In this document: positions 1-64,000 of the stretch, piece after piece
Layout: each line of letters starts with the position of its first letter
How positions within the stretch are numbered: the first letter of the stretch is position 1
NCBI GenBank assembly: GCA_964187785.1
Contig: OZ076409.1
Span: 38,380,001-38,444,000, forward strand
Direction of reading: 5' to 3'
Length of the DNA stretch: 64,000 bases
Origin: Amphiscolops sp. MND2022
Taxonomy: Eukaryota
Program-made: the position numbers and the translations under genes
Notes under the pieces: model-generated
The model's database searches: none
Told to the model about the DNA's origin: nothing
The model's input: the letters and a program-made list of their open reading frames with translations, nothing else

Positions 1-2459
1 TAGTGCCAGCTAGATCGACTACATATGTTGCTACCACCACAGGAGTGGCGAACAGATTTAGACTTGCGTTTCTGGCAGAAACACATCTCTGGCCATAAAG
101 TCTTCCACTACTCCCGAGATTCTGATTAGGAGTACAGCACGTGTCAGGAAACCGAACTCGAGTTCAACTATTACATCTGCAAGTAGCCATTATAACTCTT
201 GAAGAGGGATGATCAGTACCTTGATTAATGTCTTAGTATTTTGTTTGATTTTAGATGAAGTTTTGATGTCCCTGTAGTATGCACCTTTATTGAATAGCTT
301 CTATTGAACAGTGTTTCGATCGCCGGAATTACGATAAATAGCAAACCGGTTTACAAAAGTCCTCAATGAACTTGGGGTTTCAAGGTCAAACTTTCATCCA
401 ACTAGTTACATATAGTCAAGGGCAAGAGGTGGAGGCTCAAAAGGCGAAGGCATTCTGGGAAGGGAGTGGTCTCAACCAAGAATTGGTGGGTCATCAAATA
501 ATTGCATTAATAGTTTTAAGCCCATATAGCATTATGCAAAGGAAAGTATTTTAGTCAGCCTCGTTTTTTTCACATTATTTGCCATGTCCCAAATTTATTA
601 TAGTCAAATTGAGAGTGTCAACCATAAAAATCAACTCACCTAATTTTGGATTTTAGATTTGACCCCAAATTAACCAAATACAAAAAATTCGAAGTTTACC
701 AAGTTATAACGTTTTCATACAAGTTTTGTCTACTTTTGGTTAAGCTACGCGGATTAAAAAGTTGAAAACAATCAACAAGGCAAGAATTCGTTGTGCAGTA
801 GTCTGTCATGAAGGCCTAAATTAGAGTTTTTTAACATAAAAATTCTCAAAATTTTAAAGTCCAGAATATTCCAAATTTTAATGTTATGGACAAAAACCAT
901 ATTTCGTCAAAGTTTCAGAGGACACCGAGGATTAGTGTGTGAAAACTGTTAAACTAGCGATCTTTTCGCTGTCCAGTTGGATTTGTCGATAAAAATAACT
1001 TCAAATTCAATTTGCGATAGAAAAGGCTTCAAATGGACATGAAATGTCATCTTGAAGAATCACTGAAATTGTAGAGTTTTTTAGCATTTTTTCTATGCAA
1101 TTTAAGTACAAGTTCCGAGATGCCTCTAGATTTGAGGTTTCCAAATGTCCAAAAATGACAACTCTCAAATGGCTGTGCAGTACGCCTTTTCAAATTCCAC
1201 ATCGCAGTGTTTTCTTTCAAAGACAATTCAGACTTTTCTCCAAATTTCAACTTCTGTAAACATTTTGAAAAGTTCCAGAGTCAGAAGGTTGAAAACCTCA
1301 AACAACGATCGATCTCGTTACCAATAGGCTTTCTCGAAGTCATGTTTCCAGACTTCTGTTAGAAAAGACCTTAAAATTGACCGCATAAACTCAAAAATGT
1401 TAGCAGTTTAGCCGACTTTTGACATTTCCAGTGATTCATTCTTATTCGGAACTTTACTGTAGAAAAGAGCGACTTAGATAGCGATTAATAAATTCTGGTA
1501 AAATAATGGCCCGGAAAAACTCCAAATGATACGCTAGATTCTCAGCGCGCTTTTTGAAGTCAAATTTGCAGTTTTCATAGTAGTAGGTTTTGCCTCAGAA
1601 GGACTTAAAAAATGCGAAATACTCAGAATTTTAATTTTTTTACTTTTTTGCATCTTTTTGTACAGTCTATTGGGCAATTGCATTCCATGAAAAATTTTCT
1701 AAAATAGAAATTCGATTGACATGATCGTTGAAACAACAAAGTCTTCAAAACGCATTTCGGGAACTTAAGTGTGATAAATTTTCCCGAATTCGACAAAAAT
1801 GGTGGTTAAAACACAGTATTTTCTCTCTTTTTTTCGACAGCGTACTGCCAGATTTGGACATTTTACGAATCTTTCGTCTAATTTGAAAAAAAATCTGAAA
1901 GAAACCTTCCTCGAAAATGTAATATTCTTTTTCAACTTTTTTGTTAACTATTCAATATTCAATATTTAAAAAGCTCCAAGCAAAATAATTAGCTAGGCAG
2001 TACGCATTGCAAAGGAAACTCTTTTCCCAAAAACAAAAATTTCAGAAAAACCCAAAAATCAAAAAATTTCTGACGTTTAAGGCATTGTTTGGTAGAATTT
2101 TCGAGATTTTCCGTGGGATAGAATGGGTTAAACATTCAACAACGACTGAACTCGGGATTCAGTGGGTATTTTTCACAAGAGTCATGTAGTTTCTTTAGTA
2201 GAAGTGCTCCTAAAATTCATCCGAATGTTTTAAAAAAATCAAAGATTTCCAATTTTTGACAATTTTAGTGAGATTATGTGAAAAACTAACAAACAGTTAT
2301 GTGCCAAAGTCGCAAGTTCCTTGTATTAGCAAAAACTCGCTGTTTCCAAACGTTTACCGTTTTCTCAGAGCCAAAAATTACCTGAAGAAATGCGCCTCAG
2401 ATTCGAAAGCACTTTTTCGCTACTATTGGAATTACAAAAAATAATATTTTTTGGAGAAT

Positions 2460-3160
2460 ATCTTTTTTGAAAAGTCTCGTAGCGCCGAAAACGTTTTCAG
2501 CTCGCAAAGCTACTTTTTCTCAAGTTGAGGTTGGCTATAAAAGAGAGGGTCTACCCTCAACCAAATGATAATTTCGGGAAGAGGCACAGAGCCAAAAAAG
2601 CTGCAAAAAAGTGGTTTTCAAAATCTATACGAAAAATCTTCAATTCCACGGGGTCAAAAAGTATTAAAGAAGTCACACTGAAGACTCGGCAAACATGTTT
2701 CTTTCGGAGACAAGCTCAAAAAACTAAAAATTGTGGTTCATTTTAAAACTCGGTAAGTCACATAGTGCCGCAAAAATTGAAAGTGACCAGCTACGCTTGG
2801 AAAACAGTGTTGTTCCTGTTGAAAATTGAAAAGACTTTAGGTTCGGAAAGAAATCTGAAAATTCCAGGTGCTGAAAAATTATAAAGGGGGACCCTCTGGT
2901 CTCTTCTTCATTTTTGAAAACATCGAAAACTTTTTGGTTCAGCGCGAGACTCGATCCCACGCACCCCTGCTTTTTAGACTGCGTTAAATCTGCGTTAGCC
3001 ACTAAGCCAAGTGGCCGTGAGAAGTTACTTTAAAAATTGAAGAATATTTGGTAGCGCTGCTTTGGACAGATCCGCTGTTTTGAACAAAAACTGACTGATT
3101 AGGTGTTTCGCGAAAAGCCACTACAATAATCCTTTTTTCTAAAAATAATCGCTAACTAAA
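2460..3160 (-). repeat. Degenerate copy of the HINE-like dispersed repeat family (boundaries approximate)
   Basis: Contains the family subunits 'aaaagtctcgtagcgccgaaaa', 'gtcacatagtgccg' and 'aagggggaccctctgg'. The end block 'aaagccactacaataat...cgctaactaaaa' resembles the end of the 38629-39356 copy. Confidence 0.55.
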
Positions 3161-3903
3161 ATTTTGGTATGTTAGGTACTGGTATCATTATGGTTCAACA
3201 AAAAACAATTAAGTACTTAGCGTGTTTATAATTGAGCTGTTTCTTTTAAAAATGGGCTAAGATGAGTCAAAAGTTTCTTTTCTTCAAACCTCTTTGCATT
3301 TTCATTTTGCATTGGCTATTCTTGAGCCTCAAATTTAAGTCGTTCCAGAACAGTTTGGGGCAGAAATTCTTGCTGGTAGTGGGCGTCTTGATGTCAACAA
3401 TTAATTGATTGGTTCGTTTTCCGAAAACAAATATTGATAGAAATACCCAAATAATGCAATTTTTGAAGCTTGAATTAAGAATGAATCAAAAGCCGAGAAA
3501 TTGAAAAAAGATTCACATAGATTTCAGATAGCAATAAAAGGTTCGAATGCAGCGTTTGATGTCATTCGTCGTCAAAAAGCACAACATTATAACCAAACCT
3601 TAGGACACCGCAATTAGCTTCATGCTGAAAAATCACCAAATTTTGCCTCCGAACACGCATAATATCGTCACATGGTCAATACAGCGAACTGGCAGTTGAA
3701 ATACATACCAACTGGAACCTATGATAATTGAGCCTTTGCTTTCTTCTCATGAATATGCCAACATAGAATCCGTTTATCATTATTCCAAAAAAATTAATTT
3801 GGTTACTCTGACACTACTAAGGGAAGAAGTGAGTTCACCGGAAGTATTTGATGAGTGATGGAGCAATCGTGAAATCAAAACTCTTTGATACGGAGTTAAA
3901 TGT

Positions 3904-5479
3904 TAGACTGAATCAAAGTTGAATTGACAATGTGAGAAAAACTAATTTGATTAAACTGTAAAACATGACAGTGAAGTTTGAAATGCGTCAAGGCTGTGAC
4001 ACTGAAGATTTTGTTTCGAAAATCACGACAGAAACGCTCACAGAAAACACTGCTGCCTACTAATACTAGAATTTGCTTTCTTTAAAGCCTACTAGCAATC
4101 TTCTCGAGCAGTTTTTCAGTTCTGCTGGCTTCGTTTTGAATTATGCAAAGGTAATCCTCCGTATCTATTCGCTTGTTTACTTTCACGGTTAGACAGAACA
4201 GTTTTATCGTTTTCGGTTAATGTGTTCTTTATTTTGATCTCACTCGTATTGATCTCACCGTCCGTGTGTAGACTGAATCAAAGTTGAATTGACAATGTGA
4301 GAAAAACTAATTTGATTAAACTGTAAAACATGACAGTGAAGTTTGAAATGCGTCAAGGCTGTGACACTGAAGATTTTGTTTCGAAGATCACGACAGAAAC
4401 GCTCACAGAAAACACTGCTGCCTACTAATACTAGAATTTGCTTTTTTTAAAGCCTACTAGCAATCTTCTTGAGTAGTCTTTCAGTTCTGCTGGCTTCGTT
4501 TTGAATTATCTTCGACAGAGCATGAACGTCAAAAAGCCTTGCTCCTGGATGCTTATGAAAAATCTGGGGCATCGAGACAGTTACAGATGTTCTACTGGAG
4601 ATGAAAATATGCGTTGAAAAGTTTCGTTTCAGACAAAATTCGGAATGTTCGATTCGTTTTTTTTTCAGTTGATAGTTTACAATTTTCATTTTCTTGACTT
4701 TCAGCTACTATTGTTATTTTTGATTGTCAAAAAGACTGTTGAAATTTCTTTTGATAGTGTTGTTCGTGTTCTTTTTCTGGGTTAGAAAACATGGAAACAA
4801 TATGGAGTTACTAATAGAATGTTCTTTGTTCTTCTGTTATTCTGTCGACTAAACTGTACTGGATTCAAATCAATGATTCTGTTTTTACGAACATCGTCTA
4901 AAAGTAAGTAACAAAAATTTCAATTGAACGGTTAGACAGAACAGTTTTATCGTTTTCGGTTATTGTGTTTTATATTTTAATCTCTCTCCTTTTGATCTCA
5001 CCGTCCGGGTGTAGACTGAATCAAAGTTGAATTGACAATGAGAGAAAAACTAATTTGATTAAACTGGAAAACATGACAGTGAAGTTTGAAATGTGTCAAG
5101 GCTATGACACTGATATTTCGTTTCGAAGATCACGACAGAAACGCTCACAGAAAACACTGCCGCCTACTTATACTAAAATTTCCTTTTTTAAAAAGCCTAC
5201 TAGCAATCTTCTCGAGCAGTTTTTCAGTTCTGCTGGCTTCGTTTTGAATAATCTTGGACAGAGCATGAACGTCAAAAAGCCTTGCTCCTGGATGCTAATG
5301 AAAAATAGGGGCATCGAGACAGTTACACATATTCTACTGGAGATGAAAAGATGCGTTGAAGAATTTCTTTTCAGACAAAATTCGAGATGTTCGATTCGTT
5401 TTATTCAGTTGAAAGTTTACAATTTTCATTTTCTCAAACTTCGGCTACTATTGTAATTTTTGATTGTCTCTTTTGATAG
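3904..5479 (+). mobile_element. hAT transposase C-terminal (dimerisation domain) relic, in three tandem copies interleaved with Gypsy fragments
   Basis: The block 'agactgaatcaaagttgaattgacaatg...' recurs at ~3904, ~4270 and ~5012. ORF 5055-5456 contains PTSNLLEQFFSSAGFVLNNLGQSM, resembling the hAT dimerisation motif P.TS...ER.FS.AG. Confidence 0.55.
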
Positions 5480-5720
5480 TGTTGTTCGTTTTCTATTTCT
5501 GGGTTAGAAAACATGGAAACACTATGGAGTTACTAAATGAATATTCTTCTGTCATTCTGTCAACTAAACTGTACTGTATTCAAATCAATGATTCTGTTTT
5601 TACAAACATCGTCTAAAAGTAAGGAAAATAATTTTCAATTAAAATGAATCTAAGAACTGGTACTAAGTAGTCTGAGTTTTTGATTGATTCGATATCCGAA
5701 TAATCGTTTCCGTATATACA
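5480..5720 (-). repeat. 3' LTR of the decayed Gypsy element
   Basis: TG...CA termini (tgttgttcg...tataca), adjacent to the PPT. Similar to 9366-9642 and to a partial copy at 4758-4927. Confidence 0.75.
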
Positions 5721-8700
5721 TTCCCCCTTTCTGGGTTCTTCGCCTTCTTACATCTTGTATTGGAGCTTCCCTGTGTCAGTATCTTTCCCGAACAAAATCT
5801 GCAGGTCTCTGGAGTGGTTGCGGAGTCCTAGTCATGCAATGGTAATCCTCCGTATCATTTCGCTTGTTTACTTTCACGGTTAGACAGACAGTTTTATCGT
5901 TTTCGGTTATTGGTTTTTTAAATCTCACTCGTATTGATCTCATTGTCCGAATGTAGGTTGGGTTCATCTTCGGTTGCTGTGATTGGTCAGTAAACGTCTC
6001 GCTCAAAAGTATCGTGATTTTCAAAATCGTTTTCTTCATCCTCCATTTCTACCTCCACCTTTTCAGGGTCAGTTTCTGCCCTTCTACTTTGGATTACTTT
6101 TAACTTCCCGTTGAGTACATCCCTCAACGTTTCGTTCCATTGTGTGTACTTGCCGTCAACCCTTCTTACAGAGTCTGAGTTTTTCGGGGATTTTATGTGT
6201 CCAATTTTAAGTGATGTTTTTCTCTGTCTCTGAAATAATATTGGACACGAACTAAATTCTCGGTGAATACTTTACCAGTGTCGCTGGTGGTTACAGTATG
6301 TTCCGTACCGCTTACCGCGGTTTGAAATTTGTTCTGAAATCTACCTTCGTGTGATTTCTTATTGTGGTTCTTCTACAATTAAGAGGGACAGCTACTAACC
6401 GATTTTTTTTCACCGGTGAATTTTCGGGCAATGCTTTGTCTTCGGCTTTTGTCCGGGCCTAAATGAAATGGATAGATATCGTTTCGGGATACGTTGCTGG
6501 GTGTTTTTGGTCCGTTTTCCGCTGAAACCAATCTTTCCAACCAGTTAGAAAGGAAGATTTCCTGTCTTTAACTACATTTGATAACTCGGTTCTCGGATAT
6601 CGACAGTGGTGTAATTCAAATGATGTGTATCTTGTATGTGTTGTAAATCACATCACAGTCAGTCCTTTACTTACACACTCGGTCAAGCTTAAATTATTTT
6701 CCTGATTGGTGACAATTAAAAACTTCAATGTTTATATTGCGCGTTCTACCACTCCCGTTCCGGAATGTGTACTACATTCGATCGCGATGTTTCTTGTATT
6801 TGAAGAATTTTTTATACTCTCTTGAAGTGAACACCCCACTTTTAACCGTTTTTATATTTCCGGTAGTCGGTCCAAGTTGAAAAATCGTGTTAGGAAGTTT
6901 AATACTTTCTTTGTTTCCGATGATCTGCATATTTTCAAGATTTGCCTTTTGCTTAATCTGTCAATAGCGAATAAAATTTTATGTTCACCGTTCAATTTGT
7001 TCATGTTTACATTTCCGGAGAAATCATTTTTGAATTGTACCGGTTCTGTTAGTGTTTTTAGTTTTCCGGTTTCGTGTTTCAATATTTGGTATTTTATATT
7101 TTTACCCGATGCCATGAAGGCAACACAGTTTTTTTCTCATATTTCTTCCAACAGAACTTTTTTCTTCTGCTGTCATGTCGTGAGCGAACGGTGACGTGTC
7201 CAGTAACTTTTTCCTCAGTTCGGTTGGTACCATTATTTGATCATCGTTATATGTCAGCATGTCAGCCCCATTTGATTGGCAGTTTCTCGAATGCCCTGTC
7301 TCATTGCCACTCAGCTTATTTTCTTTCCTAAAAATCTTTGTCTTGTTCTTTCTCCCGTTTCCATCTGGAGGTTTTTTTGAAAACTGTCGCAGTTTTTCGA
7401 TGCTTTCCGATAATTTCGGAATAAATTTTGGGAGATAATGTATCGCGCGGAGAAAAATAGGTGTTAGTTTTCGTGTCCCGGGAACTTGTTCTTGTTTTGG
7501 GAGAGTTGGTAGTTTTTCCACTGGCTCGGTATCCGGCATCTTCCAGTTTCTTCACTACGTCGAACAGCTTCTTATGTTCTTCCAAGTCCACTCTAGTTTC
7601 CACTTATCGATCATCTAACCAAGCCGGTGTTGAGTATTCTAGGGAACAATGAATTTTTTCCTTGAAATATCGTTGGAATCTTGGCAGAACCGTGAACTCC
7701 CTTTCTGAATCTATAGTATTCGCTGCATTTTCCTCCAGTCAGTGCAAATACGCATCGCCGGCTTGTTTCTTTTGACAATTGCCTCTGACCGTATGCCTAA
7801 TCAAAATCACTTTTCGATATCATGAGTTTTTTCGTTCAGTCTTTTGTGATCTCTACCAAAATTTGGTTCAGCAATACTTCCAACTTCAGAATGTGCGGCC
7901 TGATTTTTGTACAGCTGTCGCTTAGCTTTCTCGAGTCTGGTGTGACCTTTAGCGACTTATTAAATTCTCTATATCTCAACCGACTTCTTCTTGGAGGCGT
8001 AGTTAGATTGGTTTTCTTGCTTCTATTTTCCCGGACAATGTCCCAGTTTCAACTGGATAATGATTTCGCTAACTTTTATTGTGGTGTTGTTTTCGATTAA
8101 GTCCGGAAACTTCTGATAACTTGTTCCTTTCGATTGTCTGTTCCCGTCCAATCAATTGTTTTTGATTGTTAGATTAAGTGTTTTCAATCCGTCCATTACA
8201 AGTAGTGGTGTGATGTCATTTCTCTCGACTATTAAAAATGCTTCTTTTTGTTATTAATTTCGTTTTCAATGGCTGTCAGTATCTTCACCAAATTTTCACC
8301 TTGTTTTTATTTACGTCTTGGTATTGGTGGTTCACTTTTCGTATTTCGGATTCCTTTGGTATACTTTCGTCCACCGGCATTGATGATATTAATGTTCCGG
8401 TATTCACAATGAATTCTTTGTCCATGCTGTATATTTTCACGGTTGCTGTCAAATATTCAAATATTGCTTTTTGTCGATGATCTTGATTATCTTTGATTAT
8501 CTCCTCCAAATGCTGTTGTTCCTTCGGTTACATTTCGTACTTTGCGTTTATAAATTTCTCTTTGTCTACATGCTCCTTCGGAATGCCTTCTTCCCGCTAT
8601 TGTTGCAGAGTTAATCAATTGCCGTGCGTTTGTGTGCTGATTTCCAGTTTGGTGCAACATAGAATTTGCCAGGTTTGTCATTTATAGTTTTTTCCGATCT

Positions 8701-9365
8701 TGTATCGAATCCTTCCATTTTTCAGATTGGTTCTATTTTATCACTTTCTCTCGGTTTGAAACGAGTGTTTCTGGTATTGTGTTTTCAGGTTTTTTCCATA
8801 TGTGTTTTGTTTGATCATTTCGAAATGTTTTCTTTAGTTGGAGTTACTTTTCTTTCATCAATTTGTCTCGGAGTTTCGTATCCATAAAATGAATTTTTAG
8901 ATGAGGACTTTTCGGCTGTTATTCCTTCAAACGAGCAGTCTTTTTCGATTTCAATGAGTGTCCGCCAGAAGTCTTCCGGTGTTTCAGTTTCCGTCTGTCT
9001 TGTCCAGAAGAATTCTCCTTGGTTGTGAAATGATGTTTCTTTTTGGTAAGAAATGTTTATTGAATAGTCGGTAAGATCTGTTGCAACAATTTGTCGGGCT
9101 CTGTTTTGTACTCTGTTCGTGTCAACTAGTACAGTGCTCCTGGGCCGATAACCCATTTGAAATCTTCTTGCATTTCAGTTTCTTTTTCGACCCAACCGGT
9201 TTGTGTCATTTCGATTCCCAGTATCAGTTCTGTGATATCCTTCTTATGTTTTTGTATACTACGGGAATCTTTCGAGCTAATGTTTTGGTGTAAATAGCTT
9301 TTCCCGTCTAATGTGGCTTCGAAGTTCGGTACTGCAGATAAAATTAGTAAGTAGTTGAGATTGCT

Positions 9366-9642
9366 GGTTGCGTAATGTTCTATTTCTTGGTTAGGAAATA
9401 TGGAAACAATATGGATTTACTTTTAAAAAAATGTTTTTCTGCTATTCTCTCGACTAAACCACACTGTATCCAAATCTAGTATCGAAAGATTTAATATTAC
9501 ACTGCAAACATAAGTAGAATGTATACCATCATGGTCTGAAAATAAGTTACATAAATTTCATTTGATATGAATCTGAGAACTGGTACTAAGAAGTCTGAGA
9601 TTTTGATTGACAGAATATCCGAATAATCGGTTCGGTATTACA
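9366..9642 (-). repeat. 5' LTR of the decayed Gypsy element (left boundary approximate)
   Basis: Shares 'gaatct(g/a)agaactggtactaag..gtctgag.ttttgattga...atatccgaataatcg' with 5480-5720 and ends in TACA. Confidence 0.7.
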
Positions 9643-10468
9643 CCGTATAACAGGTTGACAGCAACGGTCAAGATTCACTTTTCATGAGGTCATTAGGTTT
9701 ATTTTCTTCGGGAGTCATTTGAAAGGAAAAAATGAAGTCAATCGACTTTTCAGCCAAATGATCATCTACATAGCAGCCTAGGATAAAATCTAAAGGGCGT
9801 TCGAGACAACAGTTTATGAGAAAACAACTGAGAAAAACGATGACTTCTTAAGTGGGGGAAAATGGAATAACTGTTTTTCGCACGCCCACTCTCACTCACC
9901 GCTTGAAAACCAACATCTCGATGATCACTTCACGATCTTCTCTTCCACTAGGTCTCCGCTCCGACTCGACCTCGTTTAGCTAGCCGTTAGCTGAAGGCCA
10001 CTAATATGAGAAGGCGGACATATTCCGCGAAATAACACCGTAATTATCCGCGAGGCTCATTATCCGTAATCGTCTTTATTTTAATTTTATTTTCAAAATC
10101 AGTGAACATTGTTAGAATGAAGCCAAGACGTGACCAAGCACATCGAACCAACTGGCTTCAAGCCAAATTGCAATCAGCCAAGTCACTATTTACCTGAGAA
10201 TCAGACCTGCGATTCAACCCTATTCTACTTCACTTTCCTCATCCAAGATTTGTGCTGAAAGTACGTTAACCAAAAACAGAACTCTTGAGTTAGGTACCTT
10301 TGAAAGAAAACAAACTTAAGACAATTCTGTCGCTTCAAACAAAATCTGTGAAAAAATTCCGTGTTTCAATTTTAAAATCATATTAACACTACTAAGCAAT
10401 GCATCATTCAAAGCAACACCTTTAGAAATTGAATATTAAATTATTGATATTTGGTCACTGTATGTAAT

Positions 10469-10849
10469 CTAATGTTTAACTAGCTTCACAAATTCATCAA
10501 AGTCTATGATTCCATCTCTGTTCAGATCCGCTTCTTTGATCATATCTTGGATTTCTTCTGGACTGACAGTTTCCCCAATTTCGTTCATAAATCGATGGAG
10601 CTCTTCGGGTGAAATTTTTCCATCCGAATTTCTGTCGAACATTCTAAAGGCCGCATTCAGTTCTTCTTCTATTTTGGTATCTTTCATCTTTCTTACCATC
10701 ATGGTTAGGAATTCGCGGAAGTCTATGGTGCCATTACCGTCTGCATCAATCTCGTTAATCATATCTTGCAACTCGGCATCTGTCGGGTTCTGTCCCAATG
10801 ATCGCATGACAATGCCCAGCTCTTTAGTCGAAATTATGCCAGAGCCGGT
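10469..10849 (-). CDS. Calmodulin-like EF-hand protein, exon 2 (last coding exon)
   Basis: Minus-strand acceptor tttttgtttag, then [51 protein letters not shown]...[12 protein letters not shown]...[19 protein letters not shown]. Phase-0 junction. Confidence 0.92.
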
Positions 10850-12756
10850 CTAAACAAAAAAATATGATTATTTATCCCAAAATTCAAGACCGAAAACTTT
10901 TATTGGTCCAATAACCCCAATAGCAGTTACTTTTATTACAATGCAAGAAAAACACTGAACATTTATGCCAACTCCAAATAAACAATCATTATCATATCAT
11001 CACAAGGAACGCTACGAATTGCAATTGAATGAGCCATGTCAACGGATATTATATTGGTTTAATTTAATCTTGAGGAGATTAGTGAAAACTCAGAGGAAAA
11101 TCTATGAAACTCTTAAAAAAGACATGGTATTTGCCATTCTACTCATTGCTATCAGAAAGTACGAGAGAAACTTATGAAGAAGGGGACTAGTTTGATTGTA
11201 AACAAGTCGGATACCAATTGAATCAACATCTCATTCAGTGCACAAAAAGCACGAACGAAGATTGTTGAAGAGTTATTTGAGGAGAAAAATCGGAAAGCCT
11301 CACAGTACATAAAATACAAGGGGGCCATTTGGACCTTTGTTTGCAACAATAATGGTGCAAAACCGAAGTATTCAATGGTGGACGCTTTTGAACATGAAGA
11401 AGTTTTTGAAAAGCATCCATTAGTTGATCCTTCTATAAAATTCAAAGACCGAAATAAAGGAAAATATCTCTAGAAAGAGCTGTGCAAAACACAAAAAACT
11501 TCAAATATTTTCCCGAAAAAACCACCTTTTGTCGTACTTTGTTTTTCAAATTCGAAATGTTTTACGATCTTTTCTTTAAATCGCTTGTTTACATCAATCA
11601 TCGCCAGATTTTCAAGAGAGTGCTTTTTGTATTTCTTTTTAAGCGAAGACGGCCATTTTAAAATTGGTCTTTGAAAACCTTCACTTTAGGATCAATACAA
11701 AACACGCAAGTCCCATTAATAATTAGTATAAAATCCTCTAGAATCAACATTCACTGTTTCATCTCAGAGCATTTTTAAGCTAACGCTTGGAGAGTGAGTG
11801 CCAACAATTGAGCCTGTCAAAGTTATCTTTTGACAGCTCAATAGAATAATGGAATATATAAATTATCGACTTGACGTTTCAGGCACAAAAACTATTAAAT
11901 TGTGACTGAATTGCTCAAGCAAAAGTACGTAAACACCACAGTATGACTGCAAAGACCGGAGGAAGGCTTAGCCGTGTTTTTAATGAGAACATCTTGTTCA
12001 TTATTGAATCAAAATAAGGTTGGATCAATGCGTCCAGTAGTCGATTGTTCAATATCGACAAAAGCCTGTGCCAAGCACAAAAGCACTGGTTGGAAGTTTG
12101 CGGCAATAAAAACAATTTCGATACTCTGCTGAAAAATTGCGTTGTCTTTGTTCATCTCTATAGATATTCACAAAATTATTGAGGGTGTGAGGAAACGTTT
12201 AGAGAACAACTCGCCTGAAATGGATCGACTCGACTAAAATTTAGAAAATTAAGGAAGCTTAAACTCGGCACAAAATTACCGAGCCCGACTGAAGCAAAAT
12301 AACATCAGAAATGCTTCCTTTGTCTATTAAACAATGAAAAACTAATTAGAAATAAGATTTCCATGCGTCATGCATATGAATCAGAGCGTTTGTACCTGAC
12401 TTGGGTCATTTTCACTGTATCAATATAACTCATGAAAGGTTTCTCGATCTCCTCTAGTCATTATTCCTTATTTTTCTTCATTTTTCGAAAAAGGTTTTTC
12501 TTGCTGCTGGACAGTAGTATCGCTTCCGGTACAATTAAAACGCCAAATCCAGATACTCACATAATTCTATGAGTTAAGTTTCGCAGCATGATTCCCTGTC
12601 AACTTTAGAAAACTCTCGCTAGTTAGAAAAAGACTCTCGATGATTGTTGAAAATTGTTTACAGAGTTCGAGTGAAATGTGCGAAACCTGAAATTTCCTCC
12701 TGAAATTTGGCAATCATGGTAAGATTTGCATTTCCGGTAAAATCCTGTCACGGTCT

Positions 12757-14110
12757 TGTAATGAATGAATAATGAATGATTGAATATTTGATATCGCATT
12801 AGTTGACCTGCTTGGGCTTACAAATTGCAGAGTTTGCTTTTACAGCGAACGCAGTTGATAATTTGCCCACAAAACTTGGATTAAATATGTAGTTTTGAGG
12901 TGCAACTCAAGTTCATAAACTTGTTTAGTTTAAAACGATTTGGATACTGAAGAAACTTTTCCGCCAAATATTTTACTCTGCTCAACCTTTTGCAAACTAG
13001 AAGTAAATGATATTTGCCCGCCAGCCCTTCCTCGTTGCAAAGTAAACAATTTTTGCCTTGTATGAGCATTCGCGAAGGAAGCACGTCGGAACCTACTCCA
13101 TTCGTTTCGGTAAGAGTGTCTCAAGTTGATAATGCATTTTTGTCAGCCGTCATTGGATAGCAGCGTCCCTGAATTGTGCTTTCGAAAACAAAAACATCAT
13201 CGTGTGTGGTTCTGATATCTCTGCTGGATATTCAAATACCGCTGGTATACACCTCGCTATTCTAATTTTTTGCACTTGCAATGCACGACGAGGACGAGAG
13301 CAGACCGAGCGCTAACGAAATGATCTGAGAGCTCAAGCGAATACCGGAAAATGATTCTTTTTGCTCTAAGATCGTCGCTTGGTACCTGGGGCCCCTGCGC
13401 CCCAACCCGTAGCTGTGTGATCTACCATATGTATGCGTGCTTTGTTGTAAATTCATTGTTTTTACCTTTGTTTTCTAGCCCAAAGACTAGTTTTTGAAAT
13501 TTAGGAGGTTATTCCTATGTCACCCTGGAAATTAGAATTTAGCCTCTTTTTGGCATTGTTATTATGTGCTAGTTAAAAGAGGTGGTCTTTAGAGAGTCAG
13601 GAAGATGTCTGTTACTATTAGCAATCAAAAACTAAGACGGGTTGAACAGAAGTCGTATTTCACCCCTGGAGGCAGAGGATCTGTGGTCATAGGCACATAC
13701 ACCCTTTTCTGCAGGTTCCTCCATCTTGGGTAACGCGTTAAGCGGTCAAAAACAGCTTACTGTTACATACCATCGAGTTGATTGATTCTTTACGAACCTG
13801 CAGAACATTTTTGAGAAAGTTCCCATGGAAAATTTCCAGGTGATCGCAAGTTTTTATCCCCAGAATTCGTATCCATAAATGAGTATAGGTATAATCAACG
13901 CGTCGAACAAGTGTAGTTCAGATTGACACAGCTTTACGAATTTTACTTTGGGAAAAATCATGTATATTATTTCAGCACAATTGATTTTCAGATGTGAAGT
14001 AATCAGATACAGTCATGATTATAGAGTCTGTTTTTTGTAACGTTTTTCAGGACATTTTGTATTTGAATAACCTACCCGAAGATAAAACGCTATTCAACTA
14101 CTACTTGTTC
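12757..14110 (-). mobile_element. 3' relic of a non-LTR retrotransposon (L2/Crack/CR1-group-like) in the calmodulin-like intron
   Basis: Minus-strand LHLFDALIIPILIYGYEFW (~13860-13917, post-RT motif). C-terminal Cys/His knuckle remnant CLLCNEEGLAGKYHLLLVC (ORF 12881-13084). (CATT)n-like 3' tail at 12757-12785. Confidence 0.7.
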
Positions 14111-14349
14111 ATTCTGTGGCTATTTCCAACAGTCACAACTTGAATATTTCATATGATTCTCTTGCTTTTGAAGACGATTTTGGCAGTGTTTCTTTAATTA
14201 ACTGTTTGTCCCTACAGGCATAATTTAACCTTCATGTGATTTTTTTGACGTTTTTATGGTGACGTTTCTTTTCGTTCACAATTTCTTTTTTCACAAGTTT
14301 GCTTTTAAGAGAGATGTTGAATTATTATCACAGTCCATATTATCACAAC

Positions 14350-15270
14350 TAAGGGTGGGCGATGCATCGAAAATTCGGTGCATCGTCGATGCAGGCCTAC
14401 GCATCGCTTCGTATCGAATAAAAATGCCTGCATCGAGGGAACTTCGATCCAACAAGAGTAGTCATTGTTTAACTCATGAAATTACCTCCCGGATGTAATG
14501 TTACGTAATCGGGCAGTAAATCTATTGTGTGGTATCACTGATTTTCATACATGACGTTTTTTACACATTACTCTACAGTGTAACTTACTTCTCTAGAGCA
14601 ATTGTCCAGTGTTATTTTAGATTGAATTGTGATATGGCAACGTTATCGCCTATATGGGATTATTTTACGAAGAAGAACCAGAATGAGTGCTTCTGTAATA
14701 CGTGCAATGCAAGAAACCCTCTCTTGTGCGCAGTCGACAACTACAAATGCAGTAAAGCATTTGGAAAGGAAGCACAAAAAGCTGTTTGCCGAATATTCAA
14801 TTTAAAAAAGAAGCTGTGAAAAAGAAGCCTGTTCCCTCAGTGCAGAAGACTACTGCAAACAATTGCTTTGACAAGTGATATTTGAACATCCAGAAATCAT
14901 GATCCTTTGTTAGAGATGACAGCGCATTTTATTGACAACGGTATCCTGAAAAACGCGTAGAGACACAACTTTCTGAACTAAACTGATCAATGTTTGCTAC
15001 TCAAGAAGAAATTGCTGGTTTTGTTGTAGACGTTGGCCCTGTCGGAGAAGAAGACGATGATCCGCTATGGGGTGCATTTGATCAAGCTTTGCAGAGTAAA
15101 CGAGATAGAGTCGAAACAAGCAACTAGGAAGAAAACGAGTTCCTGAAAGAATCTAAGCAGTATCTGAAGGAAAAGTGTATCAACCGAAAAGAAGATCCGA
15201 TGTCATTTTGGGGTAAAAACAAAGAAAAGTACCTGTCCTTGTTCAAATGCGCAGCAGAATACCAAGGCCA
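14350..15270 (+). mobile_element. Internally deleted hAT (BED-finger) transposon relic
   Basis: 'taagggtgggcgatgcatcg' terminus with gcatcg subterminal repeats. ATG 14633 starts MATLSPIWDYFTKKNQNECFCNTC, continuing after a frameshift as TTNAVKHLERKH (BED zinc finger). ~15150-15265 reads KQYLKEKCINRKEDPMSFWGKNKEKYLSLFKCAAEY (start of dimerisation domain). Confidence 0.75.
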
Positions 15271-15799
15271 ACTGCCCAATAAGTTCACAATATATGACCT
15301 ACAGTACTGCTATTAAGGAAACGTCCCCCTGGCGATTTTAGGGTCGATTTTCTCAAAAATGGATTAAAAGTTTGAAAAGCATCAGAAAAAAGTTTCTTAA
15401 AATTTCATCTAGGTTACATCAGTATTTTTTAAAAAGTTCTGAGACAAAAATTGAGAAAGTTACAAGTAGCTGATTATGTGCGAAATTGGACGTTTTGCCG
15501 TTTTTCCAGCTTTTGACCGGTTTATCCAAAATTTTTGTTTATCGGTTTATCCAAATCCAAATGCTCAATTATTTCCTACAAAACTAGTAAATCTATAGAT
15601 ATTTTTGATTTCAAAAATTGTGAACCGTTTTTGAAATATGCTCGAAAGGTAAAATTTCGTGGATTCACATGTATTAAGATGAAAAATAAACGTTTCGCGG
15701 TGAAAAAGTGCGGCTATTTCTCTATTTTGAATGTTTTTGAAACGAAAAATAGATAATTAAATTGAATATGGATTACATGAGTTCAGAACGCCATAAGCG

Positions 15800-16099
15800 T
15801 ATGGTTACCAGACAAAAGTGTCCCAGATAAACAGCGCCCCAGACAAAAGCACGCCAATCAAAGGCTACTAGAGATTGGCTGAATCTTTTCCAAGTTTAGC
15901 AGTTAAGGTCGTTTTCAAATGGGGTTTGTAGCGTGTGAAAATGTCCAATCTGTCACTACCGGTGAGTCAACGTTGTCTTTGGACCTCTTCAGCTGAATTA
16001 AGCTTAATTAGAAGCGCTGAAACCAACTCAAAAATTAGCAACGCTCTGTGTATTGGGGCGCTTATGACTGTGTAAAATGGGCGCTTTTGTCTGTACACG
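15800..16099. mobile_element. MITE-like element with repeated inverted 'cagacaaaagcgccc' motifs
   Basis: Left 'ccagacaaaagtgtccca...cagcgccccagacaaaagc' is inverted relative to right 'ggggcgcttatgactg...gggcgcttttgtctgtacacg'. A similar right end recurs at ~16730-16751. Confidence 0.45.
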
Positions 16100-16762
16100 A
16101 AATGTATAAATAATGTGTTTGCACAGTTTTAATAACTTGAAATACTAAAATAACTGTACAGTTGACTCCATTGCAGACGGCAGCCTGTGACAGATCTTGC
16201 CAAAAAATCCAAGATCTCAAACCCTGAAAGTAATCAGATTCCATCACAAAAACAAAAGTAAAAGTATCCTTGGTTGCGAACAATCTAATTCAATTTACGA
16301 CCAGTTTCCCACTGTAGTTTTTTCTGCGAGCTGCAGTGTGAATTCCACGAGCTGTTTTTGGCTAGTAGTTTTTAACGAGTTTTTTTTTAAATTCATCATT
16401 GGCATGTATGGATATGCGCCATATGTTCACGCTTAGAGAAACACGTGAGCTTCGAAAAAATCGAAGCTTTGGATTCATTCGATGATGACTTCCCATCAAG
16501 GCGAAGATCAAAATTGATATTTTTGCTAGTGGTGTTTGTAGAAGATATTGGTGGGTTTTGGAATTACCTGTAATGACGGTTACAAGTCAAAAACGTCCCA
16601 GCCATAAACGACTTGTAATTCAAAAAAAAACTTTTTACACAATCAAGCTTTAATTCGTTTCTTTTTTTCTTCTGTGTAAAAGCTGGTGGAAATCTCATCA
16701 ACTCAGATACAAGCGATGCATCTTTGTCTTGCGCGCTTTTGTCTGTGCACGGCGTTGACAAC

Positions 16763-16868
16763 GCATGTGCTTCCATGCATGTTCCATGTTAATTCGATGC
16801 ATGTGACATGCACAATTGTGCATGTCACATGCATCGAATTAACATGGAACATGCATGGAAGCACATGC
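16763..16868. repeat. 106-bp perfect palindrome without spacer, CATG-rich
   Basis: Arms 16763-16815 and 16816-16868 are exact reverse complements centred on cacaa|ttgtg. Confidence 0.95.
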
Positions 16869-17011
16869 TTAAGCCCATGCTTTTTCCAAGCATGGAAGTA
16901 AGATGAACATTAATGGAAAATATGAAAGTAACATGATCGTTCATGGAAATACATAAGAGGTCAACTCGGGTGGTTTATAGAGTGTTAGTATTCGTTGAAT
17001 CCGGTACCTAC

Positions 17012-17078
17012 TTTATCAAATAGCCCAAAAGCTTCTTGAAAAACAGCTACTTGTCGTGGTAAGAGCTGATCAGCCATT
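17012..17078 (-). CDS. Calmodulin-like protein, exon 1 (one extra T in a T6 run as assembled)
   Basis: ATG at 17078 gives MADQLLPRQVAVF. The +1 frame gives QEAFGLFDK followed by donor GTAGGT, which joins in phase 0 to TGSG of exon 2. The exon is 67 nt instead of 66. Confidence 0.85.
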
Positions 17079-18974
17079 GTGAAACCAGTTTACAAAGTTC
17101 AGTTGTAGACCCAAAGCTATACTAATTGAACGGAGGTCAAATTTTTGACCAAAAGTAGTAATTGATATCCTTCGTATCAATCACTGGCCATAAAATCAAT
17201 TGGTAATCGAGAAACGTGTAAATGTTTGTTTTAAAACACTCAATGGTAAACACCACATGAATTTGAAATGATTATCTGCTGAAAAAAGTAGAGACTATAT
17301 TTTGAAGAGTAAATGAAATTAGTCTATCAATTAAAAACAATTGATAGTTTGGCGCACATTAAGAAAAGTGCTTCTGGCTTCAAAATGAGTGAAAGATAGT
17401 CTAATTTCACGATTACTACTGACTTCTTGTCAAATTAAGTGATCAGTCGTGTACACGCATTGCTTTTCAAAATCATTCGAGAAGAAAAAAATAAATCTAT
17501 ATAACTGAATCACTTACAACTGAAACTCTTTGACTTTATAGACAGTTTTTTGGCACAGTTGAACAGCTTGAAACACTTGCAGTGATAAAAAATTGAGCCT
17601 ATAATTTTCAGAGACTTGTGGTGGTTCGCTTTAGAATTGGCATGATCATATAAATTACGATAGACGTTAATACCAAAGTTATATCATTCGTTTTTTATGA
17701 ACAATAATGAAGTTCTCTCAAATACGTTTGGTTCCCTCAATGATTTTTACGATGGTTGCAAAGTGATCATAGAACCGGTATAAGTGGTTGATACAATTAT
17801 GTAGACCTTATCAATTGATATTGTCGGAGAAACTCTCAATATATTTGCATGATTGTAACTTTACGCGATATATCGATGCTTACGACTCGGGACAAAAATA
17901 ATTTATAGAATATGTTGTTTACGAAGCTAAAATAAATTGTTTACAGGAAAAAATCATACTCAACAATATTTCTCCCGGAAATTGCCCTTAATTGGTTTGA
18001 GATAGCTACAACCGTATAGAATACAAGATAGCCGAACTAAACTTCTTAGGCTAAGCATTTTGACTATAGTATCAAACGCTGATTTCCAGGTTCAACGTTA
18101 CGATTACAAGATTGAGGTGTTGTAAAAAAAATGTGCTAGTATTTTTTTAGTTCGATTCGGTTTAGAACGTTCTGGAGCCAGATTAAGACTCAACTTTCGC
18201 ACCTTGTGCTCAAATGACATTCAAACTGCTCAGAAGTATTAAAAATGATTCATGAAATTATTTGGAGGACAAAGCTACTAAAATATTCACTATTTCGAGA
18301 GGTTCTTTCAATTGCTCCAGTTTTTTCCCTCGATTGAACCACAGCTGCGAAAAACATTTTGTTTTTCTCGAGGCGTAAACAGATGTCACACTTTATTTCA
18401 AAGAAAGGTGGCAAATGAAAACATGCAAAGACAGAAGTTTTCTAAAATAATTCAGAAGAAAGACAAATTATTCTTAATGAATGAGCCAAAATTCGTCCCT
18501 TTTCAATTTATGCCATCAGTTTGGCGATGAAAAAAATTATGATACATTTTGACAGGTATTTCCAGCATCGGACCTTGTAAAATTTCTTTAAAAATTTAGC
18601 GCGACTTTCTGACTGTATGATGAATGTTGTTGTCCCTTTAAAAAATCCGTATCGAAATTTTCGTTTCAAAACTTTTGGAGTTTTGTCGTATTGGGTATTT
18701 CTTTTTTTCTTCCTCATAACGGCGTGGAAAAATTGAAAAGTACCTCATAAGTGCTTTTTTCTTTTAAGAGTAATTGAACGTCCCTAACTGATTTTAAAAA
18801 GTTCACAAAACAATCATCTTAATTGCAATTGGTGTTTGTTTTAGATGCTCTTCTTCTTTGAAACATCATTTGTCTCGATGCCGAGACATTATTTTCCATT
18901 CATGTGCGCTGGGTTTTAATACGCATGCCGTTAATTTTTTGGCTTCATTATGGCTATGAAAGCTACGATAATAT

Positions 18975-19845
18975 CCCATTGTGAGCTTTCCTTGAGAATT
19001 TGTACAGATCTGTGTGCCTTTTTTCCTTGACGATCTGTAAAGATCGTGCCACTGCTACGTGAGGACAACTGCAGATCTGCAAGGATCTTTACAGATGTAC
19101 TAGGATTTTCTGTAATGTAAGTCTCGTAACACCATTGGCGGAGACCTCAAAAACTTTGAGATAAATTCTGAAATTGAAAATTTTACCATGAAAAAGGAGT
19201 ATAACACATGAAAAGGTGAAGAAAACACATTCACTGAAACTGGAGCACAGCAAAAATTATATTGCGTCAAAAACCCTCTTTGAAACTGCATTTCATGACA
19301 TCAGCGATGGACGACGTGTGGGTACACTCTTGCAGAGATGGTTCTCATTCTTGTGTGCGTGGCTGCGTTGTCCCCGCGCATGTTCCACACATGTTCTCCA
19401 GACTATGATTGGGCTTGTGGGGTTAATTTATCTCCGGACTTGGATGTTAATTGATTGGAAAAGCGGCAATAGTATCTGAATTGCTTCAGTGGAGTCTGTG
19501 CGACTCTATAAAGTTATGTTTTCCAAAACTCCAATTAGGAGGCGTGTCTATCTTGTAGAGCACTTTTCATCAACTAATTTCATTTTCAAAGCAGTCTTGA
19601 CGATAATTTAATTTTCGAGAAATCCTGAAATATCTGTCAGGATCTGTAAAGATATGTACAGATTTGCACTGAATTTTTTAACCAAAACTTCAATTAGATG
19701 ACGTCTTTATCTCTCATAGCACTTTTTAATAACTAATTTCAACTTCGAAACTGTATTAACGACCAATTAATTTTCGACGAATCATGGAATATCTGTCAGG
19801 ATCTGTACAGATCTGTACAGATTCGCAGGGAGGGCTCAACATGGG
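18975..19845. mobile_element. Non-autonomous TIR element with CCCA...TGGG ends and GATCTGTA subterminal repeats
   Basis: Left cccattgtgagctttccttgagaatttgtacagatctg versus reverse complement of the right end cccatgttgagccctccctgcgaatctgtacagatctg. ATAT on both flanks. Confidence 0.75.
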
Positions 19846-19980
19846 ATATGCTAAAACTGATTAGATGGGTAAAAACAGAATTTCGTTACCAAAACTAGTG
19901 TCTCGTTTTATTTTACCTGCGTTGATTTTAAAACTCATTTAAGTATAATTTGTAACCTTCGGCTAAATACTTTGGAGCCT

Positions 19981-20328
19981 TTTTAGTCGGAGCTTTTATT
20001 AATAATTGAGCCCGACTATTACAGTCACTCGTTTTTTTTGTTCTTTTTTTTAAAAGACAGTCTTGAAGCGACGAACGTTAGTTAACGTTTTGATCAGTTT
20101 GTTCAACTAAGGGAAACTAAACGAATACTCAGGAAACGCATCCAAAGGACCCTTTGGTTTTTTACTTTTTTACGTAACCTACAAAACCGGACGGGACTAA
20201 AGGGTCTCCTTTTGATATTTTCAGCACTGTGCGACTTTTTCTTTAAATTATTTTGTCTCCTAAGAGTCCCCCTTCAATTTTATTTGAGCCTTATATATAG
20301 CGCCGATATGAGACGTTCCCGTCTTGTT
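19981..20328 (+). mobile_element. Short complete HINE-like (Helentron/DINE-1-type) element
   Basis: 5' ttttAGTCGGAGC...GCCCGACT stem-loop, 3' subterminal inverted motif GCGCCGA, and terminal ...cccgtCTTGTT. Confidence 0.6.
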
Positions 20329-22309
20329 CAAAACTTTCTGCATCAGCTGAGAGTTCAGAGAGAAAACTTAGTTCGATTCAAAAGAAAATTACAATTAATT
20401 TGATAAAATGATGAAACCAGCAATCTAACCAATACGGGAAAATAGTCAACAGAATTGTCAAGTCCAAGCTCAAGGGAACCAATTCGGATTAAATAAACTT
20501 GTAGGCAACTGAATGATTCTGACTGTGATCATTTTGAAACTGAAAACTAACATGAACAAAAACAAAGTGACAACGTAAAACTTCATTTTTCGAAATAGAC
20601 TGAAGACAGAGGCTGATTATCACACCGAATACTGTTGTAATATCTGAAATCAAAACTTTTGTTTTTCATATTGTTTGGTAAAACATGGCCTTCAGCCAGC
20701 TCTTTGAACTTTTTCTAGAGAATTTGTTGACGATTTACTTGGGTCTAGTTTTTCTACTATATGCAGTTGAGAAGAGACCTTTTAGTTGGCGCTTTACAAA
20801 TTAAAACGCAACTGTTACAGTGGCATTTAAAAAAATTCTGTCGAAGTGACCATAAAAAACTTAAAAAATACTTTCAGAGGGCCAATATAGTGACAATATC
20901 TTTTTGAGCCGCGCCAACCATTGTGGTTTCAGGCTTTTATTTCACCTCGTAACGTAACCTTCTGGAAGCATGCCAACTCCAATGATCGGAAACTGCATAT
21001 CTATTCGTAACTGTCCGAAAAAGACTAAAAAGCGATAGAGAGTTTTCACTACATAGTCGAGGAGATGCTCTCAGAATTAAGCATTTCTCTCATTTTATGC
21101 ATGCGTGCGTTTTAGGTAATTTTTTCTAGTATGAGATGTTCCTCGAGATGCCCTCTTTTATCATCAGGGATACCACACTTATCTTTACTGATACCAAGTG
21201 TACTGGCACAAAAAAGTCAGACAAGTGATCGAGTTTTCGTTGAATCGAATAACAGCCTTCGCGATCAGCTTTGAATGTTAGTATGTCATCCTCAAAGTTC
21301 GTTATATTAAACTGCTCAAACTAAGGCGGGTCGGGTCATTCAAAGTACAATCATAGGCGTTAAGCTTGTTACCGTACAGCTCGCAAAACCTGCGCTGGAC
21401 AAAAGCGTGGAATAGGGGTGACGAACATCAACAGAATTTATTCCAGAGAAAAAAGGCTTATAAATCAAACTTTTAAAGTGAAAAAGTAGTCAATCCAATT
21501 TTTTTAGTTTCTGTGCAAATAAAAACGTAGCTGAAACTCGTTTGCTTTTTTTCTGGACACAAGATTTTTATTTTCTCAGCTGCCGGGTGTGTCGAGGATA
21601 CGGCAACTGGCGATTTGAAAATTATAGGCTGACATATTAGATTTTTTTTGCTTTTTTGAGAAACCAGCCAGCAAATTTTTCAGCGAACCTTAAAAGCGCC
21701 AATAACATGCTCATTGTACAATTTTATCAGAATTGAAGCCAATCCGACCATGTCTGCCTTTAGCTACAAGAAAAAGGCATCAATCAAACAAAAAGTCGAG
21801 GTTTCTTCTTTTCAGTGAGGATGTTTTTTGTTCGAACGGGAATTTCTCAGAACTTCTGTTCGACGCAAACGTAGAGAACTTTCCTGGCGTACAGGACATG
21901 TTTTCAGGTTTCTTGAACAGTCCTCAAAGTGAAGATGCCCGACGAACTTGGAAAGTAAAAAAAACTGAATTTCAGAGCAGTTTTATTTCTCAAAAAATCT
22001 ACAAAGTAAAAAAATCAACGAATCGCCAAAAAGTGGCCGAAAACGAATCAAAGAATGTGGCTCCATTGGATGTAACTGTTTTCAGCGTATCTATAATCAG
22101 TTCCAGAATAAAAGATTTCAAACTAGAATATTAGTATTTGAATGAACACGAACCTTCTCCAAAAATTCTCAACTAAAAATGATGAAAATTACTTGCATAG
22201 AGAAGGATTATTTTTTGGGTAACGTGAAGGCGCCAGTTTGCAGAAAGACCAAGGAAAAGAATACGAGAAAGTCCCGAACAAAATACCTTGACGAAAAGGG
22301 AATGGCATA

Positions 22310-23900
22310 GGTTGGCACGCCGTTTGAGTATCAAAAGGAGCAAAAGCCTTCCAAAATGTCAAGGAATCTGTTTTGAAAAAAATCTCAATCTCATAGTACC
22401 GGAAAAAACCACAGGAAGTAAATTCGGCGCCGTTTGAGTCTCAAAAGGAGCAAAAGCCTTCCAAAATGTCAAGGAATCTGTTTTGAAAAAATCTCAATCT
22501 CATAGTTCCGGAAAAAACCAGAGAAAGTAAATTCGGGGCTTCGGCGCGTTTTTTATACACTAGAAAGGAAAACAAGCCGGGAACGGCCCAAGTGGGCGCC
22601 CCGCTCGGGGTCAAAAAGAGCAAAGTGTTTGAAATATTCAACTATTGAAACTTTTCGATTATTCAACAGTGCCAAAAATACCCGAAGAGGTACCCTTGAG
22701 ACTCGGAAAACGCTTTTTCTGAACTGAAAACGTCAGAAAAACGTATATAACGAAAAACATCATTTTTTAAAAATTTCAAACAAGGTCTCATAGCGCCTAA
22801 AAACCCAGGAGATACTTCTTTTAAATATGCAAAGAGACACTATAGTTAAATTTATGTCACATTTACTGAGACAAAAATTACCCAACGAAATACCCAAAAG
22901 ACTCGAAAACCGGTTTTTTTTCTGACTGGAAACATCAGACAACCCAATTCAATTAATTTTTTCTTCGTAAAAAAGTCTGAGAATGCCGAAAAAGAGCTTA
23001 AGCTCGCAATACGCTCTTTCAAAGACAGGAAATTGTCTAAAAAATAAAAGGGTACCTTTTGACCGACTCGTAATTTTTTCGAATAAGTCGCATAGTGCCG
23101 AAAAAACCGTAGGTTTCAAAATTTTTGGTTTGAATTTTTTTTCGCAATACATGACTCCGATAAATTGCATAGTGCCCAAAAATCTCAGGAGCCCGCTACG
23201 CTCGCAAAACGCTGTTTATGCTAAAGATTGAAGGAAGGCAACTTGTTTGTTTCAAAAAAATCCAGAAATGTCGCACAGTACCAAAGAATCCCAATGAGGG
23301 GATGCCCGTTTGGTGTTTTTCCAATTTTTGCAAGCATAAATGAAGACTTTTTGAAAAAAAAGTCTCACAAAGCCGAGAAACGTAAAAGATGGGACCCTTC
23401 GGGTTTTTTATTATCCAGTTGGTTGCGGAAAATTAAAATAACCTAAAAGGGGACCCTTTGACGACAAAAAATTTCGGGGAAAAAGTCTCATAATGCCAAA
23501 AAACAGTAAGACCAAACCTTATGTGTTGTCTAGTAAAGAAAAAAGCTTCAGAACTATGATACCCAAAAGTGGCACCCTTTGGAAGCATGTGAGACAGCTT
23601 CCTAGTGAAGTAGGAAGGCAGAGAGTCACCGTGAGAGTCGGGAAGTTTTTGATTCACAGAAACCGCTGACTAAATAAAGTCACTGTAATAGTCGGACAAT
23701 TTGTTTGCCAAAAAGCGCTGACTAGAAACATCAAAAAAGTCAAAGTGAGAACTTTTTCGAGAATAGAAACTTTTTTCCTAAAGAGCTGCTGAGTGCAAGA
23801 AAAAAACAAAAGGGAACTTTTTAGGATTCAAAAAAACATATTGAAAAAACAAGGTGGAACTTTTCGGGAAAGTGAATTTTCCGGAGAAAAGTTACAGGCT
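22310..23900 (-). repeat. Cluster of HINE-like family copies including a ~110-bp tandem duplication (~22318-22536)
   Basis: 'aaacaagccgggaacggcccaagtgggcgcc' at ~22570. Many 'aaaagtctca..gccga' and 'gggacccttt' subunits. Terminal 'cgctgactaaa/ag' at ~23665 and ~23717. Confidence 0.6.
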
Positions 23901-24312
23901 CCCGAAAATAAAACTCAAATTCGTTGCCAATCCAACGTACGTCAAAAATGGATGTGTAGATCCTTTCAATCAATTTGGACATTTGTAAAAAATTTATTGT
24001 CACCGGCGGGATTGAAAAAGAAACACTTCTAAAGCTAAAGTGCTGACTAAAAACATCTAAAAACACGGTAAGAATGAGATGAAAGTGAGAAATTATGTTT
24101 CCTACTCTTTTTGAAAAATGGAAATGATGGAAAAACTCATTGGACAAATTTGATGCCTCTCAGTGTCAAAGACAACTATCTCTTCTAAAGGAGTCGTTTA
24201 GGCAGCTTGAAACAATCAATGAAAAAAAACGACTACGTTGAACACATCGAAACCAAAAACTACCACCTGAAAGCCTTATTAAATTATACCGGGATATGAC
24301 ATTTCCAATTTC

Positions 24313-24675
24313 AAATCGGCGCTTTCCTTAAGAAAAGAGTCAACTATAGTCATGGCTTTTCATCTGTGTTTTTTTTTCGATACACCTGCAGTGATCAAAA
24401 TAGTTCCACCAAAGGTACTACAAAACCTAAAGGTAGGCCCCAAATTGTACCTGTTGGCTAAAGGAACTGAACCAAAAAAGTTTTCCCGTTTTTCCGCGTA
24501 ACATACAGTACCGGGCGAGACGAAAGGGTCCCTTCCAGTTTTCTTTCGGCATTGTGAGACTTTTTTCGAAAAAATTTTCTTTTTGAACAGAATACTTTGA
24601 CACTTTGAAAGTGCGTTCCTTTTGCTGTTTTTGAGCTTTCGATATGGCGCCGAGTTGGGCCGTTCCCGGCTTGTT
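24313..24675 (+). mobile_element. HINE-like element copy
   Basis: Starts aaatcggcgctttcc...actatagt and ends ggcgccgagttgggccgttcccggcttgtt. Reverse-complementary to parts of 38629-39356. Confidence 0.65.
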
Positions 24676-24726
24676 TTCTTTTTCTTTCGTCAGACTAAAA
24701 CTCACCCTGTATGTACCACTTTTTGC

Positions 24727-27700
24727 TTAATATGCGCTGTTACAATATACTTGAACATAATCATGGCTCGCATGGCCTGGGTGATACCTAATCTGTTGTC
24801 CACGTACAAAAACTCTCGCGGGAAAAAGAGTGGAATTTTCTCGCCAAGGCGATGGTGAGCAGCTTACCGCTGTTCGATTGTAATTTTTCAACAAAGCGAT
24901 AACTTTCGGAATTTGCTTATCTGCCGCAAAATTTGCAGATAGCATCTTTTCATTTAGCGCGCGAGTCGACGGGCTCTGATTCATTCTCAGCTTCGAGCTG
25001 ATTACACTGTTCACTGTAAACCACTCGTTCACTAGCATTTTTGCCGTCACTGTTGCCCCTTCCATTTTACTGGGCTGCCTGTATAAGTAATCAGCCATGC
25101 CTAAAGATCTCCCGGCTACATGAATTACCTTCAACTCAAATGAGAACAGTCGATCTACGCATCTAGTTAATTGGCTAGAAAATGTTTTATTTCATCTATT
25201 CCATTTTAGGAGAGACATAAAAGATTTATGATCAGACACTATCAATTGTACTCCATACACGTCGTTTTTAAAACGTTCAAAGGCCCACACTAGTGCTAAA
25301 GGTTCTAATTCATTTATAGAATACTTTGTTTCGAAGTCCGTTAAAAATCTTGACGCAAAGCTGATTGGTCTCCATACACCATCGTTTTGACTTTGTTGAA
25401 AACACGGTCCCTTTTTGCTAGCGTCGCAAATGATTCTTGCATCTTCGTTCCATTTAAAATGTGACAATTTGTTTGATTTTTTTGTTGATTTTAATAAATG
25501 CTTTTCAATGTTCATCCCCCATATCTATTCAGCATCTGATTTCAAGATCGTTCTAAAGGGGTAATTAATAACAGCTAAGTTTAGACTAAACCGATTCAAA
25601 AGGTTGACGGCTCCAAGGAATGAGCGCAATTGTTCTAAGTTCGACGGGCTCAATCTTTCACTTATTCCCTTACCCTTTGCATCTACTGGGGAAGTACCCG
25701 TTTTGATTAATTTGTAATCTAGCTATTCTATACTGTTATAAGCTATCACGCATTTAGGTGCTTTCTATTGCATATTTGCCTCATCCAAGTCCTTCATGAC
25801 TTCTCTCACCTTGTTTAAAAGGTCAGCCTTGGTTCCTGTTGTTACAATTAAAATGTCGTTTGTATACACAAATACACTATTTATATTTACAAGCGTGGGG
25901 TCCATCAATTTCACTAATTCAGTAGGCTTTACTGTTAGGCCATAATATCCTGTTATGAAACGATACGTCCTGGTAGATTTTCCTCCAACTATTTAAAACT
26001 TACAGTGTTTCTTGGTTGTCTTATGTAAAGGTTGTCTCATGTCCATATGCACTGGCGAATACCAAGGCTCCCCTTTTTTGTCTAGTTTTCAGCAATCAGA
26101 TGTATTATATTCTGCAAGTTCGGCATTTGGTTTTTGTTTTTGGATATTGATTCGTTTAGTGCTCTCGCGTTTAACGCTATTTTAATAGACTTGTCTTTTT
26201 TAACTGTTATATTGGTTGGTTGGATAAATACATCATCTTGAATTTTGTTTTTTTGTTCAAAATGGCCTTTTTTTACCAGTTTTTCAATATCTTTATCAAC
26301 TTGGTCTCGTAACTGAATTGGTACTTTACAGCCTTTTTGGTTGCGAAAATTTCTGCATTTTCTTTCAAATCAATTTTGCTTTCGTAACTTCTCACTCGCC
26401 TGTTTACATTATTTACCGTCTAGTCACAATTCACAAATGCGCCAGTTTGTTCATACTCACCACTTTCTATTGCCTTCTTAATTCGATAACGAAGAGCAAT
26501 TAACCAATCGCGTCCCACTATCGACTTTCCGGAATTTGGAACCACAAGCAATCTAGCCTTTGATACATTCACCCCCGTTACTTTTAATCGAACGAATTGA
26601 TGCCCTAACAATTTCAACGGTCGTTTGGTATAATCTACGTACTGTTCGATTTCGATCATTTGGCTAACAACTACTACCTTCCGTTCTCCAATGATTTGTT
26701 GAAGGTCTTTTTTGTGAATATCAATACGGGTGATCGGGTGTCATTGATGGCTTTAAATTGCTTTCCACACATTAATCCCTCCATGTAGAACGACTTCTGA
26801 CCCTTTCCATCAATGTGCACCACTAATTGCTCTTCATCGTCATCTGGTTCTTCTTCAGAACCTGTGGGGAAACGTTTTATTGCAGCATTTCTCCATTAGC
26901 CCCACTAATTCACAAAATTTACACTTTTAATTGTTTGCCTCACAGTTCTTCATGTGCTCCATTGTGAAGTTCAACTCCTTGCATCTGAAGCACTCCCTCC
27001 GGTTAGTCTTCTCCACTGCAAATACGGTTTTGGTTTCCACAGTCGACTTTAATGACTCGGCGTTTTGCACTTCAAAAGACTTTTGTCGCTTCACGCCCTC
27101 CTCAAAAACTTTTGCATGTTCCAGGGCTTGCTCAGGTTCCCTAGGTTCGGTGCAAAGCTTCTCTTGAACTTTTTTTATTGAACATGTGAACATTAAGCAT
27201 GTCCAATACCAAAAGCGTCGTAGTTTCTCCAAAATCACATGTAGCTGCTAAGACGTTCAACGCGTGCCGGAATTGGTACAGCGTCTCTCCACGTTGTTGC
27301 ATTCTCGAAAAAGTGATGTCTATCCAGTGTCCCTTTTCTTTTTTTTTCAAGAGTCATTCTGTGCACATCTGGATTAGCTCACTCACTTTCAATGCCCACA
27401 TTATTGTATGAGAAAGTTTGTCCCAAAACGTCTTTCTGACAGCTTCATCAAGGGATAAGAACATTGCGCTTACCACCTTTTTGTTGGCAAGATCTTCGTT
27501 TAAATCCCCCATCAATGATCGCACCCTGGGTGGCTGCTCTGTCACTTCTCTGGTCATCTCAGTGATAGAAATCGAACATTTTGCCATTATGGCAACTTGG
27601 AATAAGGGAAGCAACTTCTCTCATTCCATAGATGGTGTGGCATTCGCATCATGCCTGAAGACAGGCAATCCCACAAGATGGCATAAGGAAGTTGACACAG

Positions 27701-27730
27701 TTGCAGCGTCATTTTGCGCTCGCAGCGCCA
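24727..27730 (-). mobile_element. Decayed Ty3/Gypsy gag-PR-RT-RNaseH relic (no LTRs recognised)
   Basis: Gag knuckle ECFRCKELNFTMEHMKNC (26927-27238). RT motifs TYRFITGYYGL and VFVYTNDILIV (~25845-25970). RNase H RIICDASKKG...WRPISFASRFL...YSINELE...IVSDHK (25192-25515) and HVAGRSLGMADYL (24727-25134). Many stops and frameshifts. Confidence 0.85.
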
Positions 27731-28929
27731 TGTCATAGAGTAACTGAAGGATGATCGATGAATAACAATGCAAGGTTTGAAATGTTGTTTTGATGCAATA
27801 CGTATTATCTTGTCAATTCAATCTTTTCTGACAGTTCTGTTTTTTCCAGACTGGTATCTAATTAATGTTGACAATTAATGATACTACATATTTACAAACA
27901 CTCTACCGCAAACAAAACAGCAAAAATCATGTCTGCTTTTCATACAGACCTCAATCTTAGGCTCACTTCGTGAAGCCACACTTCAAAAATCATAATCTGG
28001 GATAACTTCTCATTTCAGTTAAGATGAAATTTCTGATTTTTTATTGAAACATTGTGTCCAAATCCTTGTCCAATAAATTTTTTGATTCGTTTCAAAAATC
28101 AGTAACGATTTGACTGACTGCAATCAGAATCAATGTGATGACCGGCAATTCTTGAAACTTTTTAAATTTTCCATTCTAGAACAAATTTCAATGGTTCATG
28201 ATTCACCTATAGCTGAGTCACCATAAATTGAACAGATCAGATGTACTAGTGCGCACTCAGTTGACACGAAAAAATACTCTCCTCTGGACTTAGAAAGGGT
28301 TTTTATGCTCCACCAACATCGAAGCCGGCAAAAACGGAAATTACAAGGAAAACAATGATGAAAAAGTTCACAGGCTCCATTAAAACTGAAATGTCAAAAA
28401 TTATAACTTTGTTCATTCTGCAATTTTCAGGTTCCGCAAAGGTCGGTAAAAAATGCTAGTCACCCACATTGTAAAGGTTGCAAATTATGGATAACAAGCC
28501 GTTTTTGTTATCTAGTTTTTTAGTCAGCGCTTTTAGTCACCGGCTATAGCAGTAACTTTTTTGAAGACCGGCGAACTGACAGATTTCTATTGGCATTTCT
28601 TTAGGTTAGGAACTCATCACTTGAATTAAAGACAAAGAAAACGAATACGAGAAAGTCCTGAACAAATGTCCTTGAACACTTTTGGAGTCTTAAGGGTGAC
28701 CTCTTTGTTTAATTTTTTGGTTCTGTGGAACTGATGGTAGAATTTTCACCATTTATGAGATTGACCTACGGTTTTTTCGGCACTGTACTGCGACTTTTCC
28801 GCAAAAAAAGCGTTCGGCGAGCTTAAAGCTCCTTTTTGTGACTTCCAAAGAAAAAATTCATAGAAATTATTAAATTTTGAGTCTTATCGAAGTCACTTCG
28901 GGTATTTTTGGCACCGAAAAATTGATAAT

Positions 28930-29175
28930 TGTTTCAGTTCCAAGTCAATGATAGCTTGATTTTTGGAAGTCGAAACGTGTGAACAAAAAACTTTCTAGTT
29001 TTCATTGCCGAAATTTGCTAGCAGTTAATCAACCGTCATTAATGTTATCAAACAAGTTGTGATTTCTGCAATTCTTGACCAAAGAACTCGTTGTTTTTAT
29101 TCTGCCGTTCCGAAATTAATCTCTTTGAAGAATAATATTTCTTTTCAATACGAATATATCAAACGAGGCGAAACA
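28930..29175 (+). repeat. BEL/Pao 5' LTR
   Basis: TGTTTC...GAAACA. No difference from the 3' LTR found by eye. Confidence 0.95.
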
Positions 29176-29178
29176 ACG

Positions 29179-29188
29179 TGGCGCCCAA
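29179..29188 (+). promoter_or_regulatory. Primer-binding site (tRNA-Lys-like)
   Basis: TGGCGCCCAA 3 nt after the 5' LTR matches the start of known tRNA-Lys PBS sequences. Confidence 0.7.
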
Positions 29189-29440
29189 ATTGTGCAACAG
29201 CCCACCCCATGAACCCGAGACGAACAACTTCGCAACAGAGATTTAGAAAATAGAAAAAACTTTTCGAAACTCAAGAAAAAGAAAAACTTTTAAACATTTG
29301 GACCTTTAAACTTTTTGTAATTCTTACTGTCTTTTTGAATTAATTTGATGTTGTCACTCGTGCAGTGCGCCTGCTTGAAAAACAAATAATACCAAATTTC
29401 GGCAAAGAACCCCTTCAAAAAAAAATTGTCCCTCCAGGTA

Positions 29441-30100
29441 ATGGTTTTTATTCTTGGCGCGAGTAATATCGACCGCACGCTAAGGAATCTCGACGTTAAC
29501 ACTAGACGTCGTCTCCGTCTTGACGTACTAGGCGTTCCGAGTTTATCGTTCAACGGAAACAACAGCAAACCGGAGACAACAGTTCAATATCAAATAAACA
29601 ACCTCCCAGTAAGTCGTCGCGAGGACATTGTCATTTGGCACGACGTTATAAATAACTCCCTTAGTGCCCACAAAAGTAACGGCAATCGCCCATTAACTGT
29701 CCAACAGTTACTGAACGAGATCATTCTCATTCGCCACCGTATCGTTGCAATAGTCTACGTGCAACGTGACGGAACTCCTTCTGTCTTCCGCCGCCTGATA
29801 GCTGAAACTGGCCTGCTAGTCTTGCATATAATTGATGACATTTATTCTACACAGCAACGCAAGCGAGGACTAGACTTGAATTTGTATCAATTGGTACATC
29901 CAGGTTTTTCTGTTGAGTGGAAAACTGTATCACTTGTTCGCTGGTATTCATATAATCTTCGTCGATTGATTGCACGTCCTCAGCGACCAAGCAACAAAAC
30001 TCGCAAATCATTGAAGAACAAAGTGGCCATTGCTGAAAATAGAAAAAATCGCCAAGCATCGAAACTGCTGGAAAAGAAGCTGAAAGGAAACCGAGCCTGA
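29441..30100 (+). CDS. Accessory ORF0 of the BEL element, 219 aa, putative SGNH/GDSL-hydrolase-like fold with basic C-terminal tail
   Basis: Uninterrupted ORF between PBS and gag. Motif order VFILGAS / VPSLS / DIVIWHDVINNS / YQLVHP parallels SGNH blocks I, II, III and V. K/R-rich tail. The fold assignment is inference. Confidence 0.65.
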   Translation: MVFILGASNIDRTLRNLDVNTRRRLRLDVLGVPSLSFNGNNSKPETTVQYQINNLPVSRREDIVIWHDVINNSLSAHKSNGNRPLTVQQLLNEIILIRHRIVAIVYVQRDGTPSVFRRLIAETGLLVLHIIDDIYSTQQRKRGLDLNLYQLVHPGFSVEWKTVSLVRWYSYNLRRLIARPQRPSNKTRKSLKNKVAIAENRKNRQASKLLEKKLKGNRA

Positions 30101-30220
30101 ATCGAAAAAATTCTCGTATTAAATCGTAACGCACCGTTCGGTCCGTAAGCTACCGTGTTCGCGTCCTCTGCCCCTAGCAAACATTCTATTGCCTAAAACA
30201 TAATCAACAGTTGCGGTCGC

Positions 30221-30469
30221 AGGTTGCTACTCTATCAGTGAACTCGAGGACTTCAACCCGAGTAGCTTGGGTTGTTGGTTGATTTGAGATCTCTGATTTT
30301 GCAGTAGCACCTTCTTCCTGTTCGTTTCGGTCTTTTTTTGTTTTCATCGAGTTTTTGTTTCTGGGCACGAGTTGCCGCTCTAATCGGCGAACTCGAGGAC
30401 TTCGACCCGAGTAGCTTGGGTCGTGGGATGATTTGAGTTGCCACCTAGAGCGGCCACTCGTCTCCCAGA
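30221..30469 (+). other. Two diverged copies of a structured RNA element (stem-loop with kink-turn consensus) between ORF0 and gag
   Basis: Core gaactcgaggacttc(a/g)acccgagtagcttgggt(t/c)gt(t/g)g(gt/ga)tgatttgag at ~30240 and ~30389, with compensatory changes and copy-specific outer stems. Confidence 0.65.
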
Positions 30470-30601
30470 CACGTTAGTTTCCGTTTTTTGAAACCGCATC
30501 GTTCTGGCCTGGGAGCACCTCTTCGAGGATTTTTGCAACCCTTCAAAGATTTTATTGATTCACCAGAGACTGAATTAAAATTTCAACTTTTCCCTTTGAC
30601 T

Positions 30602-33600
30602 ATGGAAGACGACACTTTCACTCGAAAAGCCCCCGCTCTTTACCAGTTACGCAAAAAAGCTGAAGCAGAACTTCTTGAAGTTCATGGCGCAGTAAAAGAA
30701 TCAGTCAGTTCTCAAGATCGTCGTGTACGTGTAAATAAACTAGTTCAAAAAAGTATTGAACGTATGCAATCACTATTTGAGCGGAATGACGCATTGCTCA
30801 AACTCTCCAAAAACTCCAAGCATCCGGAAAGACTAGCAACAGAGTTGGAAAACTATTTGAGTACTGTCACTTCAAAACATGATGATGTTCTGAAAGTTAC
30901 CAGTAGGTACCTTGAAGCTTTGACCGATGATGGAAAACCTGCAATTGAAGTTGAGCAAGCAGAAAAGATATCTCAAAAAACGCACTCCGTCCAATCAAAA
31001 ATCGCGAAATCTCAAAAATCATCGGAAAAAGACTTTTCACGTAAGTCTGCTTCGGTGTCCATGACTTCAAGTGAGAAAAAGCGACAGCTGCTTGTGGCTC
31101 GTTTAAGACGTGAGGAAATTGAAAAGCAGAACGAGGCAGAGATGCGCCTAGCGACGCAAAGAAAACAGCAGGAATTAGAAGAGCTTGCCGAAAAGAACCG
31201 GCAACGTCTCGTTTTGGCCAAAATTGATGAAGTCGAACTTCTGGATGATGAATTGGCTGTAGAGGAAGAAAATATTCTCCCTGATGTCTTCTCCGCACAT
31301 GCCAGCCCTGCACACGAGGAACGCACCGAGTCATGGGTAAACGCCGTACCCACCGGTGGCTTGACAGGTTTCGCAACTTTTGACCCGCAAAATGTTTTCT
31401 GTTCCCCATTAGATCAAGTTACTGATCATCATCGAACATCTGTTTCTGTTCAGGGGCCATCGTGTATTAGCTTTGACCGAAATTTCCTATGCGCATCCAC
31501 TGCGTTCAATCCATCACGTGTTTTCGAACCATCGGCTCAACCCAACGCTGTTGCCGATGCACCAATAGCTGTGCCAACCGACGATGAGCGTTTTTTGAAA
31601 AATACAACGCTAGCTAACTTGAAACCATCACCAACGTCGAACCCACCGACTGGTCGCATTACTGTTAAGGATCCACCTGGTGGCAGTAAGGAGCCAGTTA
31701 CTATCAAAGACCTTGCAGAATTGTTCACTTTGAGTCGCAAAGATGCACTGCCCGAATGGAACCTTTCTGAGTTCGACGGCGACCCTTTGAAATGGCCTGA
31801 ATGGTTTGGTCAATTCAATAGCACTGTAGATTCCGCTGCAATCTCTGACGATGCAAAGATGAATTACTTGAAGACATATGTCAAAGGCGAGGCTGCTTCA
31901 GAGATAGCTCATCTAGCGTATTGCGGGACTATGTATAAGGAAGCACTCGAAGCTCTGCAACGAAAATTCGGTCAACCCCACAGCATTGTAGCTGCCCACC
32001 TTGAGAGACTAAATAACTATCCTCAGGTCAAAATGCACAACTCTGAAGCAATCATTGCTTTCACTGGAATTGTTGCAAGTTTGGTGGGGGTGTTCCGATC
32101 GCTTAAGTACGACTCTGACTTGAAAAGTACTACGCTCTTGAATCAAGTAGTTTCAAAGTTACCACCAAACATGAAAGAAGGTTGGTCACTACATGTAGTT
32201 CGAAAGCGTTTTGTCCGTCCTTCTCTGATCGACTTCAAGGATTGGCTACAAGAAAAAGGTGACGCTCACTACCGAATGCGCACACTTCATCCTTCAACTC
32301 AACCAAAACTGGACTCCAAGAGTCTGGTAGTGAAATCAAAAACCTTCTCGCGTTCGTTTCAAGCCAGTTCGACCAATCCAGTGCGCAAAAATGCGACCAG
32401 TCTCCCAAAATGCGTTGCTTGCAACGAAACGCATTTTCTTTGGCGTTGTACAAAGTTCAAGCAAAAAACGCCCACTGAACGCGCAAAACTAGTGGCAGAA
32501 AGTAAACTTTGTTTCTCGTGCTTACAGCCCGACCATTCCTTTCGAAATTGTAGCAGGTCTCTGAAGTGTTCGAAAGAAGGATGCAACAGCTCACACAATA
32601 CACTGTTACACGGTGCGGACAGAGTTTTCCCGATTCGGGAAACAACGCAGGAAACACAGAAGTCGAAAACGCACCTGAAACAGTCTGTCACAGAAAATGC
32701 ATCCTTTTCAGCGTCCGCAACTGGCGTCAAAGGTCTTTTACAAATTTCACGACTTTCCGTATCCGCACAAGAACGAAGTGTAAACACATTAGCACTCTGT
32801 GATTCTGCCTGTAGTCACTCCTGGATATCAGCTGACCTTTCGAAAAAGCTGGGTTTGACCGGCAAACCCCTACGTTTGACCGTCAGTGGCATCAACACAC
32901 AAGAAATTATCGACACGACACAAGTAAAAATTCGAATTGCGTCATGCGATAAAGAAAATGATTTCGCCTTAGAAATTGCGCCCTTTGTAAAGAACGACAT
33001 CAACGTGGGAACAGATACTATTGATGTGAATCAGTTACAGCGGGAGTATCCTCATCTTGCCCCTCTTTCATTGCAAAACTACACGTATTCCGACGTCCAC
33101 GTTATCCTAGGTCAAGATGCTTTTGCTGCAATCCGCCCAATCGAATACTTCGATTGTGAACAACCGAATACTCCAGTAGCCGTCCGACTTCCGATTGGTT
33201 GGGTACTAAGTGGCCCTATGAAATCATCTACTTGTCTGCTATCGTTGTGTTTCAAAGTAAACAACAGCGACTTCGATTTGTCCGAGCAAATACGGTCTTG
33301 GTATGAAATGGACTCATTCGCTGCTTACAAACAAGTTGACCTGCGTTCACAATCCGACCAACGCGCGTTGGAAATGTTAAAGTCGTCTACTTTTTTCGAC
33401 GGTGAGCGGTATTCTGTAGGCATGCTTTGGGCGGAAAACAATTTGACCCTACCAGACAATTATTTTTCGTCCCTAGCACAACTGAAATCGCTCGAGAAAC
33501 GCTTCGAGAGGGATAGCGATTTGCAAAAGCGTTACTCTGAAACAATCAAAGTTGATCTCGAAAAAGGTTATATTGTCCAAGTTCCAGCTTACAGAAAAAA

Positions 33601-36600
33601 TAGTCGAACGTCAAAAGAGTGGTATCTACCACACCACCCAGTATTGAACCCCAACAAACCGGGTAAAGTCCGGAGGGTACTAAATGGAGCGGCTAAGTTT
33701 CAGGGACAGTCACTGAACAATAACTTGCTCATTGGACCAGACCTTCTACAAAATCTGGTGTACGTTCTGTTACGTTTTCGAGAACATCAATTTGCTGTTT
33801 CAGCAGACATTGAGGGTATGTTTTTACAAGTTGGCGTCCCAGCAGAAGATCAACCCTCCCTTCGTTTTTTGTGACGGAAGGATCCACGTGATGAGGTGTC
33901 AATCTTCCAATATACTCGTCACATCTTTGGGGCAAAGGATTCCCCAACTTGTGCAAATTTTGCTCTTCAACTGACTGGCCGTGATAATCAGGCACAATTC
34001 CCTGAAGTAGCAAATGCCATTGAGGAAAAATTCTATATGGACGACTATCTGGACTCTGCTGAATCTGTAGATGTGATTCTTGAACGATGTGAAAGTTTAG
34101 TCCGAGTTCTCAAAAAAGGAGGGTTCAAACTAACCAAGTTTGTCAGCAACGTGCCCACTATCGGCTTGAAACTAAATGATGATGAAAAAGGAGAAGAAGA
34201 CCCCACCGATTCTTGTCAACTTCTATTGCAAACCGCTGCACCATCTTCCTCTCATGTGCTTGGTCTCAAATGGGATCATAACGCAGATAGTCTCGTTGTC
34301 AGTAGAGGAGTGTGCAAGGCGTATGACAACCACGTTACACAACGCGTAGTGCTGTCTGGTGTTTCGTCTGTTTTCGACCCACTTGGTCTTGTCGCTCCGT
34401 TTACAGTCAAAGCAAGAATACTGCTGAAGGAAATTTGGTGCTCCCAAGGTCAAAACTGGGACAACACCCTTCCGCTTAATTTCCAACGTGCCTTCAAAGA
34501 ATGGTCCTTGGAACTGCCCCAGTTATCCAAAATAACCATCAAACGAAGTTACTTCAGAAACATGACTGAAATCCCAGAACTTCATATTTTTGGTGATGCG
34601 TCTCAAGATGCCTTTAGCGCAGTGGCATTTCTCCGTTGTAGAGTAGTCCAACCCGGTGGAAACCACGAAACCGAATTGTCGTTCGTGTTTGGGAAAGCAC
34701 GTGTAGCCCCAATGAAAGCACTTTCAATACCAAAACTTGAGCTTCAAGCGGCTTTATTGGCTGCCAGACTGAAAGAACTGATTTGTAAAGCACTAACTTT
34801 TGAAATCTCTTCTATTTTCCTTTGGACAGATAGTACTACAGTTTTACAGTGGTTACAATCAACTCAACGCCAACCAGCGTTCATTGCAAACCGTGTTGAA
34901 ACCAGGTGAAATCTTAGATAACACTACCTCCGATCAGTGGAACTACGTTCCTACGTCTAACAATCCCGCTGACTCAGGAACCCGTGGGCTCTCGGCTCAT
35001 GATTTGAATTCAAGCCACTGGATTTGCGGCCCTCCTTTCCTGAAAACGGATCAATGGCCTTTCCAACCCAGTCCCCCTCCAGCTGGTTGTTTCCTTCCAA
35101 GTAAAATTATGGAGGAGGCAACAACGAAAGATGCGCTGAACGTGGAAAGCATGACTTCCACTTGTGAAACAAGTTTAATTGACTGGTCAAAATTCAGTTC
35201 CTTCACAAAAGTACGCCGCGTCATGGCCTATGTGCTGCGATTACTTACAAAACATCACCACTTCCGCTCTGGGAAGCAAATTGTCGATCCTGACGAGTTA
35301 GCCAGAGCCGAAGAGAAACTGTTCTATCTGTCACAGGTCGAAACCTTCCCATCAGAACACAAATTGCTAAAACTGAAACAAAACTGTACTGCTTCTAGTC
35401 GAATTGCAACCCTGACTCCGTTTTGTGGTCCTAATTTGGTAATACGGTCCCGAGGTCGACTTCGCCGTCTCATGGAGTACGATTTCCAGTCAAAGCACCC
35501 AATAATTTTAGATTCCCGCCACCCGTTAGTACGTCTACTTCTCGAGTTCTTACATCGGGAAAATTTTCATCAGGGCATAGATTACCTGCGAGCTATTGTT
35601 CAGTCGCGTTTCCATGTGTTGCGATTGCGAACTACACTACGTAGTATTCAATTATCCTGTGTTGTTTGTCGAAAACGCAGAGTTAAACCTTCGCCTCCTA
35701 TCATGGCTGATCTTCCGAACGAACGACTAGGAGTTGATAGCCCCCCTTTCAGCTACACCGGCGTAGACTACTTCGGTCCCTTCTTTGTCAACATTCGCAG
35801 GACAACCGAAAAGCGATGGGGCTTCCTGTTCACCTGCCTGACTACCAGAGCTATTCATTTAGAAGTTGTTGCATCCATGGATACAAGCTCTTGCGTCATG
35901 GCTATCGAACGCTTCATAGCTCGCCGGGGCATGCCCAAAACGTTATGGTCTGACAATGGCACTAATTTTGTTGGAGCTGAAAAGGAGTTAACCCAATGTT
36001 TCAAAAACTGGAGTCACGACTCCATCAGCTCAACTCTCGCTGAAAAGGGGATACGGTGGAAGTTTAACCCACCAGGCACGCCACATCAAGGTGGCAGTTG
36101 GGAAAGACTTGTCCGAAGTTGTAAACAGGTCTTATATGTGATCTTGAATAACCGTCGATTAACTGAAGAGGTCTTGACTACTGCGCTGTGTCTCGTAGAA
36201 CAGGCCCTAAATGCTCGTCCGCTCACTTCGGTAAGTAGCGAAATCACCGACATGGAAGCGTTGACTCCAAACCATTTTTTGCTCGGTCGTAACAGCGTTA
36301 CACTACCTTCGTCCTTACTGAACACAAATGTAGACTTCAGAAAACGCTACTTGAAAGCTCAAGCCTACGCGAACGCTATTTGGGAACGTTGGCTGCGCGA
36401 TTACGCTCCACAACTGAACAAGCGTTCAAAATGGCATCGAGAATCTCACCAATGTTTGAAACCCGGAGACCTAGTCTGGATCCTGGACCCCACTAGTCCT
36501 CGGGGCTATTATCCGATGGCAAGAGTTACACAATTGCAATATGGTGATGACGGTGTAGCTCGCTCCGCTGAGCTCAAAACTCCTACCGGCACGATCGTTC

Positions 36601-36677
36601 GTCCAGTTATTAAATTAATAGCAGTTCTCGACACACCGATTTCCGGGGCGGAGGATGTTTCAGTTCCAAGTCAATGA
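30602..36677 (+). pseudogene. BEL/Pao gag-pol polyprotein interrupted by one premature stop (33872-33874) and one frameshift (~34900)
   Basis: Gag LPEWNLSEFDGDPLKW. Knuckles CVACNETHFLWRC, CFSCLQPDHSFRNC, CSKEGCNSSHNTLLH. Protease ALCDSACSHSWI. RT YLPHHPV and FYMDD. RNase H LHIFGDAS. Integrase GVDYFGP, SDNGTNF, GGSWERLV. The stop codon lies inside the 3' LTR. Confidence 0.93.
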
Positions 36678-36901
36678 TAGCTTGATTTTTGGAAGTCGAA
36701 ACGTGTGAACAAAAAACTTTCTAGTTTTCATTGCCGAAATTTGCTAGCAGTTAATCAACCGTCATTAATGTTATCAAACAAGTTGTGATTTCTGCAATTC
36801 TTGACCAAAGAACTCGTTGTTTTTATTCTGCCGTTCCGAAATTAATCTCTTTGAAGAATAATATTTCTTTTCAATACGAATATATCAAACGAGGCGAAAC
36901 A
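36656..36901 (+). repeat. BEL/Pao 3' LTR
   Basis: Same 246-bp sequence as 28930-29175, preceded by the PPT and followed by TSD ATAAT. Confidence 0.95.
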
Positions 36902-38628
36902 ATAATAATTTAACAATAGTGTATCTTTGCTTATTCAGAAACCTTGGTTTGGTTTGTTAGGCTTGTTAGGCTTTAGGATGCCCAAAGACGAAAAGAGCAT
37001 TTTCGAGTGCAAATGAAATTGAGTTGCAGTTCCATCCAAGATAGTTTGAAAATTTTTAGATCAAATTTCGTGCTACAATCGCGACTGTGATCATACCAAA
37101 ATTGAGGCCGTGAGCGTGTCACGATTCGTACAACGAATCGCGTAATGTAAGATCGTGTTACGAAACGTAAACAATTGAGTTCGTATACTAGGTGAACCAA
37201 AAAACCGAAAGCACAAAATATGTTCGTAATCGAAATCGTATTGTTTGCAAACAAGAAATCCTATCAAATTTCTGTCTATCGTTTAGAAAGAAACACTTGT
37301 TACGTAATCAAATCTTCAACCAAGGATGGTTCGAACCTTCAGAAAAAATCTATAGATCGTTTCAAAAAGTTCGCGAGACTAGGTACCAGTCTTTTAATTA
37401 GCGATGTTATGATATCAATTTCTGCAACCATGCGAGGCAACCGCACATCTGACGACCTTACAAAATCGATATACCGTTTTAAAGATGCAACCCCGGATTA
37501 TGTAAACTCAGCAATTGCTCGGATTTTTTTCGATTTCGGAGTCAGCACTTAGAGGAATCCTGAAGCGACGTATTGGGCAGAAAATGTCAAATTGGGTCAA
37601 AACTCTGTACTCACAAGAAGAATCAAGCATCAGCTTCTCGGCCGCGTTAATCGAAACTCAAAACTCCGGCTTTATGAACTTCTGTATACAGCCAGACGAC
37701 TTTTCTCCAATGCCACGGTACAGCATTGTTTTGAAAAATTGTGACATTTGAAAACGTGTTGCTGTAAAAGACGTTCTTACGAATGCTCAAAAAGATAGGA
37801 GAGTTAACTGGTGCCGTCGACATTTATTTTTTGACTTCACAAAAGGTATTTTCAGCGACGATTAATTAGTTCTAGTCTCGCGAATTTTTGAAACGATCTA
37901 TACATCGAGTGGTTGACGTACATTCTCGTTCAGAATGCTCTAAGAGTCTTCCTTTTATTCGAAAAGAAGGCTATATACTGAGTGAGAGAACAGCATGGAA
38001 AAGGACTTGGAGCACACAAAGTAGGGCCTCTATCAAGAAAAATGTAAAAACTGTAGTCAAAATGCTTTTGGGCATGACAGGGACTTGCTTTCTTCAGAAT
38101 TGATTGCTACAAATTGACAACTAGAAGGTGATGAATGCTATCCAAACACTTTTTGGCTCAAAACCGTGGGAAAATGAGTTTTAGATATTTTGATTAAGTA
38201 TTTTCAAACAGAAATCAAAATCCCGATAAACAGCTCCACTTGAACCAATTCAAGAATTCTTATCCAATTGAACCCAATTTTGAAAAAGTTGAGCAAAATG
38301 CGGGAAAATACTTTCTACCATTGTTAATATTCGACATATGCTTTTAGAGTAACTTTAAGACCATCGAAGCAAATCGCGAAAATCGGACTCACTCGAATGA
38401 TACTTACCATAGATATCTTTCAAAATTCTGGTCGAAAGCTAATTTTTTTTAATTAGAAAAGTGAGAACTTTGCGGCATTCTGACGCTGATTTACAATATT
38501 TAATGCTCCTTGAGGCAGATGCCGCTCGGTTGTAAAAACCCGTTTATAGAAGTTTGAGGCGATAACCGGTTCGACAATAGCCAAAAATCAACAGTATAAT
38601 CATTCGGGAGGTGATTTCTCGATATTTG

Positions 38629-39356
38629 AAACAAGCCGGGACCGGCCCAAGTCGGCGCCATATCCAAGGCTCAAAAATAGCAAAAGGACTTCCAAAAGTC
38701 AATTTACCGTACTCGAAATTCGAAAAGGCAAAAAAAATGGACCGAGTGGCGCGCCGGGGCCCGCTAGCGCGAGCCCCTGGCGCGCTGAAAGGGGGACACT
38801 TCCGAAATTGTCAGCATTTATGTCGCTGTTGAAGGGGGACCCTTTGGAGAAAAAACAAATTTTCGAAAAAAGTCTCACAATGACGAAAAACTGAAAGGGG
38901 GACCCTTTGGGATTTTTAAACACCCAATCTGTTGTAAAATATCAAAGAAATTGAAGGGGGGACCCTTTGGAGAGAAAATAATTTTAGGAAAAAAGTCTCA
39001 CAGTGCCGAAAAAACTGAAAGGGGGGACCCTTTGGGATTTTCCAACATCCATTCTGTCGCAAAACAGCAGAAAAATTGAAGAAGGGACCCTTTGTGGAAA
39101 AATTATTTTCCGAACAAAAAGTCTCGCAGTGCCGGAAAAAATTGAAAAGGGGGACCCTTTGGTCTCGCCCGGTATGGTATGTTACGCGGGAAAACAGGAA
39201 AAACATTTTTGGTTCAGTTCGCTAGACCAAATAGTGCAATTTGGTGCAATATTTTTTTGTATAATTTTTAAGAACTATTTTGGTCAGTTCGTGTGGATTG
39301 AAAAAAAAAAGAAAAGCCACTATAATAGTCGCGTTTCACTTCATGAAGCGCCGATT
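38629..39356 (-). mobile_element. Well-preserved HINE-like element with central tandem subunits, nested in the Tc1 relic
   Basis: aaacaagccgggaccggcccaAGTCGGCGCC at one end. 'gggggaccctttgg...aaaaagtctcacagtgccgaaaaa' subunits repeated. Other end AGTCGCGTTTCACttcaTGAAGCGCCGA. Confidence 0.7.
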
Positions 39357-39752
39357 TGAAAAACGAAGCTTTTAAATTAGTTTGAAAAGGAGAAATATGC
39401 AACCATATCTTTTTCATAAAATACTAAGTATGATTTTTCGAAATTTTCTTGAACCAGGGTTGATGCTTAAAATTGAATGGTTTCAATCATTGATTATAAT
39501 TTGATGATAATCAACTTGATTAGAACTATTTGAACAATGGTGTGATTGAATTCAGCCGAAAGGAGCCAATTTTTCGAGGTGGATGACTCCATTCAACAGA
39601 TTCTGTCTTGAGCTTCGAGAATTAAACAATTGAGACTCATTTTAAAGGGCTCCTAAAGTGTCAATTTGAAGAATAAAAACCAACTCGGAATTGAAAAACT
39701 CAAAAACTTCGCTATCTGGTTAAACTTTTTGAAAATTAATGAAAAACTGGTT

Positions 39753-40218
39753 GCGGGACAAAACAGCCGATTTTAAAACGAGACCAAACAGCTGATTTTC
39801 AAAACGAGACAAAACAGCCGATTTTCAAAGCGAGACAAAACAGCAGATTCTCAAAACGGAACAAAATGAGTGATGGTACAACCAATATGCATGGAACTTG
39901 ATATACTTGAAGAGGTTCATATTTGTTGTATGGGTCGGTCGCTTCGCTCCCTTCGCCAAGTAGCAACATTGAGGCATGGCCATATGGCACGTCGCTCGGC
40001 TTCGCTTCGCTCCTGCATATAGGGCACTAGGGGTATTTGAACATAGCTGACTACATAAAAATAATTATATTGACTGCTAATCTTACGCATTGACAAAATC
40101 GTCGATTTCTGTATTTACTCATCGGCGATTTTGTATTGTTTTAAAATCGGTTGTTTTGTCCTATTTTGAAAATTGGCTGTTTTGTCCCGCCTAAAATCGG
40201 CTGTTTTGTCCCGCTCCC
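39753..40218. mobile_element. Foldback-type MITE whose arms are arrays of a ~25-bp unit
   Basis: Left 4-5 copies of 'gcg(g/a)gacaaaacagccgatttt'. Right 3 inverted copies 'aaaatcggctgttttgtcccgc'. Confidence 0.75.
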
Positions 40219-41009
40219 TGAAAAATTGGTTTCTGCATTCCCGTTTTTATTCTTGATTATCCATTCTTAACATCTTTCATCAATCAACTTTCATCAATTT
40301 AATAAGTATTCCGACTGAATACGCTGTTTTCTATTGACTTTTCTCACATGCAGGAACCAGTAGCTTTTCTCACATTTTGATCTAGAAAATAAAATTGAGT
40401 CAAATTTTGGACATGAATTGAAAACGGTGTTTCTAGAGACAGCGAAGAAAACTTTGGCAATACCTGAAAAATGAGAAAACGCTATTCAGGAGTTGAAAGA
40501 ACAAGCCGCGAACGGCAAAAGCGCAGTACTTCAAAACGTCAAAAATCGTTCCTGAGAAATCATCTCACAGTGCCGAAAAAACCAAAGGGGGACCATTGGC
40601 GTTTAAAAATGCGTTCTGAAAATAATTTTAAAAAACAAAGAGATAAATTGGTTCGAAAAACTGAAAGTCGCACAGTGACGAAAGGTTTGTTTACAAATAT
40701 CAAAGCTTTGAGAGCTCAGAAATTTTTGTGCATTCCGTTTTTTGGTTCACCTAGTACAATAGCGCAACACGCACGAGTGACTCAAACGAATCAATGCAAC
40801 TTTAAGCATAATTTAAACCGAAACTCTGAAAATTAGCATCAAAAAGATTCTTAAACAAACTATTTAGAATTGCGAGAAGACTAATCTTCAAGTCGAGACA
40901 ATTGCGCATTGAAGAGCCCTCTCTACCTTATTAAATCATTGCAAGTAATGGTGCAGAACTCTTGATTAGCAAATATCGATTTAAAAACATCCAATGAATG
41001 CACCAATTT

Positions 41010-42586
41010 TGTTATGACTCCTGTTAGGGTCGTTGTTCTGTACATTTTTGATCATTTTTGTTGCTTTTTGAAGGACATTCTTCTTTTCTAGCTTCTCTTG
41101 ATGAAAAGATTTTCGGATTTATCAATTTTGAATTGAAGTTTGCAGAGTAATTGTTTTAACAAAACAAAGTAGAATTTGATACAAGACAGCAGATTGAATC
41201 AGAAATTGAATGAATAAGTTTACAGGTACAAGCTATATATACCCTCCTAGCATCATCTGTTCATACTCGCGTACTTTAATTTCCATCGAGATATTAGTCA
41301 CTTCCTGTAATTTTGCGGCAAAACTTTGATCTTCGTCAGCATTTCGTCAATTTTAAAGACACAGCAATTCTAATCTAGTATTAGTCATCAACCATGATCA
41401 TATCATTTCATTCCGGCGTCCTTTTGTTTCCTCCCAAGCAGGAAGTAGATATTACTTCAGTCTGCCAAACCGGAAATATTTCCCCGTTTTACTGCTTTGG
41501 TTCGTAAGAAACCGACGCGGAGATGACGCTGACGTGAACAACTAATACCTGATTTTGAATTTCCACTTGAAGAAAATTATGACTAATTATCTTGATTTAG
41601 ACAATTTGGTGATGCTAAGAGAGTGACTGATTTACATGAGGCTAAACAATTAAATCTTTCAACAATTGATAATTATTTATCTGATTAAAGTTAAGAGCAA
41701 CACCTTTGAGCAACAATAGAAGACGACGTGACAACGTCAAACAGTCAATGAAATTATTAAATTAGGTAATCAAATCATACATTTAAAAAACCTGCATAGA
41801 CTGCACTTTATTAACACAAATTGAAAATGAACTGTTACTCTCCAATTTAAATAGTGTTAAAACACTCTTATTTTTAGTTAGTCAGAAAAATCCTGGCCTA
41901 AATACCATATTCCGTTCGAATTCAATCTTAGTCGACGCAATACTGACGTAGAAATGTGTTTTCTCAACTCTAGTATCTTAGTTGACGTAGCGTTGACGTA
42001 GATTCAAAATTTGGCTTGGTTACTTGAATTGCGACGTAGTGTTGACGTTGATTCATATTCTAGCTTCGATTAGTTTTACCGTATTAAAATAAGGCTTCTT
42101 TTAAATTCAATACTGATTAAAACGCCTAATTTCATAACTTTGGGACGTAGTGTGGACGTAACTTTTTATTCGACTTAGTCCGCCATTATAGTGGACGTAA
42201 ATTTGGTATTTTGAATGGATTGAAACAGCTATTTCGATGGAAAATACTCAATTACGTCTAATTTCATAAACTTGTCAACGTCATGTTGACGCGTTTTCTT
42301 GGCAGAAATGAGATTTTGACTAGTTTGACGTGATGCTGACGAATATTTAGAATTAGACTTTAGCTAGTTAGCTACGAGCGCTGTGACGTCACGTTGGCGG
42401 AAAATTGGAATGATTTCTAGTAAGCTATTAGTATAGGCGGATAATCGGAATGATTTTCTGGTATGCGTAGACGAGGCTGTGACGTAGCGTAGTCGCGACG
42501 CAAATTCAATCGTATTGGCGAAGCGGTGACGTAAATTAGTTTTAGTTTGCTTTTAATTCAATCCAGTCCGGGCGCGGACTGTGACA
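41010..42586 (-). repeat. 3' LTR (1577 bp)
   Basis: Near-identical to 44391-46019; about 4 substitutions seen by eye. Confidence 0.9.
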
Positions 42587-43509
42587 GGGCCACTCTCATA
42601 AGACGAATGGTTCTCGGGGGCTTGATAAAATGAAAGATGATGTTAAGGAAGTTTTGTACCGTCAATTAATTGGTTATCAAATTGTTTTTGTTTTCTTTAG
42701 TCCTACATTTTGACGTAGTTTCGTTCTTTTTGCGACAAGTAATTCCAATGATATGTCTCGGTTGTATTTTGCAGGAAAATGATTAAAATTCTACTGTCAT
42801 CACAACGCATGTCCGGAAATGTGTGAAATTATCTCGGAATGTTTTTAGGTTCTGAAATCATTCATAATTTAGATTTTGATGGTTTTAACTTGTCACAGTT
42901 TATTTCAGTTTAATAAGATAGTCTAACTGTTTTCATAATGCATCCATGATCACGTCCAAACTGCGCCTCTTGGCAACCACAATCCAGGCCGGGCGCGGAC
43001 TGTGACAGGGCCACTCTCATGGGACGAAGATATCTCGTGGGGTTGTCGAAACTGAAGAGAGGATTGTTTTGGTTGTACGCTTTCCCAGAGGAATGCGACA
43101 TTTCCGGTACCACTCTGTAGTTCGGTATAGCACTTTTTGGGAGGTGGTAGAAGCTGTCTTTTAATTCCTTTGTAGTCCCAGGTGTTGACGTTTTGCCAAC
43201 GTCACGTTTTTATTGGCCACGAATTAAATTAATTCGTTTGACCAAAGTTGTCAACGTTTTGCTGACGTCAAGTTCGTTAGCATAGCTAACTTTTGAAGTT
43301 GTCACCGTTTTGATGACGTCATTATAGATTATAGGATTAATTCTTAACCCTGATAACCTTTGTGTCGACGTTATGCCGACGTCAATTTCGTTGGTAATTA
43401 GCCAACTTTAGGTTTTGTCACCGTTTTGATGACGTCAATTTTGTTAACGATAAGCCAACTTCATTTTTTTGCGGTCACTGTTGACGTCATAATGACGTCG
43501 TATCAGTAT

Positions 43510-43696
43510 TGGGCTGTTATAACCCTGGTCATTTGCGACGTCAATCTTGCGTCGTCTTTGTATATGGGTTGTTATAACCCGGTCATTTGCGACGTCAATC
43601 CTGCGTCGTCTTTGTATATGGGCTGTTATAACCCGGTCATTTGCGACGTCAATCTTGCGTCGTCTTTGTATATGGGCTGTTATAACCCGGTCATTT
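43510..43696. repeat. 54-bp minisatellite, ~3.4 copies
   Basis: Unit ggtcatttgcgacgtcaatcttgcgtcgtctttgtatatgggctgttataaccc. Confidence 0.9.
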
Positions 43697-44390
43697 TCAG
43701 ATCAATTTGGTCTTAAAAGATCATGATCTGCAAAGTGATAATTAGACTCATTTTTGTTCTCTGAGGGAGATGTGCGTATCAGTGACGCCGACGCGCTGGT
43801 TATTCAACAACCCTTAGGTTTGTAATATTCCCCGTTCCATTAAGCTTTTTTGAATCATACGAAACTGCAGATAGGCCTTTTCTGCTTTTGTATGTTCATA
43901 GCTTAGATTTTCTGACTAGTCGATTCGGGAATGTGTGCTTCAGTGACTACGTCTTTGTCATCTTTCGAACGCACATCTCGGCCTCAGGAAGAGTCTAGTT
44001 TTTCTTTTTTCTTTTTTTATACTTACTGATGTGAGCTAATTCATCCGACTCTGGGCAAAGGTAACGCCCCAGGGGTATGTTGCCAGCTTTTGGAACCTCG
44101 TGTTGTGGTAAACGATGTCTTCGGCAGGTGTTGAACTGCTTCTGACGATGTACTGACGGTGACGGGTTGAGTGTTGTTGGTGTAGTCGTCGAAGTTTAAC
44201 TCGTTTATCATCAGTCGGTCAACAAGTAGTCTCCATTTGCCGTTTGGGTTGCGTTGCTCAATTAGTGTATGTTCGTCTTCGTTTCTGGGGCGAAGAGTTT
44301 CCGCAATGTGCAGGGACGCTCTTTGGACGGTAGTTTAAGCTGAGGTTTTCTTGGGTACATTTGTTGAAAGGTCCAAAACTCCTGTCACCA

Positions 44391-46019
44391 TGTTATGACT
44401 CCTGTTTGGGTCGTTGTTCTGTACATTTTTGATCATTTTTGTTGCTTTTTGAAGGACATTCTTCTTTTCTAGCTTCTCTTGATGAAAAGATTTTCGGATT
44501 TATCAATTTTGAATTGAAGTTTGCAGAGTAATTGTTTTAACAAAACAAAGTAGAATTTGATACAAGACAGCAGATTGAATCAGAAATTGAATGAATAAGT
44601 TTACAGGTACAAGCTATATATACCCTCCTAGCATCATCTGTTCATACTCGCGTACTTTAATTTCCATCGAGATATTAGTCACTTCCTGTAATTTTGCGGC
44701 AAAACTTTGATCTTCGTCAGCATTTCGTCAATTTTAAAGACACGGCAATTCTAATCTAGTATTAGTCATCAACCATGATCATATCATTTCATTCCGGCGT
44801 CCTTTTGTTTCCTCCCAAGCAGGAAGTAGATATTACTTCAGTCTGCCAAACCGGAAATATTTCCCCGTTTTACTGCTTTGGTTCGTAAGAAACCGACGCG
44901 GAGATGACGCTGACGTGAACAACTAATACCTGATTTTGAATTTCCACTTGAAGAAAATTATGACTAATTATCTTGATTTAGACAATTTGGTGATGCTAAG
45001 AGAGTGACTGATTTACATGAGGCTAAACAATTAAATCTTTCAACAATTGATAATTATTTATCTGATTAAAGTTAAGAGCAACACCTTTGAGCAACAATAG
45101 AAGACGACGTGACAACGTCAAACAGTCAATGAAATTATTAAATTAGGTAATCAAATCATACATTTAAAAAGCCTGCATAGACTGCACTTTATTAACACAA
45201 ATTGAAAATGAACTGTTACTCTCCAATTTAAATAGTGTTAAAACACTCTTATTTTTAGTTAGTCAGAAAAATCCTGGCCTAAATACCATATTCCGTTCGA
45301 ATTCAATCTTAGTCGACGCAATACTGACGTAGAAATGTGTTTTCTCAACTCTAGTATCTTAGTTGACGTAGCGTTGACGTAGATTCAAAATTTGGCTTGG
45401 TTACTTGAATTGCGACGTAGTGTTGACGTTGATTCATATTCTAGCTTCGATTAGTTTTACCGTATTAAAATAAGGCTTCTTTTAAATTCAATACTGATTA
45501 AAACGCCTAATTTCATAACTTTGGGACGTAGTGTGGACGTAACTTTTTATTCGACTTAGTCCGCCATTATAGTGGACGTAAATTTGGTATTTTGAATGGA
45601 TTGAAACAGCTATTTCGATGGAAAATACTCAATTACGTCTAATTTCATAAACTTGTCAACGTCATGTTGACGCGTTTTCTTGGCAGAATTTAAGCTTCAT
45701 AAACTTGTCAACGTCATGTTGACGAGTTTTCTTGGCAGAAATGAGATTTTGACTAGTTTGACGTGATGCTGACGAGTATTTAGAATTAGACTTTAGCTAG
45801 TTAGCTACGAGCGCTGTGACGTCACGTTGGCGGAAAATTGGAATGATTTCTAGTAAGCTATTAGTATAGGCGGATAATCGGAATGATTTTCTGGTATGCG
45901 TAGACGAGGCTGTGACGTAGCGTAGTCGCGACGCAAATTCAATCGTATTGGCGAAGCGGTGACGTAAATTAGTTTTAGTTTGCTTTTAATTCAATCCAGT
46001 CCGGGCGCGGACTGTGACA
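44391..46019 (-). repeat. 5' LTR (1629 bp, with a 52-bp internal tandem duplication)
   Basis: Extra copy of ttcataaacttgtcaacgtcatgttgacg.gttttcttggcagaa at ~45644-45740 that is absent from the other LTR. Confidence 0.9.
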
Positions 46020-46695
46020 AATTTAGGGCAAATTCACGTTACCAATAGTATTTTTGATCAGTGCCCGAAGTTACTAAAACGCTATCCCTTGTTGAAACTG
46101 CTTGAACTTTTTGCATGTACTTCAATGTTACCAGCAATTTTATTATGATTTTCAAAAACTCTTACAGAAACTTTCATGCGAAAATGTTTCTGTTGTTTTT
46201 AATTTTATCAAGCTGCTTGGAAGATGGGAATGTCCCACAGAGTCAAAAGACTACACCGTTGAAAACAAATATTTTGTCCCACGAGGTCGAAAGAATTTTT
46301 TGGCTGATTAATCAGTCAGATATAATTTTATTGGCTGAAATTGATACTAACTGAAATAAGCCAAAATCAATTCGCGGGAAAATTTGCTAACAAGCGTGAC
46401 TCAAAATAAACAAAACAACAAAATTAATTATTGCAGACCTTGATTTTATGACAGAATGCAAACAAAAATTAATGATGTTTAAATGAACTTAAATAAATTT
46501 GATACCACAAAATATGAGTGAATGGGGGCAATGACAAAATTTGACGGGAGAAACAAGATAAAATACTAAAGCTAGAAAACATCACAAGTTTTCAAAATAA
46601 ACCAGCTGAAAGTTGCAAAATCAAGGCGTAGCATAAATAATAACTACGAAAACTACCGACACCAAATTAATAGAAAAACTGACTCGAAATACTAT

Positions 46696-47900
46696 TTGAA
46701 TTGTCTCCGCAGCAGCGGCGCGACAATGATATCTAATCCCGACATAACTGCGATAAGACAACCAGGTAAACACAACCAAGATCAAGAGAAAGCACTCATC
46801 GAATATGAAGCAATGCGCCAAAAGGTTTTGCGAAAGATAGAAAACGATCCTCCATCAGTAATTAACAACTGTTACTCCACTGATCCTGAACAAAAACCCA
46901 GAAGCGTCGCTCCCGAATACCGTTGTGTACGGAGCAGTATGTACAGAAAACGTACAAAACAAGTCCTCCAGTTTCAAAAAGTATTTCAATTTCATGGTCG
47001 CTGGAAGAGAACTTTTTCCGGCGCGCAATATCTTCGGTACCGTAATCCCGATATGGGCGTTACAATTTTCGTGACCGATGAAAGTCTACAAATTCTGTCT
47101 GAGAGTGGCAACGTACTTTCCGATAGAACTTTCAAGTGCGCCCCCTGCCTTATTTCCAGCAGTATGTCATTGGGCTTGTTCGGGAAGCTGGATTTTTGCC
47201 CCTCGTATTCGCTTTGATGTCGGGTAAAACCACCTATCAATACCGGAAGCTTTTCAGTGTCGTCAAGCAGAAACTTTTCGTTCTGACGGGTCGACATTGG
47301 ATGCATGAGCGTATAAAGACGGAATATGAAAGAGGGGTCATTTCCACTCTCGAAACAGGGGGACCCGTCACGTTGGTTGTTATTTCCATTTCACGCAGTC
47401 ACTATGCAGGCACTTGGCGGAGTATGGCTGGAAAAGACCCTATCAAGACACTCCAGCAGTGACACGCGTCGTACGACTTTTGATGGCTTACGCATTTCTC
47501 CCAGAAACGACATTTGCGCATCAATATCGATGCTGCTGCAAGAAGCCGAAGTAGTACAAGTCACGAGAGATTACCCGGATATCCTAAAATTACTGCGTTA
47601 CTTCTACAGAACGTGGATAGTCACTTCCCCCAAGCTATGCTGCGTATTTGATCGACCATGTCGTCTAAGGACAACCAACATTTGAGAATGTTGGAACAAT
47701 TCTTGAAACAGGAACCAACTTCTGGACAGCGATGAAATTTTGGAAGCAACAGTAATGCGAGACGTAAAATCAAATTGCACTTGCAGGAATGAGCAGACGA
47801 CCAGTCAAACAGCAAAGAAAAAGGAGATTGTTCAACGAGAGAGTTGAAGCGTTAAAGAGATCATATACAATGGGAAAGAGACACTTGAAAAACTATTGGT
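46696..47900 (+). pseudogene. MULE (Mutator-like) transposase relic
   Basis: Across shifting frames: SDRTFKCAP, FQQYVIG...LPLVFALMSGKT..QY, GCYFHFTQSLCR (CxxH), LRYFYRTWI, RTTNI*ECWN. These match the MULE DDE-domain motif order. Confidence 0.8.
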
Positions 47901-50835
47901 TGACAATGTCAAATCTCTGTTCAAGTACCTAATTTTAATACAATTCAAATGGCTCCAAAACGTCTGTTTGACCGAGGGGGGTTGGGAGGTTGTTTGGTAG
48001 TGGCATTTGGCAATGTAGGTACTTTAAGAAAATGTTTGAAAAATAATTCAGAAAAGCAGAATGCCTCTCTCATTGAGAGACTCGGTGAAGTAATAATTGG
48101 GGGACGTACCGCGACAAGGCCTTATCACGGCGCTAGCAACCCCGGTAGCTAGCCCTAAGCATCACGAGACGTAACGATGCTCACCTTCACTCCATTTAGT
48201 ACAAGCCTTTTTTAGATATTTTTTAGCTTTCTTAAGCTAGATAGAAGTATTAAGTGCAAAAACAGAGAGTAATTTTTTTAAACTTCCAAAAATTTTCCGA
48301 AAAAATTCAATACTTACTTACCTGAACCCTTATTGTGGTAACAATTTGCTTGAAATTGTCCAAATTCAACAAATTTGCTTCCAAAGTTGATTGGATGAAA
48401 TGCATAAATTATACAAATTATGTCTGAAATTCTGGGTGTGTAAAAACGATATAAACTGACGAAATTATGAAAGTTATATTATTGACGCCGTAGGACCAAT
48501 TATTTAGTTTCGACGCTGTGGGACCAAATATTTATTTTCGACGCTGTGGATACGAACCTGGAAGATTCGTCGATTTTTTGGCGGCAATTTTAAGCCTTGA
48601 AGTTTTGCAGGTTTCATGAAGCAGCAGCTATTCTTTTAAAAGCAAATAAACTGCTATCAGTTTCACCGCTAATTTAAGGCAAAATAACTTCAGTCGCGTA
48701 GTAAACTGCAAATTAGCGTCATGTTTAACGTGCTATTTGAGAAGCGGTGATCACATCAGATGAGTAATTGAGAAAAAGAGCAATAAACTGCGCCATGTAA
48801 AAAGTTCCTGCAGTTTCAACTAGGGATTGCATAAATTTTAGAGAATTATCAATCAATAGGTCAACACGCTTTCCCCGTCTTTACTGTGAGAGCAGTCTTC
48901 AAAAACACGCACTTTGTTGTACGATTCGTAGTATGAAGTCCGTGATTGGTACGATCTCGCTACGATCCTACCAAGATAGGCGTCAATGTGCTGTGAAGGC
49001 CAACTTGAAATACAGTAATCTCAGGTTTAAACTATTTATCATGGAGTTCGATTTGTAATTTTTTCCCGGAAAAACACAGAAAAAATTACAATGACATTGT
49101 TTTTTTTTCAATTGTGAATATTCTTTTCATTGATCACCTTCCAATGTTCAAAAGTTTTTTTCATCTCAATTATAATTTATCGTCGGTAATTGAATTCAGA
49201 TGTTTGAAAGGCGGCAAAGAACTTGTGATATTGAGCTTGAACGAAAAATTACATTTCTTGGTATTCGTTACAGTAAATATCGATTTTTGTTCGGGGCGAT
49301 TTTTTTCATGGTTGTAACGGTGGGATAGACAACAAGGCCTAAAAACTGAGAGCCAGATTCTCAGCAATTGTTATTTGCGCTAGCAGTTTTAGCATCCTTC
49401 AATTTTTGATATCCCCACATTAAACATCATCAAATTCGTGGCGAGGCAGAAATAAATGTTTTTGGCGAGGCAGAAACTCAAATGTATACCCACACTCAAG
49501 CACCAAAACATCAATAAATCTTAGCATGATATCTAAAAGAAAATGACAAACATCGGAAAACAACGTCAAAGTTTTGAAACTTCCGAGACATATTGGGATC
49601 TTGCCATGATTTCCAGAATGTTGAACCCTGGATCATCTTTAATTGCTTCTCGGTACATGGACCCTCTACCAGCCAGAAGACATTGCTTGTGCGAAAAATT
49701 TGCATTTGTTGTTACAGCATAAACGAAGCTGGCAAACGATTCTGGTGAACCTTCCAGGTCTTAACACTGGCATAAGCAAGACATCAAATGCCACAACTAC
49801 TGAAAAGCAAAACATGTGTTCGATTTCATTTTTAATCACTTCTCAGAGAACTTTTCAATTATGCAGGCTTTTCATTGCAATATTTTTTGCTGAAGTAGTA
49901 ATCTTGAAGTCGCACATGATGCCGAAATAACTAGTTTCAACAATCGCCGCTGATATTTCGGTGCGAAGCAAAACGTGTTGATCAAAAGAAGCCGTGGTCG
50001 GCATAAGCCAGCGCCCCGCTTAATCCCCGAGTTTCTTAAATATGCTCACGTATAGTTTTTGAGAAAGATGTGAAAGGGGAACGGAACGGACCCTCTGGAC
50101 TCAAGGACCCAAAAAAAGAAGACTTTTCCTACAAGTAAATCTAAACAAAGGACTAATTTCGGCATTGAACTTGGCCTATCAGGAACTGAATTACATGAGC
50201 TAATGAAACGGTCCGGGAAGAGAAAGTGTATTCAAAATTCTAGATTTGGTATTGTTGCATGCAACAAAAAGTGGACATTTCAAAAAGTAATTGATTGAAA
50301 CGTATGAAAATGAGCGAAACGCAAACTTTAACTGTCTGGACATTTGTAGTTTTTGCCAGATTTGTTTGGGTTTCATGTAAAGATGAGGCGTAGCTTGTCG
50401 CCTCTAGCTCATGTAATGAAAACTAAGAGAAAAATAACTTTTGTTTTGCTCATTTCTGTAATGTCTGGCTCGTAAATGACTGGCGCCGTAGCAGCGCTGG
50501 TCATTATTTTTGTTAGAAGCCAATAAATTTACTTAAAAGGGCCCTTCGTTTTTCCATGTTCTCCTGAATACGTGAAACAAGGACACTTCGGTGATGCAAC
50601 ACAATGAAAAATGTGGTTTAACAAAATAAAAACAATCTAAAGAAACAATTAAAATGCTGCTGTTTTTGATCGACGTAAATGATTATTTTTGAATCTTGAA
50701 TTAATTATTCTTGAATTAGAGAACATTGTTACAAAGTTGCTCAAGTAATTTATCCTTTCCATTTTTTTCATGAAATTATTCCACAAGAGGAAGCATCCGA
50801 CGATAATATTGAGATGCAGCGTCCAACCAAATCAA

Positions 50836-50930
50836 CCAATGAAAGCAATTTGTGCATTCCTTTTCTTCCATTAGCCAATCAAAACTGACCATTTCCTTTT
50901 CAAGTCTTTCCCGCTGCTCTGCTGCTTATA
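50836..50930 (+). promoter_or_regulatory. Candidate Vax proximal promoter (two CCAAT boxes, weak TATA-like)
   Basis: CCAAT at 50836 and 50875 (agccaatca) and cttata at ~50925, 170-265 bp upstream of the ATG. Confidence 0.35.
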
Positions 50931-51100
50931 GGCCCCATAATTTTCCTTTGTAAACAATAACACTTTAAATGGACAACTAGCCGGCAGTTATCAAGCCTGT
51001 CAAAATAACAATAAAATTATCCCATCTTCAATTTTTATCGCGCAAATTTTCAATTCAATCAAAAAAGTTAAACAACAAATTTTTCTTGCTAAACAAACAA

Positions 51101-51584
51101 ATGGCAGCATTTTCGATTGACAACTTGCTTTCCAAACCCAAACCAAGTTTGATCAATTCGGAGCGCATTCCTATGTTGGACACTTCTTCAATGTGCTACC
51201 CACTGAGCATCCAAGTCGCGCCCAAAACAGACATCTTGCCACCGCTCGGACAATGCCAGTTCAATCCCAACGCAACTTCGGCAATAAAATCAGCCAAGTT
51301 GGAGTCTCAGAGTGCCGAAATCATTGATGTTTCAAGCACAGTTCCAGATCATGCGTTTCTCCATGCAGGGGAACACTTTTCATCGTCAAAAGCGGGGACC
51401 TCGCCCAGGATTTCAACACCTGGTTCATGGACTGACGGGGATGCGGCTCTGGAGGCCCAATTGCACAGAAATGGCGATGCCAGAAGTCCGGACATGGAAA
51501 GTGGGTCTGGGTGCTTGTCTCCATTGCAAAAAGATGAGTTCGGACAGAAAAACATCCCCGAGCCAAGACGAATGCTGATTAAAG
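51101..51584 (+). CDS. Vax: Vax homeobox transcription factor, exon 1
   Basis: ATG 51101 MAAFSIDNLL (eh1-type motif), ending PRRMLIK, donor G|GTTAG, phase 1. Confidence 0.85.
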
Positions 51585-52013
51585 GTTAGAAAAATTTAAC
51601 AAAAAACAAATTGTATATATTTTTTGAAATAACTGTCTCCATAATATTCCCCGATAAGTGTGTATGAAGTTATCTTTTAAGTCGAATTATTATTTTTTGA
51701 GATTTCAAGAGAAGTTTCTTCTTGTTTTCACAATTTGCCCAGTTACCTTTAATTTGGAATGATACCAGAAATACGTTTTCGTACCAAAAGTAGCTCTTAA
51801 GCTGATACTCATTCTAATTTTTCACAAAAGCATTATACCGATCGCAGTTCTTAGAAAGTTTACAAGTCTTAGATTGAGTTAGAAACGAGTTCTGAAATGA
51901 AACTTTTGAAAAATTATAAAGTATTATAAATTTGTTTTAGACAATACATCACCAATTCAGGCATCATCGAATCTATATTTTGAATTTTTTCATTTGTTGC
52001 GAAACTGTTCCAG

Positions 52014-52201
52014 ACACGAACGGGCAAATCAAGGAGTTGATTTTCCCTAGAGGACTAGATTTGGACAGACCGAAGAGAGAAAGGACTTCGTTCACGCCCG
52101 AGCAGCTGTTCAGACTTGAGAAAGAGTTCAGACAGAACCAGTACATGGTAGGCAGAGACAGAGGAGAACTCGCCAACTGTCTCGGCCTCACTGAAACTCA
52201 G
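52014..52201 (+). CDS. Vax: Vax exon 2 (Vax-specific pre-homeodomain motif and homeodomain residues 1-44)
   Basis: Acceptor ttccag. DTNGQIKELIFPRGLDLDRPKRERTSFTPEQLFRLEKEFRQNQYMVGRDRGELANCLGLTETQ matches the Vax signature (LPKGLDLDRPKRTRTSFT...QYVVGRER). Donor CAG|GTTGG. Confidence 0.95.
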
Positions 52202-55022
52202 GTTGGTTACTGCATTTACTGGAACTCTCTCGAAACTAGCTATCGAAAAGTTAATACTTTTCTTAACAAGAGTTCTTTCCGGAACCACCGCAATTACGAT
52301 CGATCTTCACTGATCTTCGAAAAAAATTGAGCCAATGAAGCAATAGCTATGTCCTATCATGTTGTTTTTTCAAATAAACTCAAACTCATTAATTAAATCG
52401 CTGTTTTTTGCATAAGAAAGCAACCTATAACTTTACGAACGTCCGGGGACTTTAGTGAATGAATAGTTCGGAAACTTATGAGGGAAACTTTCTTTTGAAA
52501 ACCTTGCTGATAAAAACGCAAACGTCACGCTTTTAACGTTAACCTCACCGCATATAGTATTCAACGACCACTAGCTCGAATCTTACCTTTCGAAATCTAA
52601 TTTCTTTAAACTTTCAGAGAAACTCTGAGCAACTGAAGATTGAATTTAAAATTTCAAAATTTATATCGAGGTTATCTATTACTCTCTCGGGCTTGGGTGC
52701 ACTGAAGGCATCAATTCAACGTCTTCAAGTGCTAATTTTGGTAGTGTATTTTTCCATAAATCAGTATTCGACGAAAATGGCAGTTCAGGAAATTTAGTAG
52801 AATGATAAAAAACTTATCTACTTTTATACCAGGGTTTACTTTATAACCCGCTGATTCAAGAAGAATTTTTTTCAAAAAAGTTTTCCAATTTCTGGCTGAA
52901 AAATTGGAAAATTCGTATTTTGGTAATTAATGTTTCGGTATTTCTGTTTGAATAATCAAACGATCTTGTGAAAAAACATGGATAATAGTTTACAAGAAGC
53001 CCAAATCAGTATTCATAACATGGTGCTGGTTATAAATTCATGATTTTTGCCTTTTCTGGTTCTCAGGGTCGAAGAATGATTGGAGACTATAGTGTTGAAT
53101 TTTAGTTGCTATTTTCTTGTGCAGATGAGACGCGGGGTGGCAGATGGTCGCTTTGCGCTTACTTTCGCAATAAGTCGCAACTCATTTGGTGTAGGGCACT
53201 CGATTTCAAAAATTTAACGCTTTTTCTTTGATGTGTTTGAGCGTTAGGTTTTCCATCGAGTTTCCATCAATGGAAAAGTGGAAAACAGCAATTTAATGGA
53301 ACACATTGCTTCAAGAGCTGCTTGAATGATGGATGTAAGAATTTTGTAAGAATCTACAAAAACTCAGAATGTGTTAACCACTCATTCACAGCAAACTTCA
53401 TTACACTTTAAAAAGACAATTATCTTTGTTTCTGTTTCCACATTCTAAGTAAATTTGACGTTTATAAATGAGGGATAGGACAGTTTGCGTGTTAGAGTTG
53501 TTTAACTTATGCAATTTGAATACTAATTAATGTCAATAACTTCAACAGATGTTTATCAGATGATAAGAAGCATGAAAACTTAATTTCAGAATAACTCTGT
53601 TTTTTAATATCATAAAAAACGTCTTAATGCACGATGTTTATTCTCAGTCAACAATCTGAATGCTTCAATTATCATTTTTACATCGGCGGCACAAAAGAAA
53701 CATGGATTTAACTTTTTATCCAATATTTTAAATTTCACAGCCCAAGCTTGACCTCATGTTTAGAATTTGAATAAGTGTGCAAAATTTGGATCTCTCATTA
53801 GAACATTTTAATAGCTTTTTCTGTTTTTTTTATAAAGGTTGCCTTTTTTGTTCTCACCGGGCAAAGCTACCCTGGACTTTGGACTTCCGGTTTGAGTGTT
53901 ACATCAAAAGTGCTTTTTCATGGAAAAACTTTCATCAATCGTCGTGCTCAAAGTGTATTATTTTTTTGCAAAAATTGCAAAGAATTGCGAGATTAAAAGG
54001 AATTTTACAGTAATTCGAGATGCTGTGAATAGCGGTTTTTGAAACAATTGAAAACCTGTTATATTTACATATAAATAGATCTCCCGTTGAGGCGTTGAAA
54101 AGAAATTATTGTTTATGAAAAATGGCCCTGTGCTTTATTTGTATTTTTCCACGTAAGCAGACCTTAGTAACAGTTCCGGAACGCAGGAAGTCCAACAATT
54201 TCTAACAACATGTCTTATTTGATTGCCTTTTTAAATCTTTGTCACATTTTTGACTGTCAATCATTGTATGTGACGTCCAAAATTACCCAGTATTGAACTT
54301 GTAGTGACATTTTTTTCGGACAGCGCCTCTTAAATACAGGGTCTACTTTGAGATAGATAAAAATTGAGCTAAAGTGGAGAGTATAGTATAAAGTTTAGAA
54401 TAATAACTTTAGCACGCATTACACAAATACAATTAGCAGTAATTTTTTATAAAGGACAATATTTATCTTGACCACATCTGGGAAATGTATGAATCCTTAT
54501 AAATTCTTCGCTCGTAACATAAGTGACTTTTTGTTCTTTCATAATCAATGTAACAGATTTTTCCAGCCTGTAAATGGTTGAAGCGGACCCGAAAGTTGCT
54601 TTCTTTCGATTTCAAAGAGTATTTGTCTCTTGTTACAAATAAAAGTTTTTTTCTTTCAACTCCCTGTATAATAGATAAAAAGTATAATGTACAATGTGCA
54701 ATGAACTGCCCTGCTTCGGGAGAATTCTAAAGAAACATGGCATTTGAACAGCAAATTTAAAGATGAAAAGTCTACATTACTTTTTTAAAAAACGTGCCAT
54801 TAAAATGTACAAAAACTGCCGTGGAAGTGAAAAATGAAAAAGCCACCCGTGGATATACAATTTAGCACGAAATTAATTTATAGAAACGCATCTAAATGAA
54901 ATCCCATCTTTCGTGGGAAATAAAACTGTAGTTTCTTCGCTTAAACCATTACGTTATAACACCATTCAATAAATGCGAGTCGTGTTGCAATTTTATTCAA
55001 TCCTTATTTCCTTTCATTCCAG

Positions 55023-55418
55023 GTGAAAGTGTGGTTTCAAAACCGAAGGACCAAATACAAACGCGAGAAGCAACGAGAACACGAAACAAAACGAAACGAC
55101 TTGGATACAATCCCAAACTGCAACATGTTCAAAATCTTGGAACAGTCAACCGGTCAGTACTACACAGCAGCCGGACCCCGCATCTTCACCTCCCCCATCC
55201 AGAAACCACTCCCTCCGAACGTAAGGTCAATGACCCATTCTGTCTTCTCTACTAACGGGGCAGTAACATCCTCCAGCACCAACGCCCCTTCCTTCATTTC
55301 GTCATACGCACCTCCCTCGTTACATGGTAACCCAGTGCAGTTTGCAAAATCCCCCCTTGGGTCACTACCTTCTGCAATTCTACCGTCCTCTTTCTATTGG
55401 ATGGGGGGTCCAAATTGA
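55023..55418 (+). CDS. Vax: Vax exon 3 (helix 3 and C-terminus)
   Basis: Polypyrimidine acceptor ...cattccag, then VKVWFQNRRTKYKR...CNMFKILEQ, stop TGA at 55418. Exon lengths 484+188+396=1068 nt give 355 aa. Confidence 0.95.
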   Translation: MKVWFQNRRTKYKREKQREHETKRNDLDTIPNCNMFKILEQSTGQYYTAAGPRIFTSPIQKPLPPNVRSMTHSVFSTNGAVTSSSTNAPSFISSYAPPSLHGNPVQFAKSPLGSLPSAILPSSFYWMGGPN

Positions 55419-57818
55419 GAAAGGCCCTGGAAAATCACGGAAAACTCCGAAATCTTGCAAAATCTAACTCATATTCCTTTAAATCTTATTACAGTTCTTC
55501 AATTGCATCGCTAAACTGTATAAATGACTATTTATGATGACGTTATAAATGTTTTTATGATATTTTTGTAAAAAAATAACGAAGGACTTTTATTGAGCCA
55601 TATTGAGAACATTCTATCTCGTTTTGGTTGCAGTCAAAAGTTTTATAAATGTTCACAAAATTAAATATTGATTACATAATTCACAACGTTTTAATCTACT
55701 CAAACAGTTTTCAGTTGAAAGTCAGGTCTTTCTTACGGCGTGGGAATTGAATTGAGTAGAAGAATTTCGAAAAAGCTAGTTTTCAAAAGGTTTTTTAGCG
55801 CTTTCTTTTCCTCCAGTATCTCCAACTTTAGTTCCATCACAACGTCCATTGTTTCGAACTAATTTTAAATTCAAGTTAAAAACGTAAGTTTGCACTTTAA
55901 AAGGAGTAAAAAATTAATAGAATGCACATTTTGGCGAGCAAATAGAAGTATAGACGGGAGCTGAGAAAGTTATAGAAAAGGCGAACAAAAAGGCAGGCGA
56001 CTTCAAAAGGTGGGAGAAAATTAATAGATGAAAGACGCGATTTCCCTAAATACAGCCAGGCATGGCATTAAGGACTGCAAGACGGACAATGGGACGAGGG
56101 ATGGAAAACCGAACGGATGATTTTGGAGGGAGTAAGTTGTTGATAAACAAACAGATGGCTGTCAATTGGATTTCTAATTTTGACACCAATACTCGACTGA
56201 CTCTAGAAGTATGGCTGTAAAAAATCTAGTTCCAAAGACGCCATTAAAAATTAAAGCTACAAAAAACACTGTCAATGTTAAGAACGTCACAAAATTTATG
56301 AGCGCAAAAAGTATTAGCAATTTAACAATAAAGGCAATCGATTTTTGTTCAAGTTTTCAAACTGCACTTTGAATTGAATTTCACAGCAATTAATCAAAAC
56401 GGGCTGACTGCATACACATTTTTTTCTCTACGGTGTTCCATTTTTTATCCAGTAACCAAAAAATCACAAAGGCCGCACACAAAACAAGGAAACAACATTC
56501 GAGCCAAGCTGGCTGATGCGAATCATTATATAATTTGTTCCAAACAATTCAATAAGACAAAATAACACGAGACAAAAATGAAAACAAATTCCAGGCATCT
56601 TTTATCTCATTAAAACAAACCATCTTCAGCTCCAGATTTGAGAAAATGAAACTTTAATCTATGCATGAGTGGTCGTGGCACCGGTTTTGTTGACTTGTCT
56701 CTCGAACAAAAACTCCCTCAAAACAACATAGTCAAGTATACGAGTGACGTCGATTTTGCCGGCCCCAATCGGCACCGCAGAAAAATGGCCATGATGAATT
56801 CGAACAACACAGCTTCAGGATGTTTAATATCATTGGGCTCATTAAAAATTGAATGAATAAAGTTTCGCATTTTTCCTCGATAGTGTTAGTTTGAAAACAC
56901 AAATAATCACTCAATTATATTGAAAATTTTGGACTTCTAAGCGATCCATATCTATGGGTTGATTACTGGATTACGGTCATTTCTAAGGTAACTGTATAGG
57001 AGATGCTTTTTGAGTATTTTGTGGACAGTGCTTTTTCTCTGAACGTATACTTTTTTTCTGGAAAAAAGATACCTTCCTAACTAATTTTTCTAAGTTAGTC
57101 GTCGTGCTCATAGTACAAAAAGACAATCAACGAGCACTAATATTTAGATAGAAAAGCTCCAGATAGAAAAGCTCCAGAGTTGCTCCACGATGTTTTTAAC
57201 AGCATCAAAATTGAATTGATTCAATTGATAACGGGTTATACTGTAAATTGGACGCTCAAAACCTTAGGTAGAAAGTACAAGACTTCCTTTTCAGGTACTT
57301 ATTGGTTTTTTTATTGATTGATCGAAGTTTCTCTATACGAAGAGTCAAAATATAAGATCATTTCACGTTCTATTTTTTTAAACCTCGACAGTACACCGAG
57401 AAGTCGAAAAATTGACAAAAAATTGGCAAGTTTTTATCAAAGTTTTATATACGAATAATAGCCGTAGCTCAAATCAGTTTCCAGCTCGGGAAAGTCTTTA
57501 CCTAAGCTTTCAAATGCACACGAATTAGGCTGGGAGTTGTCGCCACTTGTTAGTCCAATAGATTGTCGATAAGAAAGACAAAGTTTCGTTTTCCTTTACG
57601 TGTTTTTTGCGTTTCGTAATTTATTATCGAATGCAAAAAATCGCTGTCCTCAATCACTGTCGAGGTTAAAGAAACTCATCGGAGTCTCTCAGACTCCTCA
57701 CTCTTTTGGTACACCAATTGACAGTGGGATATTGATTTGTTTCTCAGAGAATCGAGTGGGAAAAAACCTGCTTCCAATCGGCGCTTTCGGAAAAGACACG
57801 TCACTTTTGCTGTGACTA

Positions 57819-58591
57819 CCCAGTGTTTCAAGCCATGGTTTCGTTGCCAAGATCCATGGCAAGTTCCTTGCTAGCCTTGCCGAGATCTTGCCATGATCTT
57901 GGCAAGGATACCATCGCCATGCAAGATCGTGCAAAGGCTAACCATGATCTTGGCAAGGATGCCAAGACTAACCATGTTCTTGACAAGGGTTCCATAGTAG
58001 CAAATCCGTTTTTTTTGGTAACTCTTATTTTCTAATTCTATTCATTTTTAATGCATTACTTTCTATTGCATTCTCAAACTTCAGTAATTTCAACACATTA
58101 CCTCAAGGTGAGGTATTAGCAAGATTAGCAAATCATAGCTAGAAAAGATAGTTTTCACACCGATATACCAAACCCACAAGTTGCAATAACTTGATTTTGA
58201 GTTTGTTTTGTATGATAATTTAAGATTGTAGTAACAATGCCGTGCTCTCAAGTACTAAAACTAGGTCAATGAGTGCATATTATTGAGAAGTTTTGGATAC
58301 GTTTCAGTGTTAAAAAAACTTTTCAATGAATAAAGGTTAAGTCCGAAGTTATCACAACGGCTTATTCAGAAATCGGAGACGACAAGAAATTTTTGTGAAA
58401 AGAATAAATTATACGATTAAAAGCAGATCACACGTCTTACCATGGTTATCTTGCGATGATCTTGTCATGATCTTGACAAGCGTTCCATGTATTATGATTT
58501 GCCATGATCTCGACAAGGGTACCATGGTTAACCATGATTCAGCGAGATTAAACATGATCATAGCAAGGGTTCCATGGCTTCGAACACTAGG
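57819..58591. mobile_element. Non-autonomous TIR element with CC(C/T)AGTG ends, TA flanks and CCATGATCTTG subterminal repeats
   Basis: ta-cccagtgtttcaagccatgg versus reverse complement of the right end ta-cctagtgttcgaagccatgg. Arrays of 'ccatgatcttg(g/a)caag' near both ends. Confidence 0.7.
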
Positions 58592-58816
58592 TAATTCACT
58601 TTTTCTTCAGTTTTTTAAGGCTGAAGAGCTCTTTTTGTCACTTCTACAGTCAAGTATTTTATGGGACCTCTTTGGTCTCTTTGAGCCTTGTTGACCACGT
58701 TGCAGTAGATACGTTTTATCCAGAAACATTTGAAAAGGTGAAAAAGAAATGTAGACAGCTAATTGAGAGAAAAAATACTGAAGAAAAAAGTGAATTACCC
58801 AGTGAATTACTCAGTG

Positions 58817-58880
58817 AATTCACGAGTTGATTGTGTTTTTTGAGCCCATAGGCTCAAAAAACACAATCGACTCGTGAATT
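58817..58880. repeat. 64-nt hairpin, 30-bp arms, 4-nt loop
   Basis: aattcacgagttgattgtgttttttgagcc-cata-ggctcaaaaaacacaatcgactcgtgaatt, with a single T:G pair. Confidence 0.9.
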
Positions 58881-59486
58881 TAGCAGATGAAACGTGATTA
58901 TGAAGAGGGTGCCGACTTGGTCCCTTCACAACTTGTTTCCCCATGCAAAGCCTGTTTCTGGGTGACCATTGCGTGTATAATCATTCAGGTTCCAGTTGGT
59001 GCAGTAGTGGTATTTTCCTAAATCTCATTTTAGAGTTTTAGTCAGATACGTTTTTGGCAATCAGATGCAACAAAAATAAATGCGTTTTGGAATTTCTCCA
59101 AATATCCACCTGAAATATTGCATCCTCTGGAATCAAAGAAAAGGACTTGAAGGTCTTTTTTCAAGCTTCCTTAATTCAATCAGGCGGTATGTTTGGCAAA
59201 GGACAGAACTTGAGTCTCGGTTTCAGAAGCATTCTAGAATGTAGTTTCAGGATTTTGTGATGTTTGAGGCCCAACAACTTATCATTGGAACTAGTATGAA
59301 TGAACTAGTATGAATGTTGAATCACGCGGAAGCTGTAGTTCCCATGACGCAACTGCCGTTGTGCAACAGTTGTAGTGTCCATGTTTTCTTTTTTTTTAGA
59401 CCAGAGACATTACACTGAATGTTCACTAATGTCACTTTAGAAATTTCGTCTAGCTTTCAAGAAAGCACGCCTCTGATTATTTGGTG

Positions 59487-59930
59487 GGCGAAATTCTCGT
59501 CTAAAACAACTCCCCGCATTCAACTCGTCGAAACCAACTCGCCGAAATTAAAAAGGCGGAAAACTGGTCGAAAATTAACTCGTCGATTAATAATTGAGTC
59601 TAAACTCGTCGAATAATTACAGATTACCACCAGGGATTAACGAGAGCTAGTTATGGATTAAATTTCATTAATTGATGCATGAAAGTTTCAGTCTTACGCA
59701 TAATATAGCTTTTTTTTAGTTACATAATTGCTCGAAATGTTTCACTTTTATAGTTTAGAGTGTAATACTTCATAACAATTTAGAACTCGATTACACAGTA
59801 CGATCACAGAGTAAGCACTATATTTGTCTGAGATTATTTTCTGTTCTTGCGACGAGTTTTCCGCCCAGTATTTTTGACCAATTGTTTTCGGCGAGTTCTT
59901 TTCGACGAGTTGTTTTCAATGAGTTTTCCT
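59487..59930. mobile_element. Degenerate foldback MITE with 'aactcg(t/c)cgaaa' arrays
   Basis: Left repeats aactcgtcgaaa/aactcgccgaaa. Right inverted repeats tttcggcgagtt/tttcgacgagtt. Confidence 0.6.
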
Positions 59931-62670
59931 ATTTTACATTTTTACCTGACTTTCAAATACAGAAGACAATGAAGTGTCCTCTCTGCGGGCAATTTTCTGT
60001 TTTTCCCTTTCCGTTCACCAATTTTTGTTGGTATAAGACTTTTTTAACCTAATCACTCCTTGCGTGTAATTTGAACATTTTGGAACTTTTTTGGACATTT
60101 CGAGGCATTGCCATCATTTTCTTTTGACTAATCGTATCATGTTGAATATGACTTCTCTATCTTGTTGGTATCATCCATCCGTTTGTCTTTCGCGAGTTAA
60201 AGATTCTATTGACGAGTCCTGAAATCCGCTTGCTTGCATCAATCGAAACCATATACTTTTGGGTGAGAAAGATAAATTCTTCGCAGTGATACTTGAAACG
60301 CCTATTGATATGATGAAAAAAAAGGTCACTGCTATAGTCGGGCATTTTACCTTAAAAGGATAAAGCGCCGACTAAAAACAATATTTCTGCATGAAAACGA
60401 TTTCAAAGCTCGCCAATAGAATCTTTAACTCGCCGAAGCAGCAGACAAACGGAAAAGTTATATTGAATATGATTCCTTTGGACAAAACAAAATGATGAAA
60501 TTATCCCCAAATATACAATGGAATTGGAAGATTTCGAAATTAAAAAAGTTGTTACAATTTCTCAAAAATTCTCAAAATCTGGGATGGTAAAGATGGGAAA
60601 AGTTAAAGTTAAGATCATGATAGATCAATTCTTCACCATCCGAGATTTAGACAATTCAACTTTGCTAGTCGCTGGGTTAAAATTTTATTGCGATTTTCAC
60701 ACTCAAAAAAGGCGTGAAGTTTATGAGGTAACCAACCTCATTGTTTGAATAAAATGTTACCTGAAATGTTTCACGGAAAAAATATCCTTCTTATCTTTTG
60801 TTCCGTTTTCTATTTCACAGAAAAAAGTATACAATTTTTGTCTCCCGTGAATTCGGTCAACACTGATGCAAATTGTTTTATTTTCAGTCAAAAGCGAGTA
60901 TATGCTTTTTTCAACGATATTGCAATTCAATGTAGTTTTTCTCAATAACATTAGGTTGAGGAGGTTCGTAAAAAACCATCTTGATAGAACAAACCAAAGA
61001 AGTGTTCCGTGGTAATACAAAATTATCTTCAAAATTCTTTGTTTTTCAAAAACCATAAGGTTATTATACAATTGTTTCAGGGGTGAGTATACAATTGTTT
61101 CAGGGGTGAGTTGAGTGGCTTCAGAAAAATTGATCGGTGATTCAGTGACTCAAATTTTACCCTTTTGACAGAAACCATATTTTGCCGAAATCTTGGCCAA
61201 ATTGTTTTTGGTGACGGTAGTAATCACTAATGACAGTGGCGCTACCTTCCTAATTTTTTTTAATTCACACTACGTCATCAGAACTTAAACACTCAACAAT
61301 ATACGCAAGACATGCCAATAAAAAAGCAATTATCGCAAATATATAAACTGTAATATACGTCGCTTTTTAATCGGATGTGTTGAAGTGTATTTTGTGTTCA
61401 TCAAACGACAAACGAGCTGGGATAACAAGTATTATAGTGAGTGATTGATATATAATATACAGAATGCAGAAAAACCGAAGCACAAAATTGGTTGAAAACG
61501 TTTTAGAAAAAGATCTTGAAAAGATTTTCGAGTGACCAGGCCCAATTAAAGAGCATTAGAGGCAGCGGGGAGCTGGATATTGAAAGGGTAGTAACGGGAG
61601 CAGCAGTTATAGGAGCTCTAGTAGCGGAAAATTTAAAAGCCGTGGGTTGTAGAAGGCACTTGATTGGAAAAATGAAGGGTTTAAAAGGCACGAAGCATCT
61701 TCGCGTTACATCTTGAGAGTGATGAAGCGAAAAATGAGCACTTATGAATTTCGGACTGGTCTCAGCGAGACATACAAATGAAAGTGTACCACGGGAACGG
61801 TGCTTAAACTTCAATTGAAAACAAGATCAAGTATTTGTTAAATTGAAAGAGCGCCGCGAAAGTAACTATTACTTAATCTGCCGTAAAAGCTCTCATCAAT
61901 TTTGTTTAAACGAGGAGAAGCATTTTATTGTGCATTTTTCATAAATTTCTATTATTTTATCAAGTCTTTTTCGTGTTAACATTTGTTGTGTTCAAGCTGT
62001 GAAAACAGAGGGACAAAACAATTATTAAATTTGGTCTTTTATCCTCTCATTTGCCTTTCCATGGACGGTGACTGAGGAGAGCCTGCGTGCACAAATTCTC
62101 GAATGGAAAGGGCCCTTTATTCGCTTGTCTAATAGATGCAAAATTTCATTATGAAAATTAATGAAATATTCACAAAACAATTTGCGACAACTAACCGCTT
62201 TTTAGAGAAACACTGAGCAAACTTTTATTGTTAATTATAAAACAAAATTGGATGTAAATATTTGACAATGAACAAATGATTAAAATGGTGTTTTAACGTC
62301 AATTTATCCGAATGTCAGGTGATAAATTGCGACTTGCAAGGAAGAGAAAACAAAAATGATGACTTTTCCACTCACAAATTCTGACAAAAAACACAAGTTA
62401 ATCACTTCAGTCTGCCTGAAATTAATTTAGCAATTCACGTTCCAGACAAAACACCAACTATTCCTCTCATTCAATTTCCCCTAACCACTTTCCCCGCCAA
62501 AATATTGCGACTTCCAGCTCAAGTAACCCAGTGGCGACCGCCGCTATTTTTAGCTAGTCTAGCGATGGTAGAGGGGAATAAAAGAAGCTAGGAAAGTAAA
62601 TTCGGATGAATTTCGTTTAGGTGGGGAGTCGTCAGGTTTAAAACCGATCTTCAAAATTGATCCGTTTGAA

Positions 62671-63093
62671 TAGAGTTGTACCGGAATGCGGTATCAGTTA
62701 ATTTATCAAATATCCGGATTTCGGCTACCCGGTATCCGGTTAGAAAAAATGGGCTGAAATTTCACTTGAAAATGGTTCAGAGTCAATAAAAATGTTTCAA
62801 AAATGGTTAATCAACGTCGTCGTTGAATAATTAACAGAACGATTTTCCCGTTCCAGTTGCATCGCGCTGTGTGATCTTCCACAGTGGTAAAATATGGCCA
62901 AATTTCGCCAGTTTTTTATCCATTGATTTGAAAAATATTTTAAATCATTTTTGAAGTAAATGTTCGTGAAAGCGGAATAAAATTGAAAAAAAACGTATTT
63001 AGAACTATCCGGTATTCAGTTAATATCCGATGGAAAAATGTCCGAAATATCTTGGATCCGGTATCCGGTAACTTTTTATCCGGTTACACCCTA
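62671..63093. mobile_element. hAT-type MITE with TATCCGG subterminal repeats
   Basis: Left tagagttgtaccgga versus reverse complement of the right end tagggtgtaaccgga. Many (gg)tatccgg repeats. Flanks gtttgaat / gttttaat resemble a degenerate 8-bp TSD. Confidence 0.6.
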
Positions 63094-64000
63094 GTTTTAA
63101 TCTGATACTTACGTTGATTACTACTGCATGACGAAAACTTAAAAAATACGGCTGTTTTTTTAAATAGAATTTTGATTTGAAAAAATATATATCCAGGCGC
63201 ATCTCAACTATAAAAATGTTCATGATTCAATAAAAACTGCATTTCATGAAAATGTCAACTAAGTACATTTGCAAGACTTGTAGGTTGAATTGATCTTCTG
63301 ATTTCTTTGTTCAAATGTTTTAAAATGGGTACAAAAGGATTTTCCTACTCCGGAAACGTTTATTTTATTAGCAATAAACAATCCATTTCCCATCGTTTGT
63401 TATCACATGAAACACGATCGCATTCAAAAATACTTTTAAAAAAAATCCACCAAAAAATTAGAAAACATTGAAATTGAAGATGCTGTTTTTTATCACGAAA
63501 CAAATGTCTATTAAAAAATTGCTCATGAATACAGCGGAAAACAATTTCAAAGAAATATCACATTTTGATCAATTAATTTGCCCATTTTGAGGTTGAGGTA
63601 AAAGCTTAATTGACGGCCCTTGATTCTACCAATAATCATTTGTTTGGCTCACTATCATTTCACAGCACGTTCATTTCACCCCATGTTCATTTCATTTCAG
63701 GCTGAAATGAAATTTTCAGCCCACGTTCATTTCACACCACATTTTAACTATGTAAATGCGTCTCAGATTAATTACTACTGTCACATTAATTCAATCTTAG
63801 TGCTACCCGAAAAACGTTTTGAATCCAATTACCAATTCGATAATCAAACGACGCTTGCTCACTCATTGGAATACTTAGAAACAAGGTACTGAAAATTTTT
63901 GAATTTTAATGTCAATCGTTTAACATGGACCACTCGCTGCGTATTCGGATCTTCAACTAAGGATGGCCAATAAAGAAAAAATACGAGTTTTTTAACTCGG

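Follow-up and report, generated by a model that had tools for sequence, protein, structure and literature searches.

A predicted SGNH-fold first gene of an acoel BEL/Pao retrotransposon clade, with relatives in Gypsy, LINE and DNA transposons

The window (the whole 64-kb stretch of DNA that was analysed) contains an approximately 8-kb BEL/Pao element flanked by a pair of 246-bp LTRs with 100% identity. The gag-PR-RT-RH-IN order, with the Pfam domains DUF1759, Peptidase_A17, rve and DUF5641, corresponded to a BEL/Pao gag-pol. A 219-aa ORF (ORF0) was located on the forward strand between the PBS and gag, inside the LTRs, as the first-pass annotation had reported. It started 262 nt past the start of the PBS-like TGGCGCCCAA and ended 501 nt short of the gag ATG. 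The motifs quoted in that annotation and the K/R-rich tail were all present in the translation. The features are as follows.

28925–28929, + strand: left TSD (ATAAT, 5 bp), same letters at 36902–36906
28930–29175, + strand: 5' LTR, 246 bp, TG...CA, 100% identity to the 3' LTR
29179–29188, + strand: PBS-like TGGCGCCCAA, 3 nt past the 5' LTR
29441–30100, + strand: ORF0, 219 aa, predicted SGNH fold (aa 1–177) and basic C-terminal helix
30240–30274, + strand: copy 1 of a duplicated hairpin (~35 nt) in the ORF0–gag gap
30389–30423, + strand: copy 2 of the hairpin (~35 nt) in the ORF0–gag gap
30602–33874, + strand: gag-PR-start of RT, gag ATG at 30602, closed by an in-frame stop
33875–34909, + strand: RT end and RNase H (Peptidase_A17), closed by a frameshift
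34797–36677, + strand: integrase frame (H2C2, rve, DUF5641)
36656–36901, + strand: 3' LTR, TG...CA, identical to the 5' LTR
36902–36906, + strand: right TSD (ATAAT)

The ten near-identical copies fetched were 99.4–99.7% identical to the window element and all had an open ORF0, with LTR pairs at 98.8–100% identity in nine of them. The family is young, and it is active. The two gag-pol lesions already described for the window copy were found again, one an in-frame stop (33872–33874) and the other a frameshift near 34.9 kb. They are peculiar to this copy, since 11 of 20 near-identical copies keep one pol-containing frame of at least 2,000 codons. The contrast between an intact ORF0 and a broken gag-pol is therefore no evidence by itself, and it is the family which supplies the evidence. 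Directly 5' of the ORF0 ATG (29430–29446), CCCTCCAG/GTAATG is readable as a splice acceptor or donor. Other BEL families possess different repeated motifs common to their ORF0–gag gaps, possibly a packaging or translation signal. Elsewhere in the 64-kb window, no second ORF0 relative was found. Short ORFs on the reverse strand (24727–27247) resembled a decayed Gypsy gag-pol, with RNase H-like motifs recognised by eye, and a spacerless perfect 53-nt inverted repeat was observed at 16763–16868.

The genome itself (1.07 Gb) contained 2,663 candidate ORF0 matches. Among 150 scored matches, 27 corresponded to the window family and 123 were at 30–40% identity. The best 20 of the 150 were stop-free with 99–100% identity, and about 106 of the 123 more distant ones were without a stop inside the match; ORF0 proved stop-free in most of the scored matches, including diverged families, as expected by the first-pass annotation for a maintained gene, and it is no chance reading frame. 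A profile of 23 sequences recovered 993 clusters from a sequence library at E ≤0.001, and 190 at 1e-30. No longer or fused form was seen among 8,000 candidates, which is weak evidence against such forms.

Selection was estimated by dN/dS (NG86) in two sets of pairs. The first (14 pairs) gave 0.06, 0.086, 0.12, 0.126, 0.19, 0.25 and 0.28 for the unsaturated pairs of sister BEL families; saturation affected five further pairs, a very close BEL pair was at 0.67 and the LINE/DNA-capture pair at 0.23. In the second (13 pairs), BEL families were at 0.07, 0.12, 0.12, 0.17 and 0.46, with three saturated pairs, three close-copy pairs at 0.28–1.13 which rest on few changes, and DNA-transposon ORF0 copies at 0.69 and 0.71, which may be passengers. 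Older copies of the window family showed values of 0.42 and 0.89. The constraint between families anticipated by the first-pass annotation was thus observed, mostly at 0.06–0.28 among sister BEL families. The window BEL/Pao clade carries ORF0 as a genuine accessory gene that selection maintains.

The AlphaFold (AF2) models of the window ORF0 (pLDDT 87.5, pTM 0.75) and of a Gypsy ORF0 member (pLDDT 96.0, pTM 0.88) agreed in topology, with a parallel sheet of five strands in an alpha/beta/alpha arrangement and a basic helix at the C-terminus. The best VIA matches were SGNH/GDSL esterases or acyltransferases for the window model (Z 10.8, rmsd 3.4, 151 aligned) and likewise for the Gypsy-member model (Z 10.2, rmsd 3.1, 144 aligned). 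Oskar OSK (5a4a) was also among them (Z 8.7 and 8.0). Foldseek placed PAF-AH and GDSL lipases first, with no match at E ≤0.001 against the PDB and viral models, and the ZfL2-1 structure was absent among the matches listed. In the ESM Atlas the named matches were GDSL-like (scores 0.79–0.90), to be taken as a lead only. Sequence searches gave no meaningful match in the PDB, Pfam matched nothing in the window ORF0, and it gave no SGNH/GDSL match for 23 ORF0 members at E up to 5. The ORF0 protein is thus predicted to adopt an SGNH fold, the divergent form of which had been suggested from its motifs and is now supported by the two AlphaFold models, the VIA matches and an SGNH-like structural match in Foldseek, though at E values above 0.001. 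A Z score near 10 speaks to the fold and not to the function.

Residue conservation was surveyed in 69 uninterrupted ORF0s from 82 classed loci, grouped into 20 clusters (families) at 70% identity with one representative each. The positions in the window copy are given below.

29462–29464, + strand: Ser8, block-I nucleophile position, in G-A-S after strand 1 (20/20 families, 123/138 library proteins)
29540–29542, + strand: Ser34, block-II position (Gly in 17/20 families, Ser in three including the window)
29636–29656, + strand: WHDVINN, block-III region, His67/Asn71 spacing as in ZfL2-1 H191/N195
29897–29899, + strand: His153, block-V His, in the loop preceding the final core helix (20/20 families)
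29954–30097, + strand: K/R-rich tail with a predicted helix (185–216), candidate RNA-binding or nuclear-targeting motif

The block-I motif is GAS rather than GDS. Block III, in the register that we infer, showed no GxND, with N71 in 19 and N72 in 20 of the 20 families. Further conserved residues were H67 (19/20), D68, H77 and Y106 (20/20 each) and C107 (17/20). Position 150, the block-V Asp site, was variable, and E or D was present at position 159 in 20/20. The DxxH Asp of the Ser-His-Asp triad (PF13472/PF00657 type) was absent among the 20 families. A comparison with 150 library proteins gave the same residue pattern, and the pI of the family representatives ranged from 9.6 to 11.6. The conservation of S8, G34, N71 and H153 indicates that the S-G-N-H set is kept and that the triad Asp is not. 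The Ser and His proposed as candidates in the first-pass annotation are thus kept in all families. Its statement that the canonical Asp and Gly are missing holds for the Asp of blocks I and V and the Gly of block III, which are absent family-wide, but not for the block-II Gly34. The mapping of H67/N71 to ZfL2-1 is deduced from spacing and secondary structure. H67 and C107 would also fit the ZfL2-1 H191/S228 pair by spacing, the profile match being not significant. Because hhalign of the ORF0 profile with six canonical esterases from the genome found nothing meaningful (probability 6%), the case for a descent from LINE ORF1 esterases is one of spacing alone.

The distribution of ORF0 extended well beyond BEL elements. 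Among the first 20 diverged loci, ORF0 preceded the gag of a BEL in 14 and a LINE with an APE-RT ORF2 in six, four of the latter possessing a Pfam PHD of their own or in a near-identical sister. The next 20 stretches comprised nine BEL, two Gypsy, one LINE and four loci upstream of SET and/or DUF1258/Transposase_21 ORFs, together with two in a 1.9-kb tandem array, one unassigned and one without ORF0. The Gypsy ORF0s were inside 156–160-bp LTRs and four further Gypsy copies also carried ORF0; the LINE copies had fixed shared 5' ends approximately 60–265 nt before the ORF0 ATG. These fixed ends and the additional Gypsy copies indicate that ORF0 belongs to the elements. It is the first ORF of several PHD-ORF1 LINE families, of one Gypsy family and of two SET/transposase DNA elements. 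The view of ORF0 as a BEL accessory is supported as to the accessory role and too narrow as to the carrier, the gene being common to LINE, Gypsy and DNA transposons. We take the LINE carriers to be CR1/L2-like, from their domain layout rather than from reference trees.

When loci were selected by pol instead, ORF0 was present in 20/20 members of the window BEL clade (12 full, three open but N-truncated and five split), in 0/20 of the best PF05380-matching other BELs (both LTRs located in ten), in 0/10 Gypsy and in 1/10 LINE loci. One candidate ORF0-positive BEL (L135) was scored absent, as its ORF0 fragment was outside that element. The existence of many BEL, Gypsy and LINE families without ORF0 indicates that it is dispensable for transposition in general. 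Such absences from 20/20 other BELs, 10/10 Gypsy and 9/10 LINE loci sampled, together with near-neutral DNA-transposon copies, would be expected if ORF0 were a hitch-hiking or purely regulatory upstream ORF with a functionless protein. We consider this very improbable given the dN/dS of 0.06–0.28 between families, the confident fold and the residues invariant over saturated dS, and for the BEL ORF0 it is largely refuted by dN/dS and residue conservation. Very probably, ORF0 is an accessory gene with a function, an SGNH fold and a distribution across classes.

The RT phylogeny called for by the first-pass annotation was built as a 37-row RT/RH tree of in-genome elements only, rather than of GyDB or Repbase references. 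The window clade was entirely ORF0-positive, and two ORF0-positive families were nested among ORF0-less BELs. Within the window clade, the RT/RH subclades agreed, by eye, with those of the ORF0 tree. AU tests, run after tree inspection with long branches included and the window ORF0 unplaced, rejected the monophyly of BEL ORF0s (p 0.029) and of LINE ORF0s (p 0.014). The window ORF0 sits on a long branch, and the tree points to no donor for it. With relatives at the head of Gypsy, LINE and DNA transposons, ORF0 is likely a portable helper gene exchanged between unrelated elements. Ten metagenome contigs also carried ORF0 relatives, one in an ORF0-gag and one in an ORF0-ORF1-ORF2 arrangement. 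For these two arrangements the best matches in the present genome were at 54% (measured on the near-identical protein P0006) and 45%, pointing to another host.

An instance of exchange was visible in DNA carrier A, which is bounded by CCCTAG TIRs and 2-bp TSDs (legible on both sides of two of the three loci) and contains subterminal repeats and a Transposase_21/DUF1258-type ORF, the DUF1258 and SET matches of locus L069 being below curated cut-offs. Inside it is a LINE 5' end, including ORF0, that is 96–97% identical to LINE family L044, and judging from this identity its ORF0 is a recent capture from a LINE. For DNA carrier B (the L054 family), TIRs were not established at the loci examined. 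Carrier A is presumably EnSpm/CACTA-like, a label derived from domain layout rather than from reference trees. In loci L069/L102/L113, L093/L111/L114 and L097/L112/L115 the EnSpm-like element is approximately 20 kb in length. Tandem repeats occupy long subterminal stretches, one ORF combines a SET domain with a DUF1258-type transposase region, and a LINE 5' end has been captured. Near the start of contig C10, L051 and L052 formed a tandem array of 1,891-nt units, and every unit contains an ORF0 relative whose sister is the ORF0 of the L054 DNA element.

The presence of ORF0 in four classes, beside SET-domain ORFs and PHD-ORF1s, could be explained by a trans-acting anti-silencing enzyme which would remove an acyl mark from a component of the host defence or chromatin. 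The TET/JBP genes shared among fungal DNA transposons (PMC12730594) provide the analogy. Cheating families would be expected to drop a product that works in trans, yet 20/20 clade members keep ORF0; moreover, the assays described in PMC3905857 showed no deacetylation of histone peptides by the ZfL2-1 esterase. We regard such an activity as unlikely.

The LINE carriers preserve a trace of RNA processing at the DNA level. A 32-nt spliced leader was published for the acoel Symsagittifera roscoffensis (PMC9911081), and from its presence here the host was judged very probably to be that acoel or a close relative. Full-length ORF0-LINE copies started with this same sequence at 23 distinct ORF0-bearing loci, of which three are a captured LINE end, and the ORF0 ATG was the first after the leader in 22. 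The full-length LINE copies with the leader at their 5' ends are L037–L040, L044, L091, L092, L094–L096, L098, L194, L198, L200, L203, L205, L206, L210, L211, L214, L216, L217 and L219. A TTTCAG acceptor unit at the leader junction varied between sister copies, as expected from trans-splicing. These LINEs likely gain their 5' ends by trans-splicing, as far as the junctions can tell, and may regenerate the acceptor in each cycle. The leader also started five ORF0-less loci, three of them LINEs and two with a canonical esterase ORF. At the loci examined, it had no match in BEL or Gypsy loci or in the window, and was not seen joined directly to ORF1 or gag. Its position at retroposed LINE 5' ends, just upstream of ORF0, implies that in LINEs a processed mRNA carries ORF0 as its first cistron. 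Acceptor-like blocks preceded ORF1 in several LINEs. In L044 a block of approximately 40 nt was repeated before ORF0 and before ORF1 (1100–1150 and 1820–1875), which suggests that one kind of processing signal precedes both cistrons.

The addition of a spliced leader by the host to LINE RNA would fit a nuclear RNA escort, in which the SGNH fold would be a scaffold for RNA binding, as in Oskar OSK, and the Arg/Lys tail would serve as an NLS or Rev-like motif. ORF0 would guard or export the full-length polycistronic RNA in a trans-splicing host, as CERV does for Cer1 (PMC10309623). ORF0 is indeed always the first ORF, basic-tailed and class-independent, and OSK (5a4a) is among the structural matches at the Z scores given above. 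OSK is nevertheless outranked by many esterases, and the near-invariant S, N and H at catalytic positions favour chemistry. We judge the escort, argued by analogy with CERV and OSK, rather unlikely.

We propose instead, with a probability of roughly 40%, that ORF0 is a cis-acting accessory protein: its basic tail would attach to the transcript of the element that encodes it, and its predicted SGNH core would bind or cleave an acyl ester through a probable Ser-His dyad, most likely on a membrane lipid as for the ZfL2-1 esterase. The putative engagement of lipid would tether the RNP or particle to membranes. The gene may have originated from a LINE ORF1-type esterase. SGNH enzymes are active with a Ser-His dyad (CE2) or a block-II Ser (SpOatA), as described in PMC9487903. 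PMC3905857 reports that the ZfL2-1 esterase is a basic protein which binds acidic phospholipids, and that an arginine-rich motif is present in its ORF1p. We infer action in cis because each family retains its own copy despite thousands genome-wide (the 2,663 candidates), and the tracking of RT/RH subclades by ORF0 subclades in the window clade counts in the same direction. The membrane role is hard to reconcile with the DNA-transposon carriers of ORF0.

Transposon-borne SGNH domains were already known: ORF1p SGNH esterases have been described in CR1/L2/RTEX/Penelope elements, including ZfL2-1 (PMC3905857). ORF0 resembles the ZfL2-1-type ORF1p described there in its SGNH fold, its position as the 5'-most ORF, its very basic character, an arginine-rich motif and the block-III His-x3-Asn spacing. 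It differs in being a stand-alone protein of approximately 200 aa which starts at strand 1 with no N-terminal coiled coil, in the C-terminal position of the basic motif, in GAS for GDS and the lack of the DxxH Asp, and in its presence on LTR and DNA elements. A Helitron reportedly captured an SGNH domain too (PMC4021074), likewise as an accessory, in another element type and position than ORF0. The bdelloid Vesta ORF3 GDSL esterase (PMC5408684) is likewise an SGNH accessory ORF of an LTR element, common to retroelement classes (Athena/Terminons). As described in that source it is an ORF3 with intact invariant catalytic residues, whereas ORF0 is divergent, precedes gag in BEL/Pao, and occurs in LINEs and DNA transposons as well. 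The Ngaro SGNH ORF (PMC9210276) is similarly a transposon accessory gene, of another element type and position. In the fungal TET/JBP case (PMC12730594) one accessory enzyme family crosses unrelated superfamilies in a host lineage, as ORF0 does, with the difference that the enzyme is another one and that the source describes it in DNA transposons only. CE2, SpOatA (PMC9487903) and Oskar OSK are SGNH variants without the Asp, with a block-II Ser, or non-catalytic. These are cellular proteins with 7–16% identity to ORF0 in structural alignments. A literature search, with Repbase, GyDB and subscription papers outside its scope, found no report of an SGNH ORF in BEL/Pao, of the ORF0 family or of its four-class spread. 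Within that scope, the ORF0-gag-pol layout suspected to be novel in the first-pass annotation was indeed unreported, and what was not found in print is the ORF0 family, its BEL host and its spread over four classes.

The reason why retroelements repeatedly carry SGNH esterases has been an open question since the CR1 descriptions. In the present genome an entire BEL clade retains one uncatalogued family under selection. Related BEL families do without this gene family, and it has passed between LTR, LINE and DNA transposons. Its presence or absence offers natural with/without comparisons, for a protein which is small, soluble and assayable. If ORF0 acts in cis across classes, this would point to a host barrier common to all transposon RNAs. 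LTR elements represent approximately half of the genome in an acoel (PMC9911081). On balance doubtful as a whole is the broader proposal that unrelated transposon classes of this acoel lineage (BEL/Pao, Gypsy, PHD-ORF1 LINE and EnSpm-like) trade one plug-in first gene with a cis advantage against host RNA processing or silencing, the product being a new family of SGNH-fold enzymes with a non-canonical site (Ser-His plus the invariant Asp68, His77 and Glu159) and an RNA-binding tail. If true, this plug-in first gene would be a class-independent transposon accessory factor in an animal.

Two further arrangements were observed among the loci. A Gypsy-like family (L071–L078 and L082) possessed a canonical GDS/GTND/DGxH esterase fused C-terminal to the integrase, a separate SGNH capture. 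In L136 and L138, which are ORF0-less BEL sisters of the L057 family, a 293-aa antisense ORF (2414–3292, − strand) extended over the LTR and leader.

What the first reader, a model, noticed from the sequence alone, without database searches (positions are those of the whole stretch)
30221..30469. Duplicated, covarying RNA stem-loop with a kink-turn consensus in the ORF0-gag spacer
Seen: two ~65-nt diverged repeats. The apical hairpin c(a/g)acccgag-tag-cttgggt(t/c)g shows a compensatory A-U to G-C swap. Below it, both copies have 5' strand ctcgaG-GA-c and 3' strand g-(gtt/gat)-GA-Tttgag. This gives a 3-nt bulge followed by tandem G.A/A.G pairs and a U.G pair. The outer stems differ in sequence yet still pair: atcag/ctgat and tgctact/agtagca in copy 1; ggc-aactc/gagttgcc, gccgctcta/tagagcggc, acgagt/actcgt and tctggg/cccaga in copy 2. 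Known: this is the standard k-turn pattern bound by L7Ae/15.5K/L30-family proteins. Inference: a selected cis-acting RNA module, such as a packaging/dimerisation signal, an IRES-like element for gag-pol downstream of ORF0, or a binding site for ORF0 or a host k-turn protein.
Basis: partly seen in the sequence, partly recalled or inferred. Interest (0 to 1): 0.8.

Follow-up and report, generated by a model that had tools for sequence, protein, structure and literature searches.

The report
Portable esterase-plus-hairpin cassette in retrotransposons
Two stable predicted RNA hairpins lie between an extra esterase-fold gene and the main genes of a young jumping gene; conserved hairpins sit at the same spot in many unrelated jumping genes that carry this extra gene, so they are likely docking sites for its protein, while the kink-turn pattern is found in this one family only.

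Summary
Confirmed: two 49-nt repeats (45 of 49 identical) cap long hairpins (z -7.3) between ORF0 and gag of a young BEL/Pao element. Both match the standard k-turn pattern. The k-turn is not general: 0 of 28 other ORF0 spacers have one, about one chance hit is expected in all spacers scanned, and its helix start (G:C, then U-U) is weak.

The wider result: ORF0 is an SGNH-fold protein with a basic tail. One to four covarying UUNNNU-loop hairpins follow it in BEL elements, LINE-type elements and metagenome contigs (1632 motif matches in this genome against 39 in the control). Copy 1 looks like one of these with a 16-nt insert (post hoc test; the covariance model misses it). ORF0 and spacer are AUG-depleted, with weak ORF0 and strong downstream start contexts, the signature of leaky scanning.

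Most likely the hairpins bind ORF0's arginine-rich tail and tune translation against RNP assembly (inferred, 0.45). A working 15.5K-type k-turn: about 0.35. The scan earlier noted an esterase ORF without internal AUGs on other DNA of this genome; its note does not mention hairpins.

The parts
28930..29175 (+). 5' LTR (TG...CA, 246 nt), preceded by the 5-bp target duplication ATAAT
   Evidence: identical to 36656-36901
29441..30100 (+). ORF0, 219 aa, SGNH/GDSL fold (Ser8, His153 kept) with a basic C-terminal helix; one internal AUG (out of frame) and no internal Met
30221..30311 (+). Hairpin 1, -38.3 kcal/mol, z -5.18
30240..30288 (+). Repeat core 1. K-turn pattern: 3n G30248, 2n G30249, 1n A30250, -1n C30251; -1b G30277, bulge 30278-30280, 1b G30281, 2b A30282, 3b U30283. 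30248-30255 and 30272-30282 match the two halves of the type-A hairpin of other ORF0 elements around a 16-nt insert (30256-30271)
30312..30362 (+). Pyrimidine-rich linker between the hairpins
   Evidence: sequence; similar linkers in relatives
30363..30469 (+). Hairpin 2, -60.8 kcal/mol, z -7.26
30389..30437 (+). Repeat core 2. K-turn pattern: 2n G30398, 1n A30399, -1n C30400; -1b G30426, bulge 30427-30429, 1b G30430, 2b A30431. Holds the spacer's only AUG (30428), followed by a stop after two codons
30602..36677 (+). BEL/Pao gag-pol (DUF1759, protease, Peptidase_A17, integrase, DUF5641), broken into three ORFs in this copy
36656..36901 (+). 3' LTR, followed by ATAAT

Best explanation
The two repeats are predicted sense-strand RNA hairpins in the ORF0-gag spacer of a BEL/Pao retrotransposon and are likely a remodelled form of a hairpin array that travels with the SGNH-fold ORF0 gene; they likely act as binding sites for ORF0's basic tail on a leader that ribosomes are inferred to cross by leaky scanning. 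Steps. (1) Shown by computation: stable hairpins, a covarying hairpin family at the same place in other ORF0 elements, and its tight link to ORF0. (2) Strongly inferred: one mRNA yields ORF0 and gag-pol (or LINE ORF1) by leaky scanning. (3) Inferred: ORF0 protein binds the hairpins through its arginine/lysine-rich tail, like lambda N on boxB; this slows scanning to gag and marks the RNA for RNP or particle assembly. (4) Speculative: in this family the bend is a k-turn that a host 15.5K-type protein could also bind, and that m6A at GGACU could switch off.
For: Hairpin family in 27 copies from 11 other elements: 12 of 15 pairs change on both sides, score 0.650 against 0.238 shuffled; one G-U pair and one C-G pair never vary. 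The model hits 23 of 40 ORF0 loci in the spacer, 11 of them training loci, including LINE-type L096, L098 and L105 (for L098). It hits 20 of 20 gag-picked BEL loci with 3-4 copies each, and 2 of 9 metagenome loci (L169 E 1e-10, starting 2 nt after the ORF0 stop). 1632 genome matches against 39 control; 29 of the first 30 lie downstream of ORF0 on the same strand. Copy 1 scores 24.9 bits on a split type-A profile, above 300 of 300 shuffles and 125 of 125 window tiles. Scanning: internal Met 1 of 3426 codons against 38 of 2958; out-of-frame AUG 37 against a mean of 59.3 (none of 500 shuffles as low); purine at -3 in 1 of 17 ORF0 starts against 16 of 17 downstream starts. Tail sequence and hairpin type go together by eye..SKRRRR/NKRRRR with type B, RPSKRARK with type A, altered tails with altered hairpins in L166/L167 and in the window. 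PMC3905857 (passages) speculates that esterase-bearing ORF1 proteins bind specific RNA structures through arginine-rich motifs.
Against: No binding or expression data. The covariance model does not find the window's own hairpins, copy 2 scores only 5.9 bits, inside the shuffle range, and the split-profile test was devised after seeing the match. Neighbouring sequences travel together whether or not they interact, so linkage and tail/hairpin matching do not prove binding; the deep ORF0 tree is unresolved. ORF0 keeps catalytic Ser and His (147 and 155 of 169), so it may be an enzyme. The isolated ZfL2-1 esterase domain did not bind oligo(A) RNA (PMC3905857). The window's family is the one exception with a strong ORF0 start context. 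A -60.8 kcal/mol hairpin should hinder scanning (recalled from Kozak's work). L168 and L171 show ORF0 without a recognisable UUNNNU hairpin array of the modelled kind.
Confidence: 0.45

Rival explanations
1. The working part in this family is a true k-turn bound by the host 15.5K (Snu13) protein, which represses scanning or affects splicing or export; m6A at A1n would switch it off. This can hold together with the best explanation.
For: Standard pattern in both copies; 9 of 300 shuffled spacers have such a site, 2 of 300 at -25 kcal/mol or better. GA/GA, 3b:3n and -1n are invariant in 8 variants; the middle bulge base takes U, A and G, which breaks the competing A-U pair but not the k-turn. 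3n=G favours folding (PMC8191799). -1n=C with GAC occurs in box C/D k-turns that fold on 15.5K binding (PMC5579392).
Against: 0 of 28 other spacers have it. Background is 4 sites in 34,951 nt, so about 1.2 are expected in the 10.5 kb of spacers scanned. -1b:-1n = G:C impairs ion-induced folding, and that pair is followed by U-U mismatches. Both GA steps are also present in type-A hairpins, out of k-turn register, so the letters may be inherited. Copy 1 prefers another register by 1.6 kcal/mol. The 8 variants are 91-100% identical relatives.
Confidence: 0.2
2. The hairpins act on the ribosome directly: as a shunt over which 40S subunits jump to the gag AUG, or as a reinitiation or internal-entry element.
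For: Always between the ORF0 stop and the next AUG; in LINE-type elements the 53-101 nt spacer is little more than the hairpin. Many of the remaining spacer AUGs lie inside hairpin arms (by eye). Shunting with leaky scanning is known in caulimovirids (PMC5902531).
Against: The conserved part is the loop and upper stem, not the base. Copy number of 1-4 suits a binding-site array. AUG depletion through ORF0 argues against internal entry. L094 has a second copy upstream of ORF0.
Confidence: 0.15
3. The hairpins are a Gag-binding packaging or dimerisation signal, unrelated to ORF0 protein.
For: Position upstream of gag; the family's gag loci keep ORF0 and spacer beside them (24 of 24 by comparing coordinates; one is rearranged).
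Against: The same hairpin type occurs in LINE-type elements that have no BEL Gag. Loops are not consistently self-complementary.
Confidence: 0.1
4. The spacer is part of an intron: gag-pol is made from a spliced RNA, and the hairpins mark the unspliced RNA for export, as the RRE or CTE do.
For: A donor-like CAG/GTAATG overlaps the ORF0 start and an acceptor-like site lies near 30566 (sequence). This family has a strong ORF0 start context.
Against: No such donor is common to other families. The context is changed in L022. No copy lacking ORF0 and spacer was seen. AUG depletion would be needless.
Confidence: 0.07
5. Neutral inverted duplications, or a DNA-level or small-RNA precursor feature.
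For: The copies of this family are very young, so their likeness to each other says little.
Against: Invariant G-U pairs and better + strand folding point to RNA; arms vary while loops are kept, the reverse of miRNA precursors; the motif recurs in metagenome contigs.
Confidence: 0.03

Closest known systems
Standard kink-turn, box C/D type with -1n = C (PMC8191799: abstract and introduction read; PMC5579392: passages)
   Same: 3-nt bulge ending in U, tandem G-A/A-G, non-Watson-Crick 3b:3n (U:G), GAC on the unbulged strand
   Different: In a retrotransposon mRNA leader; C helix is one G-C pair followed by U-U or U-G; not conserved beyond one family; no structure or binding data
Esterase-plus-ARM ORF1 proteins of CR1/L2/RTEX LINEs, e.g. 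ZfL2-1 (PMC3905857: passages)
   Same: SGNH esterase with an arginine-rich motif in a retrotransposon, upstream of pol; RNA-structure binding by the motif was speculated there
   Different: Here a stand-alone 200-aa ORF ahead of a normal gag or PHD-type ORF1, shared by LTR and non-LTR elements, motif at the C-terminus, no DxxH Asp, and followed by candidate target hairpins
GDSL/SGNH ORF3 of rotifer Vesta LTR retrotransposons (PMC5408684: passages)
   Same: Accessory SGNH ORF shared between unlike retroelements
   Different: ORF3 lies downstream of pol; 'hairpin' does not occur in that paper's main text
Leaky scanning and shunting in RTBV and badnaviruses (PMC5902531: passages)
   Same: Accessory ORFs upstream of the polyprotein, cleared of internal AUGs; structured leader also used for packaging
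   Different: Hairpins lie after the long ORF, not after a short uORF; animal retrotransposon
Lambda N/boxB, HIV Rev/RRE (recalled; lambda N is cited in PMC3905857)
   Same: Basic peptide and cognate stem-loop array encoded on the same element (inferred here)
   Different: No sequence or structural likeness tested; binding untested
SECIS element (recalled)
   Same: K-turn-type core downstream of a UGA-ended ORF
   Different: Opposite orientation (apical loop on the C helix), no AAR loop, no Rfam hit; ORF0 stops differ among families

Membership tests
Standard k-turn | 3-nt bulge followed by tandem G-A and A-G | tested here: met
   both copies
Standard k-turn | Flanking C and NC helices compatible with the fold | tested here: inconclusive
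   NC helix 98% paired; C helix begins with one G-C pair, then U-U or U-G; +1.6 and 0 kcal/mol
Standard k-turn | Sequence rules for ion-induced folding (3b:3n and -1b:-1n) | tested here: inconclusive
   3n=G favourable; -1b:-1n = G:C unfavourable (PMC8191799)
Standard k-turn | GA/GA kept across independent homologues | tested here: not met
   0 of 28 other spacers; kept only in 91-100% identical copies
Standard k-turn | Kinked geometry and L7Ae/15.5K binding | not testable with these tools
   needs gel shift, FRET or SHAPE
ORF0-linked UUNNNU hairpin family (defined here) | Position between ORF0 stop and next ORF, repeated, with variable paired outer stems | tested here: met
ORF0-linked UUNNNU hairpin family (defined here) | Match to the family covariance model | tested here: not met
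   best 2.2 bits on the + strand in the spacer; no hit in the whole-window search
ORF0-linked UUNNNU hairpin family (defined here) | Sequence likeness to type-A members when an insert is allowed | tested here: inconclusive
   copy 1 24.9 bits, 0 of 300 shuffles; copy 2 5.9 bits; test was post hoc
SGNH/GDSL hydrolase fold (ORF0) | Fold | tested here: met
   pLDDT 90.4; Z 10.7, rmsd 3.7-3.8, 154-155 residues, top 50 rows almost all SGNH; Foldseek best E 1.2e-3; no Pfam hit
SGNH/GDSL hydrolase fold (ORF0) | Ser, Gly, Asn, His blocks and DxxH acid | tested here: inconclusive
   Ser 147, Asn72 158, His 155 of 169; block II Gly 137 of 169 (Ser in the window); no Asp three before His
BEL/Pao LTR retrotransposon | DUF1759 gag, Peptidase_A17, integrase with DUF5641, TG...CA LTRs, 5-bp target duplication | tested here: met
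SECIS | Apical loop on the NC helix with AAR; Rfam match | tested here: not met
   orientation reversed; no Rfam hit

The most novel reading that the evidence does not exclude
ORF0 and its downstream hairpin array form a portable protein-RNA switch, an N/boxB- or Rev/RRE-like pair built on an esterase fold, that has moved between LTR and non-LTR retrotransposons, with tail and hairpin changing in step. In this lineage a 16-nt insert rewired the hairpin into an m6A-sensitive k-turn that brings in the host 15.5K protein.
Probability: 0.2. Interest if true: 0.85.

Novelty: new variant of a known kind. Interest (0 to 1): 0.62.

Why it matters
Why so many retrotransposons carry SGNH esterases is open. 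A 2013 structural paper speculated that their arginine-rich motifs bind specific RNA structures but had no target in the passages read. Here is a covarying candidate target, in more than a thousand genomic copies, tied to the gene across two retrotransposon classes, with natural tail/hairpin variants for swap tests. If the k-turn is real, it would also be a case of a k-turn arising inside a mobile element's mRNA by reuse of older hairpin bases. I found no report of this hairpin family or of a retrotransposon k-turn in the result listings of six searches; the library lacks most subscription papers and no supplements were read.

Tried and rejected
Rfam: nothing for the window region or five related loci. 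Pfam and PDB sequence searches for ORF0: nothing. Closer relatives for k-turn covariation: none between about 89% and 42% ORF0 identity in the genome. Proteins near it in the tree (P0014, P0029, P0009) had only 44-48% matches there and P0015 none at E 1e-45; each search scored only 150 candidates. No RNA holder listed. The family covariance model could not be run on the whole genome, so a short pattern was used. Stop-codon readthrough from ORF0 into gag: rejected; the spacer is 167 codons but the gag frame is open only 51 codons upstream of its AUG, and spacer lengths elsewhere are not multiples of three. miRNA precursor, SECIS and known ribozymes: rejected as above. Trees did not place the window's ORF0 or pol with type A or type B elements. 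One search used a mis-registered structure and was replaced. The output was cut: ORF0 hits were seen for 13 of the 20 loci.

Full report
Setting. The finding lies in a young BEL/Pao LTR retrotransposon at 28930-36901: identical LTRs, a 5-bp target duplication, and BEL-type Pfam domains. A 219-aa ORF0 (29441-30100) precedes gag-pol (from 30602; broken into three ORFs in this copy). A search with the spacer gave 27 matches in the 1.07-Gb animal genome, most 99-100% identical and three at 91-93%.

Observation. Confirmed. The repeat is 49 nt (30240-30288, 30389-30437), 45 of 49 identical. The region folds at -106.8 kcal/mol, z -7.30. Each hairpin folds better on the + strand. No Rfam family reaches its threshold.

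The k-turn, for. A scanner that demands the standard pattern and a fold within 3.5 kcal/mol of the minimum finds both copies. 9 of 300 shuffled spacers have such a site. In 8 variants the GA/GA, 3b:3n and -1n positions never change. The middle bulge base is U, A or G, which breaks the alternative pairing that RNAfold prefers in copy 1. By the rules in PMC8191799 (abstract and introduction) 3n=G helps folding. PMC5579392 (passages) shows that k-turns with -1n=C fold on 15.5K binding and are blocked by m6A; both copies carry GGACU at that place.

The k-turn, against. 0 of 28 spacers from other ORF0 elements have one. Background is 4 sites in 34,951 nt, so about 1.2 are expected in the 10.5 kb scanned (my arithmetic). 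Four random differences would spare the eight core positions with probability 0.43. The -1 pair is the unfavourable G:C and is followed by U-U mismatches; in the decayed copy L025 it is broken in the second repeat. No independent family with this form was found. I put a working k-turn at about 0.35, and at 0.2 as the main function.

What is general. ORF0 has 150 scored matches of 2606 candidates in the genome. I fetched 40 diverged loci picked by hand from that list. They include BEL elements and LINE-type elements with PHD, endonuclease and RT domains. Their spacers hold one to four long hairpins. In 27 hairpins from 11 elements, window excluded, 12 of 15 pairs change on both sides (score 0.650 against 0.238 shuffled, and at most 0.169 when slid); the loop is UUNNNU and one G-U pair is invariant. 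The rows are related and were picked by a motif, which inflates these figures. The model hits the spacers of 23 of the 40 loci, 11 of them training loci. The other 17 have no spacer hit; by eye they carry different hairpins, most with UU...U loops. It hits 20 of 20 BEL loci picked by gag alone, mostly close relatives of type-A training elements, and 2 of 9 metagenome loci. A 26-place pattern has 1632 matches against 39 for its reversed control. 29 of the first 30, from about 16 places on one contig and all type A, lie just downstream of ORF0.

Is the window's hairpin one of them? The model does not find it. But copy 1 matches the two halves of the type-A hairpin around a 16-nt insert: 24.9 bits, above all 300 shuffles and 125 window tiles. 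Copy 2 scores 5.9 and the type-B profile finds nothing. I devised this test after seeing the match. If the likeness is real, both GA steps were already present and the insert brought them into k-turn register; the differences in copy 2 then favour the new fold. This is likely, not shown.

ORF0. The model is confident (pLDDT 90.4) and matches SGNH/GDSL hydrolases (Z 10.7; Oskar OSK domain Z 8.6, rank 27). Ser8 and His153 are kept in 147 and 155 of 169 sequences, with no DxxH Asp. The family has 987 clusters at 50% identity. All members aligned end in a basic tail. Tail and hairpin type go together by eye, also in LINE-type L096, but kinship and linkage could explain this and the tree is poorly resolved.

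Translation. Over 21 elements, AUGs number 45 against 158.5 expected in ORF0, 22 against 56.4 in spacers, and 283 against 308 in the next ORF. Over 17 elements, one per family where possible: internal Met 1 of 3426 against 38 of 2958; out-of-frame AUG 37 against 59.3; purine at -3 in 1 of 17 ORF0 starts against 16 of 17 downstream starts. This is the pattern described for leaky scanning in RTBV and badnaviruses (PMC5902531, passages). I ran this test after reading an earlier scan note on a similar esterase ORF without internal AUGs (e1-9086399). The window's family is the one exception in start context.

Mechanism. The hairpins lie on the path from cap to gag AUG. The simplest use of a repeated, loop-conserved hairpin tied to a gene with a basic tail is binding of that protein. 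Binding would slow scanning and move the RNA towards RNP assembly, a function that LTR and non-LTR elements could share. PMC3905857 (passages) speculated such motif-to-structure binding for LINE esterases and found no oligo(A) binding by the esterase domain alone. Binding is untested; confidence 0.45. Rivals are a host 15.5K k-turn (0.2), shunt or reinitiation (0.15), Gag packaging (0.1), splicing or export (0.07) and neutral (0.03).

Novelty. SGNH ORFs in retrotransposons are known (PMC3905857; PMC5408684, passages). The hairpin family, its link to ORF0 across element classes and a retrotransposon k-turn did not appear in the listings; supplements were not read. Verdict: a real RNA element, a new variant of a known kind; the k-turn is possible but family-specific. 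Interest 0.62.

Noticed in passing
window 29436-29443 and 30550-30566: Donor-like CAG/GTAATG over the ORF0 start and an acceptor-like site 36 nt before the gag AUG; this family alone has a strong ORF0 start context.
   Followed up: partly
window 29209 and 29348: Two short upstream ORFs (14 and 13 codons, read by eye) between the primer-binding site and ORF0; the second ends about 50 nt before the ORF0 AUG.
   Followed up: no
L094, about 100 nt upstream of ORF0: A LINE-type element with a second copy of its hairpin upstream of ORF0.
   Followed up: no
L172 905-985: Metagenome locus: long hairpin with a symmetric tandem GA/GA loop and no bulge, ending just before the next AUG.
   Followed up: partly
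L166, L167: A distinct repeated hairpin variant after ORF0, with a changed basic tail, in metagenome contigs.
   Followed up: partly
ORF0 family: 987 clusters at 50% identity with E up to 0.001 and no Pfam model; nearly invariant WHDxxNN motif.
   Followed up: partly
window 24727-25515 (- strand): ORF fragments that read like pol of another, decayed LTR element (by eye).
   Followed up: no
window 41010-45995, 22570-23514, 38629-40591, 57884-58575: Long near-identical direct repeats about 3.4 kb apart and arrays of a short dispersed repeat.
   Followed up: no
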